The position numbers were made by a program, and so were the translations under genes. Shown here piece by piece: positions 1 through 64,000 of a stretch of 64,000 nt of DNA. The stretch is from Nitrososphaerales archaeon (GTDB lineage Archaea; Thermoproteota; Nitrososphaeria; Nitrososphaerales; Gagatemarchaeaceae): positions 23,607 through 87,606 of the forward strand of contig JASHOZ010000056.1 of NCBI GenBank assembly GCA_030038395.1, read 5' to 3'. The first letter of the stretch is position 1, and the number at the start of each line of letters is the position of its first letter. The notes under the pieces are model-generated. The model was not told where the DNA came from, ran no database searches, and saw nothing but the letters and a program-made list of their open reading frames with translations.

Positions 1-1
1 G

Positions 2-268
2 TCGGCACTGGGGCTTGACAGACGGTGGCTTGGCCGCATCCTTGACGACGGCGCGGTCGACGAACTCGTCTCGTTGGGAAAGAAGTATCGTTTCCACGCG
101 GGCCTCGAGGGGGGCGAAGGGGAGACGTTCGTCCTCGACTGCCCCCTATTCAAATCGAGAGTAGAAGTCGACAGGTCGGAGACGAGCTGGTCCCACGACT
201 CCGGGAGATACGACATTCTCGCGGCGCACCTGGAGCCAAAACAGGCGGCGTGGCCCGGCGCATCCTAG
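2..268 (+). CDS. 3' end of an unidentified protein-coding gene entering from upstream (partial)
   Basis: Frame is open from the window edge to TAG at 266-268, with G/C-rich third codon positions. No recognisable motif. The antisense frame is also partly open, so the strand call is tentative. Confidence 0.3.
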   Translation, partial: SALGLDRRWLGRILDDGAVDELVSLGKKYRFHAGLEGGEGETFVLDCPLFKSRVEVDRSETSWSHDSGRYDILAAHLEPKQAAWPGAS

Positions 269-397
269 AGGTCCATCAGAAGGCCTATATCCTCAGACGC
301 CGGAGAAAAGGTGCTCTAGATGAAGGGATTCGGAAGAGCCGTCTGAGTTCTACGATGAAGATCAAGCCAAAGATAGAGCGCTAGCGGCCCAAGCCCA

Positions 398-1528
398 TCA
401 CGTCGCCCGGGGGGAACCCTCGGAACGCCCTGAGCGGACCGTGCCACGGTGACCCTCACCCGAACCGATCCTTCGCGTCTTCTCCACGATCCGGTTCCGC
501 AGCTGCCGCATGCCATCTCCGCGCGTCGCCGACGTTCTGACCGAGTCGAGTGCCGCAAACCTGTCACCAAGACTGATGTCAGCCGACCCCCGCGGAAGCC
601 GGTCGACCTTGTTGAGCACAAGCAGGACCTTCTTTGGGTCGACCGCGAGCTGCTCAAGGTTCTCGATGCAGCTCATCAACTTCGTCGTGACCGTCTCCAG
701 CGGCTCGCTCGCGTCGACCACGAGCAGGATCAAGTCGGCATACGTGAGCTCTTCCAGCGTTGACTTGAAGGACTCGACCAGATATGTCGGGAGCCTCGAG
801 ATGAAACCCACCGTGTCCGACAGCATCACCTTCTTCGAGCCAGGGAGCGCAATCGAGCGTGTGGTCGTGGAGAGGGTCGTGAAGAGGTTCGGCGACTCTT
901 CCTTCGACTCTGACGCGAGCCTGTTGAACAGGGTAGTCTTACCGCTGCTGGTGTACCCCGCGAGCGAGACGAGGGCCTCGCCCAGCTTCGCTCGTTCCTT
1001 TCGCTGCACCTCGCGACTCGTCTCCGCCTTGGCCAGCTTCTCCCTGATGAACGCCATCCTGCGCCTGAGGGCCTTGAATTTCACATCCACAGCCAGCTCT
1101 CCCATCCCCATGAACCCCGCCCGCTCGCCCGCGGTCGAGTTCCTGACCGCGTCCTTCGTCCTGGGGAGCTCGTAGCGCAGCTCGGCGAGCTGGACCTGGA
1201 GTTTAGCCTGCGCCGTCGCCGCTCTCATGGCGAAGATATTCAGAATCAGCCTCTCCCGGTCGATCACTTCGGCCCGCGCCAACCTTGCAAGGTTGTTCGC
1301 CTGCGCAGACGTGAGGCTCTCGTCGACTATGATTACGTCAGAGCCGTTCTCGTCTACGACTGCAGCAAGCTCCTGCGCCTTGCCTTCGCCGACCCCGAAC
1401 TCGGACTTCAAGACCTGCTTCAGTCCTATAACCATCGCAACGGTGTACCCCGCAGCCTTCGCGAGCTCCTCTGCCTCTCTCATCATGAAGTCGTCAGAAT
1501 ACGTCACGATTGTGGCTTTCATGGTCAC
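398..1528 (-). CDS. hflX: GTPase HflX
   Basis: 376-aa ORF. G1 'GYTSSGKTTLFNRL', G3 'DTVGF' and G4 'NKVD' follow an HflX-type N-terminal domain and the linker 'LQVQLAELRYELPR'. Confidence 0.85.
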   Translation of the reverse strand: MTMKATIVTYSDDFMMREAEELAKAAGYTVAMVIGLKQVLKSEFGVGEGKAQELAAVVDENGSDVIIVDESLTSAQANNLARLARAEVIDRERLILNIFAMRAATAQAKLQVQLAELRYELPRTKDAVRNSTAGERAGFMGMGELAVDVKFKALRRRMAFIREKLAKAETSREVQRKERAKLGEALVSLAGYTSSGKTTLFNRLASESKEESPNLFTTLSTTTRSIALPGSKKVMLSDTVGFISRLPTYLVESFKSTLEELTYADLILLVVDASEPLETVTTKLMSCIENLEQLAVDPKKVLLVLNKVDRLPRGSADISLGDRFAALDSVRTSATRGDGMRQLRNRIVEKTRRIGSGEGHRGTVRSGRSEGSPRAT

Positions 1529-1586
1529 GAGGTCAGATGGGCATCAGGAAAGACGAGACTCTGAGCTTATCTGCGTCAGTCCGGTC

Positions 1587-1736
1587 CTACTGGAAGCCCA
1601 GTCCGGACGAGTCCATCTTCCGTACGCAGCTTGCGCATCGGAGGCCGCGAGGGGTCCTATAGAGCCGTTCCACCGCTCCACAGTTGGGACACGCCTTCGG
1701 CTGCAGCCGTGGCTGCTGGACGGATTCCGTCAACAT
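1587..1736 (-). CDS. 49-aa zinc-ribbon mini-protein (CPNCG ... CASC)
   Basis: Not in the ORF track because it is under 60 aa. ATG at 1736, TAG at 1587-1589. Translation is MLTESVQQPRLQPKACPNCGAVERLYRTPRGLRCASCVRKMDSSGLGFQ. Same strand as flanking aIF5A and hflX, with a GGTGGGG purine tract just upstream of the ATG. Confidence 0.35.
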   Translation of the reverse strand: MLTESVQQPRLQPKACPNCGAVERLYRTPRGLRCASCVRKMDSSGLGFQ

Positions 1737-1896
1737 CCCCACCCTTCAGACTGTCCCAGCGGCGTCGGTGCGAAGCCTGCCTCACGCCTGAAATGGTTCA
1801 CGGAGGACACTTCGAGCCGTCCCTAATAAGGGCGCTTCCGGCCGATGAGCTCTTCGAGCCCAGGACCCCAGGCGACCAGTCGTAGGGCAGGGGAGG

Positions 1897-2331
1897 TCAC
1901 GAACCGCCCTTCACGCGCATTATCTTCGTCTTGCCGAGCATGAGCCAGTACTCCACTTCCGTGCCAGGAGCGAGCGTCCCATTGAGCTCAGCCATCTCTT
2001 CAGGTGTCGGCTTCGGCGTCTCGAAGACCTCGAAGTTTTCCAGGTCCATCAGCTGCACGGTGTTATCCATTATCGAAGTGATCTGGCCCGACCGCTTGTC
2101 GATCATAGGGACCTCTACCCTAGACTCGGCAGGCGAGACGTAACTCTTCTTCGAACCCGTCGTGATTGATATCGCTACGAGCCTTACCTTCGCGCTCCCG
2201 TGCTTGCCAGGCTTGAAGTGCTCGCGGCTGACGATCTTGCATGGCTCGCCGTCTAAGATGATGTAGCTGCCCTCCTTCAGGCTGCCGAGGTCGGCAGGTC
2301 TGCTGCTCAAGTCAGTCGCGCCCTGCCTCAC
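1897..2331 (-). CDS. eif5a: translation initiation factor 5A (aIF5A)
   Basis: 144 aa. Carries the hypusine-loop signature 'KPGKHGSAKVR' and an OB-fold C-terminal half. Confidence 0.9.
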   Translation of the reverse strand: MRQGATDLSSRPADLGSLKEGSYIILDGEPCKIVSREHFKPGKHGSAKVRLVAISITTGSKKSYVSPAESRVEVPMIDKRSGQITSIMDNTVQLMDLENFEVFETPKPTPEEMAELNGTLAPGTEVEYWLMLGKTKIMRVKGGS

Positions 2332-2442
2332 GGTGGAAACTAAATAAGCGCATCAGCTTCCACTCGTTTCTTCAACGCCGGTTCACTGGTCCAGGCCCGA
2401 TTCCGTCAAGACCCCAGATCTGCCTAGGCAAGTGTCAGCCTT

Positions 2443-3138
2443 CTAGAATGTGTCGACCGTGTCCAGACGACCGCCCATGAAGTGGTCCTCGAGGACCCTC
2501 CTTTCGGTCTTTCGCAGGGACTCGAAGAGGGTCGGCGCGGAGACCCCCACTTCCTTCGCCAGCGCCCTAATGCGGATACGCTTCGGGAAGTCGAAGTACC
2601 CTCTCTCGAAGGCGGTCTGCAATAGCCACTCTCGCCTCGGAGTAATCCCTCGCCTGGGTCGGACCTCCGAAATCGTGTCTATCCGGTAATCCACGCGCCT
2701 CTGAGCGAGCTTTCTCAACAGGCCCTTCAACGACCTCTTCGTCCCAAGCACTCTCCATTCGATCTCTTTCCCCGCCCCGTTCGAGGCAAACGCGAGAAAA
2801 CAGTCCGAATCGGCTATGCATCTCATGATCAGCCCTTTCGCCCTTATCAGCCCCACAAGTCTGCCTTGGCCAGAGTGGGTTATCGCGAGCTCGGAGACCT
2901 CGGGGTCGGCTCTGATTTCCTCGATCAATTCCTGCTTTGACTTCTGGTCGACAATCACCTCGATCAGTTGTAGCACGCCGTCCCGTCCACGCGAGCGCTT
3001 TGATCTAAGGATCCTCAGTCTCGCGTGATAGCGCAGGGTAATCGTCTCTATCCAGTGTTGATGACCCGTCGCGACGACGGAGGCTTCGATAAGCTCCAAT
3101 TGATTGACCGATTGCAATGGCGAGATCCTTAAAACCAT
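2443..3138 (-). CDS. HTH_10 (Bat-type) helix-turn-helix transcriptional regulator
   Basis: The C-terminal 'GYFDFPKRIRIRALAKEVGVSAPTLFESLRKTERRVL' matches the archaeal HTH_10 DNA-binding domain pattern. The N-terminal sensor part is unassigned. Confidence 0.6.
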   Translation of the reverse strand: MVLRISPLQSVNQLELIEASVVATGHQHWIETITLRYHARLRILRSKRSRGRDGVLQLIEVIVDQKSKQELIEEIRADPEVSELAITHSGQGRLVGLIRAKGLIMRCIADSDCFLAFASNGAGKEIEWRVLGTKRSLKGLLRKLAQRRVDYRIDTISEVRPRRGITPRREWLLQTAFERGYFDFPKRIRIRALAKEVGVSAPTLFESLRKTERRVLEDHFMGGRLDTVDTF

Positions 3139-3175
3139 GACTAGGATGTTCCCGCCCGGACCTAACTAACGTTAG

Positions 3176-5011
3176 GTGGAACCTTCATGCTGCAAACAGC
3201 CCAACCGGGCGGCATTGACGGCGACGAGCAAGAAGACAGTCCTAGAGCGCGAGGAGTCCAGGATCTGGCTACTGACTCTCTTAGCGGGCATCATCGGGCT
3301 GGCGGCAGGACTCATCGCCTTCGCGCTTTACCACCTCATAGGGCTCATCACGAACGTCTTCTACTATCAGAAGCCGAGTTTCTCGTTCGCTTCGCCTGAG
3401 TTCAACAACCTCGGAGTCCTAGCCATCGCGGTCCCGGCGGTAGGGGGCCTACTGGCAGGCTTGATGATCAAGTTCGGTTCGACCAAGATTACCGGCCACG
3501 GGATTCCGGAGACGATGGAGGCTGTGCTTCTGAATCGGAGCAAAGTCGAACCAAAGGTAGGTGTGCTCAAGGCGCTTTCGGCGGCTGTCACGATCGGGTC
3601 GGGGCAGCCCTTCGGAGCCGAGGGTCCCATAATCCAGACGGGCGGGGCGTTCGGCTCGTTCGTGGGACAGACGATAAGCATGACCGGTTCGGAGAGGAAG
3701 ATTCTCCTCGCGTCCGGCGCCGCAGCCGGGATGGCCGCTATCTTCGGGACTCCGATCGCCGCGGTGCTGCTCGCAGTCGAGCTGCTCTTGTTCGAGTTCA
3801 GGGCGAAGTCTCTCGTCCCAGTTGCCATCGCCTCGGCAATAGGGGCTTGGTTGCACATCTACCTGATCTCCCCCCAGCCTCTCTTCCAGACCCCTTCGTA
3901 CAGTTTCGGTGGTCTCGACTCGCTCCCGTTCTACGTCGCGCTCGGCCTGATCTGCGGGGTCCTCGGTTCCGGCCTTACCAAGGGACTGTATAGAACGGAA
4001 AGGCTCCTCGGAAAGGCCAGGCTGGGGCAGCCCTGGCTTCCTGCGCTGGGCGGACTTGCAGTCGGGGCGATCGGGTTGGCCGCCCCGCAAGTCCTCGGTG
4101 TGGGGTACAACGTGATCGCGGGCGTCTTGAACGGGCAGTACGTCCTGGACCTCGTCGTTCTACTCATAGTAGCCAAGTCGGTGGCTTGGCTCGTCGCGAT
4201 GGGTTCGCAGACGTCGGGCGGGACGCTCGCACCTCTCTTCATCATCGGGAGTTCGATCGGTTACCTGTTCGGGTCGTGGGCGGTCTCAGCCGACGTCGGG
4301 TTGGGCGTTGTCCCGGCAGTCTTCGCCGTGGCCGGAATGGCCGCGGTATTCGGTACAGCTTCACGGGCGCCGCTTACCTCGATAGTATTCGCGCTCGAGG
4401 TGACCAAGGACTACCAAGGCGTGCTTCCGGTGGTCGTAACAGTAGTGATCGCCGAGCTTGTCGGAGAAGCCCTGATGGACGAGTCGATCATGACAGAGAG
4501 GCTGGCGGGAAGGGGTCTGAGGGTCAGGAACTTCTACGAGTACAACCCGCTCCGCCAAGTCAGGATAAAGACACTCATGTCATCGCCAGCGCAGTCGGTT
4601 GACGCCGAGGAGAAGGCGGCCGTGCTCCGCAGGCAGATGTCCAGTAGCGACCACCCCTTCCGGCTAAGGAAGCGGCTCGTCGTAGTTCGGGAAGGCAGAC
4701 CGATTGGCGTGATAGAGGGGGACGACATCAACCAACCGGCGGCAGACCCCCAGTCCGTCACCGTGGGCGAAGTCTGCGGGAAGAGCTTCGAGCAGGTATC
4801 TCAGGACGAATTCGCCTACGAAGGGCTGAGGACAATGGCCCTGCGCGGCGTCTCGTTCCTGGTGGTCGTTGACAGCGAGGGAAAGCTGGTCGGCTATCTC
4901 TCTCAGGGAGACCTGATGCGGGTCCTTAAGCGCAAGATCGAGGACGAGACCATCGTCGAAGGGCCGAGATACGGCCCCGCAGCCTCTGCAGGGCCGCAAG
5001 GAAGTGGGTGA
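3176..5011 (+). CDS. ClC-family chloride channel/antiporter with C-terminal CBS pair
   Basis: Polytopic membrane protein with ClC motifs 'GSGQPFGAEGP' and 'GTPIAAVLLAVE'. The C-terminal soluble region has CBS-like 'VSFLVVVDSEGKLVGYLSQGDLM'. GTG start. Confidence 0.85.
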   Translation: MEPSCCKQPNRAALTATSKKTVLEREESRIWLLTLLAGIIGLAAGLIAFALYHLIGLITNVFYYQKPSFSFASPEFNNLGVLAIAVPAVGGLLAGLMIKFGSTKITGHGIPETMEAVLLNRSKVEPKVGVLKALSAAVTIGSGQPFGAEGPIIQTGGAFGSFVGQTISMTGSERKILLASGAAAGMAAIFGTPIAAVLLAVELLLFEFRAKSLVPVAIASAIGAWLHIYLISPQPLFQTPSYSFGGLDSLPFYVALGLICGVLGSGLTKGLYRTERLLGKARLGQPWLPALGGLAVGAIGLAAPQVLGVGYNVIAGVLNGQYVLDLVVLLIVAKSVAWLVAMGSQTSGGTLAPLFIIGSSIGYLFGSWAVSADVGLGVVPAVFAVAGMAAVFGTASRAPLTSIVFALEVTKDYQGVLPVVVTVVIAELVGEALMDESIMTERLAGRGLRVRNFYEYNPLRQVRIKTLMSSPAQSVDAEEKAAVLRRQMSSSDHPFRLRKRLVVVREGRPIGVIEGDDINQPAADPQSVTVGEVCGKSFEQVSQDEFAYEGLRTMALRGVSFLVVVDSEGKLVGYLSQGDLMRVLKRKIEDETIVEGPRYGPAASAGPQGSG

Positions 5012-6374
5012 AACAGACAGCTTGCTCCTTCAGAACTGGTGGTACACCACGCTCATCGGCACGAAGCGGTCCATCCAGCCTCCCCTCAAAGATGACAGGA
5101 GGTGCGACGTCCTTGTGATTGGCGGAGGCGCGGCGGGACTGGCGGCCGCCTCCCGGCTCGCCGGCTCAGGGAAGAAGGTCGTCCTCGTCGAAAAGAACAT
5201 CTGTGGCGGGAGCTCGACGGGAAAGAGCGCGGGGTTTCTGACTCCTGACAGCGAGTTGGAGCTCTCGCAGTTGGTAAGGCGCTTCGGCGTCCAAGGGGCC
5301 AAAGACCTGTGGGACGTTCCTGTCCGAGGGATTTCTCTGATGCTCGACATGATGAAGTCAGGAGGGTTCGACTGCGACCTGCAGAAGCAGGACAGCCTCT
5401 TCTTGGGGAAAGGGCCAAAGGGGTTCAAAGCGGTCGAGGAAGAGGCGGAGTCGAGGAGGACTCTGGGGTACGGCTCAAGGGTCTACGAGGGGAGCGAACT
5501 TGGTTCCGTGCTGGGCTCGGTGGGCTACTCTTCAGCGATAAGATACGAAGGGACGTACGGAGTAGACGGCCTCAGATACGCACAGGGGCTCAAGGGAGCG
5601 CTCCTGGACAAGGGAGTGGAAGTCTACGAGTCGTCGGAAGTCCTGAAGTTCTCCGGCCACACTGCTACGACCCACATGGGATCCGTCACTGCAGACCAGG
5701 TAGTCTTCTGCGCCGACAAGTTGAGCCCGGCCCTGAGCCCCTACTCCTGGAACGTGTATCACGAACAGACGTTCCTTTCAATTACAGAGCCGCTTAGCGA
5801 ACGGGAGCAGAGGTCACTGTTTCCACAGCAACCCCTCCAGTGCTGGGACTCGGACCTCGTCTACTCCTACTTCCGGCTCACAGGCGCCAAGAGACTCCTC
5901 CTCGGCGGGGGGAGCCTCCTGACGACTTATGCGAAGAACGATGCAACTACCGCGAGGGTGATCGACCACGTGATTGGCGGCTTCAGGCACATGTTTCCCA
6001 ACCTCGGCGGCGTCAAGTTCACGCAATATTGGATGGGGAGGATAGACATGACCCGTGACCTTCTCCCGACCGTGCTGAGGGAGCCCCGGGCCCCTTGGGT
6101 GCACCATGTCTTAGGCTGCGTCGGCCTACCATGGGCTACTTTCTGCGGCGACTTCGCTGCACGACAGGTGCTGGCAGAGAAGGAGACGGGAGACGAGAAG
6201 TACTACGCCTACTTCGACGCTGAGAGGAAATTCCTAGTCCCCATCTGGCTGGAGAGGGCAATCGGGAAGAGGCTGGCCTTTCCCATCAACAACGCCTGGG
6301 CGAAGTACTATCAACGGGACGTGAGGCACGGGCACCCGTCCTCCGCGTCGCCTTGGGCCGCTGCGTCTCCATGA
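5004..6374 (+). CDS. FAD-dependent oxidoreductase (DAO family)
   Basis: Dinucleotide-binding motif 'DVLVIGGGAAGLAAASRLAGSGKKVVLVEK'. The GTG start overlaps the ClC stop, suggesting co-transcription. Confidence 0.75.
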   Translation: MGETDSLLLQNWWYTTLIGTKRSIQPPLKDDRRCDVLVIGGGAAGLAAASRLAGSGKKVVLVEKNICGGSSTGKSAGFLTPDSELELSQLVRRFGVQGAKDLWDVPVRGISLMLDMMKSGGFDCDLQKQDSLFLGKGPKGFKAVEEEAESRRTLGYGSRVYEGSELGSVLGSVGYSSAIRYEGTYGVDGLRYAQGLKGALLDKGVEVYESSEVLKFSGHTATTHMGSVTADQVVFCADKLSPALSPYSWNVYHEQTFLSITEPLSEREQRSLFPQQPLQCWDSDLVYSYFRLTGAKRLLLGGGSLLTTYAKNDATTARVIDHVIGGFRHMFPNLGGVKFTQYWMGRIDMTRDLLPTVLREPRAPWVHHVLGCVGLPWATFCGDFAARQVLAEKETGDEKYYAYFDAERKFLVPIWLERAIGKRLAFPINNAWAKYYQRDVRHGHPSSASPWAAASP

Positions 6375-6562
6375 GCCCCCTAACGTAATTTCGACCACAG
6401 AGCCATGTCCGCGGATGATAACGGGGCCCAAATCGGGTAAACAAACTAAATAAACATCGCACCTGAAGACATGACACAACGGAAGAACATATGGAGTTGC
6501 GAGCTGCTTTTCCGACTTACTGTTGCCTTCCCTCAGAAATGATCGGCTGATGGTTCACCTAT

Positions 6563-7054
6563 TTGTCTGAGCCTGCATACGTCCTCGACTCCACTGCGTT
6601 CTACGCCGGCATCCCGTATCAGGGTAGCGGGCGGTACTATACCACTTACCTAGTGCTCGAAGAGGTCAAGCACAACAACATCGGATCCTCCTTCCTCCAC
6701 TCACGCGTGCACGTCACAGAGCCATCACCTGACTCGGTCAACAAGGTGAAGATGACAGCGATGAAGACGGGTGATGCCGGTGCTCTCTCCCAGACAGACC
6801 TCTCTCTGATTGCCCTCGCGATGGACCTCTCGATAGCGGACGGCGGCGTGAACCTGGTCTCTGACGACTTCGCAGTGAGAAATGTAGCGAAGGTTCTCGC
6901 GATACCTCTCGCGCAGACCTCGATAAAGGGGGGAGCATGGAAGAACATAGTCTGGAAGAACTATTGCAGGGGGTGCGGGAAGGAGTACACGAACCCGAAG
7001 CTGACCGACTGCCCAGTCTGCGGGACCAGACTGGTTCGCAAGGCCACAGGCTAG
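6563..7054 (+). CDS. nob1: Nob1-like PIN-domain endonuclease with C-terminal zinc ribbon
   Basis: 163 aa. PIN-like N-terminus 'YVLDSTAFYAG' and C-terminal 'CRGCGKEY...CPVCGTRL'. The architecture and size are typical of archaeal Nob1. Confidence 0.65.
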   Translation: MSEPAYVLDSTAFYAGIPYQGSGRYYTTYLVLEEVKHNNIGSSFLHSRVHVTEPSPDSVNKVKMTAMKTGDAGALSQTDLSLIALAMDLSIADGGVNLVSDDFAVRNVAKVLAIPLAQTSIKGGAWKNIVWKNYCRGCGKEYTNPKLTDCPVCGTRLVRKATG

Positions 7055-7165
7055 GAGCCTCTGTGCGCAACGGACGCTTAGGCGCTAAGGCTGTCTAACT
7101 AGGTAGCATTATACTACCATGTTTATTAGGGAGGAGTTACGCCCAAACACGTAGAGTGATATTGA

Positions 7166-8137
7166 GTGGATAAGCACCAGACTTCGATTCTGCAGGTTTC
7201 CGACAAGTGCCCGCAGTGCGGCAGGCGCGCTCTGATTGAAGACGCGCACACGGGGGAGCTGACGTGCCAGCAGTGCGGCTTCGTCGTGAGCGAGCGGGGG
7301 GTCGACCAGGGCCCAGAGTGGAGGATGTTCAGCGACGATGGCGCGACCGACAGGGGAAGAGCGGGCGCCCCCACGTCGATCACCTACAAGGACATGGGAC
7401 TATCGACCGTGATTGGCAGGTCCGGTAGGGACGCGTCTGGGAGGGCTTTCGCTTCGCCGATGCGGAGCACGATGGAAAGGCTCAGGAAGTGGGACAACAG
7501 ATCCCCCGCCTTCGGCTCCGCCGAGAAGAACCTCGGCGTCGCGATGCGAGAGCTCGACAAGATGGGCGACAAGCTGGGCGTCTCGCAGGCGGTGAGAGAG
7601 CGCGCCGCCCACATCTACAGGAAGGCACTGGAGAGGGGTCTCCTCCGAGGAAGGTCCATAGTCGGAATCTCGGCCGCGTCACTCTACGCCGCGTTCAGGG
7701 ATACAGAAACCCCCAGGACGCTCAAGGACATCGCCGCGGTCAGCAACCTCGGCAAGAAGGCGGTGGCGAGGGACTACCGCATCCTGCTGAAGGAGATGGA
7801 CCTGAACATGCCGGTGGCGGACGCCGCGAGGAACGTCAACAGGATAGCCTCGAAGGTAGGGCTCCCCGAGAGGGTCGCGCGCAAGGCGATAGAAATCGTC
7901 AGGATGACCGAGGAGAGGGAGATCTCCGCGGGGAAGGCGCCCATGGGGCTGGCCGCGAGCGCCCTATACCTGGCTGGCGTGATGGAAGGCGAGGTGCGGA
8001 CCCAGAAGGAGATAGCGGAAGCCGCAGGGGTGACCGAGGTGACCGTGCGCAACAGGTACAAGGGGCTCAGGGCCGACCTCGGGAAGACGCTCGGGCTAGA
8101 CTCCGAGCTTCCGGAACCTCGGATGGCAGCAGGGTAG
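7166..8137 (+). CDS. tfb: transcription initiation factor IIB (TFB)
   Basis: Zn ribbon 'CPQCGRRALIED...CQQCGFVV', B-finger region 'DQGPEWRMF' and two cyclin-fold repeats. GTG start, with AT-rich 'TTTATTA' about 40 nt upstream. Confidence 0.92.
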   Translation: MDKHQTSILQVSDKCPQCGRRALIEDAHTGELTCQQCGFVVSERGVDQGPEWRMFSDDGATDRGRAGAPTSITYKDMGLSTVIGRSGRDASGRAFASPMRSTMERLRKWDNRSPAFGSAEKNLGVAMRELDKMGDKLGVSQAVRERAAHIYRKALERGLLRGRSIVGISAASLYAAFRDTETPRTLKDIAAVSNLGKKAVARDYRILLKEMDLNMPVADAARNVNRIASKVGLPERVARKAIEIVRMTEEREISAGKAPMGLAASALYLAGVMEGEVRTQKEIAEAAGVTEVTVRNRYKGLRADLGKTLGLDSELPEPRMAAG

Positions 8138-8145
8138 CAAAAGAG

Positions 8146-8259
8146 TGGACTGGGGGGGACCTTCACCCATGAAACCACCCTTAAGGTGTTCCACTGCGAT
8201 TTGAACCCCCGACCTCCTCCGTGCGAGGGAGGCATTCTACCAGGTTGAACTACCAGCCC
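8146..8259 (-). tRNA. tRNA-Ala (anticodon CGC) with a ~40-nt insertion in the T-arm (about 8159-8198)
   Basis: Hand-folded. Acceptor GGGCTGG/CCAGTCC includes the G3:U70 Ala identity pair. D-arm GTTC-AACCTGGTA-GAAT, anticodon arm CCTCC-CTCGCAC-GGAGG, T-stem GGGGG, T-loop TTCAAAT. About 40 nt then precede CCCCC, which closes the T-stem. Discriminator A, no encoded CCA. Confidence 0.8.
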
Positions 8260-8454
8260 ACATGAAAGGACCTTCCACGGCGTTCTTATCTTCTTCTTTT
8301 GCTTCCTTCTTCACGTGAGGCGGATGCTAATGGCGTTGAACCATCGATCATGGCCCGCGTCAATCACTCCTTCATGCATACGGGTCCTGGGAGGCCCAGC
8401 TGCATCAGAGACGGCAGAAACCCTTTTCCAAGCCCACAGAAAGCGAGCCAGTAG

Positions 8455-9672
8455 ATGCCCCGCGGGGACTTGGCCGATAGGCTCCTGTGGCTCGCGAACG
8501 AGAAGGAGATCAGGAACGCCGAGACCACCGACTCTTACTTCCTGAACACGAAGAAGGTCCTCCAGAGGAACCACATCGACAACAGGGTGGTGATGGAGGT
8601 CTACGCGAGGGAAGTGCCGTACGCCGACGGCTGGGGGGTCGTCAGCGGCGTCTACGAGGTGGCGAAGCTCCTCGAAGGCCTCCCCATCAGTGTCTGGGCC
8701 TTCAACGAGGGAGACGTCTTCGTCGCCGACGCATCCAAGGCGATCTACGAGCCGCTAATGGTCATCGAAGGGAGGTACATCGACTTCGCCGAGTACGAGA
8801 ACCCGATTCTCGGCCTCCTCACCACCTCTACGAGCGTGTCTACCAAGGCCGCCAAACTCAGGCTCGCGGCGGGACCGAGGCTCCTCATGAGCTTCGGGAC
8901 GAGGCGCGTTCACCCCGCCCTCTCGGCGCTGGTCGAGAGGAGCTGCTACATCGCCGGGTTCGACGGCGTCTCGAACGTCCTCGCCGCGAAACTCCTCCGG
9001 CTCGAGCCGTCTGGTACGATGCCCCACGCCCTGATTCAGGTCGTCGGGAGCCAGGAAAAGGCATGGCGCCTGTTCGACGAGACGATCCCCTCGAGCGTCC
9101 CACGTGTCGCTCTTGTGGACACCTTCTGGGACGAGAAGGCAGAGTCGATACGCGCCCTAGAGGTGCTCGGGAAGAGGCTGTGGGGGGTTCGGCTCGACAC
9201 CCCTGCGTCGAGGCGCGGGGACTTCCTCAAGATAGTCGAAGAGGTGAGGTGGGAACTCGACATACGGGGGGGCAAGTCGGTCAAGATAATCGTGTCGGGG
9301 AGGCTCGACGAGGAGTCCATCAGGAAACTCAACTCGGTGGCGGACGGTTACGGGGTCGGGACGGCCGTGGCCTATCCTCCAGCCGTGGACCTGAGCGCGA
9401 AGATAGTCGAGGTGACGGACGGCGCACGCGAGTTCAGGGCGAAGAGGGGCGGCCTTGGGGGGCGAAAAGGGGTCTACAGGTCGCCCGGCTTCAACGACTT
9501 CGTGGCTCTGGAAGGGAAGCGGAGGCCCGAGCGCTCAGTGCCTATGCTCCAGCTGTTGCTGAAGGACGGAAAACTCGCAAGAGACTTCGACAGCGTCGAT
9601 ACGATCCGCTCCCGAGTGAAGGCGGGTGTCGAAGAGCTGAGGTCGGCGCAGCCTTCCATTTCCTGGAGATGA
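8455..9672 (+). CDS. pncB: nicotinate phosphoribosyltransferase (archaeal type)
   Basis: 405 aa with an NAPRTase-like N-terminus '...AETTDSYFLNTKKVLQ' and a TIM-barrel-length body. Directly followed by pncA. Confidence 0.8.
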   Translation: MPRGDLADRLLWLANEKEIRNAETTDSYFLNTKKVLQRNHIDNRVVMEVYAREVPYADGWGVVSGVYEVAKLLEGLPISVWAFNEGDVFVADASKAIYEPLMVIEGRYIDFAEYENPILGLLTTSTSVSTKAAKLRLAAGPRLLMSFGTRRVHPALSALVERSCYIAGFDGVSNVLAAKLLRLEPSGTMPHALIQVVGSQEKAWRLFDETIPSSVPRVALVDTFWDEKAESIRALEVLGKRLWGVRLDTPASRRGDFLKIVEEVRWELDIRGGKSVKIIVSGRLDEESIRKLNSVADGYGVGTAVAYPPAVDLSAKIVEVTDGAREFRAKRGGLGGRKGVYRSPGFNDFVALEGKRRPERSVPMLQLLLKDGKLARDFDSVDTIRSRVKAGVEELRSAQPSISWR

Positions 9673-10257
9673 CGGGGGTTCCGAAACGCGCTCATCGTCG
9701 TTGACGTTCAGAACGACTTCTGCGCGGGGGGCGCCCTCCCCGTCGGCCACGCCGACGAGATCGTCCCCCTCCTGAACAGTGTGATAGAGGGATTCGCTCG
9801 CGTTAGCCTTCCAATGTTCTTCACAAGAGACCTGCACCCCCGCAACCACGTGTCCTTCGTCGAGCGAGGCGGACGGTGGCCCCCCCACTGCGTACAAGGG
9901 ACCCGTGGGGCGGACTTCCATCCCAAGCTCGTCATCCCGAAAGGAGCAGCAGTGATAGACAAGGGGATGGGGGCGGACTTCGAAGCCTATTCGGGGTTCC
10001 AAGGGACGGACCTAGAGAGACGACTTAGAGACGAGAAGGTAGGGAGCGTCTACATCGGAGGACTCGCTACCGACTACTGCGTAAAGGAGACGGCAATCGA
10101 CGCGGTGGCGGCCGGGTTCAAGGCCTGGGTGATGCGAAACTGCGTGAGGGCAGTCGACCTCCGCCCCGGCGATTCCGAGGCGGCGCTGCAGAAGATGGCT
10201 GGCGAAGGCGTCAGCTTCACAACATCTCAGAAGGTCACGTCTTCGCTGGGCCGATGA
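9673..10257 (+). CDS. pncA: nicotinamidase/pyrazinamidase (isochorismatase fold); start codon unresolved
   Basis: 'ALIVVDVQNDFCAGGALPV' carries the catalytic Asp, 'WPPHCVQGTRGADFH' the metal site and 'GLATDYCV' the catalytic Cys. The homologous region begins at the codon right after the pncB TGA. The first in-frame canonical start (GTG 9781) would remove the catalytic Asp. Confidence 0.8.
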   Translation, partial: RGFRNALIVVDVQNDFCAGGALPVGHADEIVPLLNSVIEGFARVSLPMFFTRDLHPRNHVSFVERGGRWPPHCVQGTRGADFHPKLVIPKGAAVIDKGMGADFEAYSGFQGTDLERRLRDEKVGSVYIGGLATDYCVKETAIDAVAAGFKAWVMRNCVRAVDLRPGDSEAALQKMAGEGVSFTTSQKVTSSLGR

Positions 10258-10300
10258 AGCACCGCAGTTTTAATACCTCGGAAAGCTTCCTCATATCCGC

Positions 10301-11083
10301 ATGAAGTCGACGAGGAAACAGTCGCTGGGGCTGTACTTCTCTCCGACAGAAAGGAGCTTCCACATCGTCGTCAGGCTCAAGGACGTCCCCGGCGCGCTCA
10401 GCAGTGTGCTCGAGATTCTCAGGGGGCATGTGGACCTCGTGAGCAGCGTGAGTTACAGCGTGGAGAACGAAGGAGCGATATGGAGCGGGTTCGGGAAGTC
10501 GATATCGTCTTCTGACACGGCGGAGTCGCTCAGAAGGAAGATCGAAGGCCTGCCGATGGTCATCGAAAGCGAGGTGAAAGGCAGCGACGACGGGCTCCTG
10601 ATAGACTCGTTCCACTCTGGCCTGGAGGTCGCCCCCAATAGACCCGCCGTCGTCTTTCCGATCGTCGGCGTCGGCAGCATCTACGACCACCTCGCCAGAA
10701 TCCTCGGCACCGGCGGCGAGACCATAATGTTCGAGGAAGGCTGGGCGCTGGGGAAGTCCAGCGGTGACTACCTGAACTCGATGCTCGGGCCAGGGCGGCT
10801 GGAATGGAAGCTGAGGGCGCTCTTAGGGACATACGGTACCATCGGCTGGGGGGCCGCCACGCTGCGCGTGGAGAAGCCCGGAGAAGACTTCGCCGTCCAG
10901 ATTCGTGAGTGCATGGAGTGCTCTGGGAAGGGCAAAGAGAGGAAGGGGTGCAACCTCCTGCGCGGCACACTGACGGGCGCATTTACGACGCTGGCAGGAA
11001 AGGAGTTCAAGTGCGAAGAGACGAAGTGCAGGTTCGCAGGGTCGCCCTTCTGTGAGTTCAACCTACGGGCTAGCGCCGAGTAG
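10301..11083 (+). CDS. ACT-domain plus V4R-domain protein (putative small-molecule sensor)
   Basis: N-terminal ACT-like 'FHIVVRLKDVPGALSSVLEIL'. The C-terminal Cys pattern 'CMECSGKGKERKGCNLLRGTLTGAF...CRFAGSPFCEF' is typical of V4R domains. Confidence 0.55.
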   Translation: MKSTRKQSLGLYFSPTERSFHIVVRLKDVPGALSSVLEILRGHVDLVSSVSYSVENEGAIWSGFGKSISSSDTAESLRRKIEGLPMVIESEVKGSDDGLLIDSFHSGLEVAPNRPAVVFPIVGVGSIYDHLARILGTGGETIMFEEGWALGKSSGDYLNSMLGPGRLEWKLRALLGTYGTIGWGAATLRVEKPGEDFAVQIRECMECSGKGKERKGCNLLRGTLTGAFTTLAGKEFKCEETKCRFAGSPFCEFNLRASAE

Positions 11084-11404
11084 CGGACCGTCACGGACTT
11101 CGCTCTGCCCCGCTGAATTGCCTGGCACGCCAGCAATACTGTCATCATCCTGACCTTGTGGGCCAGTCCTGTTCGCCCGTCGTAGCACGCCGCGTGCCAG
11201 ACCGCGACGTCTTTCCTGGTTTTGTTATTTATCCGTTAACGGGCCACGGTTCCGCTTCGTCTTCTGGGCAGTGAGGTCAGAGCGCCTCACTTGAGCTGTC
11301 AGGATGGCTCAAGGCTCTAGAGTCGGATGGAGGGAGCCATCAGACAAACCGGAGTCCCTTGCCCCAAAAGAGCCATAAGTCTCACACGGCCCGTAAGGGG
11401 GTTG

Positions 11405-11824
11405 ATGAAGCGCGCGGCATGGATTCTGTTGGTTCTGGCTGTCGGTCTGCTCTTCCTCGCTGCTATCTTCTCCCGGCCGTGGACGCCAAGTTGCGCTTTC
11501 GGTTGCGGCTTCACCAGCTCCGCAGACGTGCAGGCCGGGCAAGCATCCTGCACCCCTTCTGAGACAGGGGGCGTCTGCGTGGTCCCAGTGGAGAACACCG
11601 GGGGAGCGGAGGCCGTGGCTGTGGGTTGTACCGTTCTCGACAACGGCACAAGTGTAGTCGGAAAGGTGGGTGGCACCACCACGTTTGCCGCCCCAACGCA
11701 GGCCTACGTGTCGTTCTCATGCGCTTTCATCGGCTCTGAACCAGTCTCGGGAGCTGAAATAGTTGGTGAGATTTTACTGAGTGATGGCCTCTCCGCCGTT
11801 CCGTTCTCGGGCACTTGGTCTTAG
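11405..11824 (+). CDS. hypothetical secreted/membrane-anchored protein
   Basis: The internal ATG gives the signal/anchor 'MKRAAWILLVLAVGLLFLAAIF'. No known domain. Confidence 0.45.
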   Translation: MKRAAWILLVLAVGLLFLAAIFSRPWTPSCAFGCGFTSSADVQAGQASCTPSETGGVCVVPVENTGGAEAVAVGCTVLDNGTSVVGKVGGTTTFAAPTQAYVSFSCAFIGSEPVSGAEIVGEILLSDGLSAVPFSGTWS

Positions 11825-11946
11825 GCTCTTCGAAGCTTCCTGTCTCTTAACCCCAGAGGAAGCGCCGAGTTAAACCGACACCGGCACGAAGCAGGACCAC
11901 CTCCCACTCATCAGGCTTTTATTCACGCAGGGCGTCTTGGACTCAC

Positions 11947-12387
11947 TTGGAAGAAGTCGAGTTCGTGAGCTGGTGGAAGGCACTCGCCGAAGACCCGGAC
12001 TACTACACGAACACGGAGCAGGGCCAGAAGGAGCTCGCCGAGATGATCCGCAAGGAATCGGAGAGGCTCCTGGAAGAGATCGGGCGGAACGTCAAGAGGA
12101 CCAAGGAGATCATCTGGCTCTCGCGATTCTGCAGGTCCTGTTCATACTACGGCGCCGACGGGCGCAAGATGAGCTGCAACCGCTGGAAAGTGAGGATAGT
12201 GAAGCCGTTCCACGGCCGGCCGATCTGGGGGAGCGTCCCTTCGGGGAAGGGCGACGGCGAGAAACAGTTGGTGGTAGAAGGGATCGACTGGGACGCGAAG
12301 TGGAGGGAGATATCGGAGAAGGTGGTCGAGATGTCGGTGGACATGGTGAACGGCGGCTACCCTTACTTCTGTTTCAAGAGCAAGTGA
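11947..12387 (+). CDS. hypothetical protein
   Basis: 146-aa ORF with a balanced, charged composition and a 'CRSCSYYG...C' cysteine cluster. No family recognised. TTG start. Confidence 0.4.
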   Translation: MEEVEFVSWWKALAEDPDYYTNTEQGQKELAEMIRKESERLLEEIGRNVKRTKEIIWLSRFCRSCSYYGADGRKMSCNRWKVRIVKPFHGRPIWGSVPSGKGDGEKQLVVEGIDWDAKWREISEKVVEMSVDMVNGGYPYFCFKSK

Positions 12388-12467
12388 CGAGAGAAGTAGC
12401 GTGACACTTCCAGGGGCTGCTCCCTCGGGCTGACTCTGCACCCTGCCCTTCCAGCCAAGCGTGGGAG

Positions 12468-13004
12468 GTGAACCGAATGATGCTGTCTCTGGGGGAACGA
12501 ATCAGGGCCAGGTTTCAGGAGCCACGTTCAGCCGTGCAGAGGCTCGGGATTTCAAAGGGCCAGACCGTAGCCGACATCGGCGCGGGCACGGGGTACTTCA
12601 CGGTCCCGGCCGCGCTCGAAGTAGGAGCCGGGGGGCTCGTGTACTCGGTCGAGCCTGACATCAGCCGGTGCGAAAAAGTCAGGCGCAGGGCATCGACAGA
12701 GAGACTGGAGAACGTACGGGTCATCAATTCAAAGGCCGAGCAGATGGGCGAGATACCCTCAGTCAGCGTCGACCTAGCGTTCTCGGCCTTCTCATTCCAT
12801 CACTTCGACGACAGGAGGGGAGGTGTCACTGAGATTAGAAGGACACTGAAGACTGGAGGCGTGTTCTATATCTGGGACAGGCGGCCCGGCGTCATCGTCA
12901 GTCACGGCACTCGCCCCGAGGAGCTCGGCAGCCTCTCCGACGGCTTCGCGAAGTTCGAACTCTTGGAGGCGGGGAGGACCGTAAGAGGGAGGTTCACGAA
13001 GTGA
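12468..13004 (+). CDS. class I SAM-dependent methyltransferase
   Basis: Motif I 'VADIGAGTGYFTVPAA', motif II-like 'VDLAFSAFSFHHF'. Confidence 0.75.
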   Translation: MNRMMLSLGERIRARFQEPRSAVQRLGISKGQTVADIGAGTGYFTVPAALEVGAGGLVYSVEPDISRCEKVRRRASTERLENVRVINSKAEQMGEIPSVSVDLAFSAFSFHHFDDRRGGVTEIRRTLKTGGVFYIWDRRPGVIVSHGTRPEELGSLSDGFAKFELLEAGRTVRGRFTK

Positions 13005-13056
13005 GGCAGACGAAGCATCCAAACTGTGAAACCACGAGAAATTAATATCACGGAGC

Positions 13057-13467
13057 GTGCGGGGAGCTCAAAGGTTGTTCTTCCATGTGACAGTGTCCGA
13101 CTACGACTTCGGGGCGCTGATTCTGAGGGTTACGGTCGGGACGCTGCTGGCTACGCATGGATATCCCAAGCTTACCTCGGGACTCAAAAGCGTGCACGAC
13201 TGGCTCGCCGCGGCCGGCATCCCAGGAGTACTGGGGCCATTGGTCGGCGTCCTCGAGTTTGCAGGAGGACTGTCGCTCGTAGTGGGATTCCTGACGCCCG
13301 TGGTGGCTGCGCTCTTCGTGCTCGAGTTCCTAGGAATAATCGCCACCGGGAAGAAGCTCGGGAAGTCCAAGTTCGGCGACTACGAGAAGGATCTGTTCTT
13401 CCTTGGTGCCGCCTTGGCCCTCGTGCTCTTGGGCGGCGGCAAGTATTCCGTCGACCGCCTGCTGTAA
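13057..13467 (+). CDS. DoxX-family membrane protein
   Basis: 136 aa with four TM helices. 'LILRVTVGTLLATHGYPKL' is a typical DoxX N-terminus. Confidence 0.7.
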   Translation: MRGAQRLFFHVTVSDYDFGALILRVTVGTLLATHGYPKLTSGLKSVHDWLAAAGIPGVLGPLVGVLEFAGGLSLVVGFLTPVVAALFVLEFLGIIATGKKLGKSKFGDYEKDLFFLGAALALVLLGGGKYSVDRLL

Positions 13468-13510
13468 GTCACTTGGACACACTCTACGCGCAGGCGGACG
13501 TCCTGTAGGC

Positions 13511-13987
13511 TCAGCCTGACCCTGCTTGCACGCGCCTGCAAGTCCCAGACTCGTGAGCCCTTGACAGTAACGAGTAGGCAAGCCCGACCAGAGCCTTTGA
13601 GGGCTTCGACTCCATAATCTGCGAAACAGTAGCTCCCCATGGGAGGGCTGTCATGAGGCTGGGCACCGCGTCCCCTCCGCTCCAGTGCTTCCCTTCTGGG
13701 GATACCAGATGGAACGACCTGAACCTCAGCGCAGGCGCGATGGTGGCGAGCATACCCGACCTGTCAGCCTCTACGAGTGAAGCAAACCCCAGACGATGCT
13801 TGGCGTCGAGGAACTCGACGAACTTCTTGAACCTCACGCACGGACCGCAGTCGTCGTCGTAGACAACGACGTACCGCTTCCCCTTCGACGTCTCGCGAGA
13901 GGCTGAGCGGGCAGGTCTTGCTCCATCAACACGCTCTGTCCAACTTCGGGCATCCTCGGCCCAGCCTTCCTCGGCCAACTCAGACAC
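13511..13987 (-). CDS. DCC-family thiol-disulfide oxidoreductase (DUF393)
   Basis: 'VVYDDDCGPCVRFKKFVEFLD' contains the DxxCxxC signature of the DCC family. Confidence 0.7.
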   Translation of the reverse strand: MSELAEEGWAEDARSWTERVDGARPARSASRETSKGKRYVVVYDDDCGPCVRFKKFVEFLDAKHRLGFASLVEADRSGMLATIAPALRFRSFHLVSPEGKHWSGGDAVPSLMTALPWGATVSQIMESKPSKALVGLAYSLLSRAHESGTCRRVQAGSG

Positions 13988-14000
13988 GACGGGCTTTCCC

Positions 14001-14192
14001 TTACAGCGAAAGGAAGATTAGGACCACCAGGATGATGATTATTATCACAAGTATTATCACGATGTGCGAGATGCCCCGCCGCACCGCCGAGCGTCCGCCC
14101 AGTGTCGTGAGCAGGCAGTTTGCCGTACCGGCGCAAAGACCAAAGACGGCTCCGAAGAGGACAGAGAGCGCCTCGGCGAAGGGCACTCTCAT
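14001..14192 (-). CDS. small hydrophobic protein co-transcribed with padR
   Basis: 63 aa with two predicted TM segments, including 'IVIILVIIIIILVVLIFL'. Its ATG overlaps the PadR stop at 14189-14192. Confidence 0.4.
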   Translation of the reverse strand: MRVPFAEALSVLFGAVFGLCAGTANCLLTTLGGRSAVRRGISHIVIILVIIIIILVVLIFLSL

Positions 14193-14665
14193 TGCTCTAT
14201 CAGCTCGGCGAGCTTGGACTGTGCTTCGTTGAGGATCTTGGTCGCCTGCTTGGCTTTCGCTTCGCTGATTCCGGGGAGCGCCGACATCGCGGTGCGCTGC
14301 AGGTCCCTGCCCGCCTTGATCATCTCCAACCTCTCATGGGGAACCCTCTTCTGGAATTCCATCAGCCTGTCCAGCTTCTGCTGGCCTTTGGCGAGAAACT
14401 TTTTCCCGGCCTCGTTGATTCTGTAGACTTTCTTTCCCCCATCCTCGGTGTTCGAACTCACCAGGCTCTCGTCTTCGAGCCACTGAAGGGTCGGATACAC
14501 CACGCCCGCGCTCGGGGCGTACATCCCCCCGAACATCTCGGAGATCTCCTTGATCACTTCGTACCCGTGCATGGGCTTCTGGCTCAGCGCCTTCAGGACG
14601 ATTACCCTCGCATCGCCCCGCTGCATCCATCTGTGCTGTCGCATCCAAGGTCCGCCGAACATCAT
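14189..14665 (-). CDS. PadR-family transcriptional regulator
   Basis: Winged-helix 'VIVLKALSQKPMHGYEVIKEISEMFGGMYAPSAGVVYPTLQWLEDESLV' and a C-terminal coiled-coil dimerisation region. Confidence 0.85.
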   Translation of the reverse strand: MMFGGPWMRQHRWMQRGDARVIVLKALSQKPMHGYEVIKEISEMFGGMYAPSAGVVYPTLQWLEDESLVSSNTEDGGKKVYRINEAGKKFLAKGQQKLDRLMEFQKRVPHERLEMIKAGRDLQRTAMSALPGISEAKAKQATKILNEAQSKLAELIEQ

Positions 14666-14695
14666 ATCGCGACATTACTTGATATATCGCGATAT
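14664..14695. promoter_or_regulatory. putative PadR operator/promoter: ATATCGCGA half-site over the start codon plus perfect 12-nt palindrome ATATCGCGATAT inside a TATA-like tract
   Basis: ATATCGCGA lies at 14664-14672 and overlaps the ATG at 14663-14665. ATATCGCGATAT lies at 14684-14695, with an AT-rich TATATAT tract 27-34 nt upstream of the ATG. This geometry implies a leaderless mRNA. Confidence 0.4.
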
Positions 14696-14793
14696 ATATC
14701 TTTCGGCCACTAGGTCGGCGAAGAATGGCGTCGTGCTCGCCAGCCTCCTCTTGCTCTAAGTCTTATATCGCATCAAATGGCCTGAAACTGCGT

Positions 14794-14908
14794 GGCCGCG
14801 GTGGTGTAGTCGGGTGGCGGATGCCACCGGCACAGCTTGGTTAACATAGGAGGCTGTGGAGCACGCGCAGTCACCTTTAGATCGTGGGTTCAAATCCCAC
14901 CCGCGGCC
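14794..14908 (+). tRNA. tRNA-His (anticodon GTG) with encoded G-1 and two insertions (D-loop ~14812-14836; anticodon loop ~14860-14872)
   Basis: Hand-folded. G-1 pairs with discriminator C73. Acceptor GCCGCGG/CCGCGGC. D-stem GTGT/ACAT encloses AGTC + 25 nt (hairpin GGTGGC-GGAT-GCCACC) + TTGGTTA. Anticodon stem GGAGG/CCTTT encloses CTGTGG + 13 nt + A. T-arm GTGGG-TTCAAAT-CCCAC. Confidence 0.8.
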
Positions 14909-15160
14909 CGCCTTGGTTCAAAGCAGCATGCCCAATAAATCGGCGACATATGCACGAACGACTCTTTTCCGCCTCTTAACTCGATTGTGATGTCAGGGCA
15001 TCCACTCCCATCGAACACGACGTCCTTGACAGTTCCAGTCACCTTCGCATCGCCTGTTACGACCTACTTCCCGAGAAGTTCATTCCTTCTGTACATCCTC
15101 TCGTCCGGTATGTTCCCCCACCTCCCGCGAGGGCCACGTTTGATACTGAACACGCCCACA

Positions 15161-15274
15161 CTAACCCGACTTCGTGCCACACTTCCCGTAGCATGCATCT
15201 TCTGCCGGGTACTGGGTTCCACACGCGGGGCAGAGTTTACGGGCCAGCGGTTGCCTGCCCAGAAGCTGGAACAC
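15161..15274 (-). CDS. 37-aa zinc-ribbon mini-ORF (CPACG ... CYGKCG) overlapping the 3' end of the upstream membrane-protein gene
   Basis: GTG at 15274, TAG at 15161-15163. Translation is MFQLLGRQPLARKLCPACGTQYPAEDACYGKCGTKSG. It is either an independent mini-protein or the displaced C-terminal zinc ribbon of the 364-aa protein. Confidence 0.3.
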   Translation of the reverse strand: MFQLLGRQPLARKLCPACGTQYPAEDACYGKCGTKSG

Positions 15275-16331
15275 CTGCTACAGGCTGACTCGAGACCTGA
15301 TCCGAAGCAGGCACCATCACCATGAGCTTCCCGAGGCCCTGTCCCTGCACAGCCATTCCCAAACACGCAGCCGCAATGAGCAGGAACCCTGCGACCACAA
15401 ACACGACCTCGGCGATCGCGGGCATGACGCCCTGAATGGGGGTGCTGCTGACGAAGCTCCAAAAACCGTATGCCGCCAGTTGCGAGAGAGAACTCCACAC
15501 CAACCCGATAGCAAATACAAGGGCGCCGACGAGCACTATGATGAATGAAGTCGCTACGGCGACGGCCCTGCTCTTCGCCATGACCGCATACGTCACGAGT
15601 CCAACGGTAGCTAGCATTACTGCCTCTCCAGTGAAATAGCTCCAGTCCAAAACACCAAGAGGGTTGAACAGGGAGTTGATGTTTTGGAGAAGGGGCGCAC
15701 TAAAGTTGCCGGATGTGCCGACGCTGGCCAGATACTGAAGGATGCCGTAGAACCCCCACTGTACACCAGTAGCCCCCACTGTATACCAGTACACTTGGAA
15801 CATAACCAGTATGCCAAAGATAAGTCCGAACATCGACCTCATGACTCTTGCAGAGAGTGTCTGCCCCCTAGAGATCGTAAATGTGACAATCAACATGACC
15901 CCCGCTATCAACGAGATGATGCCGCCGTCGATTACCGTGCTCAAGTCAGAGTAGCGGCAGCTAAATCCACATGTCGAGTAGAGTGAGATCATTCCGACTC
16001 CACTCAATACGAATGCTATTGCAGCAAGAAGAAGGACCGTCAGAACGGTTTTTTCTGGAAAGACCCCTCTTCTGGCCTGTGCTCCGCACACGATGATCAG
16101 GGCCGCCATCACGAGCATGAGAATTGCGGCCACAACCCCGAGGCCTAGCCAACCCAGGTCCCCCGCTGGCGCACCGCTGAGGTGCGGCACAAAATACCCG
16201 AATTCGATGAAGTAGGAGAAGACCCCGAACATGATGCCCAGACCGAGGAGCAACAGAGAGATGAAACCAATCATCCTAAAGTAGAACCCTAGGCTCTTCG
16301 TCTCGGGAACAGACGTTCCCATCGGTAGCAT
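15237..16331 (-). CDS. polytopic membrane protein, function unknown
   Basis: 364 aa with about 10 hydrophobic helices throughout. No recognised family. Confidence 0.6.
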   Translation of the reverse strand: MLPMGTSVPETKSLGFYFRMIGFISLLLLGLGIMFGVFSYFIEFGYFVPHLSGAPAGDLGWLGLGVVAAILMLVMAALIIVCGAQARRGVFPEKTVLTVLLLAAIAFVLSGVGMISLYSTCGFSCRYSDLSTVIDGGIISLIAGVMLIVTFTISRGQTLSARVMRSMFGLIFGILVMFQVYWYTVGATGVQWGFYGILQYLASVGTSGNFSAPLLQNINSLFNPLGVLDWSYFTGEAVMLATVGLVTYAVMAKSRAVAVATSFIIVLVGALVFAIGLVWSSLSQLAAYGFWSFVSSTPIQGVMPAIAEVVFVVAGFLLIAAACLGMAVQGQGLGKLMVMVPASDQVSSQPVAGVPASGQATAGP

Positions 16332-16346
16332 GGGTCAGTCCTTAAT

Positions 16347-16621
16347 TTAAAAACACGAGTCTGAAATGCTCGAGTGGAGCTTTTCACAGAGTCTGACGAG
16401 GGCTGACCATAGGTTGTGCCCCGGCTTCGCTAATCTGCAAGCCTGATGCCACCAGAGGACCTCGCCTGTCTCGACTGGCTCCCAGCCGTACCTCTCCACA
16501 GTGCCTTCATACCTGATGGAGGCGCCTAAGGCAGGGTGCTCGTAGTCGACGCGGGACGAGAGGAACCCCCATGACTCGCTCGTAGGGGGACCATCTTCTC
16601 ATCCACGAAAGTCCTCTTCAT
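16347..16621 (-). pseudogene. possible ~91-codon ORF interrupted by a 1-nt shift at a homopolymer
   Basis: ATG at 16619-16621 opens 'MKRTFVDEKMVP'. A 75-codon open frame (…SWGFLSSRVDYEHPALGASIRYEGTVERYGWEPVETGEVLWWHQ…) ends at TAA 16347-16349. The two join if one base is added in the G5 run at 16585-16589 or the C5 run at 16566-16570 (plus strand). Confidence 0.25.
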
Positions 16622-16900
16622 CCTCCCCCGACCACATCGACTCCGTCGCAGTCAGAAGCGACTTTGGCCGCTGCCTGATTGCCCGTGGTATTGGGGGTAC
16701 TCTATACCGCGGGCACTACCAAGGCTAGCCCGAGATGTCAGAGCGTCCAACATCACCAAAGCTACCAGGCTCAAAATCCTACCGGCATCCCCACTCACCA
16801 ATTTGTTCATTCTCGAGTAAAGTCCCACCCACGGTCCGCCCTCCTGAACTGCCACTCATGCGGCAAACCCCCGGACTGATGTCATCAGAGGGATAAGAGC

Positions 16901-17368
16901 CTACGCCAGCGCCTTCTTGATTGCCTCGAAGTCTGGTAGCTTCCCCGGCTCAGGCGCGACCCACTTGAAGGTGATCTTCCCGCGGCCGTCCACCAGGAAA
17001 ATTGCCCTGTTAGCGACGTCGTAGCCTTCGACGCCTCCGAGGTTATTCCAGACGACCCCGTACCTCCGGATTACGTCACGCTTGAAGTCGCAAAGCAGGG
17101 GGAACGTTAGACCGTTCTTCTCGGCGAAGGCCTTCTGTGCAAAGGGCGCGTCCACAGATATCCCGACGACGTTCCCCTTCAGCTTCTCGAGCTCCCCATA
17201 CATGTCCCTGAAGGTGCACATTTCCTGAGTGCAGACCCCGGTGAACGCTCCGGGATAGAAGGCGAATACCGTCTTGCGACCCTCAACCAGGAACTCTGCA
17301 CTCTTCCTGACCTTCCTGTCTTGGTCATATAGCGCGAACTCGGGCGCAGTGTCACCCAGTCCCGGCAT
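16901..17368 (-). CDS. peroxiredoxin (AhpC/TSA-Bcp type)
   Basis: 155 aa. The peroxidatic Cys context is 'FYPGAFTGVCTQEMC'. Confidence 0.85.
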   Translation of the reverse strand: MPGLGDTAPEFALYDQDRKVRKSAEFLVEGRKTVFAFYPGAFTGVCTQEMCTFRDMYGELEKLKGNVVGISVDAPFAQKAFAEKNGLTFPLLCDFKRDVIRRYGVVWNNLGGVEGYDVANRAIFLVDGRGKITFKWVAPEPGKLPDFEAIKKALA

Positions 17369-17494
17369 TCTGCCTGCTGTCCTAGCCCCTCTGCTTTAAG
17401 TTTGTGCGGGGCGGTCGTGTGGGAACCGTTGGGCCGCCTTGGCTTCCGACAGGCTGAAGCTCTATCTAGAACGAGCTCATTGGACTCCGCGTTG

Positions 17495-18640
17495 ATGCCC
17501 CGAAGCGTCCCGCTCACTGCGCCAGAGGCGCTGCGCTATAGCAGGCAACTTGTGATGCCTGAGATAGGTCCAGTGGGGCAGAGGAGACTGAAGGGGTCTT
17601 CGGTCGCAGTCGTCGGCGTAGGGGGACTCGGCACTCCCGCGGCCGTCTACCTGACTGCGGCAGGGGTGGGGAAGATCTGTCTCATAGATGGAGACGACGT
17701 GGAGGTCTCCAATCTGCAGAGGCAGTTCCTGTTCGATGAGGGCGACGTCGGGAGGAAGAAGGTCGAGGTCGCGAAGGAGAGGCTCCAGCGAATCAACCCC
17801 AACGTCGAGGTCGTCGCGCACGACAGCAGGCTAGACTCGAATAATGCGCTGGAAGTGCTGGGCGCCTATGAGGCGGTGGTCGACGCCACAGACAACCTCC
17901 CCGCCCGGTATCTTATCAACGACGCCTGCGTGCTGCTCAGGAAGCCTGACGTCTACGCGAGCGTGCTAGGACTCGAGGGGCAGGCTTCAGTCTTCTTCTC
18001 GCTCTTGGGCCCTTGCTACAGGTGTCTGAGTCCTGTCCCGCCCCCCGCGGCCTCGGTGAAGTCGTGCGAGGACGCGGGCGTTCTTGGGGTGGTCCCTGGC
18101 ATCATGGGCGCCATCCAGGCGGCGCAGGCGGTGCAGGTCCTGCTCGGAATCGGAGCCCCGCTGGTTGGGAGGATTCTAGTCTTCGACGGGCTGGAAGCGT
18201 CCTTCGAGGAGGTGCGGCTGAAAAAGGACCCCAGGTGCGCCGTCTGCGGAAGCAACCCTTCCGTCACCAAGCTGGTCGACTACGAAGAGTTCTGCGGCCT
18301 TAGGGGCGCCCCGAAGGCAGTCGGGTTCAATGTTACCCCGACGGAGCTGAAGGCTGCCCTTGAAGCGAGAGGCAAGGTCATCCTTCTGGACGTGCGGGAG
18401 CCTCTGGAGTATGAGCTCTGCCATCTGCAGGGCGCTCGCCTGATGCCCCTAGGCGAACTTCCACAGAGGAAGGGCGAGCTGGAACCTGAGAGCGAGATCA
18501 TCGTGTACTGCCACGTCGGTGTCAGAAGCACTCAGGCCGTCTCCTACCTGAGAAGGTCGGGCTTCAGTTCCGTAAGAAACCTGCAAGGGGGGATTGACGC
18601 CTGGGCCCGAGAGGTCGACCCGGGTATGCCCCGCTACTGA
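17495..18640 (+). CDS. MoeB/ThiF-type E1-like adenylyltransferase fused to a C-terminal rhodanese domain
   Basis: 'LRYSRQLVMPEIGPVGQRRL', nucleotide loop 'VGVGGLGTPAAVYL', CxxC pairs 'CYRC...CAVC', and the rhodanese active-site loop 'CHVGVRS'. The ATG at 17495 is preferred over the upstream alternative start at 17402. Confidence 0.85.
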   Translation: MPRSVPLTAPEALRYSRQLVMPEIGPVGQRRLKGSSVAVVGVGGLGTPAAVYLTAAGVGKICLIDGDDVEVSNLQRQFLFDEGDVGRKKVEVAKERLQRINPNVEVVAHDSRLDSNNALEVLGAYEAVVDATDNLPARYLINDACVLLRKPDVYASVLGLEGQASVFFSLLGPCYRCLSPVPPPAASVKSCEDAGVLGVVPGIMGAIQAAQAVQVLLGIGAPLVGRILVFDGLEASFEEVRLKKDPRCAVCGSNPSVTKLVDYEEFCGLRGAPKAVGFNVTPTELKAALEARGKVILLDVREPLEYELCHLQGARLMPLGELPQRKGELEPESEIIVYCHVGVRSTQAVSYLRRSGFSSVRNLQGGIDAWAREVDPGMPRY

Positions 18641-18758
18641 GTGGGTTCAGTCCGGTCGCGCTTGCCTATGGTCAAACTCCGATGCTCGTCGATCCAATGG
18701 AGGGTTTCTGACCAGTTCACAAAGCAGTCCCAGATGATGCCCTCGTCCTTCCTGGTGG

Positions 18759-19574
18759 TCATGGCCGACCCTGATCTGTCGATAGGTTCTTGGTGAAGAA
18801 AGAAATCGTCCTCTCCCACGCGTCGTCGGCCGCGGGCTTGTTGTAGACCTCACGCCTTTCGTTGAAGAAGGCGTGCTGCACCCCCTTGTACACCTTGATT
18901 TCGAACGCCTTCCTGTACTTTACCATGTTCTCGACCAGTACAGGGATGCCTGAGTCTATGCGCTGGTCCTCTCCCGCGTATATGCCGAAGACCGGCCCTG
19001 TGATGTCCGCCACGGCCTCGATGGGACTCGGGTTGGCACCGTAGAACGGGACGGTCGCGCCGAACGGGTACATGGTGGAGAGCTGGTACGCCAGCCCACC
19101 TCCCATGCAGAAACCTGTGATGCCGAGCCTGTCGCCGTGGACCTCACTCATCCCCTTGAGGTGGTCGGTGCAGCTCAGGACGTCCTTCACCATGTCCTTC
19201 TCCATCTCTCCTCTCTTGACGAGCAGCAGGTTCACAAGTTTCCTATCTTCCTCCGACATGGTGGCCATGAGGGTCTGGAGTGTAGCGGGGTCGTTCCGCT
19301 TGTCGGGAGGGACTGTCCACATCTTCGACATCGCCCTCTCGATGTTCTTCTCAGTCAGGAAGTCCCCGAAGCGTGTGAACAGGTGGGGCGCAAGGGCGAC
19401 GAACCCTTGTTCCGCGTACCGCCTAGCCACGCCCCTGATTTGGTCGTTCAGGCCAAAAATCTCGTGTATCACGATTATGCCTGGGTGTCGCCCTGAAACA
19501 GGGCGCGAGAGATATGCCGCAATCTGCGTCCCGTCCTGACACCTGACTTTCGTTTCTTCACTCGTTATGTCCAC
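18759..19574 (-). CDS. dienelactone hydrolase family protein
   Basis: 'HPGIIVIHEIFGLNDQIRGVARRYAEQGFVALAPHLF' and the nucleophile elbow 'GFCMGGG'. The GTG start at 19574 is chosen because the upstream 141 codons of the 412-aa ORF are low-complexity and antisense to the SDR gene. Confidence 0.75.
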   Translation of the reverse strand: MDITSEETKVRCQDGTQIAAYLSRPVSGRHPGIIVIHEIFGLNDQIRGVARRYAEQGFVALAPHLFTRFGDFLTEKNIERAMSKMWTVPPDKRNDPATLQTLMATMSEEDRKLVNLLLVKRGEMEKDMVKDVLSCTDHLKGMSEVHGDRLGITGFCMGGGLAYQLSTMYPFGATVPFYGANPSPIEAVADITGPVFGIYAGEDQRIDSGIPVLVENMVKYRKAFEIKVYKGVQHAFFNERREVYNKPAADDAWERTISFFTKNLSTDQGRP

Positions 19575-20514
19575 GCGACTCACGGGAACGGTGCTCGCTA
19601 CAGACGATATTATCCGTTGCGTGACTACGCAGCCTAATAACAGCCATCCTCTTCGCTTCGGGTCGTTGGCTGGCAGGGTCTGTCTCGTCACCGGTGCGAA
19701 CTCCGGTATAGGGAGGGCAGCGTCCGCGAAGCTCGCCAAGACTGGAGTCACTGTTGTCATGGTGGCAAGGGACGAGGCAAAGGGAAGGGAGGCGCTGGCG
19801 GGAGTGAAGTCGGAGAGCGGCAACCAGTCGGTTGAGCTGCTGGTTGCAGATCTGAACTCGATGGGCTCGGTGAGGAAGCTCGCCGAGACCTTCCGGGAGA
19901 GCCACGCGTCGCTGCATGTACTGCTGAACAACGCCGGGGTGATCCTCGGCGCAAGGTCGGTCGGCCCGGACGGGGTCGAGAGCAACTTCGCCGTCAACTA
20001 CCTTTCGCACTTCCTTCTGACCAACCTGCTCATGGACACCCTGAAGGCGAGCGCCCCTTCCCGCGTGGTCAACGTGACATCTGATGCCCACTTCTCGGGC
20101 CACATCGACTTCGACAACCTGCAACTGCAGAAAGGGTATGGTGCGATGAAGGCCTATTCACAGGCGAAGCTCGCGCAGGTCCTCTTCACACGCGAACTCG
20201 CGCGGAGGCTTGAAGGTACTCGCGTCACTGCCAACTGCGTTCACCCTGGTGTGGTCCGGACGCATTGGGGCAACACAGCAGGCGGGCTCCTCGCTCTTGG
20301 AGTCAAAATCGGGCGCCCCTTCTTCAAGAGCCCTGAGCGTGGGGCGGAGGGTCCTGTCTTCCTCGCGATCTCCCCTGACGTGGACGGCGTCAGCGGCAAA
20401 TACTTCTCTGGTACGAAAGAGGCCAAGTCGTCGAAAGAGTCGTACGACGATGTCGAGGCTCGCCGCTTGTGGCAGGTGAGCTGCGAGCTCACCGGTATCA
20501 AGCCTGATGCTTGA
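19567..20514 (+). CDS. short-chain dehydrogenase/reductase (SDR)
   Basis: 'VTGANSGIG' cofactor motif and the 'YSQAK' catalytic YxxxK. The real start may be TTG at 19666 (MAGRVCLVTGANSGIG). Confidence 0.85.
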   Translation: MSTRLTGTVLATDDIIRCVTTQPNNSHPLRFGSLAGRVCLVTGANSGIGRAASAKLAKTGVTVVMVARDEAKGREALAGVKSESGNQSVELLVADLNSMGSVRKLAETFRESHASLHVLLNNAGVILGARSVGPDGVESNFAVNYLSHFLLTNLLMDTLKASAPSRVVNVTSDAHFSGHIDFDNLQLQKGYGAMKAYSQAKLAQVLFTRELARRLEGTRVTANCVHPGVVRTHWGNTAGGLLALGVKIGRPFFKSPERGAEGPVFLAISPDVDGVSGKYFSGTKEAKSSKESYDDVEARRLWQVSCELTGIKPDA

Positions 20515-20711
20515 CAACCCTGCCGCCCTTTTGGGACTGCGTTCGCCAGTCCAACAAGACCGGCCAGGAGAGGTTTAAGCAGGTTCGCTAGCTTCCGAAA
20601 GCCGGGATGCGCGTCCGGGAGGCACCGGCAAGCAGCTACGTGGGGGCGATATGCAAAAGGCTCTCGGCGACATCACGAAGAGGTGATGCAAATGGCCGTG
20701 CGCTTATCGTG

Positions 20712-21461
20712 ATGGCGAAGGACGGGAATGACGAGGACTGGGTCATCCCTGGTCCAAGGCGCGGGAAGAAAGTCGCGGCCGTGGCAGCGGTGTGCGTGGT
20801 CGTCGTAGCGGCTCTGTATTACGGAGTCCCCGTGGCAGAAGGGATCATCTTCCCGGGTCCGGCTCCCGTATGGCATACGTTCCTGTCCGTATTCAACACT
20901 AATGAAATCGAAGTATCTGGGGCCTGCTCGCTCCAAGACACGGTCTCTGTTCTTGGTCTGCCGACGTCAGACCTCGGGCCGCACACGACGGTCAGCTGCT
21001 CCTACAGGGGTCAGTCGTACATTGGGGATGTCAGCACTGACTGCGACCTGCAGGGGACGGGGACGATTCTGTCGGTCAGCGGGACGCTGGTGCCATATCT
21101 CGGGTGCAGGCTGAGCTACGCTCCATTCCTGATGACGTTCTCGGGACTCTACACGCTGGCCGGCCAAGGAAACGATTCGGTCCACGTCTACCAAGGCGAC
21201 GCTATCCTCGCCAATCTCACACTGGTGTCGAATCTCCGGAGCGAAGGCTGCTCATATCAGGATGCTGCCTCCGCGAGGACGAACGGCATCTTCGTCTGCA
21301 CCTACCTGGGCATCCCATACACGACGCCGAGCGTCCTCCAGGACTGCAATCTCGGAACGCCCATTCAGGTGAGCGGAATCCCGGCTCCAACGGGAGGGTG
21401 CGTCTTCCAGAGGAACGAACTGTACACGGCGCAGAGCACCTCATCGAGCTCAGAGGCGTAG
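20712..21461 (+). CDS. hypothetical N-terminally anchored extracytoplasmic protein
   Basis: 'KKVAAVAAVCVVVVAALYYGV' anchor followed by a Cys-rich, beta-rich domain with repeated 'C..L(Q/G)' patterns. Confidence 0.45.
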   Translation: MAKDGNDEDWVIPGPRRGKKVAAVAAVCVVVVAALYYGVPVAEGIIFPGPAPVWHTFLSVFNTNEIEVSGACSLQDTVSVLGLPTSDLGPHTTVSCSYRGQSYIGDVSTDCDLQGTGTILSVSGTLVPYLGCRLSYAPFLMTFSGLYTLAGQGNDSVHVYQGDAILANLTLVSNLRSEGCSYQDAASARTNGIFVCTYLGIPYTTPSVLQDCNLGTPIQVSGIPAPTGGCVFQRNELYTAQSTSSSSEA

Positions 21462-21496
21462 TCGCCGGACTCAGGTGAATTCGGGCACTACCTGCT

Positions 21497-22516
21497 TCAG
21501 ACGGCGGCCCCTGCTCTCCCCCGTCTGAGCAGGAGCCATGCGATGGCTGCGAGCGCGACCACCACGACGACAACTATCACCACGTAAAGGACGTCCATCG
21601 ATGACGACGACCCCGAGTTCACCGTCGTTGTGGTCGTCTGAGTCGAGGTGCTGAGTACTGTCGCCGTGCTCGTCGAGAGCTGCGTCTGCGTCTCGCTCAA
21701 GACAGATACGGATGTGACCGTGGGGCCGACTGTCTCGGTGTTCGTGAATGTATATGCCTGCACAGTCGTCACAGTGATCGTAGCGAACTGCGTCGTCGGG
21801 GAGACAAACGTCAGAGTCGACGAGTTCGTAGTCAGCGAGGTGGTCGTCGAGACAGATGTGGCAGTCGTCGTGGTGGCCACGGTGACCGAGTTTGAGATTA
21901 TCAGCTGCTGGGCTGCGACTGCCTCAACCGCCGACCCGTCATAGACTTTGATGTATTTGTAGGCCGCCGTAGCCAGGACGGGTATGGGTCCCACGACCAC
22001 GGGCGTCACGCCCGCGGGAGTGGGAGAGACAGAGCAGGCGCCTGTCCCGAGCCACCCGATATAGAACGTCCCGTTGGCGTTCGTCAGAGCAGTGAAGTGG
22101 CCAGCAGCGTTGGCACAGAAGTCGGCCACAGAGAACTTCGGCGAGTACTGCGCGTCGCCTGTTCTGTTGGATGTCTCAGTGCCCATGCTCAGTATGAGCC
22201 AGAACGTCGCAGCAGAGAACGAGACACCGCTGAAGTTGAGGGCCAGCAGGTTCGTATCAGGGTCCACCGCGGTCGTGTCGATCTTCGTCACATACATGGT
22301 GCCGAGCAGGACGGTCACATTGCTGACCGACGGCGTGAACGAGGTGGGTGTAACGACAGAGTTGACCGCTCCCAGCGAAGGCGAGCCAGTGTCGGCGCTG
22401 ACCTGCGTCACCGGGACCGCGACGAGCAGCGAGGAGAGCGCAAGTAATGAAAGGATCAGAATCGCCTTGGCCCCGGAGAGCACGCTCGCGGGCACTTGAT
22501 GCCTCGCTTTAACCAT
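21497..22516 (-). CDS. cell-surface protein with Thr/Ser-rich stalk and C-terminal TM anchor
   Basis: Signal peptide 'AILILSLLALSSLLVAVPVTQVSA', a long T/S/V repeat-like stalk, and C-terminal 'VLYVVIVVVVVVALAAIAWLLLRRGR'. Confidence 0.55.
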   Translation of the reverse strand: MVKARHQVPASVLSGAKAILILSLLALSSLLVAVPVTQVSADTGSPSLGAVNSVVTPTSFTPSVSNVTVLLGTMYVTKIDTTAVDPDTNLLALNFSGVSFSAATFWLILSMGTETSNRTGDAQYSPKFSVADFCANAAGHFTALTNANGTFYIGWLGTGACSVSPTPAGVTPVVVGPIPVLATAAYKYIKVYDGSAVEAVAAQQLIISNSVTVATTTTATSVSTTTSLTTNSSTLTFVSPTTQFATITVTTVQAYTFTNTETVGPTVTSVSVLSETQTQLSTSTATVLSTSTQTTTTTVNSGSSSSMDVLYVVIVVVVVVALAAIAWLLLRRGRAGAAV

Positions 22517-22744
22517 GATGGGAGAACTTCCGCGCAGCTCCACACCTCCACCCCATTGCGTCGCCCACGGCTGCGAGGCCTGACGGCGGCAGCCACTGTT
22601 CGACCTCGCGGTTTCGCTCCGTCGCTACAAGGGTCCGGGTAAAGAACGTCAGCGCAGATAATGGAAGGTGTTTCATCTTCCGCTACGGCTTGCAGCCGGG
22701 TGCGGAATCACCACGGGTCGGAGGTTTTGGCCTGCTGGGAATCC

Positions 22745-22846
22745 CTACGCCGCGCATTCCTTGTGGTAGGACTTCTTCATCAAGAAGCCTTTCTTCACTT
22801 CTTGGCCTGCGGGGATTTCCTTGCCGCACTTTGCGCAGTTGACCAT
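22745..22846 (-). CDS. 33-aa CxxC...HxxC mini-protein
   Basis: MVNCAKCGKEIPAGQEVKKGFLMKKSYHKECAA. ATG at 22844-22846, TAG at 22745-22747. It lies in an otherwise empty gap. Confidence 0.3.
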   Translation of the reverse strand: MVNCAKCGKEIPAGQEVKKGFLMKKSYHKECAA

Positions 22847-22920
22847 TGCAGTCCTTTCACGCGACAACTCTGGGTGTATTAAACCTGCGCATTCGCCTCA
22901 TCCGCGCCTGTGCGCGAGGG

Positions 22921-24282
22921 TCAGATGACCCACCCCTCCCTCTCCACGCGTCTGCGTTCGAAGCCTATCCTCGAGGGGTCGTACTGAACGCCGCCATACA
23001 GCGAGACTTCGTCGGCTTCCCTGTAGACGGCATCGACTATCCTTCCTAGCGAGTCGCCTTTCATGATGCCGCTCCCGCTGTCGCCCCCGACGGCTATGAG
23101 GTTCCCTTGGCGGAAGACGAACGGGAGGTAGTCCAGCGTGTTGTAGGAATACAGCCCTGCCCACATCGCCTTCACTGCCGCGCTCTTGAACTGAGGGAAG
23201 TACGCCGAAAGCACCGGGCTGACGCTGCGCTCGTAGAACGACCGCTCTGCCTCGTACCCTTCCAGACTTCTCTCTGGCACATTGATTAGGGGTCTGTTCA
23301 CCTCGTCTTCACACCCAATCCAGAAGTCACCCTCTTCCGCCGCGGGCCTGAAGTGTACGCCGGCCTTCGGGAGGACGACGAGGGGAGGAAGGCCGAGGTC
23401 ATTGAAGCCCTTGGTGTGGAGGAGCCTTCCAAGCGGGGGCGAGCCCTTCGTCGAGACGCTGAATAGCTGCCTCTTCTTCGCTCCGACGTGCCCGTCTATC
23501 CCGACCGGCCCGAGGAGCTGGTTCCCCCAAGCGCCGCACGCAAGTACCACCGCGTCGGCACCGATGGCGCCGTTCACGGCGCCGCTCACTTGGACTCCTT
23601 CCACTCTAGACTCCTGCCATACGAACGGCTCGCCGTCAATCCCCAGCCTCTTCGATGGACCTACGAGGAGTCGGTCGACGTTCGTGCTGAACGCCGTCAG
23701 TCCCCCGATTCGCGTGAACTCTCTGACGTAATGCCTCACAAGCTTGTCGGGGTCGAGCCTGCCGCACTTCGGCCCGAACACGCCGCCGTCGACGTCAGGC
23801 AAGCCCATCAGCTCCGCCTCTCCATCCGAACTGAGGTCGGCCCGCAGCCCTGGCATCCTCTCCTCAATCTCGGCCCTAGCGAACCGCCGCGTGTGTATCC
23901 CGTTCCTGTCCATGAGGCGCAGGGCTCCCTCACTCGCACTCAGCTGTGCGTTGCTCATCAACCATAGGTATCCGATTCGCTGCAGTCCTAGATCGGTCCC
24001 CTCGCTCTGGACCTTGAGGTAGCACTCTATCGTGGAGTCAGACAGGATCTGGTTGTCGTTCGACGTGAACGTGTTCCTGAACATCGCATTGCTCCTGCCT
24101 GTGTTCCCCTGCCCAGGCGCGCCGAACCTGTCGAGAAGGAGGACGCGTCTGTTCGGGCTGTTTCTCTTCAGATGGAAGGCCGACGCGGCGCCCAGTATCC
24201 CAGCTCCGACGACTACGACGTCATACCGACCCATGAGAGCAGGCGCGTCGACAGCGCCTGACATCTCGGCCTTGGGGGGCAT
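22921..24282 (-). CDS. FAD-dependent oxidoreductase (DAO/sarcosine-oxidase-beta-like)
   Basis: 'YDVVVVGAGILGAASAFHL' Rossmann motif about 20 aa from the ATG at 24282. The longer 489-aa form overlaps the divergent gene. Confidence 0.8.
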   Translation of the reverse strand: MPPKAEMSGAVDAPALMGRYDVVVVGAGILGAASAFHLKRNSPNRRVLLLDRFGAPGQGNTGRSNAMFRNTFTSNDNQILSDSTIECYLKVQSEGTDLGLQRIGYLWLMSNAQLSASEGALRLMDRNGIHTRRFARAEIEERMPGLRADLSSDGEAELMGLPDVDGGVFGPKCGRLDPDKLVRHYVREFTRIGGLTAFSTNVDRLLVGPSKRLGIDGEPFVWQESRVEGVQVSGAVNGAIGADAVVLACGAWGNQLLGPVGIDGHVGAKKRQLFSVSTKGSPPLGRLLHTKGFNDLGLPPLVVLPKAGVHFRPAAEEGDFWIGCEDEVNRPLINVPERSLEGYEAERSFYERSVSPVLSAYFPQFKSAAVKAMWAGLYSYNTLDYLPFVFRQGNLIAVGGDSGSGIMKGDSLGRIVDAVYREADEVSLYGGVQYDPSRIGFERRRVEREGWVI

Positions 24283-24395
24283 ACGGCCTGCAGCCCCTAC
24301 TCGCTCTAATGGGTCTTCTGTGCCGCGCTCCTCAGGCCGAGGTTCCCCGGATCCGAGGAGAGGGCTTAATACAACAGCGGCGCCCGACACGCTCT

Positions 24396-25346
24396 GTGCG
24401 TCCTCCCCTCTCTGGCGTGTTCGTGGTGGCAGTCTCTCCCCTCGATGAGCGGCGAGAGTTCGACCTGAAAGACTACCGCCGCCTCATAGAGTACTGTGTC
24501 GCGGCCAAGGTCGGCGGGCTCACGGTCCTCGGCGAGTCGGCCGAGCGCGACTTGCTCTCCGACGGCGAGAAGCAGGAGATTCTGGCGGCCACGTTCGAGA
24601 TGCTGGGGGGCAGACTCCCCATAGTGGTCGGGACGGGCAGCGAGAGCACAGAGTCGACCGTACGCTCTAGCATCGACGCTCAGGACAGCGGAGCGTCGGC
24701 GGTCATGATAGCCCCTCCGAGACGCCTGAGGGTAGGCTCGGGGAGCTCCGACAGCGACGCGATCTTCGAATACTTCTCTTCGGTCGGCGACAGGATAGAG
24801 ATTCCTATCGTGGTCCAGGACTTCCCACAACTCGACCGCCCGAGGATGGACGTGGACCTTATCCGCCGTCTGAACGCGGAGATATCAAATGCGCAGTACC
24901 TGAAGCTCGAAGACCCGCCGACCCCGCTCAAGATGGAGAGGTTGCGGTCTGCCACAGGCGACCGGCTGAAGGTCTTCAGCGCATACTACGGTAGGGACTC
25001 GTACTGGGACCTCGTCCACGGGGCGGTGGGCGTAATGACGTCATCCCCCACGCCAGAGTATCTCGTCGCGATGTACGACTCGTTCGCGGCGGGGGACAGA
25101 GGGAAGGCGCTCGACATCTATCTCGGCACGCTCCCGCTCGTCTACTACTGCAGCGAACTCGGCCTCGCCGTGCGCAAGGAGGTCCTCGCACAAAGGGGAG
25201 TGATTCGGGCGAGCACCATGAAGCAGAGTGAAAAGGAGCTCACAGGGGCGCAGAAGAACGAGCTTAGAGACGTGATCGCCTGGGTGGAGGACAAGCTGAC
25301 GTCGTCCTGCGGCGTCCCCCCGCTCGGCCTGGAGAAGGCCCGCTGA
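24396..25346 (+). CDS. DapA/DHDPS-family lyase (dihydrodipicolinate synthase-like)
   Basis: 'GVFVVAVSPLDERREFDLKDYRRLIEYCVAAKVGGLTVLGESAE...PIVVGTGS' is a typical DHDPS/NAL-family N-terminus. The GTG at 24396 gives MRPPLSGVFVVAV. Confidence 0.75.
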   Translation: MRPPLSGVFVVAVSPLDERREFDLKDYRRLIEYCVAAKVGGLTVLGESAERDLLSDGEKQEILAATFEMLGGRLPIVVGTGSESTESTVRSSIDAQDSGASAVMIAPPRRLRVGSGSSDSDAIFEYFSSVGDRIEIPIVVQDFPQLDRPRMDVDLIRRLNAEISNAQYLKLEDPPTPLKMERLRSATGDRLKVFSAYYGRDSYWDLVHGAVGVMTSSPTPEYLVAMYDSFAAGDRGKALDIYLGTLPLVYYCSELGLAVRKEVLAQRGVIRASTMKQSEKELTGAQKNELRDVIAWVEDKLTSSCGVPPLGLEKAR

Positions 25347-25394
25347 TCCGGCCCGCTCCAAGCCTTTATTTCGCGACGGAGCAAGTTCGGCCCG

Positions 25395-26042
25395 ATGGTC
25401 GTCCTATCTCCTGACGAACTGCTGACTACAACCAGGGCAGTCCGGAGGCGTCTGGACCTCAGGAGGCCCGTCGAGCGGCGGGTAATCGAGGAGTGCATAG
25501 ACATCGCATCACAGGCGCCCAACGCGGGGAACGGCCTGCGGGTGCACTTCGTAGTCGTGACCGACGAGGGCAAAAGAAGGTCGCTGGCGCAGATATACAG
25601 GAAGTGCTCCGAGCGCTACTTCGCTTCCCCTCCGAAGCCCGCGAGCAGTGACTCTGGCGGCTCGCCCTGGGAGGATGCGACGAGGCGGAGGTTCCGGTCC
25701 GAACTTCACCTGTACGAGCACCTTGAGGAGGTGCCCGTGCACGTCATCCCGTGCGTGTCGGGCCGAGCCGACGGTTCAGGCATACCTGCCCAGGCCGCGC
25801 GCTGGGGGACAGTCTACCCGGCGGCGTGGAGCTTCATGCTCGCCGGCCGCGCCAGAGGACTCGGCATGACATTCACGACCATCCATCTGAACATGGAAGC
25901 GGAAGCCGCAGGGCTCCTCGGAATCCCGTTCAACGAGGTCATGCAGGCGGGCCTGCTCCCGGTGGCCTACACGAAGGGGTCGAGGTTCAGGCCTGGTCTG
26001 CGGGCGCCAGTCTCGGAGACCGCCCATTGGGACAGGTGGTAG
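25395..26042 (+). CDS. nitroreductase-family protein
   Basis: 'TRAVRRRLDLRRPVERRVIEECIDIASQAPNAGN' is a typical nitroreductase N-terminal FMN-binding region. Confidence 0.7.
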   Translation: MVVLSPDELLTTTRAVRRRLDLRRPVERRVIEECIDIASQAPNAGNGLRVHFVVVTDEGKRRSLAQIYRKCSERYFASPPKPASSDSGGSPWEDATRRRFRSELHLYEHLEEVPVHVIPCVSGRADGSGIPAQAARWGTVYPAAWSFMLAGRARGLGMTFTTIHLNMEAEAAGLLGIPFNEVMQAGLLPVAYTKGSRFRPGLRAPVSETAHWDRW

Positions 26043-26143
26043 ACCAGGGCACGGAGAGGGAGCCGCCGGGGTGCTCGACGCCGTCTACCGCCGCCGCGAC
26101 TGCCCGGCTGGAGATTTAACCAGGGAAGGCCTGCCCCCATCGG

Positions 26144-26809
26144 ATGCACGATCGCCTGATTTTCGACCTCGACGGGACGATCATCGACTCGAAGGCAGGA
26201 ATCTGGGAGAGCGTGAACTACGCGCTGAGGTCGCTGGGGCTCTCCGAGCTCGGTCAGGAAAGGGCCGACTACGTCTGGATGATAGGGCCGCCGCTGCGCG
26301 AGTCTTTCAGAAAACTGGCGGGCGAGCGCGCGACAGGCTCACTGGTGGAGAGACTGGTTGCGAAGTACAGGGAGAGGTACGAGAGGGTCGGCATGTTCGA
26401 GGCTTCCGTATTCCCGGGGATGAGGGAGGTGCTCGCGCGCCTAGCAGAGGGCGGGGGACAGAGGAGGCTCGCCGTCGCGACCACCAAGCCGACCGTCCAG
26501 GCAAACGCCGTGATAAGGCACTTCGGCCTCGAACGGTTCTTCGAACTGGTCGCGGGGAGCAGGCTCGACGGCGGAATGTCGGAAAAGCGCGACCTCATCA
26601 GACGCGTGATGGACGTCTTCGGCGGGCGGCGGGCCGGCTATCTGATGGTGGGGGACCGGGAGTACGATGTCAGAGGGGCAAAGGCAGCGGGAATCGACTC
26701 GGTAGGCGTCCTCTACGGCTACGGGACGGAGCCGGAGATAGCGAGGGCCGGACCGACCTATATGACAGACACCCCGAAGGCGCTCGGGGAACTCTTGCTT
26801 CGGCTGTGA
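26144..26809 (+). CDS. HAD-superfamily phosphatase (phosphoglycolate phosphatase-like)
   Basis: Motif I 'FDLDGTIIDS', motif II 'VATTK', motif III/IV 'K...VGDREYDVRGAKAAG'. Confidence 0.8.
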   Translation: MHDRLIFDLDGTIIDSKAGIWESVNYALRSLGLSELGQERADYVWMIGPPLRESFRKLAGERATGSLVERLVAKYRERYERVGMFEASVFPGMREVLARLAEGGGQRRLAVATTKPTVQANAVIRHFGLERFFELVAGSRLDGGMSEKRDLIRRVMDVFGGRRAGYLMVGDREYDVRGAKAAGIDSVGVLYGYGTEPEIARAGPTYMTDTPKALGELLLRL

Positions 26810-26923
26810 GAGGCAACGCCTGGCCGCGAACCGGCTCGCGAGGGCCGCGGCCCCAAGCGACGGTGAGCCGGAGGGGTAGTTTCATAAGGGAGGGACGGTC
26901 GACGGCTTCTCCCAGCGGTTTAC

Positions 26924-28600
26924 TTGCAGTACAAGTGGGTGGCGCTTTCGAACACCACCATCGGCACTCTGATGGCGTCGCTCGACGCGACCATCGTCTT
27001 GATTTCGCTCCCGGCGATATTCAACGGGATTCAGATCAACCCGCTGAACTCGTTCCAGTACCTGATCTGGCTCCTTTTCGGGTACAGCATCTGCACGTCC
27101 ACCCTCCTGGTGACGTTCGGCAGGATCTCCGACATGTTCGGGAGGGTGAGGCTCTACAACCTGGGGTTCGCCATCTTCACAGTCGGCACGATCCTGGCCT
27201 TCCTCACCCCCAACACAGGCACCCTCGGCGCCCTCGAACTGATCATCTTCAGAATGGTCCAGGGCGTTGGCGGCGCCTTCCTGTTCGCCAACGGCGCCGC
27301 AATCATCACTGACGCGTTCCCGGAGAACGAGCGCGGCCAGGCGCTCGGGATAAACATGGTCTCGGTCCTGGCCGGCTCGCTGATCGGGCTGGTCATGGGT
27401 GGCGTCCTCGCGTACTACGACTGGCGGTTCATCTTCCTCGTGAGCGTGCCCATCGGCATCTTCGGGACGATATGGTCGTACCTCAGACTTAAGGAGGTCG
27501 GAGTGATAAACAGGAACCAGAAGCTGGACGTCTGGGGGAACCTCGCGTTCGGGGCAGGGCTCACGCTCCTCCTCCTCGGCGTCAGCTACGGCCTCCTCCC
27601 TTACGGCTCTGCCCCGATGGGGTGGGGCAACCCCTGGGTGATTGCCTCCCTCGTCGGAGGGGCCGCGCTCTTGCTCGCTTTTCCGCTCATCGAAGCACAC
27701 GTCGAGTCGCCCATGTTCAGGATTGACCTCTTCAAGATCAGGCCCTTCAGCGCGGGGAACTTTGCTGGATTCCTCGGCGCGATGGGGAGGGGAGGAGTGC
27801 AGATAGTCCTGATCATTCTGCTGCAGGGCATCTGGCTCCCGCTCCACGGCTACGCCTACTCCTCGACCCCCCTGTGGTCTGGGGTCTACATCACGCCGAT
27901 GCTGCTCGGTTTCGTCGTGATGGGGCCGATCAGCGGGAGGCTGTCTGACAGGCGAGGCGCCCGGGGCCTGGCCACCGCCGGCATGATCATAACCGCCGCG
28001 TCCTTCCTGCTGCTGTCCGCACTCCCGTACAACTTCGTGCTCTGGGAGTTCGGCGTCATACTCTTCGTGATGGGTCTGGGAGGGGGCCTCTTCGCGTCCC
28101 CCAACACGGTCTCTATCATGAACTCCGTCCCGCCGGAGAACCGGGGGGCGGCGTCGGGCATGCGTGCGACGCTGCAGAACGTAGGCCAGACGGCGAGCAT
28201 CGCGGTATTCTTCTCGATTGTCCTCTCAGCTCTCTCCGGGAGCCTTCCGTCCGCCCTTGCCACGGCTGTCGCCCAGGCCGGGGCCCCCAACCTCTCCCAG
28301 ACCTTCATGAACATCCCTCCGACGAGCGCGCTCTTCGCCGCGTTCCTAGGCGAGAACCCCATCGGAACGCTGCTCGCGTCTCCCCAGCTCGCCCAGGCCA
28401 AGGCCTCGCTCTCCCCGGCGGTCCTCAGCTACCTCACAAGCAAGACATTCTTCCCGAACGCGATCGCGTCGGCGTTCGAGTCCTCTCTGCGGCTTGCCTA
28501 TTACATCGGGGCCGGTCTGTCGATAGTTGCGGCCGCGGCGTCGGCCCTCAGGGGATCAAAGAAGGTCGTCCCGAAGGAGCCAGACTCCTCCGCATCATGA
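26924..28600 (+). CDS. MFS transporter, DHA2/EmrB-like (14 TMS)
   Basis: '[26 protein letters not shown]' and '[16 protein letters not shown]' (MFS motif A). Length and helix count fit DHA2. Confidence 0.85.
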
Positions 28601-29383
28601 AGGCGTCCGCGCGAGCGACCTGTCGCACACCTGGCAGTACTCGCAGGCGCGGCACTTCGCCGCACTGGTGCTCGAAGTCGGCTCCCTCTCGCCCGTCCAG
28701 TATCCGCGCTTCGACCCTATGCTCGCCAGCGCGGCGGGGACGTCGTGAGCCATGACGTGCACCTTTACAGCCCCCCGGTACTCAGACTCCAGTCGGGCGA
28801 CCTTCCCACCCATCAACGCTCCCGACACTTTCCGTACCCAGCGCTTCTTCTCATCCTCCGACAGCTCGTCTGCCTTCACCCTGACGACCGCGAGGCGCAG
28901 TTCGGAGCAGTCGAGGCCCATCGTGTACAATAACAGCCCATAGATCCTCGCCTGCACCGCCTGATCGTCCCAGAGCCGGCCGGGGTCGCCTTTGGTGGTC
29001 TTCAGCTCGACCAGCCAGAGCGGCTTTCCCCCCGCCCACACTATGTGGTCGGGCATCCCGATGATACGCAGTCCCCCCACGCTCCCCCAGACCCCCAGCA
29101 CGGCGTAGCTCGGCACCTTCCTGCTCACCAGCTTCGCGAACGCCTTCGGCGTGATACTCACGCCCGGGACAAGCTCGTCGTGAAGGCGCGTCCCAGTCTC
29201 TTTGGTCTCGGTCGGAATCTCTCCCATCGCCACGGCGTTCTCGACCTTGTATTCGCAGTAGAACTGACCCGCGATGTCGGAGACTCCGACGAACGACACG
29301 CCGTGGCGGAACTCCGGTCGCGCGGCCGCCATGAACGCCGACTCCCGCTTCCACAGGTCCTCCCAGAAGGCGTCGGACGGCAT
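28595..29383 (-). CDS. Cas4-like PD-(D/E)xK nuclease with Cys cluster (orphan; no cas neighbours)
   Basis: N-terminal 'GQFYCEYK', 'TGTRLHDEL', 'PDHIVW...[11 protein letters not shown]' (D...ExK), 'QARIYGLL' (QxxxY) and C-terminal '[11 protein letters not shown]'. Confidence 0.65.
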
Positions 29384-29405
29384 GGCCCCAGAGCCGGCTG
29401 CGCGG

Positions 29406-30137
29406 TTATCTAAGGGCTACACGCGTCTTCGCTCCGAAGTAGGCGCCCACGGCCCCATGCGAGAGGGTTCTGAGGGTCCGCCTCTGCACGCCTTCGCGCT
29501 CGAAGGCTTCCGCTATGCTCTCGTCCCACCTTGTCTGATCGATGATACACGGGAGGTTCTTGAACGTGGTCGCCGCCTCGCTCTTTGCGAACTCTAGGAA
29601 GCGCCCGACGGCCGGGAGCACTCCCCCGATGTACAGCTTCAGGAAAGGGGAATACGGCCCACGCGGGCGGACAAAGTCGTAGAGGGCGACTCTGCCACCT
29701 TCCTTCAGGACCCTGGATGACTCACTGGCGAACCTTGCAATGTCTACGTACTTCGGCACATAGCAGGAAACCACCGCGTCGAACGTTCCGTCTGGGAAGG
29801 GGAGCGACTCCGCGTCGCCTTGGACCAGGCCTTCCACGCTCGATATCCTCTTCGACAATCCGATTCGAATCATCTCTTCGGTGAGGTCGACGCCCACCAT
29901 GGAACACCCGACCCGGTCGAGCTTGTCCTCGAGGAGGCACGTCCCGCTACCGATGTCCAGCACGCGCTCGCCCGGCTTCACGCCCGCGTTTTCGTACGCC
30001 CAGCGCTTCCAGTACCTGTCCTGGGCGAGGGTTGCGACGTTCAGCACTGTCTCGTATGACGTCGCCAGTCCTCCGAAGATCTCCAAGGCCGCGGCGTGCA
30101 TCTCTTCGCTTCGTCCGTGCTCCGCGGCACCGTCCAT
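29406..30137 (-). CDS. UbiE/MenG-type SAM-dependent methyltransferase
   Basis: 'FGGLATSYETVLNVATLAQDRYWKRWA' followed by motif I 'VLDIGSGTCLL'. It lies 22 nt upstream of the Cas4-like gene on the same strand. Confidence 0.75.
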   Translation of the reverse strand: MDGAAEHGRSEEMHAAALEIFGGLATSYETVLNVATLAQDRYWKRWAYENAGVKPGERVLDIGSGTCLLEDKLDRVGCSMVGVDLTEEMIRIGLSKRISSVEGLVQGDAESLPFPDGTFDAVVSCYVPKYVDIARFASESSRVLKEGGRVALYDFVRPRGPYSPFLKLYIGGVLPAVGRFLEFAKSEAATTFKNLPCIIDQTRWDESIAEAFEREGVQRRTLRTLSHGAVGAYFGAKTRVALR

Positions 30138-30167
30138 CGCATGCCCGGACTTTGGTGACCCTTATGC

Positions 30168-30938
30168 TTGGCGCGGGCGAAGGCGGAACAGTCAATAGAC
30201 CAGCACGGTCCGGATGCCGACGTGACTGGGGAGGACGAAGGTCCAACTCGGAGAAACGAGTGGTACGTCCCCAAGTTCGGTCCGCCCCGTTTCAGGCTCT
30301 TCGTGGGGATGGCGTTCGTACCGTACACCCTCATGAATGTCAGCTACGTCGTGACTGGCTCTATGCTCGCTCCTGGTGGCATCGACTGGGTGAGGGTGGG
30401 GGAAATCTCGATGGTCTACCTGCTGGCTGTAGGGATTTCGGCCCATGCCCTGGACGCTCTTGCTCCGAACAAGCCGTGGGGGACCTTCCTTTCGAGGACG
30501 CAACTCGAGGCTCTCGCGGTATTGGCCCTTGTGCCTGCGCTCTCACTCGGTCTTTACCTTGCGCTGAGCCACGCGCCTTGGTTGATCCCGGTCGGCCTGG
30601 CTGAACTCTTCTTCCTGCTGGCTTACAACCTCGAGCTGTTTGAAGGCAGGTTCCACACGGAAGGATGGTTCGCGTTCAGCTGGGGGTTCCTCCCTGCGAT
30701 TGCCGGGTTCGTGGCGCAGACGAACTCGCTCGCCCCGCAGGCCATCGCCGGGGGCGCGTTCGGACTCACGACCGCCTACGTGGAGATCAACGCATCGAGG
30801 CCGTACAAGGCGCTGAAGAGACGACTGGGAGACCCCCTCCTGGCAGAAAGCGGACTGCGCTTTGAGCGGGTGCTGAAAGGAGTAGTGGCATCAACCCTCG
30901 TCGTCGCCGTCCTCCTCATCACTCTCAGGCTCCAGTGA
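30168..30938 (+). CDS. hypothetical polytopic membrane protein
   Basis: At least 6 hydrophobic helices and no prenyltransferase Asp-rich motif. Divergent from the UbiE-like gene. Confidence 0.5.
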   Translation: MARAKAEQSIDQHGPDADVTGEDEGPTRRNEWYVPKFGPPRFRLFVGMAFVPYTLMNVSYVVTGSMLAPGGIDWVRVGEISMVYLLAVGISAHALDALAPNKPWGTFLSRTQLEALAVLALVPALSLGLYLALSHAPWLIPVGLAELFFLLAYNLELFEGRFHTEGWFAFSWGFLPAIAGFVAQTNSLAPQAIAGGAFGLTTAYVEINASRPYKALKRRLGDPLLAESGLRFERVLKGVVASTLVVAVLLITLRLQ

Positions 30939-31127
30939 GCCCCGATCCGACCAGCCTCGGTCCGAGGGCGTCACCGCCGGCGTGAGGGCTCACAGGGTCC
31001 GCTGAGCCTCTTAGCGTTCGTCGGTCACTACGTTGCTGAGGGGTGACTCGGCGTAGCTCATGCCCATCGCCGCCGGCAACCGTGCGACTCAGAAAGAGTG
31101 ATTTAGTGTGAGGGGAGCCGGCGGGGC

Positions 31128-32957
31128 GTGTTCGAGCCCCTCTTGGATGCGGACGCCCCCTGGAAGAAGAGGTTCCGCCTCCCCCGGGTGTCCATCCAGA
31201 TAGCTTCGGGCAACCCGGAACATGTGCTCGTTAACAGCAACCGGACCGGGGTCTATGAGCTGTACGCGTACGACCTCTCGTCGGACTCCCTGAAACAGCT
31301 GACGAACAGGGATTCTGGGACAGCGTATGGGACGATCTCGCCGGACGGTCGCCACATCTACTACATGGACGACAAGGCGGGGAACGAGACGGGACACATC
31401 GTACGGGTGCCGTTCGAGGGTGGGACGCCGCAGGACATGACCCCCGACCTTCCGGACTACACACTGGTGAGCCCCACCGCCGACGGGATTGGCTCGCGCA
31501 TGGGTGTCACGATTCCCAGGCCCGAGGGTTTCGACTCCTACGTGGTCACGATGAAGGACGGGAGGCCGGGGAAGGCGAGCATAATCAACAGGAGCAGGAG
31601 GATGGCCGACGGGCCAGTCTTCTCGCACGACGGGAGGCTCTCCGTCGTCAGTTCGGCGGAGCGCTTCGGCGGGCTCGACTTCACGGCCATCTCCTTCGAC
31701 ACGGGTTCCGGTGAGAGGCTCAACGAGCTGGCAGACGAGTCAAGCCGGGTCGACCCGGCGGCATTCTCCCCAGTGTCCGGCGACGCCCGTCTCCTCGCGG
31801 AGAGCAACAGGACAGGCATAATGCGCCCGCTAATTTGGGATGCGCGCACGGGCAGCAGGACCGACCTGCGAACTGAGAGCATAGAAGGCGACCTCGTCGG
31901 GATGGGGTGGTCCCCCGACGCGAGGAGGGTCCTCCTCTGCCAGACAGACAGAGCGACTACGCGACTTTGGACATACGACATCGGTTCTTCGGCACTCGCC
32001 AGGGTCCCCCACCCAGAGGGGACCGTCGTCGCGGCGCGTTTCCGGACGAACGACTCTGTGCTGATGTCCTGGCAGGACTCCACGCACCCGACCCAGCTCC
32101 TCTCACTCGACCTCAGCGGCCCCTCACCCGAGTCAAAGGCGTACCTGGTCCAGTCGGACGTCCCGAAGTCCAGGCCGTGGAAACGCGCCACTTACAGGTC
32201 GTCTGACGGCCAGGAGATTCAGTGCTGGTACGCGACCCCCGAAGGGAAGGGCCCGTTCCCCACGATATTCGAGACACACGGCGGACCGACGAGCGTGATG
32301 CCCAACGTCTTCTCTCCGAGGAGCCAAATCTGGCTCGACCACGGGTTCGCTTTCATCTCCGTCAACTACAGGGGCTCTACGACTTTCGGGAAGGAGTTCG
32401 AGAAGAAGATCAACTGTGACATCGGTCACTGGGAGGTCGAAGACATGGTCGCCGGGCGAGACTGGATCGTCCGGAGCGGCATCGCCAAGCCTGACGAGAT
32501 CTTCCTCACCGGTTGGTCGTACGGAGGGTACCTTACGCTGCAAGCTATGGGCGTCCGTCCTGAACTGTGGGCGGGGGGCATGGGAGGAGTGGTGGTAGCT
32601 GACTGGGTGTCTGAGTACGACGACGAGCCGGATGCGATGAGGGGGTACGACGTCGCGCTCCACGGGGGGCCACCCAAGGAGAAGATGCAGGAGTACGAGA
32701 AGGCCTCGCCCATAACCTATGTCGAGAGACTGGCGGCCCCGGTGCTTATAATCCAGGGGAAGAACGACGTCAGGGACCCGCCCCGACAGGTGGAGCTGTA
32801 CGAGGCCAAGGCGAGGGCGCTGGGCAAGGACGTGACGGTCGAGTGGTTTGACACCGGACACGCAGGGTCCGGGATAAACGTCGAACTCGCGGTCCGCCAC
32901 CACGAAGTCATGCTGCGGTGGATGCAGAAGGTATTGGGCGAGAAGCGTAACAGGTGA
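31128..32957 (+). CDS. S9-family serine peptidase (prolyl oligopeptidase/acylaminoacyl-peptidase-like)
   Basis: N-terminal beta-propeller region and a C-terminal alpha/beta hydrolase. Nucleophile elbow 'GWSYGGYLT', plus 'GKNDVRDP' and 'DTGHAG' (Asp and His of the triad). Confidence 0.85.
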   Translation: MFEPLLDADAPWKKRFRLPRVSIQIASGNPEHVLVNSNRTGVYELYAYDLSSDSLKQLTNRDSGTAYGTISPDGRHIYYMDDKAGNETGHIVRVPFEGGTPQDMTPDLPDYTLVSPTADGIGSRMGVTIPRPEGFDSYVVTMKDGRPGKASIINRSRRMADGPVFSHDGRLSVVSSAERFGGLDFTAISFDTGSGERLNELADESSRVDPAAFSPVSGDARLLAESNRTGIMRPLIWDARTGSRTDLRTESIEGDLVGMGWSPDARRVLLCQTDRATTRLWTYDIGSSALARVPHPEGTVVAARFRTNDSVLMSWQDSTHPTQLLSLDLSGPSPESKAYLVQSDVPKSRPWKRATYRSSDGQEIQCWYATPEGKGPFPTIFETHGGPTSVMPNVFSPRSQIWLDHGFAFISVNYRGSTTFGKEFEKKINCDIGHWEVEDMVAGRDWIVRSGIAKPDEIFLTGWSYGGYLTLQAMGVRPELWAGGMGGVVVADWVSEYDDEPDAMRGYDVALHGGPPKEKMQEYEKASPITYVERLAAPVLIIQGKNDVRDPPRQVELYEAKARALGKDVTVEWFDTGHAGSGINVELAVRHHEVMLRWMQKVLGEKRNR

Positions 32958-33005
32958 GACCGGAGGCCGCGAGAAGCTGCGGCCGCGCTCGCCCCCGGGG
33001 CTTTC

Positions 33006-33389
33006 CTACATTCCCTTGCTCTGCCAGAGGCCGATTATGTTGCCTTCCGTGTCCTGGAAGTAGGCGGCCCACCCCATGTCGGCGACGGGGTTCTTCTTTC
33101 CGACCACCTTCCCCCCGAGCTTCGTTATGCTCTTCCAGGCGGCGTCGATGTCGGGGACGGATATGGTCACGGTGACGCCCTCAGGGGCCATCTCCCCCTT
33201 CTTCCCCATGCCGCCGTTGATTGCGCCGGGCTTGCTCGGCATACCGTTCTTGTCGGACGCGGTGGTACCGAGCATCCAGTATTCTGCACCCTCGAACTTG
33301 TTTACTGACCAGCCGAAGGCCTTCGAATAAAATTCCGAAGCTCTCTTGGGGTCCTTTGCGGGTATCTCGAAGTGAACTACTGAGTCCAT
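33006..33389 (-). CDS. VOC/glyoxalase-family protein
   Basis: 'VVHFEIPAKDPKRASEFYSKAFGW' and the C-terminal 'AYFQDTEGNIIGLWQ' repeat of the VOC fold. Confidence 0.8.
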   Translation of the reverse strand: MDSVVHFEIPAKDPKRASEFYSKAFGWSVNKFEGAEYWMLGTTASDKNGMPSKPGAINGGMGKKGEMAPEGVTVTISVPDIDAAWKSITKLGGKVVGKKNPVADMGWAAYFQDTEGNIIGLWQSKGM

Positions 33390-33487
33390 GATGGCGCTCC
33401 GGCATCCGTGGATTTAAGCAACGCCAATTGACTCTATGACGAAGGCGCCAAATGGATATGTAACGCGGTGGGGCGGAGTCTTAGGCT

Positions 33488-34351
33488 GTGTCCGAGGAAC
33501 CAAGGATAACTGAGGAGCTGAGCATCGGCGACCTGATTTCTCGGACGTTCCACCTCTTCGCAAGGGACTTCGAGAGCTACTTCGTCGTCTTCCTCGTCGT
33601 CGGCATCGTAACCGGGGTGTTGAGTACGGCTCTGTCCGGGGTGATAGTAATCTCGTCTCTTCCCAGTGGGGCTCCGACGTCGCAGGTGCTGAGCTACCTC
33701 GCGGGCGTGCTGGAGCTTGCGGTCCTAACCGCGATAGTGAGCTGGATAGTCGGCTCCGTCGCCACGGGAGCCGCGGTACGCATGGCGTCAGTGGTGATCC
33801 AGGGCGGGCAAGCAGACTGGAACGCGAGCGTGAAGTTCACGTTCTCGAAGATCATCCCGATCTGGATAGTCGAGCTTGTGGTCGGCCTGATCGTCTTCTT
33901 GGGCGTCCTCGCGCTCATCGTCCCTGGGATAATCCTGTACATCATGTTCTCCCTCGCCGTGCCAGTCCTGCTAATCGAGGGCACCGACATACTGCCGAGC
34001 ATGGCGAGAAGCCGCAAGCTCGTCGGGAACAGGTGGCTCAAGACGTTCGGGTACCTTCTCATCATAGGCATCGTCATGGGGATCGCGTCGCTGATAGTGG
34101 GAGTAATCGGCGGACTGTTCGGGCCGGCGAGCACCGTCGTGAAGGATGCACTATCGGCGCTGTACATGCCGATACTTCCGATAGGACTGACGGTGTACTA
34201 CTATTCGAACGCGGCCCGGCTGGAGCCGCCTCCCGCCCAGCCTGTGGCACCGCCAGTCCAGGCATCGGTCAAGTTCTGCCCAGGGTGCGGCACGCAGCTC
34301 AGCGCATCTTCGCTCTTCTGCCCGAAGTGCGGCGCGAAACAGCCTTCCTAG
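33488..34351 (+). CDS. polytopic membrane protein with C-terminal double-CxxC zinc ribbon
   Basis: 6-7 TM helices followed by 'KFCPGCGTQLSASSLFCPKCGAKQ'. GTG start. Confidence 0.6.
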   Translation: MSEEPRITEELSIGDLISRTFHLFARDFESYFVVFLVVGIVTGVLSTALSGVIVISSLPSGAPTSQVLSYLAGVLELAVLTAIVSWIVGSVATGAAVRMASVVIQGGQADWNASVKFTFSKIIPIWIVELVVGLIVFLGVLALIVPGIILYIMFSLAVPVLLIEGTDILPSMARSRKLVGNRWLKTFGYLLIIGIVMGIASLIVGVIGGLFGPASTVVKDALSALYMPILPIGLTVYYYSNAARLEPPPAQPVAPPVQASVKFCPGCGTQLSASSLFCPKCGAKQPS

Positions 34352-34357
34352 CATCAG

Positions 34358-34738
34358 CTACACGTACGTCTCGATCGCGCGCTTCAGAAGGGTCCGGTGG
34401 CAGTGCGCTTCGTCCTTGCACCCGCACAGTAGGGTGATCGTCCCGACCCTCGACTCTGCTGCCAGGGCTCTCAGCGCCTCCTCCTTCCCCTTGAGCCCCG
34501 CCGCGTACCCGCGAGTGAACTCGGCCCATGTGATGCCACCTGACTTCCACTTCCTGATCAGCTCCCTGTCGGTACCGAGTTCTTTCATCCAGGCGTCCAC
34601 CTTGTCTCTGGAGACTCCTCTGGGCCACAGTCTCATCACCAGGATGCGCCTCCCGTCGGCTTCATCCCTCTGGTCGTAGACAGTCTTCCTCGTCCTAATC
34701 AAGCCGACTCCCCACGACCGTTCAAAGGTTTCGTGCAT
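34358..34738 (-). CDS. DUF488-family protein
   Basis: 'ILVMRLWPRGVSRDKVDAWMKELGTDRELIRKW...ITLLCGCKDEAHCHRTLL' is the DUF488 signature. The ATG at 34738 avoids overlap with the upstream gene. Confidence 0.7.
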   Translation of the reverse strand: MHETFERSWGVGLIRTRKTVYDQRDEADGRRILVMRLWPRGVSRDKVDAWMKELGTDRELIRKWKSGGITWAEFTRGYAAGLKGKEEALRALAAESRVGTITLLCGCKDEAHCHRTLLKRAIETYV

Positions 34739-34740
34739 CT

Positions 34741-36431
34741 TCACCAAAGCGTCTCGAAGTTCTTCATAGTGGTTGAAGGCGAATAGGCGAACACCACGGG
34801 CTGGTCCCAGCTTGAAACGGCTTCGACATGGGGATAATCCTCGCCCCACTTCCAGAGCAGCTTCCAGTACGACTCGCCGCCTTGGATCGTGCTGGCATGC
34901 TCAACACATACCCATCCAGGTTCTGCGAGATAAGCCGGACACCCCATAGTGACCGACCATCCTCCCTTCCCGATCGGGAAGCGGCTCATGATCCCGAACT
35001 GAAAGAAGTAGTGTCCGCTTTCGCCGCCGCTCCCGCTAGCCACGCCGATGTCAAAGTCGGGATTCTCTTGAGGGGGCGCGGCGAAGCTCGTCATGTTGCG
35101 CAAAGGACCTGCACCGACTCCGTAAGCCCAATAGACGGTGTGCCCAATCCATTCAACGGTCAGGTGAATCTCGGAAGACAGATTCGTCACGCCAATCTCT
35201 GAAGAGTTCAGGAACATCAGGACCTTCCAGGAGTGGCCACCGCAAGCTGAGACGTAGTCACAGACCTCCCACGCGCTGGCGACCAAAACCTCGTTGCCGT
35301 TCCTGAAAAGATAGGCGTCGTGTCTGTAACCATAGTCGATTCCGTCTACGCAACAACCCGGCGAGTGGACGCCTAGCCCCGCGGCCAAGTAGTTGTCGGG
35401 CTGAATAGACGACAGGTTCGTGCCGGCGAAGCTCACCGTCAGCGACACCCCCTTTGTTCTGCCAAGGGCCGAGTCCATGTACCCTCCGGCATAAGCGTGC
35501 ACGCCCATGCCAAAGGAGGCGGTGCTCCCTGAAGACCCCTCCTGCGGCACAATTCCGACCACCGCGTCCGGATAGATGACCACTATCATCAGCAGCGCGA
35601 GAGTCACCGCGGTGATGAGAGGCCAACGCGAAGATGCGAGTCGAGAAGGCCACGAGTTTGCGCCGTGTTTCATGAGAAGAGTTCCCACAATTGCGCCAGC
35701 TACGACTGCGGTTGCCATCAGAAGAATGTCGTCTGCGACGAGCGCAAAGTAAGCTGCGGCGATGCCTAGCGTGACTGGGATGGTCACCGAACCGGCGACG
35801 AGCGGGACGGCGACGCCGGGGAGCGCACGGGTCTTAGCCGCCGACGATGCAGAGGTCGCGAGTGAAAGGATGAAGAGAAGGGAGACGACCCCCACGGTTT
35901 GGCTGAGGCGAGGAGCCTGGTGCCGGCGAACGTGAAGACGACCGGATAGTAGGCATCGGCCACGAAAGTGGCGAAGGACACAAGAGCGAAGGTGAGGCCA
36001 GAGTAGGACCGCTTGGAGCTCACGATTGCTCCCATCGAGCCCCCGGCAACGCCAGTCGAAGACAGATCGAGTCCCAGCCGGAGGGGCTTGAGCTCCTCCG
36101 GGCCTGTGCTGTAGCAGACCTTTGGAGTGCAGAGGACGTAGAACAGGATCGTCAGCCCGATGACCCCGGTGACCGAGCAGACTGCAGCCGAGACTGCGCT
36201 CTTGAGGATGACGCCCGCGGCTACAGACCCGGCAAGAATCAGAACCATGAAGAGCCAAATCCTCGGTCCCGACCAGTCGCCAAACACAGGACTGCCTGTC
36301 AGAAAGCAGTACTCCGTAATCCGCTCGACCGTATAGCTCAGAGCAAGCACGGCGGCCACCGAGACGAGCGCCTTTGCGGCCGAGAACCCTCTCTCACGAC
36401 TCGGGATCCTCGAGCCCGGACGCGAATGCAT
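34741..36431 (-). pseudogene. membrane-anchored protein with large extracytoplasmic C-terminal domain; reading frame broken by a 1-nt shift at a C5 run (35889-35893)
   Basis: The ORF 35784-36431 is protein-like (TM helices) until '...FAGTRLLASAKP' and then turns into junk. The ORF 34741-36258 is Arg-rich junk until '...QT', then becomes protein-like ('VGVVSLLFILSLATS...') through to its stop. The switch coincides with GTGGGGGTC on the coding strand. Confidence 0.6.
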
Positions 36432-36700
36432 AAGTCTCCTCGCCCGAGCTCAGAGAAGTAACGCTTCGCCCGCTTAGTCGTTGTTACCAACTCGCGACCT
36501 CGTCTTCCTGACCGATGCGGGTGCAGTGTGTTTCCGCCGACTGCCTCGTCGCAGCGACATCCCCCGTGTGACTCGATCGGTCACGACATGCATAGACCCG
36601 ATCTGACAGCACGATGCCGGACGTCGTCGAATTATACATGTTCTCGGCCGTCGACCCCTCATGAGGTCTCGCAGTCCCATTCAGTTCTAAACTCCAAGCA

Positions 36701-37489
36701 TCATAGGTGCGGCCGCAGTCGACCCTGGCCCGACCACCCAGACGATGTCCTCCCCTTCGCGGCCTTCCTCCATCTTGCGGCGCGAGACTGAGCCTGTAGC
36801 GGACGGACTTCTCTACGGTTCGACTCCTCGACGACCTTCCTGAACAAGGAGGTCATCATCTTCGCAGTCAGCTTGCCGGTGTTGGTGTTCCTCGGGCTGG
36901 GGTGATAGCAGGCATAGACAGTAGGGACGTTTGCGAGCGCGTAGCTTCCTCCATGTCGGAACTCCATCCTCTTGACATCGGCGCCTTTCCGCTCTGCCCA
37001 CTTAGTTATCGACTCGAACGCCAAGTGGCCCAGGGCGACGATCGATTGCACGCGGGGAAGGAGCGATAGCTCGGAGTCCAAGTACGGTGCGCAGTTCTGG
37101 AACTCCTCTCTGGTCGGCCTGTCGCCCGGCGGGACGCACTTCACGGCGGCGGTGATGTAGCAGCCCTTTAGCACCAGGCCGTCGTCTTTCGAAAGCGACT
37201 CCGGTTTGCTGGCGAGCCCTGCGGCGTGCATGCACTTCATGAGGAACGCGGCCGACGCGTCGCCCGTGAACACCCTCCCTGTCCTGTTCCCTCCATGCGC
37301 CGCAGGAGCCAGGCCGACGACGACTATGCCTGCCCCCAAGTCGCCGAACCCTGGCACAGGCTTTCTCCAGTAGTCCTGCCCGCGGAAGGCAGCCCGGACG
37401 GGGACGGACTCCCTGAAGCCGGCGAGCCTGGGGCATCTCCTGCAAGAGACGAGGTCAGCCCGCAGCTCCTCCATGCTGGCCCAGCCCAA
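36701..37489 (-). CDS. uracil-DNA glycosylase, family 4/5 (UdgB-like)
   Basis: 'CRRCPRL', 'GLAPAAHGGNRTGRVFTGD', 'CVPPGDRPTREEFQNCAPYL' and 'YHPSPRNTNTGKL' are 4Fe-4S UDG motifs. GLAPA instead of GEAPG suggests family 5. Confidence 0.8.
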   Translation of the reverse strand: MGWASMEELRADLVSCRRCPRLAGFRESVPVRAAFRGQDYWRKPVPGFGDLGAGIVVVGLAPAAHGGNRTGRVFTGDASAAFLMKCMHAAGLASKPESLSKDDGLVLKGCYITAAVKCVPPGDRPTREEFQNCAPYLDSELSLLPRVQSIVALGHLAFESITKWAERKGADVKRMEFRHGGSYALANVPTVYACYHPSPRNTNTGKLTAKMMTSLFRKVVEESNRREVRPLQAQSRAARWRKAAKGRTSSGWSGQGRLRPHL

Positions 37490-37496
37490 CCTGTAG

Positions 37497-38243
37497 TCAC
37501 TCCAACCCGCTGATGTAGAGGTGAGTGTCGTAGTGGAGAGTAACGGCGCCGTTGCGGCTGCACTCTTCGAAAATCCTGAGCATCTCCTTCGCCGCCGCGT
37601 CCCACTCGGGCGTCCCCCCCGCGGGCGAGTATGAAGCCGACGCGAACCTTCCGAGCATGCCTCTCAGGCTCAGGACCTGGCGGTTGGGGACGACGAACTC
37701 CCTGACTGAGCTTCCCGTGAAACTTGACACGTAGGCAATGTCGATGTCAGGGACGTCCGCCTTGTTCTTCGAGAACTCACTGACTAGCCGCGCGTACCCC
37801 TGATCGGCCTTCGCCATCTTCCTGCGCCAGTTGTACAGCACGGCGAGGTTGCCACCACGCTTGAGGACTCTGCGGAACTCCTTCCGTGCAGGTTCGACGT
37901 CGAACCAGTGAAGGGCCTGCCCGACAGTCACCAGGTCGATGCTCCCCGAGAGCAGGCCCGTGTGCTCAGCTGTTCCGTTGACGCTCACGAAGTGCCAGCC
38001 ATACCTTGCCAGGTTACGCTCTGCCATCGCTCTCATCCCTCCGTTGGGCTCCACGCAGTATACGGGGTTCCCGTTGCTCAGAAGGAGTTCCGAGAGTATC
38101 CCGGTTCCTCCGCCGACATCGGCGACGACCCTCTGAGGGTCGAATGCGACCTCTCGCTCCAGTATCTTGAGGACGCCGCTTGGGTACCTCGGTCTGTACT
38201 TCGAGTAGACGTCGGACCGCCCGTCGAACCTGTCGACGAACAT
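37497..38243 (-). CDS. class I SAM-dependent methyltransferase
   Basis: 'VADVGGGTGILSELL' motif I. The ATG at 38243 (MFVDRFDGRSDVYSKYRP) is preferred because the upstream codons are an Arg-rich extension. Confidence 0.75.
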   Translation of the reverse strand: MFVDRFDGRSDVYSKYRPRYPSGVLKILEREVAFDPQRVVADVGGGTGILSELLLSNGNPVYCVEPNGGMRAMAERNLARYGWHFVSVNGTAEHTGLLSGSIDLVTVGQALHWFDVEPARKEFRRVLKRGGNLAVLYNWRRKMAKADQGYARLVSEFSKNKADVPDIDIAYVSSFTGSSVREFVVPNRQVLSLRGMLGRFASASYSPAGGTPEWDAAAKEMLRIFEECSRNGAVTLHYDTHLYISGLE

Positions 38244-38280
38244 GGCCGCGCTTCGGTCTCCACCGTCTGGCACGCTCGGC

Positions 38281-38586
38281 CTAACTCTTCTCTGTGCTGA
38301 CGAAGACCTCATGTATCGTGAGAAAGCTCTTGCCGTCGAACATCTCCTTCGGCGGCGCGTTCGAGTGCGCCATCGTGAACGCCTCACTCTTCGTCCACTT
38401 CTCGAAACTCGCCATCGAGTCCCAGTAGGTCCTCACGATGTAGTGTTCTCCCTTGACCGGGCGGAGGACCTCGTTCTTCACGAAGCCTGGGGACCCCTGG
38501 ACGTAGCGCGTCCCAGACTTGAACCGCGCCTCGAACGCATCGGCGAACTCCTTCTTCACTGGTATGTGGTTCTCGACAGAAATCAT
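38281..38586 (-). CDS. antibiotic-biosynthesis-monooxygenase (ABM/IsdG-like) domain protein
   Basis: 101 aa: 'MISVENHIPVKKEFADAFEARF...GFVKNEVLRP...YIVRTYWDSMASFEKWTKSEAF'. Confidence 0.7.
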   Translation of the reverse strand: MISVENHIPVKKEFADAFEARFKSGTRYVQGSPGFVKNEVLRPVKGEHYIVRTYWDSMASFEKWTKSEAFTMAHSNAPPKEMFDGKSFLTIHEVFVSTEKS

Positions 38587-38710
38587 CACCGGACGTGAAC
38601 CTCGCAGAGGTAATGAACGTTTGGCCGACGCGACCTCGTCTGACCCCTTGTCACCACCCCTTGGCGGGGCCAAAAACGAGAACCTAGCCTTGGACTGCGC
38701 TCCTCTTCCT

Positions 38711-39244
38711 TCAGGCCCTCGACTCTGTCTCTCTCTTCCACGCGCCCCAGCCGGTAATCGGGGGATCGATATCCGCCTGCCAGAGCAGCGCATTAAGCTC
38801 GCCTCTGTGCTGGAGCTCTTCCTCAATCAGGTGCCAGAGCATGGTCTTCACGTTGAATCTGAAAGGTTCGCCGTCTCTGGGTCTCTCAATCCAGCGGGCA
38901 AGATCCTGAGGTAGGAGCCTCTGCACGAAGTCTAGGATGTACGGATTCATCTTGTCGGCCTCCATTTTCAGCTCCTCGATTGACTGGCACTTTCTACCAT
39001 AGGAGTCACTCGTATCAAGGAGAATTCCACCGTATCTCTCATCAAGCCATAGCCTGTATACGAAGAAGATATGAGAGGAGATGTCGAGAATGCTGGGAAA
39101 GGAAGCCCCCCTGTCTTTCGTCAGTTGCTCCGCGGGGAGTGTTCCGAGCAGCTTCATGTACTTCTTCCTGACATAGTCGTTGTAGCGGAACCACTCTCCT
39201 ATCGACTCGAGGTCCGCGGCCTCTCTGACGAACACTTCGCTCAA
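38711..39244 (-). CDS. DinB-family (DinB_2) protein
   Basis: Four-helix pattern with His residues: 'ILDISSHIFFVYRLW' and 'LWHLIEEELQHRGELNALL'. Confidence 0.7.
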   Translation of the reverse strand: MSEVFVREAADLESIGEWFRYNDYVRKKYMKLLGTLPAEQLTKDRGASFPSILDISSHIFFVYRLWLDERYGGILLDTSDSYGRKCQSIEELKMEADKMNPYILDFVQRLLPQDLARWIERPRDGEPFRFNVKTMLWHLIEEELQHRGELNALLWQADIDPPITGWGAWKRETESRA

Positions 39245-39404
39245 TTAGTTCGCCGGCCCATTGACGGTTCTTCAGGAGGACCAGCGGTATTTATGCTGCC
39301 TTGATTGCGCGGAAGTCTCGTCGTGAGAGCAGGCGCCAGAGTCTGCCGGCGCCTCCTGTGCCACGGGGCAAGATTAATCACCGTCTCGTCATCGGAGCTG
39401 GCGC

Positions 39405-39788
39405 ATGGTTGGGCTGACAGTCAAGGCGAAGCAGCTGATCGACGGGAAGAACTTCGGCAACGTTGCGACGATCATGCCTGACGGGTCGCCCCAAGTGGCG
39501 ACGGTGTGGGTCGACCGCGAAGGGGACGTAATCAAGCTGAACGCTACGGTGTCGCGGCAGAGGACGAAAAACCTCAGGCGCGATCCGCGCGTCGCCCTAG
39601 TTGTATTCGACCAGGCAAACCCCTACTCCAACGTCATGATACGCGGAAAGGTGACCGAGATAACCAAGAAGGGGGCGGAGGACCACATCGACCAACTGTC
39701 GATGAAGTACCACGGGCGGGTGTACAGCTACCACCACGCAGACGACCCACGCGTCATAATCAGGATCGAGCCCGAGCATATCACGTAG
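39405..39788 (+). CDS. PPOX-class (pyridoxamine 5'-phosphate oxidase-like) probable F420/FMN-dependent enzyme
   Basis: 'NFGNVATIMPDGSPQVATVWVDREGDVIKLNATVSRQRTKNLRRDPRVALVVFD'. Confidence 0.75.
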   Translation: MVGLTVKAKQLIDGKNFGNVATIMPDGSPQVATVWVDREGDVIKLNATVSRQRTKNLRRDPRVALVVFDQANPYSNVMIRGKVTEITKKGAEDHIDQLSMKYHGRVYSYHHADDPRVIIRIEPEHIT

Positions 39789-39831
39789 TCCTGCGCGACA
39801 GTCGCTTGATGACGGCTCTCGACTGACACGG

Positions 39832-40035
39832 TCACGTCAGCAGCGCAGTAAGGGCGAGAACGAAGAAGATTGCCAGATACCCGAGGAGGGCCCACCTCAG
39901 TATCCTGATGCCTTCGCTGCCGAGCTCCCCCCTCGCCACGCTCCCAGCCGCTCCTCGGTACAGCAGGCCAAAGACGAAGAGCAGTGCGCCCGCGAACGCG
40001 ACCACCGCGATCAGGGCGTCGGTGTTCAGCGCCAT
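39832..40035 (-). CDS. small two-TM membrane protein
   Basis: 67 aa. Its ATG directly abuts the TAG of the upstream membrane-protein gene (TAGATG at 40033-40038). Confidence 0.45.
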   Translation of the reverse strand: MALNTDALIAVVAFAGALLFVFGLLYRGAAGSVARGELGSEGIRILRWALLGYLAIFFVLALTALLT

Positions 40036-40731
40036 CTAGTATATCGCCAGGTGAGCCATTATGAGTATGATCACCACTTGGAAGACCGCCTGGCTAGCCG
40101 CGAGCCTGACGTTCCTGATTGTGAGCTTTGAGATGAGCTCGACGTTGGGCTTCGACTTCGCCAACTCCAGGAAGATCCTGACGCCGTTGGGGAGGAAGAC
40201 GCCGAACCCCTGCGCCACAAGTATCAGCACCACGACCCCGGCGGCCATAATCCAAGGACTGCCCAGGTCGAACTTGCCGAAGTCCTGGGCGAGGTAAATC
40301 CCAGACGTTATCGCGGTTGACGCGAGAGAAGGGATGATGAAGAACGTGGTCGGGGTGAGCCTCTTCGCTATCTCCACCCGCGCAGGAATCTCAAGGGACC
40401 TCAGGATCTGCGACATTACGAGGCCCATGTACAGGTCGAAGCCCGTCCAGGTTCCGCCTGTGATCACGTGGACGTAGTCGAGGTAGTACACATTCTTGGA
40501 CGCGAGGGCCGCGACAAGGGCGACGGGCGGGATGATCCCTATCGTGAAGCTCCACCGTAGGAGCTTCCTCGTGAACGGAGGGAGCTTGGAGGGCTCTGCC
40601 TTAGGTGCCCCGGGGGCCTGAGCCACGCCTCCAGGCTGGGAGCTCCATTCAAAAGGGCTTGGGTCAAGGAGCAGGGTGGGAGGGGTGCATTTCAGCAGAG
40701 CCCCCCAGACGGGCGCGCAAGCGCGCCTCAC
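40036..40731 (-). CDS. hypothetical polytopic membrane protein
   Basis: About 5 TM helices and no family recognised. Forms an operon with the 67-aa gene. Confidence 0.55.
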   Translation of the reverse strand: MRRACAPVWGALLKCTPPTLLLDPSPFEWSSQPGGVAQAPGAPKAEPSKLPPFTRKLLRWSFTIGIIPPVALVAALASKNVYYLDYVHVITGGTWTGFDLYMGLVMSQILRSLEIPARVEIAKRLTPTTFFIIPSLASTAITSGIYLAQDFGKFDLGSPWIMAAGVVVLILVAQGFGVFLPNGVRIFLELAKSKPNVELISKLTIRNVRLAASQAVFQVVIILIMAHLAIY

Positions 40732-40756
40732 CCGTGGAACGTCCGCCCTTCGCAGG

Positions 40757-41302
40757 TCAGAACAGCTTGGCGCCGCACTTCGAGCACGTGTTGTCCCTGA
40801 CGGGGTCCACGAGGTTGCCGCAGTACTTGCATGGGATCTTTGCCACCTCTCTTTCGACGATTATCTTCTCCTTCGCCGGCTGCTCCTCCTCTCTCGAGAA
40901 GTCCTCCTGTTCCTTCGTCGAGTCCCGTTCATACATGTAGCCGCACCTGCTGCACCTGTAGTGACTTCGAGTGGTGGTCCTGACCGTGGGGACCCTCTCC
41001 TGTCGCCTGTTGGTGGACGTCTCGTTCACCGTCTGACCCTGGCCGTCGCTCCTCCTGGTCGTTGTCGTGTCCGTCCGAGTCACGATGCCGTACGCCTTCT
41101 CAGCCTTCACGACTTCGGATCTCGATAGACCGATAGTCCCGCGTGCCCTGCATGAGGGGCATGCGGGCCTGCTGTAGTAGGCTACTGCGTAGACAGCTCC
41201 CGCGATCAGGGCGACAAGGAAGAGGACCGGGAAGAGGTAGAGGACAACGAGAGCGACGACGACCGCGATGAGGATGACCGGCCAAGACAGCTTGACTGCC
41301 AA
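40757..41302 (-). CDS. N-terminally anchored protein with three CxxC pairs (zinc-ribbon modules)
   Basis: TM region 'WPVILIAVVVALVVLYLFPVLFLVALIAGAVYAV' followed by 'CPSC', 'CSRCGY' and 'CKYCGNLV...CSKCGAKL'. Confidence 0.55.
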   Translation of the reverse strand: MAVKLSWPVILIAVVVALVVLYLFPVLFLVALIAGAVYAVAYYSRPACPSCRARGTIGLSRSEVVKAEKAYGIVTRTDTTTTRRSDGQGQTVNETSTNRRQERVPTVRTTTRSHYRCSRCGYMYERDSTKEQEDFSREEEQPAKEKIIVEREVAKIPCKYCGNLVDPVRDNTCSKCGAKLF

Positions 41303-41612
41303 CTTCAGCGGACCGGCAGCCCGGACGGCGCGTTTCTCTTATACACTCTGTGAAAAAGGACGCAAACGCAAGCTTTGCAGGCGTAATGACGCTCCTAATG
41401 CATCGGCGACGTCGACCCCGTGGGCCGAAGCTGACGGATTCTGTCGTCGCCGCTAGGTCACGGCGCGGATTGCCCTCTCTGAACGACTTCCGCATACTCG
41501 AGACCGTGGGCGCGGGAGAAGGGGCCCGGTGTCCTGAATTCGACAGGAGCTCATCCTCCGATGTGTGCCTCAAATAGCAGGCTGGTGCATATACTGCAGG
41601 TTGGAGATCCGC

Positions 41613-42035
41613 ATGTTCAGGGAGGAGGATTTGGACAGCGTCCTCGAGATCGCGGTCAAGTACGCGACGTTCGACTCCGCCACGCGCGAGTCAGACGTCA
41701 GGAAGGCCGCGCACTTCCCGAGGGGGTTCTGGGTCGCAGAGGTCCATGGAAAGGTCGTCGGCTTCATCTGGGGTCACTTGAAAGACATGCCTGCTGAGGT
41801 TCTTGAAAGATGGAACGCCGCGGGCGTAGGCTACGTCGATCTGATGGCGGTGCTTCCGGCGTACAGGCGGCGGGGGGCGGGCGAGGCACTGCTCCTGAAG
41901 CTCCTCGAAGAGTTCAAACGAGCACACACCGATGTAGTGCTTCTGGACTGCCCTGCCGAGGCTCGGGACGCAGCACGTCTGTACGCAAAACTGGGATTCG
42001 ATGTCAGGTTCCAGGGAATGAGCAGGCGTCTGTAG
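41613..42035 (+). CDS. GNAT-family N-acetyltransferase
   Basis: Acetyl-CoA motif A 'VLPAYRRRGAGEALL'. The ATG at 41613 gives MFREEDLDSVLEI. Confidence 0.8.
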   Translation: MFREEDLDSVLEIAVKYATFDSATRESDVRKAAHFPRGFWVAEVHGKVVGFIWGHLKDMPAEVLERWNAAGVGYVDLMAVLPAYRRRGAGEALLLKLLEEFKRAHTDVVLLDCPAEARDAARLYAKLGFDVRFQGMSRRL

Positions 42036-42345
42036 CTCGGCACGCCCGACAGCGCCAGCCATTGACCTCTGGCAGCCCACGCCCGACCTGACGAACCTCC
42101 GATTCGCTATGTCGGCGGAGATTCCGGGCGATGAGTGCCGAAACGCCCCCGCGCGCGTCTTCCACCGACTCACTCAGAGCAGCAAAGTCCTGACCAAGCA
42201 TGGGTCATAGTCAACAGCATGGACGGGGCTCCACGACTCCAACCTCCCGGCAGAGACTGGCCAATCGGGCTGCGCCCTCTGTACGCGCTGTCGCGGTTTT
42301 GGGTAACTGTTTTATCACAATGCGCGAGTCGAAGCCGACATCCAA

Positions 42346-44283
42346 TTGCCAGACGGGGAGCGAAGGCTCGCTGCCATTATGTTTACCGATATCGTCGGAT
42401 ACAGCGCACTGACCCAAGGGAACGAGGCACTAGCTATCCAGGTCCTGGAGGAGCACAGGAGGGTCGTGAGGCCCTTCCTACCGAAGCACGACGGGAAGGA
42501 AGTCAAGACGATCGGCGACGCGTTTCTGATCGAGTTCGCGAGCGCACTGGAGGCGGTCAGGTGCGCCTTCGAAATCCAACAGTCGCTCAGAGAACTGTCG
42601 TCCGGGCGGCCGCAACAGATGAGGGTGCAGCTCCGCATCGGGATTCACGTCGGCGACGTCATCCACAGCCAGAACGACGTGTACGGCGACGCGGTCAACC
42701 TGGCTTCGAGGATAGAGCCACTCGCACAAGCAGGAGGCATCTGCGTCTCCGAGCAGGTGTACTATCAGGTGAAGAACAAGTTCGAGCTGCCGCTCGTGAG
42801 CCTCGGAAGGAAGGAACTGAAAAACATCGCCGAGCCGCTGGAGGTCTTCAGGGTCGTGCTTCCTTGGGAGAACGAGCGCCAGGAGAACGGGAGTCTGGAC
42901 GGGCGGAGGCTGGCGGTCCTCCCGTTCGCGAACTTCAGCCCTGACCCGAACGACGGCTACTTCGCCGACGGCATCACCGAGGAGATCATCTCGACGGTCT
43001 CGGGCATCAGCGGTCTGAGCGTGATCTCGAGGACGTCGGTGATGGGGTACAAGGGCACCACGAAGAAGGTCAACGAGATAGGGCGGGAGCTGAACGTCGG
43101 ATCGGTCCTGGAGGGGAGCTTCAGGAAGGCGGGGAACAGGATCCGGGTGACGGCTCAGCTGATAGACGTCGCCCACGACAGGCACATCTGGGCCCAGAAC
43201 TACGACAGAGAGATGGACGACGTATTCGCCGTCCAGAGCGACGTCGCCAAGAACGTCTCCGAGGTGCTCAGGGTCAGAATCCTCTCCCCCGAGAGGGAGC
43301 GCATCGAAAAGAAGCCGACTGAAAGCTCTGGAGCATACACCCTGTACCTGAAGGGGAAGGCGTTCTGGAACCTGAGGGGCGGCGCCGACGGCCTCGACCA
43401 AGTCAGGAGGGCGCTCGACTGCTTTAGGCAGGCCGAGAAGGAAGACCCGAGCTTCGCGCTAGCCTACGTCGGCGAGGCGTCCTGCCTTCACAAGATGCGC
43501 GAGTGGGGCATCGACCTCGACGCCAACCAGCGGCAGGCTAGGAGACAGATCGACAGGGCGCTCGAGCTCGACCCGGACCTCTCGGAGGCGCACACCACGA
43601 AGGCAGCCGTCCTGACCGGCTCGAATGAACTCCGGCTGGCGGAAGTGGAGTTCAGGAAGGCGATTGAACTGAACCCCAGCAACGCGACGGCACACCATTG
43701 GTTCTTCCTGACGCTGATTGAGCAGATGCGGTGGGGCGAGGCCCTCGAGCAGATCGATAAGGCCGCAGAGCTGGACCCTCTGTCTCCCCTGATCTGCTAC
43801 GGTATCGGGCTGTACCACGAGAGCCGGGGAGACCTCCCGAAGGCGCTGGAATTCTACAGGAGGTCCCTCGAGCTGGGCGGGTCGATTATCCGCTGGGCGG
43901 CCGCCAGCGTCTACGGCCGGATGGGGATGTACGACGAAATGAGAAAGGAGTTCTCCACCTGGGTCGACGAGTTCAGGCCGGCCGCGGCTGCGAGGACTGT
44001 CGCCGACATCACGATAGCGGAGATTCTGAACGACAGGGACACTGTCGAGAGACTGCTCCCGGAGGCCGAGGCGTTCCACAGGAAGGGCGCCATCCCCTCC
44101 GCAATGGACATCGCCGACTCCTACTTCTATCTCGGCGACAAAGACAAGGGCTTCGAGTGGCTGGAGCGTTCATTCTCTCGTGGGGAGGCCTTTACGTCCA
44201 GGATTCAGATCGACCACAGCCTCGATGATGTCCGCGATGACCCCCGATACCTCGACCTTCGGAAACGGCTCGGGCTGGACTGA
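42346..44283 (+). CDS. class III adenylate/guanylate cyclase fused to TolB-N-like and TPR domains (paralogue 1)
   Basis: 'RRLAAIMFTDIVGYSAL', 'KTIGDAFLIEF' and 'GDAVNLASRIE' are metal-binding and transition-state residues. Next comes 'LAVLPFANFSPDPNDGYFADGITEEII' (TolB-N-like), then about 300 aa of TPR-like repeats. Confidence 0.85.
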   Translation: MPDGERRLAAIMFTDIVGYSALTQGNEALAIQVLEEHRRVVRPFLPKHDGKEVKTIGDAFLIEFASALEAVRCAFEIQQSLRELSSGRPQQMRVQLRIGIHVGDVIHSQNDVYGDAVNLASRIEPLAQAGGICVSEQVYYQVKNKFELPLVSLGRKELKNIAEPLEVFRVVLPWENERQENGSLDGRRLAVLPFANFSPDPNDGYFADGITEEIISTVSGISGLSVISRTSVMGYKGTTKKVNEIGRELNVGSVLEGSFRKAGNRIRVTAQLIDVAHDRHIWAQNYDREMDDVFAVQSDVAKNVSEVLRVRILSPERERIEKKPTESSGAYTLYLKGKAFWNLRGGADGLDQVRRALDCFRQAEKEDPSFALAYVGEASCLHKMREWGIDLDANQRQARRQIDRALELDPDLSEAHTTKAAVLTGSNELRLAEVEFRKAIELNPSNATAHHWFFLTLIEQMRWGEALEQIDKAAELDPLSPLICYGIGLYHESRGDLPKALEFYRRSLELGGSIIRWAAASVYGRMGMYDEMRKEFSTWVDEFRPAAAARTVADITIAEILNDRDTVERLLPEAEAFHRKGAIPSAMDIADSYFYLGDKDKGFEWLERSFSRGEAFTSRIQIDHSLDDVRDDPRYLDLRKRLGLD

Positions 44284-44492
44284 CCCTTCGGCGGACGACG
44301 GCTCCACCTAAGACTCGCATCCAGAGGCCGACCTCGCCAGTCGGCCAGGACCTCCCGAGCAAGGAAGCCCGCGGCCGCCGGTTTCATGCAGCCCGAATCT
44401 CCGAGTCCTTGACGTAACCTATCTTCCGACCGTGCTTGGGGACGGAGCGCCTGCTCAGGTCGCTTAAATACAATCACACCAACGAGAGTGAC

Positions 44493-44801
44493 ATGGTCCG
44501 GCTCGAGGTCACCGAAGAGGACTTTGAGGGCTTTAGAAAGGCCAAGAGCATTCGGGAAGGAATAGGAGAGAAAATACTAGACGAGTTCAGAATGAGCAAC
44601 AAGCAGAGGAAGGCCCGAGATGGCGTCCTTGCTCTACTTCCGATGGTCGTCGCAAAGAAAGTGAACAAAAGCGTCCCACACGGATTCAAGCTCGATAGCA
44701 TCCAGTTGACCTTTGAGGTCTCAGGAGAACCGTTTGGGGTCGGAGTGAAGGGAGACGTCGAAGTGACATTCAAAAGACAAGCGAAACGAAAAACAAAGTA
44801 A
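44493..44801 (+). CDS. hypothetical basic protein
   Basis: 102 aa starting at the internal ATG (MVRLEVTEEDFEGF...). Lys-rich tail and visibly lower GC than its neighbours. Confidence 0.4.
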   Translation: MVRLEVTEEDFEGFRKAKSIREGIGEKILDEFRMSNKQRKARDGVLALLPMVVAKKVNKSVPHGFKLDSIQLTFEVSGEPFGVGVKGDVEVTFKRQAKRKTK

Positions 44802-44903
44802 GACACGCGACGCCTATTCTGACTGAAGGCGGGAGGTGAGTCGGACTCGGATGGGTCCGCCGCTGCGAACGGATAGTCGCCTCTCACTGACTCGGGTCGT
44901 CGG

Positions 44904-46634
44904 CTACGCGTAGCTCTTCCAGATTGAGCGAAGCTCGCGCGAATACCACTCGATCATCCCTTCGCCCATGTCCCATGGAAGCCCTGCTGTCCGGAAAAGC
45001 TCCGGCAGGCTCTTCGAGCAGCCCAGGGAGAGCGCCTGCTTGTAGGATGCGACCGCTCCTTCCGGGTCCCTCCTGTACCTGAGCCATATCCCCAGTGCCC
45101 CCAGTGTGGCAATCCCGTACTCGATGTAGTAGAATGGGAACTGGAAGAGATGGAGCTGGCGCTGCCATCTGTGGCGGAGCGCCTGCTCGTGGCCCTCGTA
45201 GCTCTCGAGGCCCTGGAAGCGCATGAAGATGGACGACCAGGCGTCCGCGCGCTCGGCGGCCGAGTGCCCGGGGTTAGTGTAGACCCAGTGCTGGAAGGCG
45301 TCGATGGTCGCGACCCAGGCGAACAGCTTGATCATCGAGACCACCTCCTCCCTGTTCGACCGCCTTGCATCCTCCGGCCCGTAGAAGGTGCCCTCGACAT
45401 GCTCACACCCGACGAGCTCCATCGAGGTGGAGGCCACCTCCGCGAACTCAGACGGGAGGTTCTGGCCGGAGTAGTAGAGAGGGAGTCCGGCGTCCCTCAT
45501 CAGGAACGAGTGGAAGCTGTGGCCCGACTCGTGGAGGAGGACCCTGACGTCGGCGTCCCGCCCTGACGCGTTCAGGAAGATGAACGGGAGCCTCAGCTCT
45601 GTGAACTCATCCTGGAAGCCTCCGGGCGCCTTCCCCTTCCGGCTCTCCAGGTCGCGGAGCCCCAGCTCGGTCATCCTGTCGTAGTACTTGGAGAACTGCG
45701 GGTCGACCTCTCTGAAGATCTTCGCGCAGCCTGCCACAAGGTCGTCTGTGCTCTTGAACGGGGCCAGCGGGGGCCTTCCGGCGGGGTCGACCTGGAGGTC
45801 CCAGGGCGTCAGCCTATCCAGGCCGAGCCTGGCAGCCCTCTCCTTGTCGATCTCGCGGCTCAGCGGTACGAAGTGCTTCTCCACGGCGTCGTGGAACTTC
45901 CTGCAGTCCTCCGGTGTATAGTCGAACCTATTCCTCTGGCGGAACGCATAGTCGCGGAAGTTCTGAAAGCCCGCGTTCCTTCCTACCCTGTTTCGGACTC
46001 CGACCATGCCGTCGAAGATCTCGTCGAGCTTCTGTGCGTCCTTCAGGAGGCGGTCCACCGTGAGCTTCCATGCCTCTTCCCTGAGGCTCCGGTCGGTCTG
46101 CTCGAGGAACTTGAACATCTGCTGGACGGTCTTCTCCTCCCCCCTGAACTGGATTGTCATCGCACCCATCGTCGCCTGGTACTTTTCGGCCAACCCCGCG
46201 TCCTCCTTCTCGAGGGGGACGTTCGCCTCCCTGAAGATGCTCACAGCGTTGTCTCTGACCCTGTCCGTCATCTGGTACAGCGGGCGGGGCAGGTCCTTCC
46301 TCGCCGGGGACGAGGCGTACCGCTTTTCGAGTTCGAAGCTCGCGAGCTTGACCTTGGGCTCCAGTTCTTGGAAGTAGTCTGAGTACGCCTCCTTGAAAGC
46401 CTCGTTGTCCGTCTGCCTGGAGTAGTTTATCGTGGTCAGCGCCCTCTTCTCGTACACGGCCGCGTTCAGCTCGTCCTCGTCTGCCAGCCACTTCTCGAGG
46501 CGCTCCCTGGACTCTATCGGCCTCGTCCTCAGCTCCTCGAACACCGGAGAGAGCGACTCCCACTCGAGCGACATAGCCTGGGGGACATATCGTCTGGGGA
46601 ACTCTCGCGGAAGGCTCGGGTAGTCGAAGACCAT
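44904..46634 (-). CDS. pepF: M3B oligoendopeptidase F
   Basis: 576 aa with zinc site 'LLHESGHSFH' (HExxH) and a PepF-like overall layout. Confidence 0.85.
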   Translation of the reverse strand: MVFDYPSLPREFPRRYVPQAMSLEWESLSPVFEELRTRPIESRERLEKWLADEDELNAAVYEKRALTTINYSRQTDNEAFKEAYSDYFQELEPKVKLASFELEKRYASSPARKDLPRPLYQMTDRVRDNAVSIFREANVPLEKEDAGLAEKYQATMGAMTIQFRGEEKTVQQMFKFLEQTDRSLREEAWKLTVDRLLKDAQKLDEIFDGMVGVRNRVGRNAGFQNFRDYAFRQRNRFDYTPEDCRKFHDAVEKHFVPLSREIDKERAARLGLDRLTPWDLQVDPAGRPPLAPFKSTDDLVAGCAKIFREVDPQFSKYYDRMTELGLRDLESRKGKAPGGFQDEFTELRLPFIFLNASGRDADVRVLLHESGHSFHSFLMRDAGLPLYYSGQNLPSEFAEVASTSMELVGCEHVEGTFYGPEDARRSNREEVVSMIKLFAWVATIDAFQHWVYTNPGHSAAERADAWSSIFMRFQGLESYEGHEQALRHRWQRQLHLFQFPFYYIEYGIATLGALGIWLRYRRDPEGAVASYKQALSLGCSKSLPELFRTAGLPWDMGEGMIEWYSRELRSIWKSYA

Positions 46635-46857
46635 GCTCCCGCGGGCGGTGGGCTGCGAGCTTACTTATCCCTCACTGAGCACGCGGTTGGAGTCGACGGG
46701 GTCAAGCCTAGGCGCGTTTCAGGCTCGCGGCTGACCGCGGACCCACGGCAGACGGGGAGACGGCTCTGGTCGGGACGACCGACGATGCTCCGGCCGCGAG
46801 GAGGCAAGACGCCCCCACTGTCAGGTTATTAGGCACGAGTTATTGCCCGTCGGAAGA

Positions 46858-48231
46858 ATGCCCAAGGTCGGCATAGATGCGATGTACGTGTACGTCCCTC
46901 CACTCCAGGTCGACAACTCCGACCTGGCAAAAGCCAGGGACGAAGAACCGCGGCACTTCACCGAGGGGGTCGGCATCCGCACCTTCTCGATGCCGGGGCC
47001 GGACGAGGACCAGGCGAGCATGGCGGCGACGGCCGCATACCGCCTTATGGAGGCCCACGGGATCTCGCCGAGTGAGATATTCAGGATAGACACACCCACC
47101 GAAAGCGGTATGGACGCTTCGAGAGCCCTCGTCTCCGACGTCATAGGGATGCTCGAGCAGGTGTATGGGAAGGGGAGTATGTCCCACCTGCTGGGATACG
47201 AGCAGAAATTCGCCTGCGTGAGCGGCATGGAGCGGCTCCTGGACACCGCCGCCTGGTTCGCCGCGGAGTGGAACCCGAGGAAGTACGGCCTCGTCCTCGC
47301 CACGGACATAGCGAAGTACAATCTGAAGAGCCGGGAGGAGCCAACCCAGGGCGCGGCTGCCGCGGCCCTGCTGGTTGGGCAGAACCCGAGGCTCGTGGAG
47401 ATAATCCCGGGCGCCCTCGGCTCTGCGATCAGGCACGAGAAGGGAGATTTCAAGAAACCCGGGGGGAGGACAATCGCGATGGTGGACGGCCAGCGATCAT
47501 ACGCCTCCTATCTCTCGGAAATGAAAGAAGCCTGGTTGAACTTCGGCAGATCGGTCAGGAAGATAGCGTTCCTGAAGCCGAGGGCCGACGAGTCCATCCT
47601 CGACAATGTGGGGAGGGCGGTCTACCACAACCCCCACAAGAAGATGGTAATGGGGGCCTACGCGTCCCTTCTCGTGCACGAGTGGAGGAGCCTCCCACGA
47701 TGGAAGAGCGTCGTGGCGGAGATCGGCGACGAGCCCCCCCGCGGCGGAATGAGCGACGTGGACTACTACCAGAGCGGACCCTACCAGGAGTACAGGAGGA
47801 CCTTCATGAAGTCCCGCTGGTTCCTCGACAGCTTCGAGGAGAAGATTGGGGCCTCGACGAAGGCGCCGGAGCTCGTCGGGAACTCGTACTCCGCGTCCGT
47901 CTTCGTCGGGCTGGACAGCATACTGGAGAACGACAGGGCGGACCTTGCCAGCCAGAACGTCATACTCTGCGGCTACGGGAGCGGGAGCCACGCGATCATC
48001 CAGGCCAACATATTCAGCGAGTGGTACAGACACGAAGTCAAGAAGCTCGACCTCATGGACAGGCTGCGGACCGCCAAGAAGCTAACGATCGAGGAGTACG
48101 AGAAGATACACCGTGGCGAACTCTCTCCGGACGAGTGGCCCTCGCGTTCGAGGAAGACGTTCCGACTGAAGAGCGTCGGGGAAAGCGGGACGTCGACGGA
48201 AGGCGACCGCGAATACGTCTTCGCGGAGTAG
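46858..48231 (+). CDS. hydroxymethylglutaryl-CoA synthase, long (MvaS/eukaryote-like) form
   Basis: 'VGIDAMYVYVP', 'PTESGMDASR' (Glu), 'QKFACVSGM' (Cys), 'YHNPHKKM' (His) and 'GYGSGS'. About 457 aa. Confidence 0.7.
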   Translation: MPKVGIDAMYVYVPPLQVDNSDLAKARDEEPRHFTEGVGIRTFSMPGPDEDQASMAATAAYRLMEAHGISPSEIFRIDTPTESGMDASRALVSDVIGMLEQVYGKGSMSHLLGYEQKFACVSGMERLLDTAAWFAAEWNPRKYGLVLATDIAKYNLKSREEPTQGAAAAALLVGQNPRLVEIIPGALGSAIRHEKGDFKKPGGRTIAMVDGQRSYASYLSEMKEAWLNFGRSVRKIAFLKPRADESILDNVGRAVYHNPHKKMVMGAYASLLVHEWRSLPRWKSVVAEIGDEPPRGGMSDVDYYQSGPYQEYRRTFMKSRWFLDSFEEKIGASTKAPELVGNSYSASVFVGLDSILENDRADLASQNVILCGYGSGSHAIIQANIFSEWYRHEVKKLDLMDRLRTAKKLTIEEYEKIHRGELSPDEWPSRSRKTFRLKSVGESGTSTEGDREYVFAE

Positions 48232-48524
48232 GACGGGTACGCGGACTTGGCGTGAGTCAAGAGAGGAAGGAGAGCCTACTTCAGTATCTGCGTGCAAGCC
48301 CTCCAGCCCTGTAGAAAGCGGCCGCCCAAGTTCCAATGGCAAGCTAGGCTCACGACTCTCATGTAACGTCGCGCGCTGGATTCTTTCGAGCTCGTTAGTC
48401 GCTGATGAACGGACGGTGAACTCCGGATCCGCGAGTTTCGTAAGGACCTCCTAGCGATCGCGGTTCGGCCCGAAGGCGGTGGCGGACAGTTCATAACAGA
48501 GATCGTCTCTGCACGCGGGGGTAG

Positions 48525-49130
48525 TTGCGCGTCCAGATTCTAATAGAATCCCTTCAGAGAAGTGGCATCCTCATGCTCTCAGACCCTACTCTCCCGAGCG
48601 TGGTCAAGCTAGTCGGCGGACCCAAAGTCAAAGGGTCGTGGTGGGGGCATCCGAAAGGGCACGAAATATTCCAGAAGCTTGGGTGGCTGGAGTCCCGCCC
48701 TGACGTGTTGGCCACCCGACTTGTCTCCGGCAAGGTGACCTATCTGCACGAGCGACTTTGGGCCGAGTTTCTCTCGGTCGCGACTTCCAGGGAAGACTGG
48801 CAGACCCGTGGTCTTTCGAGCGGCGAGGGTAGGCTTCTCAGAATGGTGGATGTGCGGGGCGAGGTGAGGACAGACAGGGCAGGTGCCAGATACCGAAGTG
48901 GTGACGCCCGGGAGCTGGAGAGGAGGCTCCTTGTGTCGAGCGAGGAGATCCACACTGAGAGTGGCTCCCACGCCAAGCTCTTGGCGACCTGGTCCAACTG
49001 TGCGAAGGTGAAGGACCTGCGCATACACCTGCCGGCGCCTGAGGCTGCTCGGAGGTCCCTTGAGAACCTCCTAGACGAGCTCAATCAAAGATACTCGGGG
49101 AAGGGGTATCTCCCTTGGCGCGGTGCATAA
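48525..49130 (+). CDS. hypothetical protein
   Basis: 201-aa ORF with balanced composition ('KGSWWGHPKGHEIFQKL'). No family recognised. TTG start. Confidence 0.45.
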   Translation: MRVQILIESLQRSGILMLSDPTLPSVVKLVGGPKVKGSWWGHPKGHEIFQKLGWLESRPDVLATRLVSGKVTYLHERLWAEFLSVATSREDWQTRGLSSGEGRLLRMVDVRGEVRTDRAGARYRSGDARELERRLLVSSEEIHTESGSHAKLLATWSNCAKVKDLRIHLPAPEAARRSLENLLDELNQRYSGKGYLPWRGA

Positions 49131-49403
49131 ACGTCCTCAGCGCCTCATCAACGATTTGACGTCGCCGGGCTCCGCGCGAGTCGGCAGGACTCGAGATAGG
49201 CGCTGGCGAGTGCCACTGCGTCGCATGGCAGAGGCCCGCGAGGCACTGTTCCACCCGATCGACGCGGCCGAGAAAGGAAGAGGCAACGTCCGAGGCTTCC
49301 GCGCCGGCTCCATGTGAGGAATCCGTGATACCAAGGTGGCGGCCAAGGTGTTCGCAAGGCCCAGTCTCGCGGGACGGCTTTGGGAATTGGCGTACAGACA
49401 GAT

Positions 49404-49904
49404 CTAGAGCACGATGTCGAATGACAGCGTGGCGATCGAGCCCTCACCCAGTCCGACGCGCGCAGTCCCACTGGCTCTCAAGTCGACACTTCCAAGACCT
49501 GCGACGTAATCTCCAACCGTCAACAGGGCGGACGACCAACTTGTATGAAGCGGGAAGTAGACAGTCTGGGAAGTCTGGGGCGCGAAGTAATACTGATGCG
49601 AGGTCTCCCCAGACCCGACGTATCTTCCATCCACATAAATCGAGTAGTTCATCGCTTCCAGCGTCGCTCCGAATCCATATGCGTTGAAAGTATCTGCCTT
49701 CAACGTGAGGTTCAACCCGCCAGGACCAAGAGCCGCTATCTCCACCGCTGAGGAACGAACCTGGAGCTCGCCGATCGCCGGTGCTCCCTGCGCGCCGTAC
49801 GCCCCGTTCGAGACGTGGGCAAGGGCGACCTCCGACGCCGTCCCTAGGACCAAGATGAGCAGCAGCACACCGAGGAGAGCGTTCCCCCCGCGCTGGTAAG
49901 ACAT
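49404..49904 (-). CDS. secreted LEA_2/NDR1-like (LEA14-type) beta-sandwich protein
   Basis: Signal/anchor 'ALLGVLLLILVLGTASEVALA' and the pattern 'YSIYVDGRYVGSGE...' typical of LEA_2 domains. Assignment is tentative. Confidence 0.45.
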   Translation of the reverse strand: MSYQRGGNALLGVLLLILVLGTASEVALAHVSNGAYGAQGAPAIGELQVRSSAVEIAALGPGGLNLTLKADTFNAYGFGATLEAMNYSIYVDGRYVGSGETSHQYYFAPQTSQTVYFPLHTSWSSALLTVGDYVAGLGSVDLRASGTARVGLGEGSIATLSFDIVL

Positions 49905-50028
49905 CTCCCTCGCTCAGCGGCGGCCTTTCATTAAAGGGTGGCTGACGGACTCGCGCCCCTATGCTTAGGTGGAACGGACGAAGGGAGGTACGACATTCTT
50001 ATCAGGCACGACGAGTCTCGCTGATGGG

Positions 50029-50736
50029 ATGGGTCGAGGATCAACGGTAGCGTGGGTCGGCATCGCGCTGACAATCTTCCTTTTGCCCTTCGTCCAGTTA
50101 GGCTACGCCTCTCAGTCGGGCTACGTCGCTTACAGCGTCCTGACGACTTCCGGAAGGACACAAGAGACTTACTCGATCAACGAGAGTGTTTCGCCGAGTC
50201 CGACGAAGGGGGAGTCCATCCTCTCGATCTATCTGCGCTCAGCCACTACCAACCTCACCGATGCGCGCTTCGTCAACTCCTCGATAGAGGTGTTCCCATA
50301 CGTGCCTGCGGTCTCGAACCTCACCTACACATACAGCAATGACTCTTACGTTGTCACGGCACATGTCGCCGAGGTGGGAAGCTCACGCGCGGCCTTCCAG
50401 GGCATCGCTTTCACGCTTGAGGACTACTCGTTCTATGCGAACGTCTCCAAGGCACAGACGGCTCCCCAGACGCTCAGCGGCAACTTTACCACTCTGCCGT
50501 CTGGACTGATCTACTCCCTCTCCATAGTCTCGAATGACACGAGCGCCGTCGTTACGCTCGTCTCGACTTCGCTACCGCTGGAGGCGAGTTCAGGAGGCAT
50601 CACCACCTCCGCCGCGTCAGCCGGCTTGGGCGTGTCCGCCGTCGTCGGCGCCGTCGCTCTGTCCTTGGGCGTAAGGTCGAAGAGGAGCAAGAACGGGCAA
50701 CAGAGTGGTCAACGGCCGGACTACTGGGTGGACTGA
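50029..50736 (+). CDS. surface protein with signal peptide and C-terminal TM anchor
   Basis: 'MGRGSTVAWVGIALTIFLLPFVQLGYA' signal, many N-x-S/T sequons, and C-terminal 'GLGVSAVVGAVALSLGV' followed by a basic tail. Confidence 0.5.
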   Translation: MGRGSTVAWVGIALTIFLLPFVQLGYASQSGYVAYSVLTTSGRTQETYSINESVSPSPTKGESILSIYLRSATTNLTDARFVNSSIEVFPYVPAVSNLTYTYSNDSYVVTAHVAEVGSSRAAFQGIAFTLEDYSFYANVSKAQTAPQTLSGNFTTLPSGLIYSLSIVSNDTSAVVTLVSTSLPLEASSGGITTSAASAGLGVSAVVGAVALSLGVRSKRSKNGQQSGQRPDYWVD

Positions 50737-50785
50737 TCCCACCAGAGCCAGTCAGTGGTGCAAGGAGTCGTCTCGCGTAGAGCAA

Positions 50786-51712
50786 GTGGCAACGCTCGAC
50801 GGAGCCGTGAAGGACTACGGGTCCAAGAGAATCGGGCCGATTTCGTTCACGGTGGAGAGTGGGGAAATCATGGGGTTCCTTGGTCCGAACGGCTCCGGGA
50901 AGTCGACGACGATCAGGATGCTCTTGGGGCTGATTCGCCCGACCTCAGGGAGCGTCAGGCTGATGCAGAAGGACCCCATCAGCCAGCATGAGAAGGCGCT
51001 AGCCGATGTAGGATACTCGCCCGAGCTTCCTAACCTCCAGACCTTCCTATCACCTGCCGAACTGCTGACTCTCACTGGCAGGTTGCGCGGCCTCGACCGC
51101 AGGGCCACCGAGGATGAGATACCCCATCTTCTCGAGGACGTCGGACTCACGGAATACGAGGGCTACAAGATTTCAAGGCTCAGCAAGGGGATGGTGCAAA
51201 GGCTCAGCGTCGCGCAGGCGATGGTCGGGGCACCGAAGGTGCTCATACTGGACGAGCCGACTATCGGGATAGACCCTGCCGGCGCTGTGCACTTCCGTTC
51301 GCTGTTCAGAGAATTCGTGCGGAACGGAGGGACTATCGTAATGTCCTCGCACATCCTCTCCGAGGTGGAGGCGCTCTGCACGAGTCTCGCGGTGATCCAC
51401 TCAGGCTCGGTGGTGTACAGGGGGGAGTTGCAGAAGTTCATCCCTACGTGGGTTGGCTCTAGGACGGTGTCGATAGAACTGGGGGAAGCCGCTGACGACG
51501 GGCTCATCCAGGCGCTGTCGAAAGTCAAAGGCGTGACCAAGCTGACGGCAGAGAAGGCCAACCTGCTGATCGAGGTGTCCAAGGACAGCGATCCCAGGGG
51601 CGAGATTTCGAGGCTGGTCATCGACTCTGGCGCGAAGCTCCTCTCCATGGGCTATTCGAGAGACGAGCTTCAGGACGCGTACGTCAACTCCATGAGGGGG
51701 ACCACCGAGTGA
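50786..51712 (+). CDS. ABC transporter ATP-binding protein
   Basis: Walker A 'GPNGSGKST', signature 'LSKGMVQR', Walker B 'LILDEP'. The GTG at 50786 is chosen to avoid overlap with the upstream gene. Confidence 0.85.
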   Translation: MATLDGAVKDYGSKRIGPISFTVESGEIMGFLGPNGSGKSTTIRMLLGLIRPTSGSVRLMQKDPISQHEKALADVGYSPELPNLQTFLSPAELLTLTGRLRGLDRRATEDEIPHLLEDVGLTEYEGYKISRLSKGMVQRLSVAQAMVGAPKVLILDEPTIGIDPAGAVHFRSLFREFVRNGGTIVMSSHILSEVEALCTSLAVIHSGSVVYRGELQKFIPTWVGSRTVSIELGEAADDGLIQALSKVKGVTKLTAEKANLLIEVSKDSDPRGEISRLVIDSGAKLLSMGYSRDELQDAYVNSMRGTTE

Positions 51713-52554
51713 GGCCAGGCAGGATCCTCGCCCTGTCCCGTTACGAAATCAGGAGGGCGGTGGCGCGGAGGAAGGTCCTCGCGGTCGTCGCCCTGACCAT
51801 ACTGATCGACACGGCCCCGTACTATGCCCTTGCAGCCGCCGGCACTTCTTTGATACCCGCAACCTACCATCCCTTCCTCTGGGTCGTCGGGATTTTCATC
51901 CCACAGGCGTTCTTCCTGCAGTTCATCGCCCTCTTGATCGCGGCCGGCTCCATGTCCGAGGAGTACGAGCAGGGAACAGCGGAGGTGCTCCTTTCGAAGC
52001 CCGTCACCAGGAGGGAGTATTTCCTAGGAAAATACCTCGGAGGCTACATTCTGCTGATGCTCGTCGTCGCTCTCAACGCCGTCCTCACCGTCTCCTCCGC
52101 GACTTTCATCTTCGGCCCCCAGGCAGGGCTGCAGGTCCTCCCGCTGGTGCTGCTCGTACAGGTCTTCTCCGGATTGGTGTTCTACTCGGTGGCCTTCATG
52201 ATAGGCGAACTCGTGAGGAGGTCGTCGCTTTCGTACATCCTGTCGTCGGCCGTCTTTTTCACAAGCCAGATCGTCGGAGTCTATCTGACCGTGATATATG
52301 ACCTGACGGGACAGGCGATGTTCAAGACCGCCAGCCTGTATCTTCCGACTTCCCCGGTCGACTCTCTACCACTGTTGCTTGCCGAGCCCAGGCTCCCTGA
52401 TACGGTGCAGTTCCTGTTCAAGCTGGGAGACGTGGGCGCGGTCGAGACGTCAGCAGTCCTCTCAGCTGTGCTGATAGCTCTCTATTCCGTCAGTGCGATA
52501 GTTATCGCAGTCACGTACTTCTCCAGGGTAGACATCGCCAAGAGGATCACATGA
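51709..52554 (+). CDS. ABC-2-type transporter permease
   Basis: 6 TM helices. The GTG start overlaps the ATPase TGA (GTGA at 51709-51712). Confidence 0.7.
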   Translation: MRPGRILALSRYEIRRAVARRKVLAVVALTILIDTAPYYALAAAGTSLIPATYHPFLWVVGIFIPQAFFLQFIALLIAAGSMSEEYEQGTAEVLLSKPVTRREYFLGKYLGGYILLMLVVALNAVLTVSSATFIFGPQAGLQVLPLVLLVQVFSGLVFYSVAFMIGELVRRSSLSYILSSAVFFTSQIVGVYLTVIYDLTGQAMFKTASLYLPTSPVDSLPLLLAEPRLPDTVQFLFKLGDVGAVETSAVLSAVLIALYSVSAIVIAVTYFSRVDIAKRIT

Positions 52555-52740
52555 GCCTGACGCAGGGTTCCGTGCGCTCAAGGGAAAGGTCCACGGATGG
52601 GTTGGGAGCAGCGGCCTGACGCCCTTCAAGTCAGCGGGCGGATTTCGGACTAGCGGCCCAGCCCAATCGCCGTCTCTCGGGCGCTCCACTCCAGGCTCCT
52701 TGAAGAAGAGCACCGGTTCCTGTATGCCGCGAGTTTCGCC

Positions 52741-52887
52741 TCAGTGACGGCCCCAATATACGTCGGCGCTGGCTCCGTGCTCGACCAGGGGTCGTGCGGC
52801 TCGCTTATGAGTGGTTCCACAGCGCTTCAGGTGCCTCGCATACTTCTTCGCAGCAATCAGCTTGCCGCACTTGGGGCATATCGGCAC
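52741..52887 (-). CDS. 48-aa CPxCG...HxxxC mini-protein
   Basis: GTG at 52887, TGA at 52741-52743. Translation is MPICPKCGKLIAAKKYARHLKRCGTTHKRAARPLVEHGASADVYWGRH. It lies in an otherwise empty gap. Confidence 0.3.
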   Translation of the reverse strand: MPICPKCGKLIAAKKYARHLKRCGTTHKRAARPLVEHGASADVYWGRH

Positions 52888-52941
52888 GGAGGAACCGGCG
52901 CTTCACGTGCTTAAATACTAACCTCGCACGTTTGTTCTCGG

Positions 52942-53373
52942 ATGAGCGAGTCCCTGGACAATACCGGGTCCTCCAGCCTCACCCGGACGACGAGCGGCAC
53001 GGCGACCGGCCCGTTGGATTCTGTCGAGAAGATGATCCCCGCGGTCGACGAGGTCACGTTCTGGCTGCTTGTCAACATCGTCATGTTCCTTTACGTGGGG
53101 CTCGAGGAGCTGGTCCACGGATACGGTCCGGGGAGCCTGCTCTCTGCCGGGGCCGTCGTCATGGCGGTCATCTACATCATGCTGTGGCTGATGGGGAAGA
53201 CGAACAGGAGGATGGCCAACCAGCTAATCCTCGTCCTCTCCGGTCTCGCGGTCCTGGGCGACCTGATCTACATCGCCTGGAAGTGGAACGGCGCCTTCAC
53301 ACCTGACAGCGTGTTCCTTGACCTGGTAGGGCTACTGCTGTTCAGAGCCGCCCACAAGGCGCTAAAGGGGTAG
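52942..53373 (+). CDS. hypothetical four-TM membrane protein
   Basis: 143 aa with hydrophobic helices 'FWLLVNIVMFLYVGL', 'AVVMAVIYIMLWLM', 'LILVLSGLAVLGDLIYIAW' and 'LDLVGLLLF'. Confidence 0.5.
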   Translation: MSESLDNTGSSSLTRTTSGTATGPLDSVEKMIPAVDEVTFWLLVNIVMFLYVGLEELVHGYGPGSLLSAGAVVMAVIYIMLWLMGKTNRRMANQLILVLSGLAVLGDLIYIAWKWNGAFTPDSVFLDLVGLLLFRAAHKALKG

Positions 53374-53453
53374 CCAGGGCTCTTCCACGGTCTGCCTAAC
53401 CTAGCGCGTCCAGTCGGACTCGCAGGATGGTGGAGCGGAGCACCTTCGAGATA

Positions 53454-53849
53454 TCACCGCTGGAACAGTTTGATGCCATGCCGTCTCGCGGTCGCCTTGA
53501 GGGCTTCATCGAAGGAGTAGAGGGGGAGCTCCATCCTCCCCGCCGCGGATAGGATGATGAGGTCGTTGTATTCCAGATGGTTCCTCATCCTCGATGTCGC
53601 GAACACGAGGTCGTCCGGGGAGCATGGGACGAATGTCGTCTTCCCGTTAGTCATGTATTCCTTGACTTTCGCGTTCGCCCTTGAGACCGCAATCTTCTGG
53701 CTCCTGAAGAACCACACCAGTTCATGGAAGACCATGCTGGGGAGGCCCCATCCGTCAAGCGAGTCGAGACCAGAAGACGCTTCCATGTGGAACTCGCTGT
53801 CTTCGAACGTGTCGAACACAAGGACGTTGGTGTCGACTATCGCCTTCAA
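53454..53849 (-). CDS. vapC: PIN-domain toxin VapC
   Basis: 'AIVDTNVLVFDTFEDSE' (first acidic residues) and 'NDLIILSAA'. The TTG start overlaps the vapB TGA. Confidence 0.85.
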   Translation of the reverse strand: MKAIVDTNVLVFDTFEDSEFHMEASSGLDSLDGWGLPSMVFHELVWFFRSQKIAVSRANAKVKEYMTNGKTTFVPCSPDDLVFATSRMRNHLEYNDLIILSAAGRMELPLYSFDEALKATARRHGIKLFQR

Positions 53850-54073
53850 GACCCGTGGCCCCTCTCTATCCCTTCCTCGATCCGCTCGATGGTAAGTCTG
53901 GCGCCGAGCTTCCAGGTCTTCCTCCGGCCCTTCGTCGGAGGTCTCACCACGACCAGCTCGCCTTCCTCGTCATATTCAACCAGCACAGAGTCTCCCTTCT
54001 CGATCCTGGCCCTGGTCCTCACCTCCTTTGGGATGGTTACCTGGTAGTTCCTGTTCACCTTAGTAATAGGCAT
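53846..54073 (-). CDS. vapB: AbrB/SpoVT-type antitoxin VapB
   Basis: 'NYQVTIPKEVRTRARIEKGDSVLVEYDEEGELVV' is a swapped-hairpin AbrB fold signature. Confidence 0.85.
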   Translation of the reverse strand: MPITKVNRNYQVTIPKEVRTRARIEKGDSVLVEYDEEGELVVVRPPTKGRRKTWKLGARLTIERIEEGIERGHGS

Positions 54074-54105
54074 ATTATGCCTATATCGGCATTAGGGAAA
54101 TATAA
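54068..54105 (-). promoter_or_regulatory. vapBC control region: 15-nt perfect palindrome over the start codon plus TATA-like box
   Basis: AGGCATATTATGCCT lies at 54068-54082 and contains the vapB ATG (54071-54073). TTATATTT on the coding strand (54098-54105) lies 25-32 nt upstream, which implies a leaderless transcript. Confidence 0.35.
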
Positions 54106-54474
54106 GGAGTCTTTCTGCCGGGGTTTCCGTCTCGTCACCCCGCACGGTTGGCATACTCGCTGGAGTCTAGGCTTACAGAGTTTACACTGAGGTAGACGGA
54201 CGAGCTTGCACTGGGAGTGAAGAGCGGGGACGACTCGAACCCGAGGGCGCCTACAGTCGATGGGAATGCTCACTTTGATACCATCGTAGGTTTCCGTCCA
54301 ATCCCAGCAGGCTAGCCTGCGAGCACTACAACACCCCATAGTCAGACTCCGAATGGGGACTCCTCACTCCCAAACGAAAGTGTGTCGGCGCCAATGGAGC
54401 GAAATCCCCTGTCAAGACTCAGGCGCCTGAGAGCAAGAGGAAGATTCATGGGTGGTCATACCCAGGCATGACCA

Positions 54475-54981
54475 ATGGCGAACGAGACTGAGGTGGTGAA
54501 GTTCTCCATTTCAATGACGCCTAGACTCTACACTGGCCTCACGGCTGCTTCGTTGGACAAGGGGACGAACGAGTCGCGGCAGATCGAAACATACCTGCGA
54601 GAAAGCCCAAGCGTCAAGAAGTACCCAGATCTCGTCGAGTCAGAGCCAGAAGCGGGGGCTCATCTCGCAAGCCCGAGAATGAGGGACGACGTCATCAAAG
54701 CAGCATGTCGGGAAGGTAGTGAGAAGCTACTGGAAGCGAGGCTCGTGCAGCAGGGAGTGAAGACTCCCGAAGCAATCCCAGCGACCTCGGCTTTCACAGG
54801 TGTACACTCACTTCACAACTCACGGAACCAACGCACCAGGCGGACACACCCTGTCGGAGCGACTAGGATTCCGACCAAGCCCAGGGTTACGGCCCAAGCC
54901 GGGGCCCTCCTCACCAGGGCGAAGGGAGGTTGCCCGCAGTTGCTAGGCCTTGAAGACGCTTTCAACCCCCGATTCGCGTAG
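54475..54981 (+). CDS. hypothetical protein, possible ribbon-helix-helix N-terminus
   Basis: 'VVKFSISMTPRLYTGLTAASLDKGTNESRQIETYLRE' resembles an RHH beta-strand plus helix. The C-terminal 90 aa are low complexity and may not be coding. Confidence 0.3.
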   Translation: MANETEVVKFSISMTPRLYTGLTAASLDKGTNESRQIETYLRESPSVKKYPDLVESEPEAGAHLASPRMRDDVIKAACREGSEKLLEARLVQQGVKTPEAIPATSAFTGVHSLHNSRNQRTRRTHPVGATRIPTKPRVTAQAGALLTRAKGGCPQLLGLEDAFNPRFA

Positions 54982-54993
54982 GCAATGGACGAG

Positions 54994-55398
54994 TCACGGT
55001 CGGTAGTCGCCAAGGGCTTTCCTCATCACGTCGACCTGCTCCCTCATCAGGGCAATCGCGGCCTCTAGGTCTTTGCACGCCTCTTCCTCCTTCGAGAGCG
55101 CCTTCTGAAGGTCGGCGATCTTGGCTGGCGCGTTCCCCATGTCCTGCGTGATTTCGCCAACCGGGGCGTAGTCCAGCCGCCTGGGCATCCCTGAGAACAG
55201 CTCCCGCTGCACCTGGTTGATTTCCGTGAGCTTCGTCTGGTCCGTGGCCGCGAGCCACGAGACTTCTCTCCCAGCTCGCAAGCTCTCGTAGAGCTGGTCC
55301 TGCAGCTTCCTATAGGAGTCCCAGTACCTCAGCCACGCGTCGTTGAAAGAACCGAAAATCTCCGCCAGCCTGGCATCGCGCTCCTCCTTCTTTTCCAA
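54994..55398 (-). CDS. hypothetical coiled-coil protein
   Basis: 134 aa with heptad-rich, charged composition ('DAWLRYWDSYRKLQDQLYESL'). No family recognised. Confidence 0.45.
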   Translation of the reverse strand: MEKKEERDARLAEIFGSFNDAWLRYWDSYRKLQDQLYESLRAGREVSWLAATDQTKLTEINQVQRELFSGMPRRLDYAPVGEITQDMGNAPAKIADLQKALSKEEEACKDLEAAIALMREQVDVMRKALGDYRP

Positions 55399-55568
55399 CT
55401 CGTATCGCGCTGGCGGCCCCTACTAATATGACTTGGCAGCTCATCAACCGTGCTCTCCGTTTTGCTCCCGGGTTCCCCGAGCCGTGGAACGACCATTCAG
55501 TCCTTTTAATAGGGCCCCCATCAACGCTAGTCTATCGGGCGGAATAACGGTAGGGCTGGTGATTTCTA

Positions 55569-55874
55569 TTGAGTTTCGGTCAACGAGGAGGATATGGCAA
55601 TAGGGGAGGGTTCGGAAGAGGGTCCGGGTCCTTCAAGAAGCCCGTTGAGGTCGGGAAGGAGTACAACGTCAGCATCTCCGACACCAGCAGGCGAGGAGAA
55701 GGCATCGCCAAAGTCGACGGATTCATCGTCTTTGTCCCTGGCACTAAGGTCGGCCAGAATGTCAGGATAAAGGTGACACAGGTCTCCGAGCGGTTTGCGT
55801 CCGGACAGGTCGTGGACAGTTCGCCAGCGTCAGCGGCACCCACCTCCGAATCCGGTGGGGCATCAACGAACTGA
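55569..55874 (+). CDS. TRAM-domain RNA-binding protein with N-terminal RGG-rich tail
   Basis: 'GKEYNVSISDTSRRGEGIAKVDGFIVFVPGTKVGQNVRIKVTQVSERFA' is a TRAM OB-fold. N-terminus is 'GQRGGYGNRGGFGRGSG'. TTG start. Confidence 0.8.
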   Translation: MSFGQRGGYGNRGGFGRGSGSFKKPVEVGKEYNVSISDTSRRGEGIAKVDGFIVFVPGTKVGQNVRIKVTQVSERFASGQVVDSSPASAAPTSESGGASTN

Positions 55875-55930
55875 GCTGGGGCCTAGCCGCTGAAGCGTTG
55901 TTGGTCGATCGTGGGTCGACCACCTACCCC

Positions 55931-55951
55931 TTTTTGTCGCTTCCCGTTTTT
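55931..55951 (+). terminator. two T5 tracts downstream of the TRAM gene (archaeal oligo-T terminator candidate)
   Basis: TTTTT at 55931-55935 and at 55947-55951, which is 57-77 nt after the stop codon. Confidence 0.3.
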
Positions 55952-56228
55952 GATGATCAACTTCGAAAGTTTGCAAGCGCTCGGCCTCCCGTGAGTGTCG
56001 TGTAGCCCACGGCGCGCAGAGCTGAGTCGGGCTCCGTAGACCTTGTTTAGACAGGGCATTGAGGTTCGGCCCAGCGAAGGCCCCTGTCTCTGATTGGGGC
56101 GCCTAACCCCAGCCAGTCCCCCCTTCAGAAGAAGGCGCAGCGAGGAATGAGCGGGGAGCTGTGGGGAGTACGAGGCTGCAGCATCAGATGAGCTTCCATT
56201 ATTAACGCGCCAAACTGGGAGGGGTGGC

Positions 56229-56729
56229 GTGACGGGGCGGGCGGGGCACAAGGTGAAGATCGCGAGGGAAGTTCCAATCAGGCTCTATCCGCTGACAGAG
56301 TTCTTCCAGGGCCTTGAGGCTGTCAAAGCCCTCAGAGACCTGTTCGGAGACGAGACCGAAGACGTGCTGGGCAGGACGAAGGTGGAGTTCTACTCCTCGC
56401 GCTGGGGATACATGGGAGTGAACGACGCCGACGGCCACATCCTCATCAGCGCACACCACATGAAGCACAGTCCGCAGAGAACGCTCTATCTCGACATCCT
56501 GCACGAGCTGTTTCACCTGAGGCAGCTGAAGGACGGCAAGAAGCTCTTCCTCGACGAGTTCGACTACTTCGACAGCCCCATTGAGATTGAGGCGTACAAG
56601 TTCACCATCAAGGAAGCGAAGCGGATAGGCATGACTGACAAGGAGATAGTCGACTACCTCGAGGTCCCGTGGGCCGACAAGAAGCAACTGGCGAAGTTCG
56701 TCAAGAAGCTCAAGCTGAAAACGAAATGA
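56229..56729 (+). CDS. small HExxH-motif protein (putative zinc metallopeptidase-like)
   Basis: 166 aa. 'LYLDILHELFHLRQ' holds the only HExxH. Lys-rich C-terminal tail. The long antisense ORF 56202-57011 is judged a shadow. Confidence 0.5.
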   Translation: MTGRAGHKVKIAREVPIRLYPLTEFFQGLEAVKALRDLFGDETEDVLGRTKVEFYSSRWGYMGVNDADGHILISAHHMKHSPQRTLYLDILHELFHLRQLKDGKKLFLDEFDYFDSPIEIEAYKFTIKEAKRIGMTDKEIVDYLEVPWADKKQLAKFVKKLKLKTK

Positions 56730-57068
56730 GCGCGGCGTAAGCGATCCTTCCACCACGACAGCCCGTTTCGAAGGCGAGTCCGCTGACCTCCTACGCTCCC
56801 TCCGAGTCGTCCCGGCCACCGGATCTGTCCCGGCTGGCGACCTTGACTGAGCGACCAATCCTCTGCCAGCGAGATGAGCGACCTGTCGAAGTGCGTCGAT
56901 TTCCGAGCGCTCTTCGAGGTCGTCCAACAAGATAGCAAAGTGCATGACCGGCACGCCGCACACTGCGAACGGGCGTCGCGACACCTCCTCGTACTCCATC
57001 CTCGGACACAAACCAATTCAGTCCCACAACGGATTTATCGTCGGCATAAGGAGAAAGCGCGACTCTGA

Positions 57069-58997
57069 TTGTCAGATGGACAGAGGCGCTTGGCGGCGAT
57101 CATGTTCACCGACATGGTAGGCTACACCGCCCTAGGGCAGAGAAACGAGTCTCTGTCTCTCGCACTGGTGGAAGAGCACCGAAAGCTCGTGAGGCCCATC
57201 CTCGCGAGACACAACGGGAGGGAAGTGAAGACGATGGGAGATGCCTTCCTTGTCGAGTTCCCCAACGCACTAGACGCAGTCAGATGCGCCTACGACATAC
57301 AGAGGGCGGCTAGGGAATTCAACATCTCGCTCCCCGACGAGAGGAGGATACACATGCGGATAGGGGTCCACCTTGGGGATGTCGTAGAGTCGGACGGCGA
57401 CATCTCGGGAGACGCCGTGAACGTCGCTTCGAGAGTGGAGCCTCTAGCCGAGGACGGGGGCGTCTGCATAACGGGGGAGCTCTATGGCCAGGTCAGGAAC
57501 AAGATTGACCTGCGAATGTCGAGCCTTGGAGCGAAGGCGCTCAAGAATGTGGCTTCGCCGGTAGAGGTCTACAAGGTCGAGATGCCATGGGAGAGTCAGG
57601 TGGCGGACGGCGATCTCGACGTCAGGAGGGTGGCCGTCCTCCCGTTCGTCAGCCTGAGCCCCGACCCCAACGACGAGTACTTCGCCGACGGATTGACGGA
57701 AGAGCTCATCGACAGGGTGTGCCAGGTCAAGGAACTTGCGGTCATCGCCAGGACGTCTGTCATGAACTACAAGGGGGCGAAGAAGAACGCGTCACAGATA
57801 GGAAGAGAACTGAGGGCAGGCGCGCTCGTGGAGGGGAGCGTCAGGAAGGCCTCGAACAAGATCAGAGTCACGGCCCAGCTCATAAGGGCTGACACTGAGG
57901 AGCACCTCTGGTCATCGAAGTACGATAGGGACATGGCAGACGTGTTCGAGGTCCAGAGCGACATCGCAGAAAGGGTGGCCGAGGCGCTGAAGGTCCAGCT
58001 TCTCCCAGCGGAGAGGGAGGCGGTGCAGAGGAAGCCCACCGAGAGCGCAGCCGCGTACGCGCTCTATCTCAAGGGGAGATACTATTGGAATGAGAGGACC
58101 GAGGAGGGGCTGAGGAAGGCGGCCGAATACTTCCAGAAGGCGATAGACCTGGACCCCGCGTTCGCCAGGGCGTATTCCGGGCTCGCTGACACTTACTCCA
58201 TCATGAGGTTCCAAGGCTCCGCTCCCGCCCGGGAGTCGGGTGCCAAAGCCAGGGCTCTCGCGGAGAAGGCGCTGGAGATTGACGGCTCGCTCGCGGAGGC
58301 TTGCGCGTCACTGGCTTTCGTACAGGACGATGCTTTCAATTGGGAAGAGTCCGAAAGGCTCTACAGGAAGGCCATCGAGCTCAACCCAAGCTACGCGACG
58401 GGGCACTTCTGGTACAGCATCCTGCTGACGTGGCTCTGGCGGTTCGACGAAGCGGTCGAGGAGGCGAGGCGGGCGGAGGAGCTCGACCCTCTATCCCAAG
58501 CCACCTCCATCGCCCTCGGCCAAGTTCTCGTTTACGCTCGCAGGAACGACGAAGCCATCAGGCACCTTCAGGAAAGGATCAGGGCCGACCCCGGCTTCGC
58601 CTCGCCCCACTTCATACTCGGGGTCGCTTACTTCTACGGCGGAATGTACGAGAAGGCGGTCGAGGAGCTGCGCGTCGCGATCTCCATCGAGGGGCGCAGC
58701 CTCAGCCGTCCCCTGGCGGCCTTGGGGTGGTGTCTTGCCAGGCTGGGGAGGGAACGGGAGGCGAGGGAGACTCTGGAGGAGCTGAAAGGACGGAAGATCT
58801 CAAAGAGCGTCCTTGGGGCACTCTACGTGGAGCTCGGTGAGAGGGAGGAGGCAGTAAGGTGCGTCCAAGAGGCCTTCGAGGCAAGGGAGCCAGGGCTGGG
58901 CTGGATCAGCGGGATGCTCCCCCTGGATGCCCTGCGCTCTGATGCGAGGTTCGTCGCCGTGCTGGAGAGGATGAACCTGCCGACGGGTCGGCTGTAA
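57069..58997 (+). CDS. class III adenylate/guanylate cyclase fused to TolB-N-like and TPR domains (paralogue 2)
   Basis: 'RRLAAIMFTDMVGYTAL', 'KTMGDAFLVEF', 'GDAVNVASRVE', 'VAVLPFVSLSPDPNDEYFADGLTEELI' and TPR repeats. TTG start (MSDGQRRLAAIMFTD). Confidence 0.85.
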   Translation: MSDGQRRLAAIMFTDMVGYTALGQRNESLSLALVEEHRKLVRPILARHNGREVKTMGDAFLVEFPNALDAVRCAYDIQRAAREFNISLPDERRIHMRIGVHLGDVVESDGDISGDAVNVASRVEPLAEDGGVCITGELYGQVRNKIDLRMSSLGAKALKNVASPVEVYKVEMPWESQVADGDLDVRRVAVLPFVSLSPDPNDEYFADGLTEELIDRVCQVKELAVIARTSVMNYKGAKKNASQIGRELRAGALVEGSVRKASNKIRVTAQLIRADTEEHLWSSKYDRDMADVFEVQSDIAERVAEALKVQLLPAEREAVQRKPTESAAAYALYLKGRYYWNERTEEGLRKAAEYFQKAIDLDPAFARAYSGLADTYSIMRFQGSAPARESGAKARALAEKALEIDGSLAEACASLAFVQDDAFNWEESERLYRKAIELNPSYATGHFWYSILLTWLWRFDEAVEEARRAEELDPLSQATSIALGQVLVYARRNDEAIRHLQERIRADPGFASPHFILGVAYFYGGMYEKAVEELRVAISIEGRSLSRPLAALGWCLARLGREREARETLEELKGRKISKSVLGALYVELGEREEAVRCVQEAFEAREPGLGWISGMLPLDALRSDARFVAVLERMNLPTGRL

Positions 58998-59110
58998 GAG
59001 TCGTCCCGGCGCTTCGCGCCACTGAGCTGTGTCTTTTATACGCGGCAAGTCGGACGGTCGAGAACATCGGTGGAGTCGTGTCGGACGCGCAGCCCGGAGT
59101 AGTGACCTAG

Positions 59111-60001
59111 ATGCAGTCTTCGAAGTCATACCTCGTCGTCCCTGCCCGGATGAACAACGGCTCCGTCGAAGCCTGGAGCACCAAACGGCTGCCGCCCGAG
59201 CCGAGAGGAGAGTTCCGGTCGATGCGCGACGAGATCGGCAAGGCCGTGGCCGAGCTCGAGTGCGGGCCTGAGCAGGTCCTACATGGCACCTACATGTCCA
59301 GCGTCAGTGAGAGGCAACCCATCGACACGGAGAACACGCTCTTCTACAACGTCCCGACCAACTGCTTCGCAAAGTCTGCCCGCGTGGGGATTAAGTTCGA
59401 AAGGGTCTTCGCGGCGCCCCCTCTGGCGCCTCATCCCATGGGCTCGCGGGCGCTGCACTACCAGTCATACCGGCTGCTGAACAGGAGGGCCGCCTTCTCC
59501 AGCTGGTCCCTCGCCAACGTCGCGGCCTCCTTCAGCGGGGTCAGGTGTCGCTCGACATCGGTGGAAGCTGTCTGGGAGGCCATGAGAGGAGACCGAGAGC
59601 TCGCAGTGGCCACCGGCAGCCTGGGGAGCTACTTCGGGCTCAGCGTCACTGTCCGACCGCCGGCAGGAACGGCCCCTCTCAACCTCGTGAATCTCCTCAA
59701 ACCTGTTTTCGACGGCGTGGTCTCGTCCTTCCACCAGCACGACGGGACAGACGACGCGGAGCTGGGTCGGCGGGTCGCGGGTAGCTTGGAGAGCGAGCCG
59801 GAGAGGGTTTCACAGCTCCTGGTGGATGGCAGTCAGGCGGTACTTGGGAGTAGGAGGCTTCTCTGGAGAAGAGGCGACGGGGTCCAGTGGGGACCCGCCG
59901 ACGACCGGTGCGTGGCGGGGGAACTTCTTCTCGGAGAAGTGTCGGAGGGCGGATTCTACGAGTTGTCGGGGAAGCTGACGGCCGCAATTGCGACCTCCTA
60001 G
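59111..60001 (+). CDS. hypothetical protein (orphan, host-like GC)
   Basis: 296-aa ORF with balanced composition and no motif I recognise. Confidence 0.5.
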   Translation: MQSSKSYLVVPARMNNGSVEAWSTKRLPPEPRGEFRSMRDEIGKAVAELECGPEQVLHGTYMSSVSERQPIDTENTLFYNVPTNCFAKSARVGIKFERVFAAPPLAPHPMGSRALHYQSYRLLNRRAAFSSWSLANVAASFSGVRCRSTSVEAVWEAMRGDRELAVATGSLGSYFGLSVTVRPPAGTAPLNLVNLLKPVFDGVVSSFHQHDGTDDAELGRRVAGSLESEPERVSQLLVDGSQAVLGSRRLLWRRGDGVQWGPADDRCVAGELLLGEVSEGGFYELSGKLTAAIATS

Positions 60002-60072
60002 GCGTAGAAGCGAATAACTGGACGGGCCGAGTCTAGCTTATTGCTTAAAGTGCGCCTTGACTCGCCCTTGGA

Positions 60073-60456
60073 TTGGTATCTGACTTGGACGACGCCACCG
60101 CTCGGGTAGTTGAGCTGAAGCAAATGGTAAAGCAGTTCAGCGAAGATCGAGACTGGGACCAGTTCCACAGCGCAAAAGAGTTGGCGATCGGCATAGTCAC
60201 CGAGGCCTCCGAATTGCTAGGGGAGTTCAGGTTCAAATCCGATGCAGAGGTGGACGAGCTCCTTGGGAACAAAACCTCCGCCAAGAGAGTCAGAGACGAA
60301 CTCGCCGACATCCTCTACTTCGCGCTCAGACTTGCTCAGAAGTATGACATCGACGTATCGAACTCGCTCGAAGAGAAGATCACCCAGAATGCCGCGAAGT
60401 ATCCAATTGATAGGGCACGAGGCTCAAACAAGAAGTACACCGAACCCAAAGCATGA
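60073..60456 (+). CDS. MazG-like all-alpha nucleoside-triphosphate pyrophosphohydrolase
   Basis: 'FSEDRDWDQFHSAKELAIGIVTEASELLGEF' and 'VRDELADILYFALRLAQKYDID' form the ExxE...ExxD metal-binding helices of the MazG/dCTPase-type family. TTG start. Confidence 0.8.
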   Translation: MVSDLDDATARVVELKQMVKQFSEDRDWDQFHSAKELAIGIVTEASELLGEFRFKSDAEVDELLGNKTSAKRVRDELADILYFALRLAQKYDIDVSNSLEEKITQNAAKYPIDRARGSNKKYTEPKA

Positions 60457-62318
60457 GACTCTATACAGGCTCCTCTGAGCAGTTCATTCAAGACATCCTT
60501 GAGAACAAGCTGGCCGACAAGCTCAGGACGGCATACGAGAGCTACTACTACCGCCTTGCGAGCCCCCAGGAGGTCGTTTCATGGACCAACTCTCTTCAGT
60601 TTGTAAAGAACATCATCGAGTATGCATCCCTAAAGGACAACGTGCTGGTGGTGGAGTACGAGCTTCCCTACTCGAACCGTCGGATTGACTGCCTTCTATT
60701 CGGCAAAGGGGTGGATGCGTCACCCAACGCGGTAATCATGGAACTCAAACAGTGGTCGAAGGTCGAGAATTGTGATCTCGAGAACGAAGTGCTGACTTTC
60801 ACTGGAGGCGCGAACAGACTCGAGGCTCATCCCTCTTTCCAGGCTCAGGGGTACTACTCCTACCTGAAGGACTTCGTCGAGGTCTTCGGGAACAGCACCA
60901 TTAACCTTTCAGCAATCAGCTACTGTCACAACTATTCTCGCGCTTCGGATGCCATGTTCGGCCCCAAATTCCAGTCGATAGTCAAAGACTTCCCTCTGTT
61001 CGCCAAGGAAGATGTACCGGAACTTGCGAAGTACCTGAAGGCACGGCTATCAGCTGGCGACGGCCTAGAGATTCTCAGTAGATTCTCGAGCAGCCCGATA
61101 GGGCCGACAAAGAAGCTTCTCGAGCACACATCGACGATGATTAAGGGGCAAAAAGTATTCAACCTGCTCGAGGACCAGCTGGCAGCGTACTATGCCATCC
61201 TAGACAGAGCGAAGAAAGCCTCCAAGCTGAAACACAAGTGTGTGATTATAGTCCGAGGCGGCCCCGGGACTGGCAAGTCGGTCATAGCTCTGAATGTGAT
61301 TGCCGAACTACTCTCGAAGGGACAGACGGTCTTCCACGCCACAGGGTCAGCTGCGTTCACTAGCACACTCAGGAAGATAGTAGGAACCAGGGCAGCGAGC
61401 ATGTTCAAGTATTTCATCAGCTTCACCAACGTAGAGGAGAACTCAATAGACGTTCTCGTGTGCGACGAAGCCCACAGGATAAGGGCCAAGAGCGTCAGCA
61501 GGTTCACCCCGAAGGCTGAGAGGACGGACAAACCGCAGATTGACGAACTCATCGAAGCCGCCAAGGTTTCGGTCTTCTTCATCGACGACTACCAGGTGGT
61601 CAGGCCGTACGAACATGGAAGCACTGAGATGATTCGCGCCTCTGCAGCGAAGCACTTCGCCGAAGTCTTCGAGTTCGAGCTCAAGACACAGTTCAGGTGC
61701 AGCGGTTCGGGCGGCTATCTCGACTGGCTGGACAATGCGTTGGGCATACGAGAAACCGCGAACATAATGCTGACTAAGAACGAGAAGATGGACTTCCAGA
61801 TATTCGACAGCCCTCACAAGCTTTACGGGGCGATAAGACGGAAGAACGATGAGAAGCCCAACTCCGCCAGAATGGTCGCAGGCTTCTGCTGGCCCTGGAG
61901 CAATCCGAAATCTGACGGAACCCTGGTCGAGGACGTTGTCATCGGAGACTTCCGAATGACTTGGGAGGCAAAGAACGACATGAAGGTGGCTCCGGGTATC
62001 CCTCCGGCGAGACTGTGGGCTTACGACCCGCAAGGAGTGAGCCAGATGGGGAGTATCTACACCATCCAAGGGTTCGAGTTCGACTACGTTGGCGTAGTCT
62101 TTGGCGATGATTTGTCATGGAACCCCGAGTCCAGAACCTGGACCGGGAAACCTCAGAACTCCTCGGACGCTGCGGTGAAGAGGGACAAGGAGAACTTCGT
62201 TCGATACGTCAAAAACGCCTATCGCGTACTACTCACCAGGGGAATGATGGGGTGTTACGTATACTTCGTCAGCAAGGACACTGAAGACTACTTCAGATCT
62301 CTCATCCAGACGAGTTGA
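60453..62318 (+). CDS. DUF2075-type protein: N-terminal PD-(D/E)xK-like module plus Schlafen/SF1-like P-loop helicase core
   Basis: 'RRIDCLLFG...AVIMELKQW' (D...ExK), Walker A 'GGPGTGKS', 'VLVCDEAHRI' and C-terminal 'YRVLLTRGMMGCYVYF'. The ATG overlaps the MazG stop (ATGA at 60453-60456). Confidence 0.8.
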   Translation: MRLYTGSSEQFIQDILENKLADKLRTAYESYYYRLASPQEVVSWTNSLQFVKNIIEYASLKDNVLVVEYELPYSNRRIDCLLFGKGVDASPNAVIMELKQWSKVENCDLENEVLTFTGGANRLEAHPSFQAQGYYSYLKDFVEVFGNSTINLSAISYCHNYSRASDAMFGPKFQSIVKDFPLFAKEDVPELAKYLKARLSAGDGLEILSRFSSSPIGPTKKLLEHTSTMIKGQKVFNLLEDQLAAYYAILDRAKKASKLKHKCVIIVRGGPGTGKSVIALNVIAELLSKGQTVFHATGSAAFTSTLRKIVGTRAASMFKYFISFTNVEENSIDVLVCDEAHRIRAKSVSRFTPKAERTDKPQIDELIEAAKVSVFFIDDYQVVRPYEHGSTEMIRASAAKHFAEVFEFELKTQFRCSGSGGYLDWLDNALGIRETANIMLTKNEKMDFQIFDSPHKLYGAIRRKNDEKPNSARMVAGFCWPWSNPKSDGTLVEDVVIGDFRMTWEAKNDMKVAPGIPPARLWAYDPQGVSQMGSIYTIQGFEFDYVGVVFGDDLSWNPESRTWTGKPQNSSDAAVKRDKENFVRYVKNAYRVLLTRGMMGCYVYFVSKDTEDYFRSLIQTS

Positions 62319-62569
62319 GCTCTGATGCCGCAAGTCTGAAACTCAGAAATCCTACTTCAGTCACCGAGAGTTCTATGCAATCAGATGGACAGTCGACACA
62401 TCGCAATTGTGACAGTTTCTGGTCGAAGAAGTATCTGCGGTGTTCGACAGTAATCACAGGCAACCTCTTTGGAGATGTCATGTCTGGATACATCATGACA
62501 CTACTTAGCACCCAGCCATCTTGCGAGGCTTTTCGCAAGAGAAGCACTCGGCTTGAACCAGAGACTGAG

Positions 62570-62712
62570 TGCCGCGGGTCGGATTTGAGCCGACGACACT
62601 CCGGTCTTTAGCCCGACTTGCGCAGTCGATCAGCCGGATGAAGGAGACAGAACACCAGTTGGTGGATTCCGTTCTCTCCATAGCCCATATCGACAGGCTG
62701 AGCTACCGCGGC
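62570..62712 (-). tRNA. tRNA-like gene, candidate tRNA-Ile(GAU) carrying at least two insertions (143 nt), or a pseudo-tRNA
   Basis: Perfect 7-bp acceptor GCCGCGG/CCGCGGC with discriminator A, and 'TA GCTC AGCCTG' as the D-arm start. Anticodon stem TCCGG/CCGGA encloses CTGAT + ~22 nt. Variable loop GTGTC, T-arm GTCGG-CTCAAAT-CCGAC. I could not fold the D-arm 3' strand, and the T-loop starts with C instead of T. Confidence 0.5.
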
Positions 62713-62814
62713 ACGGTTCGCGACGACCTCTTCGCGCTGACTTAAGACTTTGCGCCATCGCAGAGGTTGCACGGCAACGGATTTATCGAAGAGAGAGCCG
62801 GCCAAGAGTCAATC

Positions 62815-64000
62815 TTGTCTCAGGGGCAGCGCACGCTCGCCGCTATCATGTTTACAGACGTCGTCGGCTACACGGCTATGGCCCACGAGAACGAGTCAGC
62901 CGCCCTCGCCATCCTGGAGGACCACCGGAGGCTGATACGACCCTTGTTCGTGAGCCATGGGGGCCGCGAAATCAAGACCATAGGTGACGCGTTCCTCGTA
63001 AGGTTCGGGAGCGCCCTCGACGCGACGCTCTGCGCGGCCGCCGTCCAGAGCGCCATGAACGACAGGCGGCTGGCCACGGGTGACAAGCTGTCGATCAGGA
63101 TAGGCATCCATGTGGGGGATGTCATCGAGAGCCAGGGCGACGTCCTGGGCGACGCGGTCAACATCGCCTCGAGGATCGAGCCTCTCGCCGAGCCGGGGGG
63201 CGTCTGCGTGTCCGAGCAGGTCTACGACCAGGTGAAGAACAAGGTTCCCTACGCCATGGTCAAGCTCCCTCACAGGGAATTGAAGAACGTGAGCGAGGCG
63301 ATAGAAGTGTACAGGCTGGTCATGCCATGGGAGCAGGGAGAGAAGGCTCAGGAGGCAGAGAGATACCCTCCCAACAGGATAGCGATCCTCCCATTCGCCA
63401 GTTTCAGCTCAGACCCCGAGGACGCCTTCTTCGCCGACGGCGTGACCGACGAGATAATCTCGGCCGCGGCAGGGATAGGGGGGCTGAGCGTCATCTCGAG
63501 GACCTCTGTCATAGGGTACAAAGGGAGCACGAAGAAGGTCAAGGAGATAGGCAGGGAGCTCGAGGTGGGTTCCGTCCTCGAAGGGACCTTCAAGAAGGCC
63601 GGGAACAGGATACGTGTCACGACCCAACTCATCGACGTCGCGGACGACAGGCACGTCTGGGCGCAGAACTACGACAGGACGCTGGACGACGTCTTCGCGG
63701 TGCAGAGCGACGTCGCCAGGCAGGTCGCGGAGGCACTGAAGGTCAGGATCCTCTCGCCTGAGATGGCCCGGCTCAAGAGGAGGCCCACCGAGAGCTCAGC
63801 CGCGTACTCGCTCTACTTGAAAGGAAGGTTCCTGTGGAACAAGAGGGGGCTCGAGGACATCAGAGGGGCGCTGAACTACTTCGAGCAGGCGGCAGCCGAG
63901 GACCCGGCCTTCGCCCTTGGATACGCGGGCCAGGCGGACTGCTACATCCTGCTCCGAAACAACTTCAACATCGAAGAGAAGAAGAACCTCGAGCTTGCAA
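62815..64000 (+). CDS. class III adenylate/guanylate cyclase fused to TolB-N-like and TPR domains (paralogue 3, 3'-truncated by window end)
   Basis: Absent from the ORF track because no stop is reached. The TTG at 62815 gives MSQGQRTLAAIMFTDVVGYTAM..., followed by 'KTIGDAFLVRF', 'GDAVNIASRIE', 'IAILPFASFSSDPEDAFFADGVTDEII' and the start of the TPR region. Confidence 0.85.
   Translation, partial: MSQGQRTLAAIMFTDVVGYTAMAHENESAALAILEDHRRLIRPLFVSHGGREIKTIGDAFLVRFGSALDATLCAAAVQSAMNDRRLATGDKLSIRIGIHVGDVIESQGDVLGDAVNIASRIEPLAEPGGVCVSEQVYDQVKNKVPYAMVKLPHRELKNVSEAIEVYRLVMPWEQGEKAQEAERYPPNRIAILPFASFSSDPEDAFFADGVTDEIISAAAGIGGLSVISRTSVIGYKGSTKKVKEIGRELEVGSVLEGTFKKAGNRIRVTTQLIDVADDRHVWAQNYDRTLDDVFAVQSDVARQVAEALKVRILSPEMARLKRRPTESSAAYSLYLKGRFLWNKRGLEDIRGALNYFEQAAAEDPAFALGYAGQADCYILLRNNFNIEEKKNLELA

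Follow-up and report, generated by a model that had tools for sequence, protein, structure and literature searches.

In a soil archaeon of the Nitrososphaerales, the nicotinamidase gene pncA follows pncB, the predicted nicotinate phosphoribosyltransferase gene, in the same reading frame, with only the TGA stop of pncB between them and no usable start codon of its own. We consider it highly probable that this arrangement is real and that pncA is expressed. The way in which the frame is entered can be named more tentatively: the mechanism that we rank first, and would infer with a confidence well short of even, is leaky read-through of the pncB UGA. Start loss is not confined to the window: many species of the genus carry ATC, CTG, ACG or ATT at positions at which others have ATG, GTG or TTG, an observation that goes beyond the first-pass annotation of this DNA.

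The stretch analysed (the window) comprises 64,000 nucleotides of a MAG of 1.49 Mb with a GC content of 0.62. Its pncB product is predicted to be an archaeal QRPTase-type nicotinate phosphoribosyltransferase (NAPRTase); homologues at 80-82% identity are named nicotinate phosphoribosyltransferase in their source records, while an exact-sequence look-up of the window PncB returned no record. The first-pass annotation had placed the end of pncB, its stop, the overlapping ATG, the G run and the distant GTG correctly, as a check of the sequence confirmed (Table 1), and it had rightly described pncA as joined to pncB in one frame without a usable start. Past the stop, the pncB frame reads RGFRNALIVVDVQNDFCAGG..., with neither a canonical nor a near-cognate start 5' of the conserved Ala-Leu-Ile-Val-Val-Asp. 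Numbering codons backwards from this Asp, the window codons upstream of -5 are CGG GGG TTC CGA AAC, none of them near-cognate. The public gene call of the window pncA (P0002, 147 aa) begins even later than the GTG of Table 1.

Table 1. Features of the pncB-pncA junction (window coordinates)
Feature	Position	Strand	Remarks
pncB (archaeal QRPTase-type nicotinate phosphoribosyltransferase, predicted)	8455..9672	+	405 aa, C-terminus ...PSISWR then TGA; ORF and Pfam QRPTase_N/QRPTase_C
GGAGATGA, final pncB codons and stop	9665..9672	+	Shine-Dalgarno-like; 6 nt 5' of codon -8
ATG of the ATGA overlap with 11-codon ORF MTGVPKRAHRR	9669..9704	+	out of frame, -1 relative to pncA; ends at TGA 9702-9704
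pncB stop TGA, next base C	9670..9672	+	pncA frame runs on in the pncB frame
pncA (nicotinamidase) open frame	9673..10257	+	194 codons and stop at 10255-10257
G5 run GGGGG	9674..9678	+	possible GGG-G +1 slip site, then rare codon GTT; absent in sister lineages
ATC at codon -3	9694..9696	+	sole in-frame near-cognate codon 5' of Asp
GAC, catalytic Asp codon	9703..9705	+	33 nt after first base of pncB stop
GTG, first canonical in-frame start	9781..9783	+	26 codons past the Asp codon; use would delete the catalytic Asp

Chance accounts for part of this layout and not for the rest. As 5.2% of the coding codons of the window genome are ATG, GTG or TTG, a run of 36 codons without any of them has a chance probability of ~0.15, and a frame shared with pncB has one of 1/3, so that neither is remarkable alone. 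A conserved N-terminal strand with the catalytic Asp lying upstream of every canonical start is not chance. The PncA frame matches the Pfam family Isochorismatase (PF00857, E 7.4e-34) over residues 6-186 of 194, and an alignment of 16 homologues showed D11, K97, C136, D53, H55 and H72 to be invariant; we take the first three to be the catalytic triad and the last three the metal site of PncA. Moreover, the stretch of pncA before its first start has a coding score as high as that of pncB.

To place the junction among its relatives we relied on protein searches, since a DNA-level search of the genus was too insensitive (66-87% identity), and compared 65 distinct pncB-pncA junctions. Results showed a canonical start in 40 of them, only a near-cognate codon (ATC, ATT, CTG or ACG) in 13, mostly at the exact site of the ATG, GTG or TTG of sister species, and neither in the remaining 12, all of which lie in the pncB frame. 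These fully start-less junctions represent at least 6 independent origins. The stop between the two genes is kept in all 65, and the distance from stop to Asp is 32-35 nt in nearly all junctions of the genus. Where pncA is not preceded by pncB (~55 loci), most copies begin at a canonical codon that precedes the Asp by 7 codons or more, with a handful ambiguous, and start loss goes with close coupling to pncB. In line with this, non-canonical starts are few at other genes of the genus (1/30 for DRG, 2/28 for FtsY). Genome-wide, start-less genes were not enriched in the frame of the upstream gene.

The closest relative, L067, comes from an independent Logan assembly (PncB 93% and PncA 78% identical to the window) and has the same in-frame, start-less junction with 33 nt from stop to Asp; where the window reads cGGGGGttc, it reads aGGCGttt, and it has no G run. 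A third lineage, L148, clusters with these two (support 99/95), all three being start-less in frame 0, and a fourth, L216, probably carries the same 33-nt, in-frame junction without start or G run. These relatives bear directly on the homopolymer assembly error that the first-pass annotation had listed among its explanations, in which the real sequence would be G4 and a normal ATGA-coupled pncA would be restored. Homopolymers are typical indel sites, one G less does give MTGFRNALIVVDVQ, as had been stated, and G4 would bring the distance from stop to Asp to 32 nt with the overlapping start in frame, like in 15 relatives. On the contrary, 33 nt separate stop and Asp in each of the three nearest lineages, a homopolymer is missing from all of them, and G4 would need one more independent indel; we therefore now regard an assembly error as very improbable. 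Nor do the nearest relatives show the normal starts and unconserved in-frame TGA that had been foreseen as the outcome speaking against the arrangement.

We also considered that pncA might be a recent pseudogene, or unexpressed, in this genome. It has no start codon, its public call is a truncated 147-aa protein, and pncA is wholly absent in about a third of the genus genomes, so that some lineages can do without the gene. Against this, the frame of 194 codons is unbroken and keeps every catalytic and metal residue, the coding score before the first start equals that of pncB, and the start-less state has been kept in common with L067 and L148 over a dS of at least 0.48, with a window pncA dN/dS of 0.24 (L067) and 0.31 (L148, only 67 codons). 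Across the survey, dN/dS of pncA was 0.16-0.25 for start-less pairs vs 0.17-0.23 for normal pairs. By these comparisons the start-less pncA is still under purifying selection, which makes a pseudogene improbable and implies that an inefficient, non-standard event at the junction yields PncA.

The codons just before the Asp indicate where such an event should be sought. Among the 12 start-less junctions, entropy over codons -5 to -1 is zero at the first two codon positions and 1.25-1.46 bits at the third; only codon -3 departs from this, its first base switching between codons for Ile, Leu and Val. Variation confined to third positions shows that these codons are translated and, therefore, that frame 0 is entered upstream of -5. 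For the same reason we rejected GTG, CTG or ATC codons lying between -4 and -1 as the sole start.

The layout from which read-through of the pncB stop would proceed is inherited. In this genus pncA stands directly behind pncB, its Asp codon 32-35 nt past the stop; in the window lineage, a 1-nt offset has cut pncA off from the overlapping ATG or GTG start and placed it in the pncB frame. Ribosomes translating pncB would then leak through the UGA into pncA, yielding mostly free PncB (~45 kDa) and a little PncB-PncA fusion of ~66 kDa, which would span ...PSISWR-X-RGFRNALIVVDVQ, with X being Trp, Cys or Arg, and would catalyse two consecutive steps of NAD salvage. In favor of this reading, the downstream frame is open without a stop and under selection, all 12 fully start-less junctions are in the pncB frame, and 11 of the 12 have TGA as the pncB stop. 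The exception, L010, speaks against it, as it is start-less with a TAA, a stop expected to read through poorly.

A dedicated signal for read-through was not apparent. The base after the stop varies among the 12 start-less junctions (C in 9, T in 3), with no conserved leaky stop context, and RNA structure 3' of the stop was not better than shuffles in four of these junctions (z-scores from -1.1 to +1.1). In the genome, ARAGORN, which missed many intron-bearing tRNAs, found no suppressor tRNA or odd anticodon loop, and neither a UCA-anticodon tRNA nor a tRNA-Sec as selenocysteine recoding would call for; the only Rfam match over 8100-10400 was a weak tRNA, with none near the junction that could stand for a SECIS element. 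Backup stops after TGA were not significantly more frequent genome-wide (12.9% vs 9.7%, p = 0.07). A search of more than 1000 close PncB homologues and of long proteins containing PncA gave no lineage in which a sense codon had replaced the stop; the PncB homologues listed were all 394-439 aa, and none of the long proteins was a QRPTase-type PncB-PncA fusion. Separate branches of the clade around L005 have gained starts at -10 (TTG), -6 (ATG) and -5 (GTG). As starts are regained at different positions in related lineages, the start-less condition looks like a tolerated, leaky state that is repeatedly repaired by new starts and not like a dedicated recoding signal, and the G5 run looks incidental.

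Known read-through systems resemble the junction in part. As in the A1 protein of phage Q-beta and the eukaryotic UGA-C genes, a single in-frame UGA followed by C precedes an extension that is a complete functional domain; unlike them, the window has no conserved context or structure, one start-less relative has TAA, and the host is an archaeon. A fusion of the two enzymes is feasible, since bacteria have genuine NAPRTase-PncA fusions with the domains in either order (e.g. Nitrospina; P0254, P0302), including PncB followed by PncA, with the same two NAD-salvage activities. However, these are continuous ORFs with a PF04095-type NAPRTase, whereas here the stop is kept in every lineage and PncB is of the archaeal QRPTase-like kind. 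To our knowledge, established recoding in archaea consists of selenocysteine, pyrrolysine and one -1 frameshift only. Read-through in archaea has been established solely for the first two (PMC8037382, PMC8211752).

The confinement of start-less junctions to frame 0 is just as compatible with a +1 shift away from the overlapping start. In this second-ranked explanation, which we think unlikely, ribosomes would (re)initiate at the ATG of the ATGA overlap, read ATG ACG GGG and slip +1 on GGG-G before the rare GTT (0.57% of codons in the window genome), giving a free PncA that begins MTGFRNALIVVD. The GGG-G would let tRNA-Gly(CCC), which is encoded in the genome, re-pair, and the Shine-Dalgarno-like GGAGATGA lies 2-5 nt upstream, as in prfB. 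In addition, 11 of the 12 start-less junctions carry an overlapping ATG or GTG (L010 has GTA in place of the GTG), all 12 pncA frames are +1 to that start, and two changes that separate L067 from the window, ACG to ACA and GGG to GGC, are silent when read in the frame of the ATG. The substitutions between these two number only three, though, and by our Poisson estimate they fit read-through equally and do not discriminate. No slippery motif is shared: the corresponding sequences are ACA GGC G in L067, ATC AAC C in L148, ACC TAC C in L216, ACC GGC C in L005, ACG CCC T in L014 and ACC GTC G in L050, and no RNA structure serving a +1 shift was found in four start-less junctions.

The likeness to the +1 programmed frameshift of prfB (bacterial RF2), with an element of Shine-Dalgarno type a few bases 5' of GGG-G and a slow codon next, is further limited: the shift site in the window is not conserved even in sister species, it would fall at codon 3 of a reinitiated ORF, and we see no regulatory logic in it. 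In archaea, no programmed frameshift of the +1 type has been established (PMC8211752). Of the real frame offset proposed by the first-pass annotation, what stands is a displacement by 1 nt from the overlapping start that has been inherited; for a programmed +1 frameshift we find no support, as motif and G run are not conserved and no stimulatory RNA structure is seen.

In the third-ranked explanation, post-termination ribosomes, possibly held by GGAGATGA, would start pncA in frame 0 at a non-AUG codon, in the window either the ATC at -3 or a non-cognate codon near -8. The latter position is where relatives start pncA in the junction table, 6 nt past the Shine-Dalgarno-like stretch, which is GGAGGTGA in most of them. 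The same bases double as codons for a conserved Trp-Arg-stop, AGG is the main Arg codon, and a motif of this type precedes only ~13% of genes. Non-canonical starts are indeed plausible in the genus, as the 13 near-cognate junctions suggest, and they occur at other genes: the window genome has ACG at the start of DRG, where 29 relatives have TTG, ATG or GTG, CTG at the start of FtsY, and ~20 further genes without a canonical start. Near-cognate starts are known likewise from the AUU of E. coli infC and pcnB. Unlike these cases, the window pncA has no near-cognate codon at or upstream of its translated conserved strand; L067 shares the lack of such codons upstream of -5, and with codons -5 to -1 translated, the ATC at -3 cannot be the only start. 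We know of no precedent for initiation at TTC or CGG. Finally, if internal starts sufficed, start-less junctions would be expected in frame 1 as well, and none was found among 8 (canonical start in 4, near-cognate at -8 or -9 in 4; Fisher p = 0.075).

Termination-reinitiation itself is established in archaea, with ATGA/GTGA pairs in Haloferax volcanii as in E. coli (PMC6728339, PMC10666635), and the junction shares with them co-directional enzymes of one pathway and a 4-nt overlap of stop and ATG. In the window, however, this ATG is not in frame with the downstream gene, being one base off, so that classical reinitiation yields only the 11-residue peptide; in 15 relatives of the genus, pncA starts at the homologous overlapping GTG or ATG, which there is in frame. 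Altogether, non-AUG reinitiation seems to us a decidedly unlikely source of the window PncA.

A correction at the RNA level, by transcriptional slippage dropping a G or by C-to-U editing making a start, is hardly credible. Codon -8 is GCG or TCG in 10 of the 12 start-less junctions, one C-to-U change away from GTG or TTG, but NCG is at the same time just the codon for Ser, Thr or Ala, small residues that occur at this position, and the TTC of the window and TTT of L067 cannot become a start. For slippage, G5 is too short to be efficient and is not conserved. We know of no mRNA editing in archaea.

Gene finders truncate a pncA of this kind: public calls begin MDVQ..., MQRDF... or later, losing the catalytic Asp, which leaves the NAD-salvage capacity of the group mis-annotated and affects ~16% of the 120 closest homologues. 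The natural variants of this short and well-defined junction, which cover all three frames and canonical, near-cognate or no start, offer a ready reporter series. An enzyme gene under selection without a start in at least 6 independent lineages implies that some non-standard translation event, whether read-through, a +1 shift or reinitiation at a non-AUG codon, is efficient enough to be useful in these archaea. For UGA read-through, the broader claim, which we regard as possible though doubtful, is that in several lineages of the genus PncA is made only as a read-through extension of PncB, by near-cognate decoding of a plain UGA. If true, it would be the first case in archaea of a physiological need for stop-codon read-through without selenocysteine or pyrrolysine, and archaeal UGA termination would be leaky enough to sustain an enzyme under selection.

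All the elements that the first-pass annotation had described at the end of pncB, namely its ORF, the TGA, the ATGA overlap, the G5 run, the continuation of the frame into pncA and a distant GTG as first in-frame start, were found in the sequence of the window (contig C9:23607-87606 of a MAG of 1.49 Mb in 69 contigs, 91% complete, GC 0.617). The pncA frame matches PF00857 from residue 6 (Pfam, E 7e-34), and its residues D11, K97 and C136, as well as D53, H55 and H72, showed no variation among homologues; it is predicted to be a complete nicotinamidase. The upstream product carries QRPTase_N and QRPTase_C domains, and its homologues at 80-82% identity are named nicotinate phosphoribosyltransferase. 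Homologues were labeled Nitrososphaerales or Thaumarchaeota. A tRNA region with a weak Rfam match (19.5 bits) lies between a TFB gene and pncB.

Features of the pncB-pncA junction and sites elsewhere in the same genome (G000)
Feature	Position	Strand	Detail
tRNA region	8146-8259		Rfam tRNA match at 8197-8259, minus strand
pncB-like ORF	8455..9672	+	C-terminus ...PSISWR; stop TGA 9670-9672
ATG of ATGA overlap	9669-9671	+	own frame MTGVPKRAHRR, stop at 9702-9704
GGGGG run	9674-9678	+	read from the sequence
pncA open frame from 9673	pncB frame, 194 codons	+	begins RGFRNALIVVDVQNDF...
First in-frame ATG/GTG/TTG of pncA	GTG 9781	+	read from the sequence
DRG-family GTPase, outside window (L151)	C57:18761-18763		ACG
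FtsY, outside window (L181)	C30:4810-4821		CTG at homologous start
Example sites of other start-less genes	C63:6821, C44:36715, C18:7483 (minus), C5:8197 (minus), C23:17893, ~15 others		

Comparison with relatives disfavors a homopolymer indel in the assembly, one of the explanations first proposed. Among 5.8 billion proteins, the best PncA match (P0001, 78% identity) is encoded by L067, an independently assembled Logan contig with a PncB 93% identical to that of the window. At its junction (tcc tgg agg TGA cag gcg ttt cga ggc gca ctc gtc gtc gtg GAC), pncA lies in the pncB frame (frame 0) with 33 nt from the stop to the catalytic Asp codon, both as in the window, and no canonical start (ATG, GTG or TTG) precedes the conserved N-terminal strand, a state that we call start-less. 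Where the window reads cGGGGGttc, L067 reads aGGCGttt, without a G run. The relative L148 (TGA tca acc tcg cgg aag gcc ctt atc gta gtt GAC) forms one group with the window and L067 (support 99/95), 3/3 being start-less in frame 0, and the junction of L216 is of the same kind. The alignment of orthologous junctions, which had been suggested as a check, showed the in-frame start-less arrangement kept in L067 and L148 and probably in L216, and a true G4 in the window, demanding one more independent indel, is very improbable.

The survey covered the genus through its 55 species genomes, together with 80 metagenome loci and targeted look-ups, and yielded 65 distinct junctions with pncA behind a pncB that ends in Trp-x-stop. 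In nearly all of them 32-35 nt, most commonly 33 nt, separate the stop from the Asp codon. All 18 junctions in frame 2, where an in-frame GTG/ATG overlaps the stop or a TTG/ATG is close by, had a canonical start. Frame 0 comprised 18 with a canonical start, 9 with only a near-cognate codon (ATC, ATT, CTG or ACG) and 12 with neither, and frame 1 comprised 4, 4 and 0, respectively. The last six loci were picked for truncated-looking gene calls; without them, a canonical start is missing in 19/59 junctions. On the PncB+PncA tree, no fewer than 6 separate origins are required to account for the 12 junctions with neither start type. In frames 0 and 1, the canonical start precedes the Asp by 5-10 codons and is most commonly codon -8 (counting back from the Asp), which is also the mode of called starts among the 120 best PncA homologues (40/120); another 19/120 are called at most 3 codons before the Asp, or after it. 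Near-cognate codons mostly stand where relatives have canonical ones: ATC at -8 in L008, L047 and L065 versus ATG in their sisters L007 and L009, ATC at -9 in L060 versus ATG in L023 and L024 and TTG in L062, and CTG (L049, L071, L081) or ACG (L017, L069, L218) versus GTG or ATG; L217 has ATT. L065, the second copy in genome G061, carries two in-frame stops (TGA CGG TAA) directly followed by ATC at -8, which precludes read-through and leaves ATC as the sole candidate start. Two copies of pncB-pncA are present in each of G061 and G049, perhaps as paralogues, perhaps through contamination of the bins.

Start-less pncA genes appear to be under ordinary constraint. Their dN/dS was 0.16-0.25 (window/L067 0.24, L005/L010 0.17, L048/L051 0.24, window/L216 0.16), the range of normal-start pairs (L007/L009 0.17, L003/L004 0.23), the exception being window/L148 at 0.31 from only 67 codons. 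In the 12 junctions without a start, codons -5 to -1 encode Ala, Leu, Ile/Leu/Val, Val, Val, with zero entropy at first and second positions, except the first position of -3, and 1.25-1.46 bits at third positions; this third-position-only variation indicates that they are translated in the pncA frame. A GTG, CTG or ATC within -4 to -1 is therefore ruled out as the whole answer. Further upstream, the window (CGG GGG TTC CGA AAC) and L067 (CAG GCG TTT CGA GGC) have no near-cognate codon. As far as the sequence indicates, frame 0 in the window lineage must be entered by read-through of pncB, by a +1 shift from the overlapping ATG/GTG, or by initiation at a non-cognate codon, for which we know of no precedent.

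Read-through of the pncB UGA is tentatively ranked first, at somewhat less than even probability. Ribosomes translating pncB would continue through the UGA into pncA, the shared frame and the UGA being sufficient. It is favored because it would work equally for lineages that have a G run and those that lack one, and because bacteria have bifunctional NAPRTase-PncA proteins with the domains in either order; 11/12 junctions with neither start type have a UGA stop. Several results count against it: the start-less L010 ends in TAA, backup stops were not significantly in excess behind the TGA genes of the window's genome, and in no lineage had the stop become a sense codon, among more than 1000 close PncB homologues and long PncA-containing proteins. 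In the protein set P0243-P0361, nicotinamidase domains are fused to bacterial-type NAPRTase (both orders), NAD synthase, a QueG-like reductase or argininosuccinate lyase, with no fusion to the archaeal QRPTase-type PncB.

For the window itself, a +1 slip on GGG-G, with an SD-like GGAGATGA just upstream and the rare GTT codon (0.57% of codons) next in line, is a real if unlikely possibility, but it cannot serve as a general mechanism. Neither the programmed frameshift envisaged earlier nor a programmed read-through found support in typical recoding signals: no shared slippery motif follows the overlapping start in start-less junctions (ACG GGG G, ACA GGC G, ATC AAC C, ACC TAC C, ACC GGC C, ACG CCC T, ACC GTC G, etc.), RNA folding of four junctions was no better than shuffles, Rfam gave no match at the junction, and neither a suppressor tRNA nor a tRNA-Sec was found in the window's genome by ARAGORN, which overlooks many intron-bearing tRNAs. 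No-start junctions are confined to the pncB frame (12/39 in frame 0 versus 0/8 in frame 1, a weak contrast at p = 0.075), which would fit read-through and a +1 shift alike. Non-canonical (re)initiation at the junction is slightly less likely than the slip; it is the probable explanation of the 13 near-cognate junctions, but leaves that of the window unexplained.

A codon-usage screen of the MAG, judged by reading conserved N-terminal sequence, with comparison to relatives for DRG and FtsY only, found ~20 genes, out of 1336 likely ones, in which no ATG/GTG/TTG precedes the conserved N-terminus. The DRG-family GTPase has ACG, with no canonical start nearby in any frame, where 29 relatives have TTG, ATG or GTG. 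FtsY, in frame behind the TGA of a prefoldin-like gene, has CTG in place of the TTG or ATG of 26 relatives, and FtsY of genome G065 shares both features. A cox1-like gene has an in-frame TGA directly followed by CTG, DnaK (…EKIIGIDLGTTNS) lacks a canonical start, and other cases include HAM1/RdgB, Rrp41-like and RpoH-like genes. The frames of these ~20 genes are not biased toward that of the gene upstream. The organism therefore appears more widely tolerant of near-cognate starts, which suggests a wider use of non-canonical initiation.

Start loss appears specific to tight pncB-pncA coupling, since uncoupled pncA (~55 loci, most of them starting canonically 7 or more codons ahead of the Asp, with a few ambiguous cases), DRG (TTG 16, ATG 10, GTG 3, ACG 1; n=30) and FtsY (TTG 22, ATG 4, CTG 2; n=28) mostly keep canonical starts. 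TTG, the commonest start of both DRG and FtsY, accounts for only 0.5% of internal codons across the window's genome. Different branches of the clade around L005 regained canonical starts at three separate positions, TTG at -10 (L149), ATG at -6 (L052/L053) and GTG at -5 (L006/L013/L046), and this recurrence of repair suggests low but sufficient expression in the start-less state rather than a dedicated recoding device.

By its sequence, pncB-pncA is a coupled gene pair. Among established systems it most resembles termination-reinitiation across ATGA/GTGA overlaps, as described in archaea and bacteria (PMC6728339, PMC10666635). The junctions of fifteen relatives are of this type, whereas the window lacks the defining feature, an overlapping start in frame. 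As archaeal recoding is established only for Sec, Pyl and the -1 frameshift of Saccharolobus fucA1 (PMC8037382, PMC8211752), read-through or a +1 shift at this junction, for which the support is comparative, would, if true, be new for Archaea.

Follow-up and report, generated by a model that had tools for sequence, protein, structure and literature searches.

A MazG-like gene and a nuclease-helicase gene, located within a 64,000-nucleotide stretch of DNA from a Nitrososphaerales archaeon (referred to below as the window), form a horizontally mobile two-gene operon that probably protects the cell against viruses or plasmids. Because this operon is found again in widely separated archaea and bacteria, and frequently next to restriction enzymes, it probably represents an unnamed antiviral module. 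We read the pair as a relative of the Nhi-like nuclease-helicase defence proteins, equipped with a conserved nucleotide-hydrolysing partner. The initial annotation of this DNA had already described a horizontally acquired two-gene defence candidate, and the analyses of gene adjacency, GC content and genomic context described below were all in agreement with that description.

ORF calling reproduced both annotated genes on the plus strand of the window, as well as the ATGA overlap (positions 60453-60456) formed by the stop codon of the first and the start codon of the second (Table 1). Cyclase paralogues are present on both sides, as had been proposed, the downstream one having been read directly from the sequence. 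However, the pair is not placed immediately between them, since a 296-aa ORF intervenes on the upstream side. This ORF yielded no match in Pfam, PADLOC, NCBIfam or PHROGs, and it was not counted as part of the module because its GC content is host-like and it is missing from the related loci. The VapBC module that had been placed approximately 6 kb away corresponds to a PIN-domain (VapC-like) gene. The genes surrounding the cassette (cyclase-TPR genes, an ABC transporter, HMG-CoA synthase and this one PIN gene) do not constitute a dense defence island.

Table 1. Position of the cassette, its predicted domains and the adjacent features within the window.
Feature	Position	Strand	Remarks
PIN-domain (VapC-like) gene	53454-53849		6.2 kb upstream of the cassette
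Cyclase-TPR paralogue	57069-58997		Upstream of the cassette
296-aa ORF	59111-60001		Separates the cassette from the upstream cyclase gene
Low-GC patch containing the cassette	60000-62750		Sliding windows 0.51-0.56 inside, 0.60-0.65 outside
Probable promoter region of the operon	60037-60072	+	TATA-like CTTAAAG at 60046-60052
Two-gene cassette	60073-62318	+	
MazG-like gene, DCTPP1-type all-alpha NTP pyrophosphohydrolase	60073-60456	+	127 aa as called; 123 aa from TTG 60085
Nuclease-helicase gene	60453-62318	+	621 aa
PD-(D/E)xK-type nuclease domain	60453-61172	+	Residues 1 to ~240 of the 621-aa protein
DUF2075 / Schlafen group-3 SF1-type helicase domain	61236-62267	+	Residues 262-605; PF09848
64-aa gene	62302-62496	-	Convergent with the helicase gene; 17-nt overlap of its 3' end
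tRNA 3'-half fragment, ~25 nt	62570-62594	-	~250 nt downstream of the cassette
Cyclase-like ORF	from ~62.8 kb		Downstream of the cassette

DNA homology with the closest relative, locus L001, starts at position 60037. A TTAAAG-like element and the TTGGACGAC start are common to the window and loci L001, L014 and L084, and the archaeal promoter of the operon probably lies in the region 60037-60072. Since TTGGACGAC is conserved in the relatives, the TTG codon at 60085 was preferred over TTG 60073 as the start of the MazG-like gene. Thus, the gene and its family assignment were as annotated, while the protein more probably comprises 123 aa than 127 aa.

The MazG-like protein matches Pfam family PF12643 (2e-13; 50.8 bits compared to a gathering cutoff of 27) and a PHROG pyrophosphatase profile (2.3e-11), while none of the PADLOC models matched it. 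The two acidic pairs, E44/E47 and E76/D79, are retained in at least 90% of 67 operon-linked MazG homologues, which bears out the annotated MazG type with intact metal-binding residues. The top sequence match in the PDB is mouse/human dCTP pyrophosphatase 1 (DCTPP1, also RS21-C6; E = 2.1e-16, residues 14-124). As judged by sequence, the MazG-like protein is closest to DCTPP1: the two enzymes align from end to end, and the EXXE and EXXD metal-binding motifs as well as the WxQFH segment are kept. DCTPP1 is longer (170 aa vs 123-127 aa) and its genomic role differs, the gene in the window being operon-coupled to a nuclease-helicase. It is the likeness to DCTPP1 that suggests dCTP-type nucleotides as the possible substrate.

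The 621-aa protein matches PF09848 over nearly the full profile (positions 1-352 of 354; 4.9e-91, 306 bits compared to a cutoff of 24), confirming that it carries a DUF2075/Schlafen group-3 helicase. The Walker A (GGPGTGKS) and Walker B (CDEAHRI) motifs and residues R596 and G597 of motif VI (LLTRG) are near-invariant in 48 homologues. In a 15-sequence alignment, E68, D79, E97, K99, G269-S276, C337-R344, R596 and G597 are invariant, and these residues lie within the motifs singled out in the initial annotation (RRIDCLLF...VIMELKQW, GGPGTGKS, CDEAHRI and the R-G of VLLTRG). The best PDB match of the full-length AlphaFold model was human SLFN11 (1.4e-9), followed by SLFN14, nsp13, RecD2, Dda, Dna2 and Upf1. 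As the pLDDT of this model is just 67, its fold matches were used for the helicase core only.

No Pfam family matched residues 1-245, the part of the protein that had been described as PD-(D/E)xK-like. The AlphaFold model of this domain (pLDDT 88) has an alpha-beta-beta-beta-alpha-beta core, in which D79 directly precedes strand 80-85, E97-x-K99 closes strand 91-99, and a helix and a further strand come next. In the model, therefore, the invariant residues, including the D...(D/E)xK motif, are placed on a core of PD-(D/E)xK topology, which supports the proposed assignment. The best Foldseek matches of the domain were weak: EndoMS/NucS (E = 0.027-0.028, probability 0.84-0.91), then FokI, Cap4 and type II restriction enzymes, together with viral PD-(D/E)XK proteins (E 2.5e-3 or weaker). 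These predicted similarities are consistent with the PD-(D/E)xK fold. With all their catalytic motifs intact and conserved, the enzymes encoded by both genes look active.

The conservation of the pairing was examined in relatives from 80 loci (35 archaeal and 45 bacterial genomes), 77 of which were evaluable, i.e. contained enough upstream DNA. A MazG-like gene adjoined the helicase gene in 66 loci (86% of the evaluable ones). The distance between the two genes ranged from -4 to +8 nt in 57 of the 66 paired loci, with 19 ATGA overlaps. DNA homology between the window and its relatives was confined to the cassette, and clustering of 926 ORFs from the 80 loci produced two families only, with no third conserved gene around the pair. 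The distance matrices of the two proteins are correlated (Mantel r = 0.41), a value reached in none of 2000 permutations. The pairing is thus not due to chance, and the two genes are co-inherited. Conservation of the MazG-DUF2075 adjacency, chosen beforehand as a test that could refute the initial annotation, was therefore found in both prokaryotic domains, with the reading frames mostly overlapping or abutting.

The operon ranges from Nitrososphaerota and DPANN archaea to Bacillota, Acidobacteriota and Omnitrophota, and the bacterial and archaeal proteins are ~50% identical. At least 540 matching stretches were detected in a collection standing for 185,579 species. Our literature searches found no paper on MazG or DCTPP1 paired with DUF2075, Schlafen or Nhi genes. 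The MazG gene was absent at 10 evaluable helicase loci, an eleventh (L012) retained only a 24-aa remnant, and plasmid copies in Hymenobacter and Methanosphaera carry the helicase gene without MazG. Some lineages can thus do without the partner.

Many toxin-antitoxin (TA) operons likewise begin with a small gene that is tightly coupled in translation to the next, and the pair might act as a TA-like addiction or abortive-infection module, in which the nuclease-helicase would be a toxin restrained by MazG (or by the 64-aa protein described below), e.g. through removal of an activating nucleotide. ParE and PIN modules are found near the pair in several loci. Furthermore, ~17 bacterial homologues bear a C-terminal LexA-like Peptidase_S24 domain and some relatives contain an inserted RadC-JAB peptidase domain, which suggests proteolytic release of activity. 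We nevertheless regard this explanation as quite unlikely. At least 10 loci and two plasmids have the helicase gene but no MazG, which indicates that this gene is not obligatorily toxic in the absence of its partner, and the conserved catalytic residues of MazG favour an enzymatic rather than a purely inhibitory role.

The base composition of the cassette sets it apart from the rest of the window. Its G+C content is 0.533, compared to a window mean of 0.606 (SD 0.0215 for windows of the same size; z ~ -3.4), making it the lowest-GC 2.2-kb stretch of the window. The lower-GC patch reported earlier from spot counts is thus real on full calculation, although the flanks reach 60-65% G+C and not the 70% then given. 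The deviation is significant among the relatives as well: in 48 of 67 loci, the cassette is poorer in GC than its own flanks (Wilcoxon p = 9e-8). In addition, plasmid 1 of Halalkalicoccus jeotgali B3 and a plasmid of Priestia aryabhattai NM1_A2 (NZ_CP083270, 36.9-39.1 kb) carry the pair, and it is present in one phage record, Microcystis phage Mwe-JY31. The operon is therefore horizontally mobile and accessory. A search for att-like direct repeats flanking the low-GC patch gave only chance-level matches of up to 9 nt.

The tRNA-like gene that had been annotated next to the cassette could not be upheld, as neither ARAGORN nor Rfam, permissive scan included, detected an intact tRNA. What is present is a 3'-half fragment. 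It comprises a T-arm, whose stem has a compensatory change, together with CCGCGGC as the 3' strand of the acceptor stem and a discriminator base. Compared with the 3' end of the tRNA at 14795-14908, 17 of 18 nt are identical. The homology to L001 peters out here, and the fragment is possibly the remnant of an integration site. A tRNA occurs within 600 nt of the cassette in 3 or 4 of 60 other loci; since this is not clearly above expectation, tRNA proximity was dropped as evidence.

The 64-aa gene downstream of the cassette encodes a protein with the motif P-x-R-L-P...Y-F-F-D-x-R-L-x-Q-L-R-x-V-x-x-P-H-D-F. It has no match in Pfam, and a word-index search found no homologues of the ORF; an exhaustive HMMER search of a 1.84-billion-protein library yielded 12 representative homologues, mostly of 59-64 aa. 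According to tblastx and jackhmmer, 10 loci have the gene no more than ~600 nt from the pair, in two arrangements that differ in position and orientation. The contig encoding protein P0241 displays the same 17-nt convergent overlap with a gene that is truncated by the contig end. In the Nitrososphaerota-type archaeal clade, the 64-aa protein is a candidate accessory component or regulator of the pair.

The genes flanking the pair differ from locus to locus. Among 122 immediate neighbours (the ORF sets of the loci were defined mechanically, so that the enrichment estimate is crude), there were HNH nucleases, Cas4-like nucleases, BrxP, DrmMII, type IV restriction enzymes and methyltransferases, as well as proteins matching the PADLOC candidates PDC-S01/02/13. 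Methyl-DNA-directed nucleases are often immediate neighbours: SRA-HNH adjoins the pair in 8 loci plus L081-83, MTaX1-HNH in 6 loci, and the neighbour in L001 is a McrB-N+PD-(D/E)xK protein that matches PDC-S02. On the Priestia plasmid, DUF3578 and type I restriction-modification (RM) genes are located near the pair, as is a MutT gene. Other neighbours are RadC, ParE and DUF3883 proteins. These variable flanks, with nucleases, RM/BREX genes and PADLOC candidates as neighbours, and the plasmid and phage copies do not amount to a conserved housekeeping context, the finding of which would have spoken against the initial annotation.

DCTPP1-type enzymes are house-cleaning enzymes, and given the homology observed here, the pair might have a housekeeping or stress function, with MazG sanitising the nucleotide pool and the helicase-nuclease acting in DNA repair or under replication stress, like mammalian DCTPP1 and SLFN11. 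Helicase domains of the SLFN11 type attach to ssDNA at stressed forks (PMC13056530), the Peptidase_S24 fusions hint at a RecA/SOS link, and the MutT gene of the Priestia plasmid would also suit such a function. We consider it very unlikely, however, in view of the very patchy distribution of the pair, its ~50% similarity across domains, aberrant GC content, variable flanks and plasmid copies, and because nucleases and RM-type genes, rather than repair genes, dominate the neighbourhood.

Alternatively, the pair might serve a mobile element, the helicase-nuclease in replication, recombination or the exclusion of rivals, and MazG by tuning nucleotide or alarmone pools or countering host defence, as phage MazG enzymes do; one such phage enzyme, the MazG-like Atd1, counteracts defence by depleting (p)ppGpp (10.1101/2022.06.09.495361). 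The copies in phage Mwe-JY31 and on plasmids point in this direction, as do the tRNA fragment flanking the window copy and the recurrence of RadC-JAB, Cas4-like nucleases, DUF4143 ATPases, PolB and Cas1 (casposon-like) among the neighbours. However, many loci, including L014, L081-84 and that of the window, have the pair on its own amid unrelated genes of the chromosome, and integrase, replication and structural genes are missing there. Defence genes commonly travel as cargo of mobile elements, and the association with RM, BREX and methyl-directed nuclease genes, together with the precedent of Nhi and Nhi-like, fits host defence better. A function on behalf of the mobile element is thus unlikely.

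Nhi of Staphylococcus epidermidis (SERP2475) and Nhi-like (Millman et al. 2022) have been shown experimentally to be single-gene anti-phage proteins combining a nuclease with DUF2075. The 621-aa protein shares with them the order of an N-terminal PD-(D/E)xK-type nuclease and a DUF2075 SF1 helicase, Nhi-like having been matched by architecture, and its helicase core is weakly recognised by the Nhi and AbiO models of PADLOC (4.5e-12 and 5.4e-12). Neither for this protein nor for nine relatives did the Nhi (PDLC02372) or AbiO match extend over the full length: the similarity to Nhi is limited to the RecA-like core (residues 253-415, covering model positions 198-329 of 470; 43 bits), and the nuclease domain has no detectable sequence match. 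Moreover, Nhi and Nhi-like have each been described as standing alone, whereas the family studied here has a translationally coupled MazG partner in most evaluable loci and, unlike them, is abundant in archaea. Phages evade Nhi-like through loss of a DNA methylase (10.1101/2022.08.27.505566), an observation echoed by the methyl-directed nucleases beside the present family.

The best PADLOC match of the 621-aa protein was PDC-S41 (PDLC05014; 3.5e-24, 83 bits, in two partial stretches), a single-gene candidate of similar length (657 positions); PADLOC holds no MazG model. In some relatives, both the N-terminal region and the C-terminus align with it colinearly; the residues aligned in relatives are either ~4-320 or ~530-615. 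However, because the scores are low for ~620-aa proteins (44-83 bits) and coverage is partial, PDC-S41 was regarded as a distant sister family and not the same family.

The helicase of the group III Schlafen proteins SLFN11 and SLFN14 likewise belongs to PF09848, SLFN11 being the top structural match of our model, but the 621-aa protein has a PD-(D/E)xK nuclease in place of the Schlafen (AlbA_2-type) RNase domain. The bacterial Schlafen defence proteins of 2025-2026 are defined by that RNase domain and not by a helicase of the type found here (PMC13056530). Type IV restriction enzymes with motors (SauUSI, McrBC) also combine a nuclease with an NTP-driven motor, and the present family often adjoins SRA-HNH, MTaX1-HNH, McrB-N or DUF3578 and DUF3883 proteins; in contrast to type IV enzymes, the 621-aa protein has no detectable domain for reading modified bases. 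The location of DUF2075 genes next to the modification-dependent enzyme McaZI has been noted before (PMC6765204), and MazG-like domains are the predicted NTP-targeting effectors of dNTP-depleting defence systems (10.64898/2026.01.15.699771).

In the antiviral role that we favour, the 621-aa protein would function as an ATP-driven SF1-type translocase with a PD-(D/E)xK nuclease, loading onto foreign DNA and degrading it. Its DCTPP1-like partner, with which it may cooperate physically, would convert (d)NTPs to monophosphates. MazG might thereby destroy non-canonical or modified dCTP-type nucleotides needed by a virus, or it might block the re-incorporation into host DNA of modified nucleotides released from degraded foreign DNA. 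The latter would protect the host, because modified nucleotides in its own DNA would turn the nuclease against it.

A preference for modified DNA is suggested by the neighbours in ~20% of the loci and by one literature observation, made on the non-orthologous Nhi-like. We put forward, as a tentative and somewhat doubtful extension, that the pair is a widespread restriction module that senses DNA modification in both prokaryotic domains and has a built-in safety valve for the nucleotide pool. The Nhi-like motor-nuclease would then destroy modified (e.g. methylated or hydroxymethylated) foreign DNA, often alongside an adjacent reader nuclease of the SRA, MTaX1 or McrB-N type, while the DCTPP1-like enzyme would prevent autoimmunity by hydrolysing modified dCTP, whether required by the virus or arising from salvage.

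Nuclease-DUF2075 proteins have so far been known as single-gene phage defences (Nhi, Nhi-like), and nucleotide depletion as a defence strategy in its own right. An operon of a DCTPP1-like pyrophosphohydrolase and a nuclease-helicase would join the two strategies in one module, and would provide a testable system for studying how defences that degrade nucleic acids escape shifts in the nucleotide pool or turn them to use. Experiments are feasible, as copies are present in the cultured Priestia aryabhattai, Parageobacillus caldoxylosilyticus (NBRC 107762) and Halalkalicoccus jeotgali. The pair adds a candidate defence system for archaea, in which few have been characterised. Both components have human homologues, namely DCTPP1 and the helicase domain of SLFN11. 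If the safety-valve model is true, prokaryotes would have in this module a counterpart of two human genome-guardian activities, those of DCTPP1 and an SLFN11-type helicase, combined as one unit.

The initial annotation had read a MazG-like gene and a 621-aa nuclease-helicase gene as a candidate defence module acquired horizontally. Both ORFs were present as described, with the stop codon of the first and the start codon of the second overlapping as ATGA (60453-60456). The MazG-like protein probably starts at TTG 60085 rather than TTG 60073, because TTGGACGAC is common to its relatives; a TATA-like CTTAAAG precedes TTG 60085 by 33-39 nt. A full calculation bore out the proposed low-GC patch, with sliding windows of 0.51-0.56 across 60.0-62.75 kb compared to 0.60-0.65 on either side, while the value of about 70% quoted for a neighbouring gene was too high. 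With a G+C of 0.533, compared to 0.606 for the window on average (SD 0.0215 for same-length windows), the cassette is the lowest-GC stretch of the entire 64 kb.

Features of the cassette and its surroundings
Feature	Position	Strand	Remarks
Intron-containing tRNA	14795-14908	+	114 nt
Cyclase-TPR paralogue	42346-44283	+	third paralogue
Cyclase-TPR paralogue	57069-58997	+	upstream of cassette
296-aa ORF	59111-60001	+	between upstream cyclase gene and cassette
MazG-like gene	60073/60085-60456	+	127-aa protein
Nuclease-helicase gene	60453-62318	+	621-aa protein
64-aa ORF	62302-62496	-	convergent with helicase gene, overlaps its last 17 nt
tRNA 3'-half fragment	62570-62594	-	25 nt; T-arm, acceptor 3' strand CCGCGGC, discriminator base
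Cyclase-TPR paralogue	~62800-window end	+	direct reading

The pair does lie between two cyclase paralogues, and three class III adenylate/guanylate cyclase-TPR paralogues occur within 22 kb. The 296-aa ORF is host-like in GC (~64%), gave no match in Pfam, PADLOC, NCBIfam or PHROGs, and is missing from the related loci. A PIN-domain gene was found 6.2 kb upstream of the cassette. Since the surrounding genes are ordinary (cyclases, ABC transporter, HMG-CoA synthase, peptidase M3, PIN gene), the window copy is an isolated insertion and not part of a dense island.

The tRNA-like gene placed directly downstream of the cassette turned out not to be a gene: neither ARAGORN nor Rfam, applied at gathering thresholds and permissively over 59-64 kb, revealed a tRNA next to the cassette. 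The sequence there is a tRNA fragment with 17/18 nt identical to the 3' end of the intron-containing tRNA and a compensatory stem change in its T-arm. Homology with L001, the closest relative of the window cassette, fades at this fragment, which may be a remnant of an integration site. The intron-containing tRNA was itself found by Rfam (42 bits) and missed by ARAGORN, presumably due to the intron; such a tRNA is consistent with an archaeal genome.

The large protein matches the whole profile of PF09848 (DUF2075, now named Schlafen group 3 DNA/RNA helicase domain) at 4.9e-91, in agreement with its first assignment. The motifs quoted for it are intact, being invariant in an alignment of 15 homologues 60-91% identical to it: E68, D79, E97 and K99 (RIDC...ELKQW), GGPGTGKS, CDEAHRI, and R596 and G597 of LLTRG. 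An AlphaFold model of the full-length protein was of moderate quality (pLDDT 67). The best structural match of its helicase core is human SLFN11 (1.4e-9), followed by SLFN14, coronavirus nsp13, RecD2, Dda, Pif1, Dna2 and Upf1, which places the modelled domain among the SF1B-like helicases, Schlafen type. The N-terminal 245 residues, for which Pfam holds no matching model, were modelled confidently (pLDDT 88) as an alpha-beta-beta-beta-alpha-beta core, with D79 directly before strand 80-85 and E97-x-K99 at the end of strand 91-99. Foldseek matches of this domain were weak and mostly of the restriction-endonuclease fold (EndoMS/NucS with a probability of 0.91, FokI, Cap4 and several type II enzymes), and included viral proteins named PD-(D/E)XK. 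From motif and modelled topology, we take the domain to be a divergent PD-(D/E)xK nuclease.

The MazG-type assignment of the smaller protein was upheld by Pfam (MazG-like PF12643, 2e-13); among the PHROGs, a pyrophosphatase family matches it too. Its residues 14-124 align with mouse and human dCTP pyrophosphatase 1 (DCTPP1, RS21-C6) at 2.1e-16, and matches to dimeric dUTPases and phage MazZ are much weaker. The metal-binding pairs EXXE (E44, E47) and EXXD (E76, D79) are kept in at least 90% of 67 operon-linked homologues, as are F22, R26, W28, H32, K35, F52 and a C-terminal KY. Given this alignment and the conserved metal-binding pairs, the protein very probably functions as an all-alpha, DCTPP1-type NTP pyrophosphohydrolase. 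DCTPP1 itself hydrolyses dCTP, with a preference for 5-modified dCTPs.

Among the candidates scored, 5,298 relatives of the 621-aa protein were found at E ≤1e-10; the best (60-93% identical) come from metagenome-assembled genomes of Nitrososphaerota, Bathyarchaeia, Aenigmarchaeota, Diapherotrites and Thermoplasmatales. When one genome per species was scanned, at least 540 relative-encoding stretches came up, and the 80 best-scoring loci were examined (35 archaeal and 45 bacterial by record title). Their large proteins are all full-length and 46-91% identical to that of the window. The MazG-DUF2075 adjacency is conserved, with a MazG-like gene detected in 66 of the 80 by tblastn with the window protein and then by an HMM built from the matches. 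Three negative loci have <240 nt of upstream DNA, and a fourth, L012, retains a 24-residue remnant. In 57 loci the genes lie -4 to +8 nt apart; 19 of these show the ATGA overlap and another 19 a spacer of 2 nt. One locus has its MazG gene downstream, on the opposite strand. The two genes could form a toxin-antitoxin-like arrangement, but at least 10 loci have the large gene and no MazG.

For the 57 tightly linked pairs, the distance matrices of both proteins correlate (Mantel r = 0.41, 0/2000 permutations as high). When the 926 ORFs called mechanically in the 80 loci were clustered, only the MazG and helicase families proved common to most of the loci. DNA homology between the window and L001 is confined to 60037-62518 (84% identity), and that with L014 and L081-L084 to the two genes; therefore, the two-gene cassette is the unit that has been conserved and moved. 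Near the cassette of L014, from a Nitrososphaerales chromosome, ABC-transporter genes (425-1822) resemble window positions 50873-52277 at 67% DNA identity, below the 76% of the cassette, which may reflect loose synteny or paralogy. Cassette GC is below that of the flanks in 48 of 67 loci (median -0.031; Wilcoxon p = 9e-8). A housekeeping role in sanitation or repair would agree with both enzyme families, but not with this patchy, mobile and GC-aberrant distribution. More distant pairs (large protein 33-35% identical) were found in three further records: plasmid 1 of Halalkalicoccus jeotgali B3 (annotated nucleotide pyrophosphohydrolase and DUF2075 protein, 5 nt apart), a Priestia aryabhattai plasmid and the Microcystis phage Mwe-JY31 record. 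Hymenobacter and Methanosphaera plasmids carry copies without MazG; the two DUF2075 copies of the former adjoin a DNA methyltransferase and a DUF4747 protein. As judged from these comparisons, the pair is shown to be an operon of two active-looking enzymes that is co-inherited, mobile across domains and accessory.

The 64-aa ORF has no Pfam match and carries the motif PxRLP...YFFDxRLxQLRxVxxPHDF. Ten related archaeal loci also have it (40-68% amino-acid identity), never more than ~600 nt from the pair, where it is either downstream and convergent or upstream and co-directional. When 1.84 billion representative proteins were searched exhaustively with HMMER, 12 relatives emerged, most of them 59-64 aa long, and on the contig of the closest one the same 17-nt convergent overlap is formed with a gene truncated by the contig end. 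We regard this predicted ORF as a real, clade-specific accessory gene.

Immediate neighbours of the pair vary but appear not to be random, as judged from raw occurrences of mechanically called ORFs in these loci, and three kinds of putative modification-directed nucleases recur. SRA-HNH proteins are encoded in or adjoining 8 of the 80 loci and in three loci reached via a MazG homologue (L081-83), and MTaX1-HNH proteins in 6 loci. In L001 the gene divergent from the cassette combines McrB-N (DUF3578) with a NucS/YhcG PD-(D/E)xK domain (PADLOC candidate system PDC-S02, 2.9e-48). The Priestia plasmid has the order restriction endonuclease, MutT, DUF3578 protein, MazG, DUF2075, type I RM system, and a plasmid from Streptomyces carries a MazG-less copy behind a DUF3883 protein. 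BrxP, DrmMII and type IV restriction enzymes occur once each, together with several methyltransferases; ParE, Fic and DUF4143 ATPases are also recurrent. In L085 (5001-6712), a MazG-like protein 59% identical to that of the window stands in the order HNH_5, MazG, unannotatable 448-aa protein, near a KwaA (Kiwa) gene, so in defence contexts the MazG-like enzyme may also work with large proteins of other kinds.

RadC-like JAB genes are neighbours in 9-10 loci: in L019, L023 and L043 one has been inserted after the MazG gene and before the helicase gene, forming a three-gene operon, and in about six more it is adjacent. About 17 bacterial homologues of the large protein have a C-terminal LexA-like Peptidase_S24 domain, such as those of ~795-825 aa in L034, L049 and L068 and P0075, P0076 and P0089. 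Its sequence in P0075 shows the serine motif GKSMEP and the lysine motif LKRY. This suggests control of these homologues by RecA-stimulated self-cleavage, and the S24 domains and RadC-JAB insertions together hint at proteolytic control. Tandem DUF2075 paralogues, one of ~795 aa with S24 and one of ~660 aa, occur in L037, L055, L056 and L087. Cas4-like PD-(D/E)xK nucleases were found in 5-12 loci. MazG-less Acidobacteriota copies in L074 (Cas1 at 4370-5920), L024 and L025 stand beside Cas1 and/or family-B DNA polymerase genes, a predicted casposon-like context. That the pair serves mobile elements is suggested by the phage and plasmid copies, by the RadC, Cas4, PolB and Cas1 neighbours and by a phage MazG precedent, Atd1 (10.1101/2022.06.09.495361), but this explanation is weakened by the many isolated chromosomal copies.

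We consider a defence function fairly probable. Nhi and Nhi-like, which share the nuclease and DUF2075 architecture, have been validated by experiment as defence proteins; phages escape Nhi-like through loss of a DNA methylase (10.1101/2022.08.27.505566), which implies sensitivity to modified DNA, and for a defence family that depletes dNTPs, MazG-like domains are the predicted effectors targeting NTPs (10.64898/2026.01.15.699771). On these grounds, the large protein would degrade invading DNA, while its DCTPP1-like partner would either deprive the invader of a non-canonical dNTP or block re-incorporation of modified nucleotides into host DNA. Such a specific safety-valve or modified-nucleotide mechanism is a tentative and rather doubtful proposal; the frequent adjacency of methyl-DNA-directed nucleases fits the modified-DNA theme.

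The 621-aa protein belongs to PF09848 and has the architecture of Nhi-like, but neither the Nhi nor the AbiO model of PADLOC matches it over the full length; it and nine relatives are only distantly related to PDC-S41 (44-83 bits). The MazG proteins matched no PADLOC model. The 621-aa protein does not belong to the bacterial Schlafen defence proteins described in 2025-2026, whose defining feature is a Schlafen RNase domain that it lacks (PMC13056530). A literature search reaching few subscription journals and no supplementary candidate lists found no paper describing a MazG/DCTPP1 pairing with DUF2075, Schlafen, Nhi or defence, and the pairing may have been listed elsewhere before. By its predicted domains, the pair is an Nhi-like nuclease-helicase with a conserved, putatively nucleotide-hydrolysing partner.

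Follow-up and report, generated by a model that had tools for sequence, protein, structure and literature searches.

A probable tRNA-Phe(GAA) gene interrupted by three introns, one of them inside the anticodon, in a soil-type Nitrososphaerales archaeon

Gene structure and identity

The minus strand of positions 62570-62712 most probably carries a tRNA-Phe(GAA) gene with three protein-spliced introns at positions 18/19, 24/25 and 35/36 (probability about 0.93). The window in which it lies is a 64,000-nucleotide stretch of DNA. The host is an uncultured soil-type Nitrososphaerales (thaumarchaeal) archaeon, and its assembly comprises 1.49 Mb in 69 contigs with 61.7% GC and is 90.7% complete. An exact match to 30 nt of the tRNA 3' part is found in 31 public contigs, mostly labelled as Nitrososphaerales, Nitrososphaerota or Thaumarchaeota MAGs and several with soil or peat isolate names. 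Read on the minus strand from 62712 to 62570, the gene is GCCGCGGUAGCUCAGCCUG ucgauaugggcuau GGAGAG aacggaauccaccaacugguguucugucuccuu CAUCCGGCUGA ucgacugcgcaagucgggcuaa AGACCGGAGUGUCGUCGGCUCAAAUCCGACCCGCGGCA.

The initial annotation had described a multi-intron tRNA with about 65-70 extra nucleotides at this place, and the description agrees with what we find. The gene is 143 nt long and its mature form 74 nt, so the extra sequence measures 69 nt. The acceptor halves GCCGCGG and CCGCGGC, followed by the discriminator A, are present, as are GCUC after UA, the UCCGG/CCGGA stem enclosing CUGAU and the hairpin CGACU-GCGCA-AGUCG, the T arm GUCGG-CUCAAAU-CCGAC with C at position 54, and the long hairpin GGAGAGAAC...CACC-AACU-GGUG...GUUCUGUCUCC. 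The introns number three, and the hairpins seen earlier are intron structures. The observation that no clean 3' strand of the D-stem exists is right for the unspliced DNA only. The strand GAGC is there, and it seemed missing because intron 2 splits it into GAG and C.

The exon and intron boundaries were obtained by matching the window sequence to the mature form of tRNA-Phe in a relative of the same genus, G024, with at most three deletions and no use of structure. Only two solutions exist. Both remove nucleotides 20-33 and 40-72 of the gene and they differ by 1 nt at intron 3, where either 84-105 or 83-104 is removed. Exon 1 (62694-62712, minus strand, 19 nt) covers positions 1-18 with the acceptor strand GCCGCGG, UA, the D-stem strand GCUC and AGCCUG of the D-loop, and is invariant in 18/18 genomes of the genus or order. 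Intron 1 (62680-62693, minus strand, 14 nt, UCGAUAUGGGCUAU) interrupts the D-loop at position 18/19, the sole placement that restores the mature sequence. Exon 2 (62674-62679, minus strand) has only the 6 nt GGAGAG, which are G19, G20, A21 and the D-stem bases G22, A23 and G24; the alignment of tRNA-Phe genes shows no variation in its GGAG columns. Intron 2 (62641-62673, minus strand, 33 nt) is uniquely placed at position 24/25, within the 3' strand of the D-stem (GAG|C). Exon 3 (62630-62640, minus strand, 11 nt, CAUCCGGCUGA) contributes C25, A26, UCCGG, C32, U33 and the first two anticodon bases, G34 and A35 (62631-62630, minus strand). Intron 3 (62608-62629, minus strand, 22 nt, UCGACUGCGCAAGUCGGGCUAA) lies within the anticodon at position 35/36. 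Exon 4 (62570-62607, minus strand, 38 nt) supplies A36, G37, A38, CCGGA, the variable loop GUGUC, the T arm GUCGG-CUCAAAU-CCGAC, CCGCGGC and A73, and CCA is not encoded.

The spliced 74-nt product agrees at every base with the G024 gene that has no introns (GCCGCGGUAGCUCAGCCUGGGAGAGCAUCCGGCUGAAGACCGGAGUGUCGUCGGCUCAAAUCCGACCCGCGGCA), which ARAGORN calls tRNA-Phe(GAA) and which scores 63.3 bits with the Rfam tRNA model. The spliced product itself is also called and folded as tRNA-Phe(GAA) by ARAGORN. The identity set for phenylalanine, known from yeast tRNA-Phe and from E. coli work, consists of G20, G34, A35, A36 and A73. The spliced sequence has the tRNA-Phe features anticodon GAA, G37, G20 and A73. 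Its D-loop is AGCCUGGGA, which contains G20, its discriminator is A, and its anticodon loop is CUGAAGA with G37, as in the orthologues that lack intron 3.

This tRNA-Phe(GAA) is the sole Phe gene detected in the 90.7% complete assembly, where neither DNA search nor ARAGORN finds a second Phe-like tRNA. Two other ARAGORN calls labelled Phe, with introns of 123 and 328 nt, were rejected; they have no tRNA-like ends and are without the T-arm and acceptor sequence of the tRNA-Phe gene and its orthologues. The unspliced gene is missed by ARAGORN and by Rfam in both gathering and E-value modes, even at E = 10. Because both programs miss it, automated annotation would report tRNA-Phe as absent, or might mislabel the locus as Ile. 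The minus strand of the gene folds at -61.3 kcal/mol (z = -3.3), and 1 of 200 shuffles is equally good.

Splice motifs and competing identities

Bulge-helix-bulge (BHB) motifs at the junctions, which the initial annotation had named as a check, were looked for at the sites fixed by homology. We used the geometry of a 4-bp central helix with two 3-nt bulges and a cut after the second bulge base, verified by hand on a canonical-position intron of the host tRNA-Leu(CAA). At all three junctions the central helix is complete (4/4), and the sites fall into the BHB or relaxed-motif class. Of the shuffled sequences, 2.1% give a 4/4 central helix at a fixed junction, and 0 of 20,000 give all three together. 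For intron 1 at 18/19 the helix is AGCC/GGCU with bulges UG|U and AU|G, an inner helix of 2 bp and an outer helix of 3 bp, which is bulge-helix-loop like. Intron 2 at 24/25 has GGAG/CUCC with bulges AG|A and UU|C and forms a full hBHBh' motif; its inner helix has 7 consecutive pairs by script count and is followed by the CACC/GGUG hairpin. Intron 3 at 35/36 has GGCU/GGCU with bulges GA|U and AA|A, an inner helix of 5 bp and an outer helix of 1 bp, and is HBh' like. Placing intron 3 at 34/35 also restores the mature sequence, but the central helix is then 1/4, and we prefer 35/36 because only this site yields a BHB core. The canonical 37/38 reading (loop CUGAUC...A) fails to restore the orthologous mature sequence and has a central helix of 2/4 when read by eye.

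The three BHB cores do not overlap and are able to coexist in one precursor structure; therefore no order of splicing is forced in this genome. The minimum free energy of the precursor is -61.3 kcal/mol, compared with -51.5 kcal/mol when the three cores are enforced. Energy folding alone does not select the BHB conformers, as both the minimum-energy fold and RNAalifold favour other registers. In the region of intron 3, RNAalifold favours an intact anticodon stem, and the covariation of this BHB is weak, with 66 of 500 shuffles scoring equally well.

The initial annotation had read the anticodon as GAU, provided that the 5' boundary was as drawn, and proposed a multi-intron tRNA-Ile with an anticodon-loop intron starting after CUGAU, a reading to which we give almost no weight. 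The unspliced DNA indeed has UCCGG followed by CUGAU. However, orthologues without intron 3 read UCCGG-CUGAAGA-CCGGA, and by the match to such intron-free forms the anticodon is GAA, the only one that restores the orthologous mature sequence. A junction after the U would produce the loop CUGAUGA with G37, a mismatch to the intron-free orthologue, and the strong BHB candidates include no junction of this kind. In Ile tRNAs base 37 is A, as seen in the loop CUGAUAA of the host tRNA-Ile(GAU), a separate gene whose presence elsewhere in the genome had been suggested as a check and which we find on contig C24. The D-loop GGGAGAGC with G20, together with A73, agrees with Phe. With intron 3 between A35 and A36, the U after GA is the first base of the intron, and the DNA reads GAU by accident. 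GAA would form only after ...G34-A35 is ligated to A36-G37....

The locus could alternatively be a dead relic, a pseudo-tRNA or attachment-site remnant with insertions, while a working tRNA-Phe resides in the 9% of the genome that is unassembled. That the standard finders ARAGORN and Rfam miss the locus, that the assembly is 90.7% complete and that C54 is atypical would all suit such a relic. We nevertheless consider it highly improbable, since most relatives have exons with 100% identity to these and inserts that diverge and yet keep the BHB geometry, and an inactive copy would not retain three 4/4 central helices. Furthermore, the single-contig genomes G015 and G010 show just one Phe-type locus each, which carries introns in G015 and has a spacing consistent with one in G010, and a promoter-like box lies upstream of the gene in this genome and in most relatives.

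Processing, relatives and other tRNA genes

The promoter-like box AAAGTCTTAAGT (62740-62751, minus strand) is centred about 31 nt upstream of the first tRNA base and combines a purine-rich BRE-like part with a TATA-like CTTAAG. A similar box with the consensus AAAnnCTTAAnT is found at a similar distance in most of 31 aligned related tRNA-Phe genes, and CTTAAG or CTTATA boxes also precede the host genes for tRNA-His, tRNA-Tyr and tRNA-Ile. The box presumably acts as the promoter. Transcription from it would produce a precursor of at least 143 nt, in which the archaeal splicing endonuclease EndA would cut after the second base of each bulge. The ligase RtcB would then join the four exons (19 + 6 + 11 + 38 nt) to the 74-nt tRNA, to which CCA would be added after ligation. 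We infer this whole pathway of transcription and splicing.

Both a splicing endonuclease and an RNA ligase are encoded. The EndA catalytic unit is found on contig C48 (80 bits with PF01974, together with PF02778; best structure match 1a79) and makes up the last ~165 residues of a 385-aa open frame (L052 625-1782). A PF01974 search of the assembly did not detect a second, structural (beta) endonuclease subunit. The RtcB gene lies on contig C36. Its match (19219-22029, minus strand) is broken into two pieces, separated by about 1.4 kb, in a single open frame of 1027 aa, an arrangement that suggests an intein in this ligase gene.

The 5' and 3' parts of the tRNA-Phe gene recur in 31 of 41 related genomes by DNA search. 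Our comparison covers 42 distinct gene sequences, 41 of them parsed from two alignments and one, L031, handled separately. The exons are nearly invariant among relatives, and the introns diverge in both sequence and length. The genes have from zero (G024) to four introns, located at 15/16, 18/19, 22/23 or 24/25, and 35/36. The most widespread site is 18/19, where most relatives have introns of 14-26 nt with differing sequence. The D-stem intron is located at 22/23 in most genomes and at 24/25 in this genome, L031, G004/G022 and G026. The 35/36 intron is limited to a subgroup made up of G021, G016, G017, G018, G015, L034 and L031, in which its loops vary.

Despite the divergence of the introns, the intron side of the exon-intron helix is preserved, as GGCU, GGUU or GGCC at 18/19, as CUCA, CUCG or CCCA at 22/23 and as CUCC or CUCU at 24/25. 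Exon-intron covariation is seen at position 17a, where U17a-A or U17a-G of most genes is replaced by C17a-G in L026. The eight distinct spliced sequences have a cloverleaf that is 99.4% paired, with pairs 27-43, 28-42 and 50-64 changed on both sides. Where one gene has both an 18/19 and a 22/23 intron, the central helix of the latter (UGGG, positions 17a-20) is 2-3/4 before removal of the 18/19 intron and 4/4 after it. As the 22/23 helix forms only once the 18/19 intron is gone, removal would be ordered in such relatives.

The closest relative of the gene is found in a soil MAG (L031 1825-1992, contig DASPVF010000014.1). It is 168 nt long and has four introns, at 15/16 (21 nt), 18/19 (24 nt), 24/25 (27 nt) and 35/36 (22 nt), which is one above the maximum of three stated in the reviews of archaeal tRNA introns cited below. 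To be noted, C54 in place of the near-universal U54 is found in 17 of 18 tRNA-Phe genes (16 of them of the same genus) and also in the host tRNA-Tyr; G026, which belongs to another family, has U54.

tRNA genes carrying as many as three introns have been described from Crenarchaeota and Thaumarchaeota (PMC8450103, PMC3218864), including introns at non-canonical positions and their ordered removal (PMC8450103, PMC3218864, PMC4090602, PMC4390854). Pyrobaculum calidifontis tRNA-Glu(UUC) and P. islandicum tRNA-Pro(UGG) have three introns each (PMC4390854, PMC8450103). Closely spaced archaeal introns may require ordered removal, and in some Thaumarchaeota a tRNA gene can contain several non-canonical introns, for which tRNAscan-SE 2.0 has a clade-specific BHB model (PMC8450103). 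The tRNA-Phe locus adds another case to this known phenomenon and opens no new mechanism, the phenomenon being established in both groups. It resembles the multi-intron tRNAs of Thermoproteales in having up to three short non-canonical introns with BHB or relaxed BHB motifs, in its predicted dependence on a splicing endonuclease and RtcB, and in being missed by standard finders. In contrast to those hyperthermophilic crenarchaea, the host here is a mesophilic soil-type Nitrososphaerales, and its tRNA-Phe has an intron inside the anticodon triplet (35/36) and none at the canonical 37/38. With the thaumarchaeal cases it shares the phylum and the phenomenon, as well as the ordered removal predicted for relatives with 18/19 and 22/23 introns. 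Neither this gene nor the series of tRNA-Phe genes with zero to four introns was found in the cited literature on archaeal tRNA introns. Zero to four introns of one gene within one genus make a compact natural data set on intron gain, loss, movement and ordered splicing, which includes two alternative sites 2 nt apart and one anticodon-splitting intron.

With introns allowed, ARAGORN reports many intron-containing tRNAs in the genome. It misses the host tRNA-His, and the host tRNA-Tyr and tRNA-Ile are missed or drawn wrongly by ARAGORN and Rfam. A second interrupted tRNA in the window (14794-14908, plus strand) scores 42 bits with Rfam and is not found by ARAGORN. Read by eye it is tRNA-His(GUG), with encoded G-1 and C73, a D-loop insert of about 30 nt and a further 13 nt inserted after CUGUGGA. 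A multi-intron tRNA-Tyr(GUA) at the overlapping ends of two contigs (C18:9-146 and C17:52-190) is missed by both programs and has the same T arm as tRNA-Phe, C54 included. The tRNA-Ile(GAU) on C24 (918-1011, minus strand) has a D-loop intron of about 21 nt, and ARAGORN draws a wrong acceptor stem for it because this intron is ignored. The only ARAGORN call in the window is a 91-nt tRNA-Arg(CCG) (24523-24613, plus strand), which is without Rfam support and looks like a false positive. A sequence starting with GCCGCGGUAGCUCAGCC... on contig C7 (about 520-670, minus strand) has no tRNA call and may be a further heavily interrupted tRNA gene.

Gene neighbourhood and possible integration

The neighbours of the tRNA-Phe gene encode a MazG-like protein, a Schlafen-group-3 (DUF2075) helicase, an orphan ORF and cyclases. 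The initial annotation suggested the tRNA as a possible integration site of the low-GC cassette beside it. That the cassette with the MazG-like and Schlafen-type helicase genes (60073-62318) integrated site-specifically into the 3' end of tRNA-Phe is a claim in addition to the identity of the gene and does not compete with it. It is unproven here, and we hold it to be unlikely, though not strongly so. In its favour, the cassette begins about 250 nt past the 3' end of the tRNA, the region of 60.0-62.6 kb has 50-55% GC against ~62% for the genome, and only 10 of 41 related genomes have the helicase, which in G023 and G007 lies 8-13 kb from tRNA-Phe. In relatives the final 22 nt of the tRNA also recur as direct repeats 1.3, 2.05 and 15.4 kb downstream and enclose accessory genes. 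On the other hand, no partial copy of the tRNA 3' end exists in the window (16-mers, up to 2 mismatches) or in the assembly (22-mer, up to 5 mismatches), and no tyrosine-recombinase integrase (PF00589) is matched anywhere in the assembly. The repeat-bounded islands of the relatives likewise show no recognisable integrase, the cassette is not beside tRNA-Phe in G024 or G005, and the surroundings of the tRNA lack any conservation, L031 being one example.

Matches of 37 nt on contigs C17 and C18 were considered as attachment-site copies and rejected, as they are the T arm of the multi-intron tRNA-Tyr(GUA). A plasmid collection searched with positions 59000-64000 gave no match, and the orphan ORFs of this locus and of the relatives' islands had no hits in PHROGs.

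Integrative elements of archaea and bacteria use tRNA genes as attachment sites. The 22-nt 3' terminus of tRNA-Phe reads GCUCAAAUCCGACCCGCGGCAC, and exact or near-exact copies are found downstream on the same strand in relatives. In G021 the copies (L055 333-354 and 2383-2404) are 2,050 nt apart with one cyclase gene between them, and in G017 (L004 197-218 and 1501-1522) they are 1,304 nt apart. In G005 (L056 515-535 and 15902-15922) they span 15.4 kb with accessory cargo and two further partial copies at about 9790 and 11250. The relatives thus resemble tRNA-integrated elements in that 22-nt 3'-terminal direct repeats bound accessory DNA downstream, whereas this window has neither a repeat nor an integrase. 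In the genus, tRNA-Phe thus resembles a hot spot of recombination; for this window, integration is not established.

A more speculative proposal, which we think improbable, is that the last 22 nt, from the T-loop to the discriminator, serve as the attachment site for small cargo islands with no recognisable integrase, which would hold adenylate-cyclase and accessory genes and possibly the defence-like MazG-helicase cassette, while the 5' two-thirds of the gene gain, lose and shift BHB introns. If true, this would point to an unrecognised recombinase or recombination route.

Two paralogous adenylate/guanylate-cyclase genes (57069-58997 and 62767-63999, both on the plus strand) bracket the cassette and the tRNA, and the former also has TPR repeats. 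They share about 74% DNA identity over parts of their length, with starts about 5740 nt apart, and the cyclase family has roughly 2-17 copies per genome where it is present in the genus.
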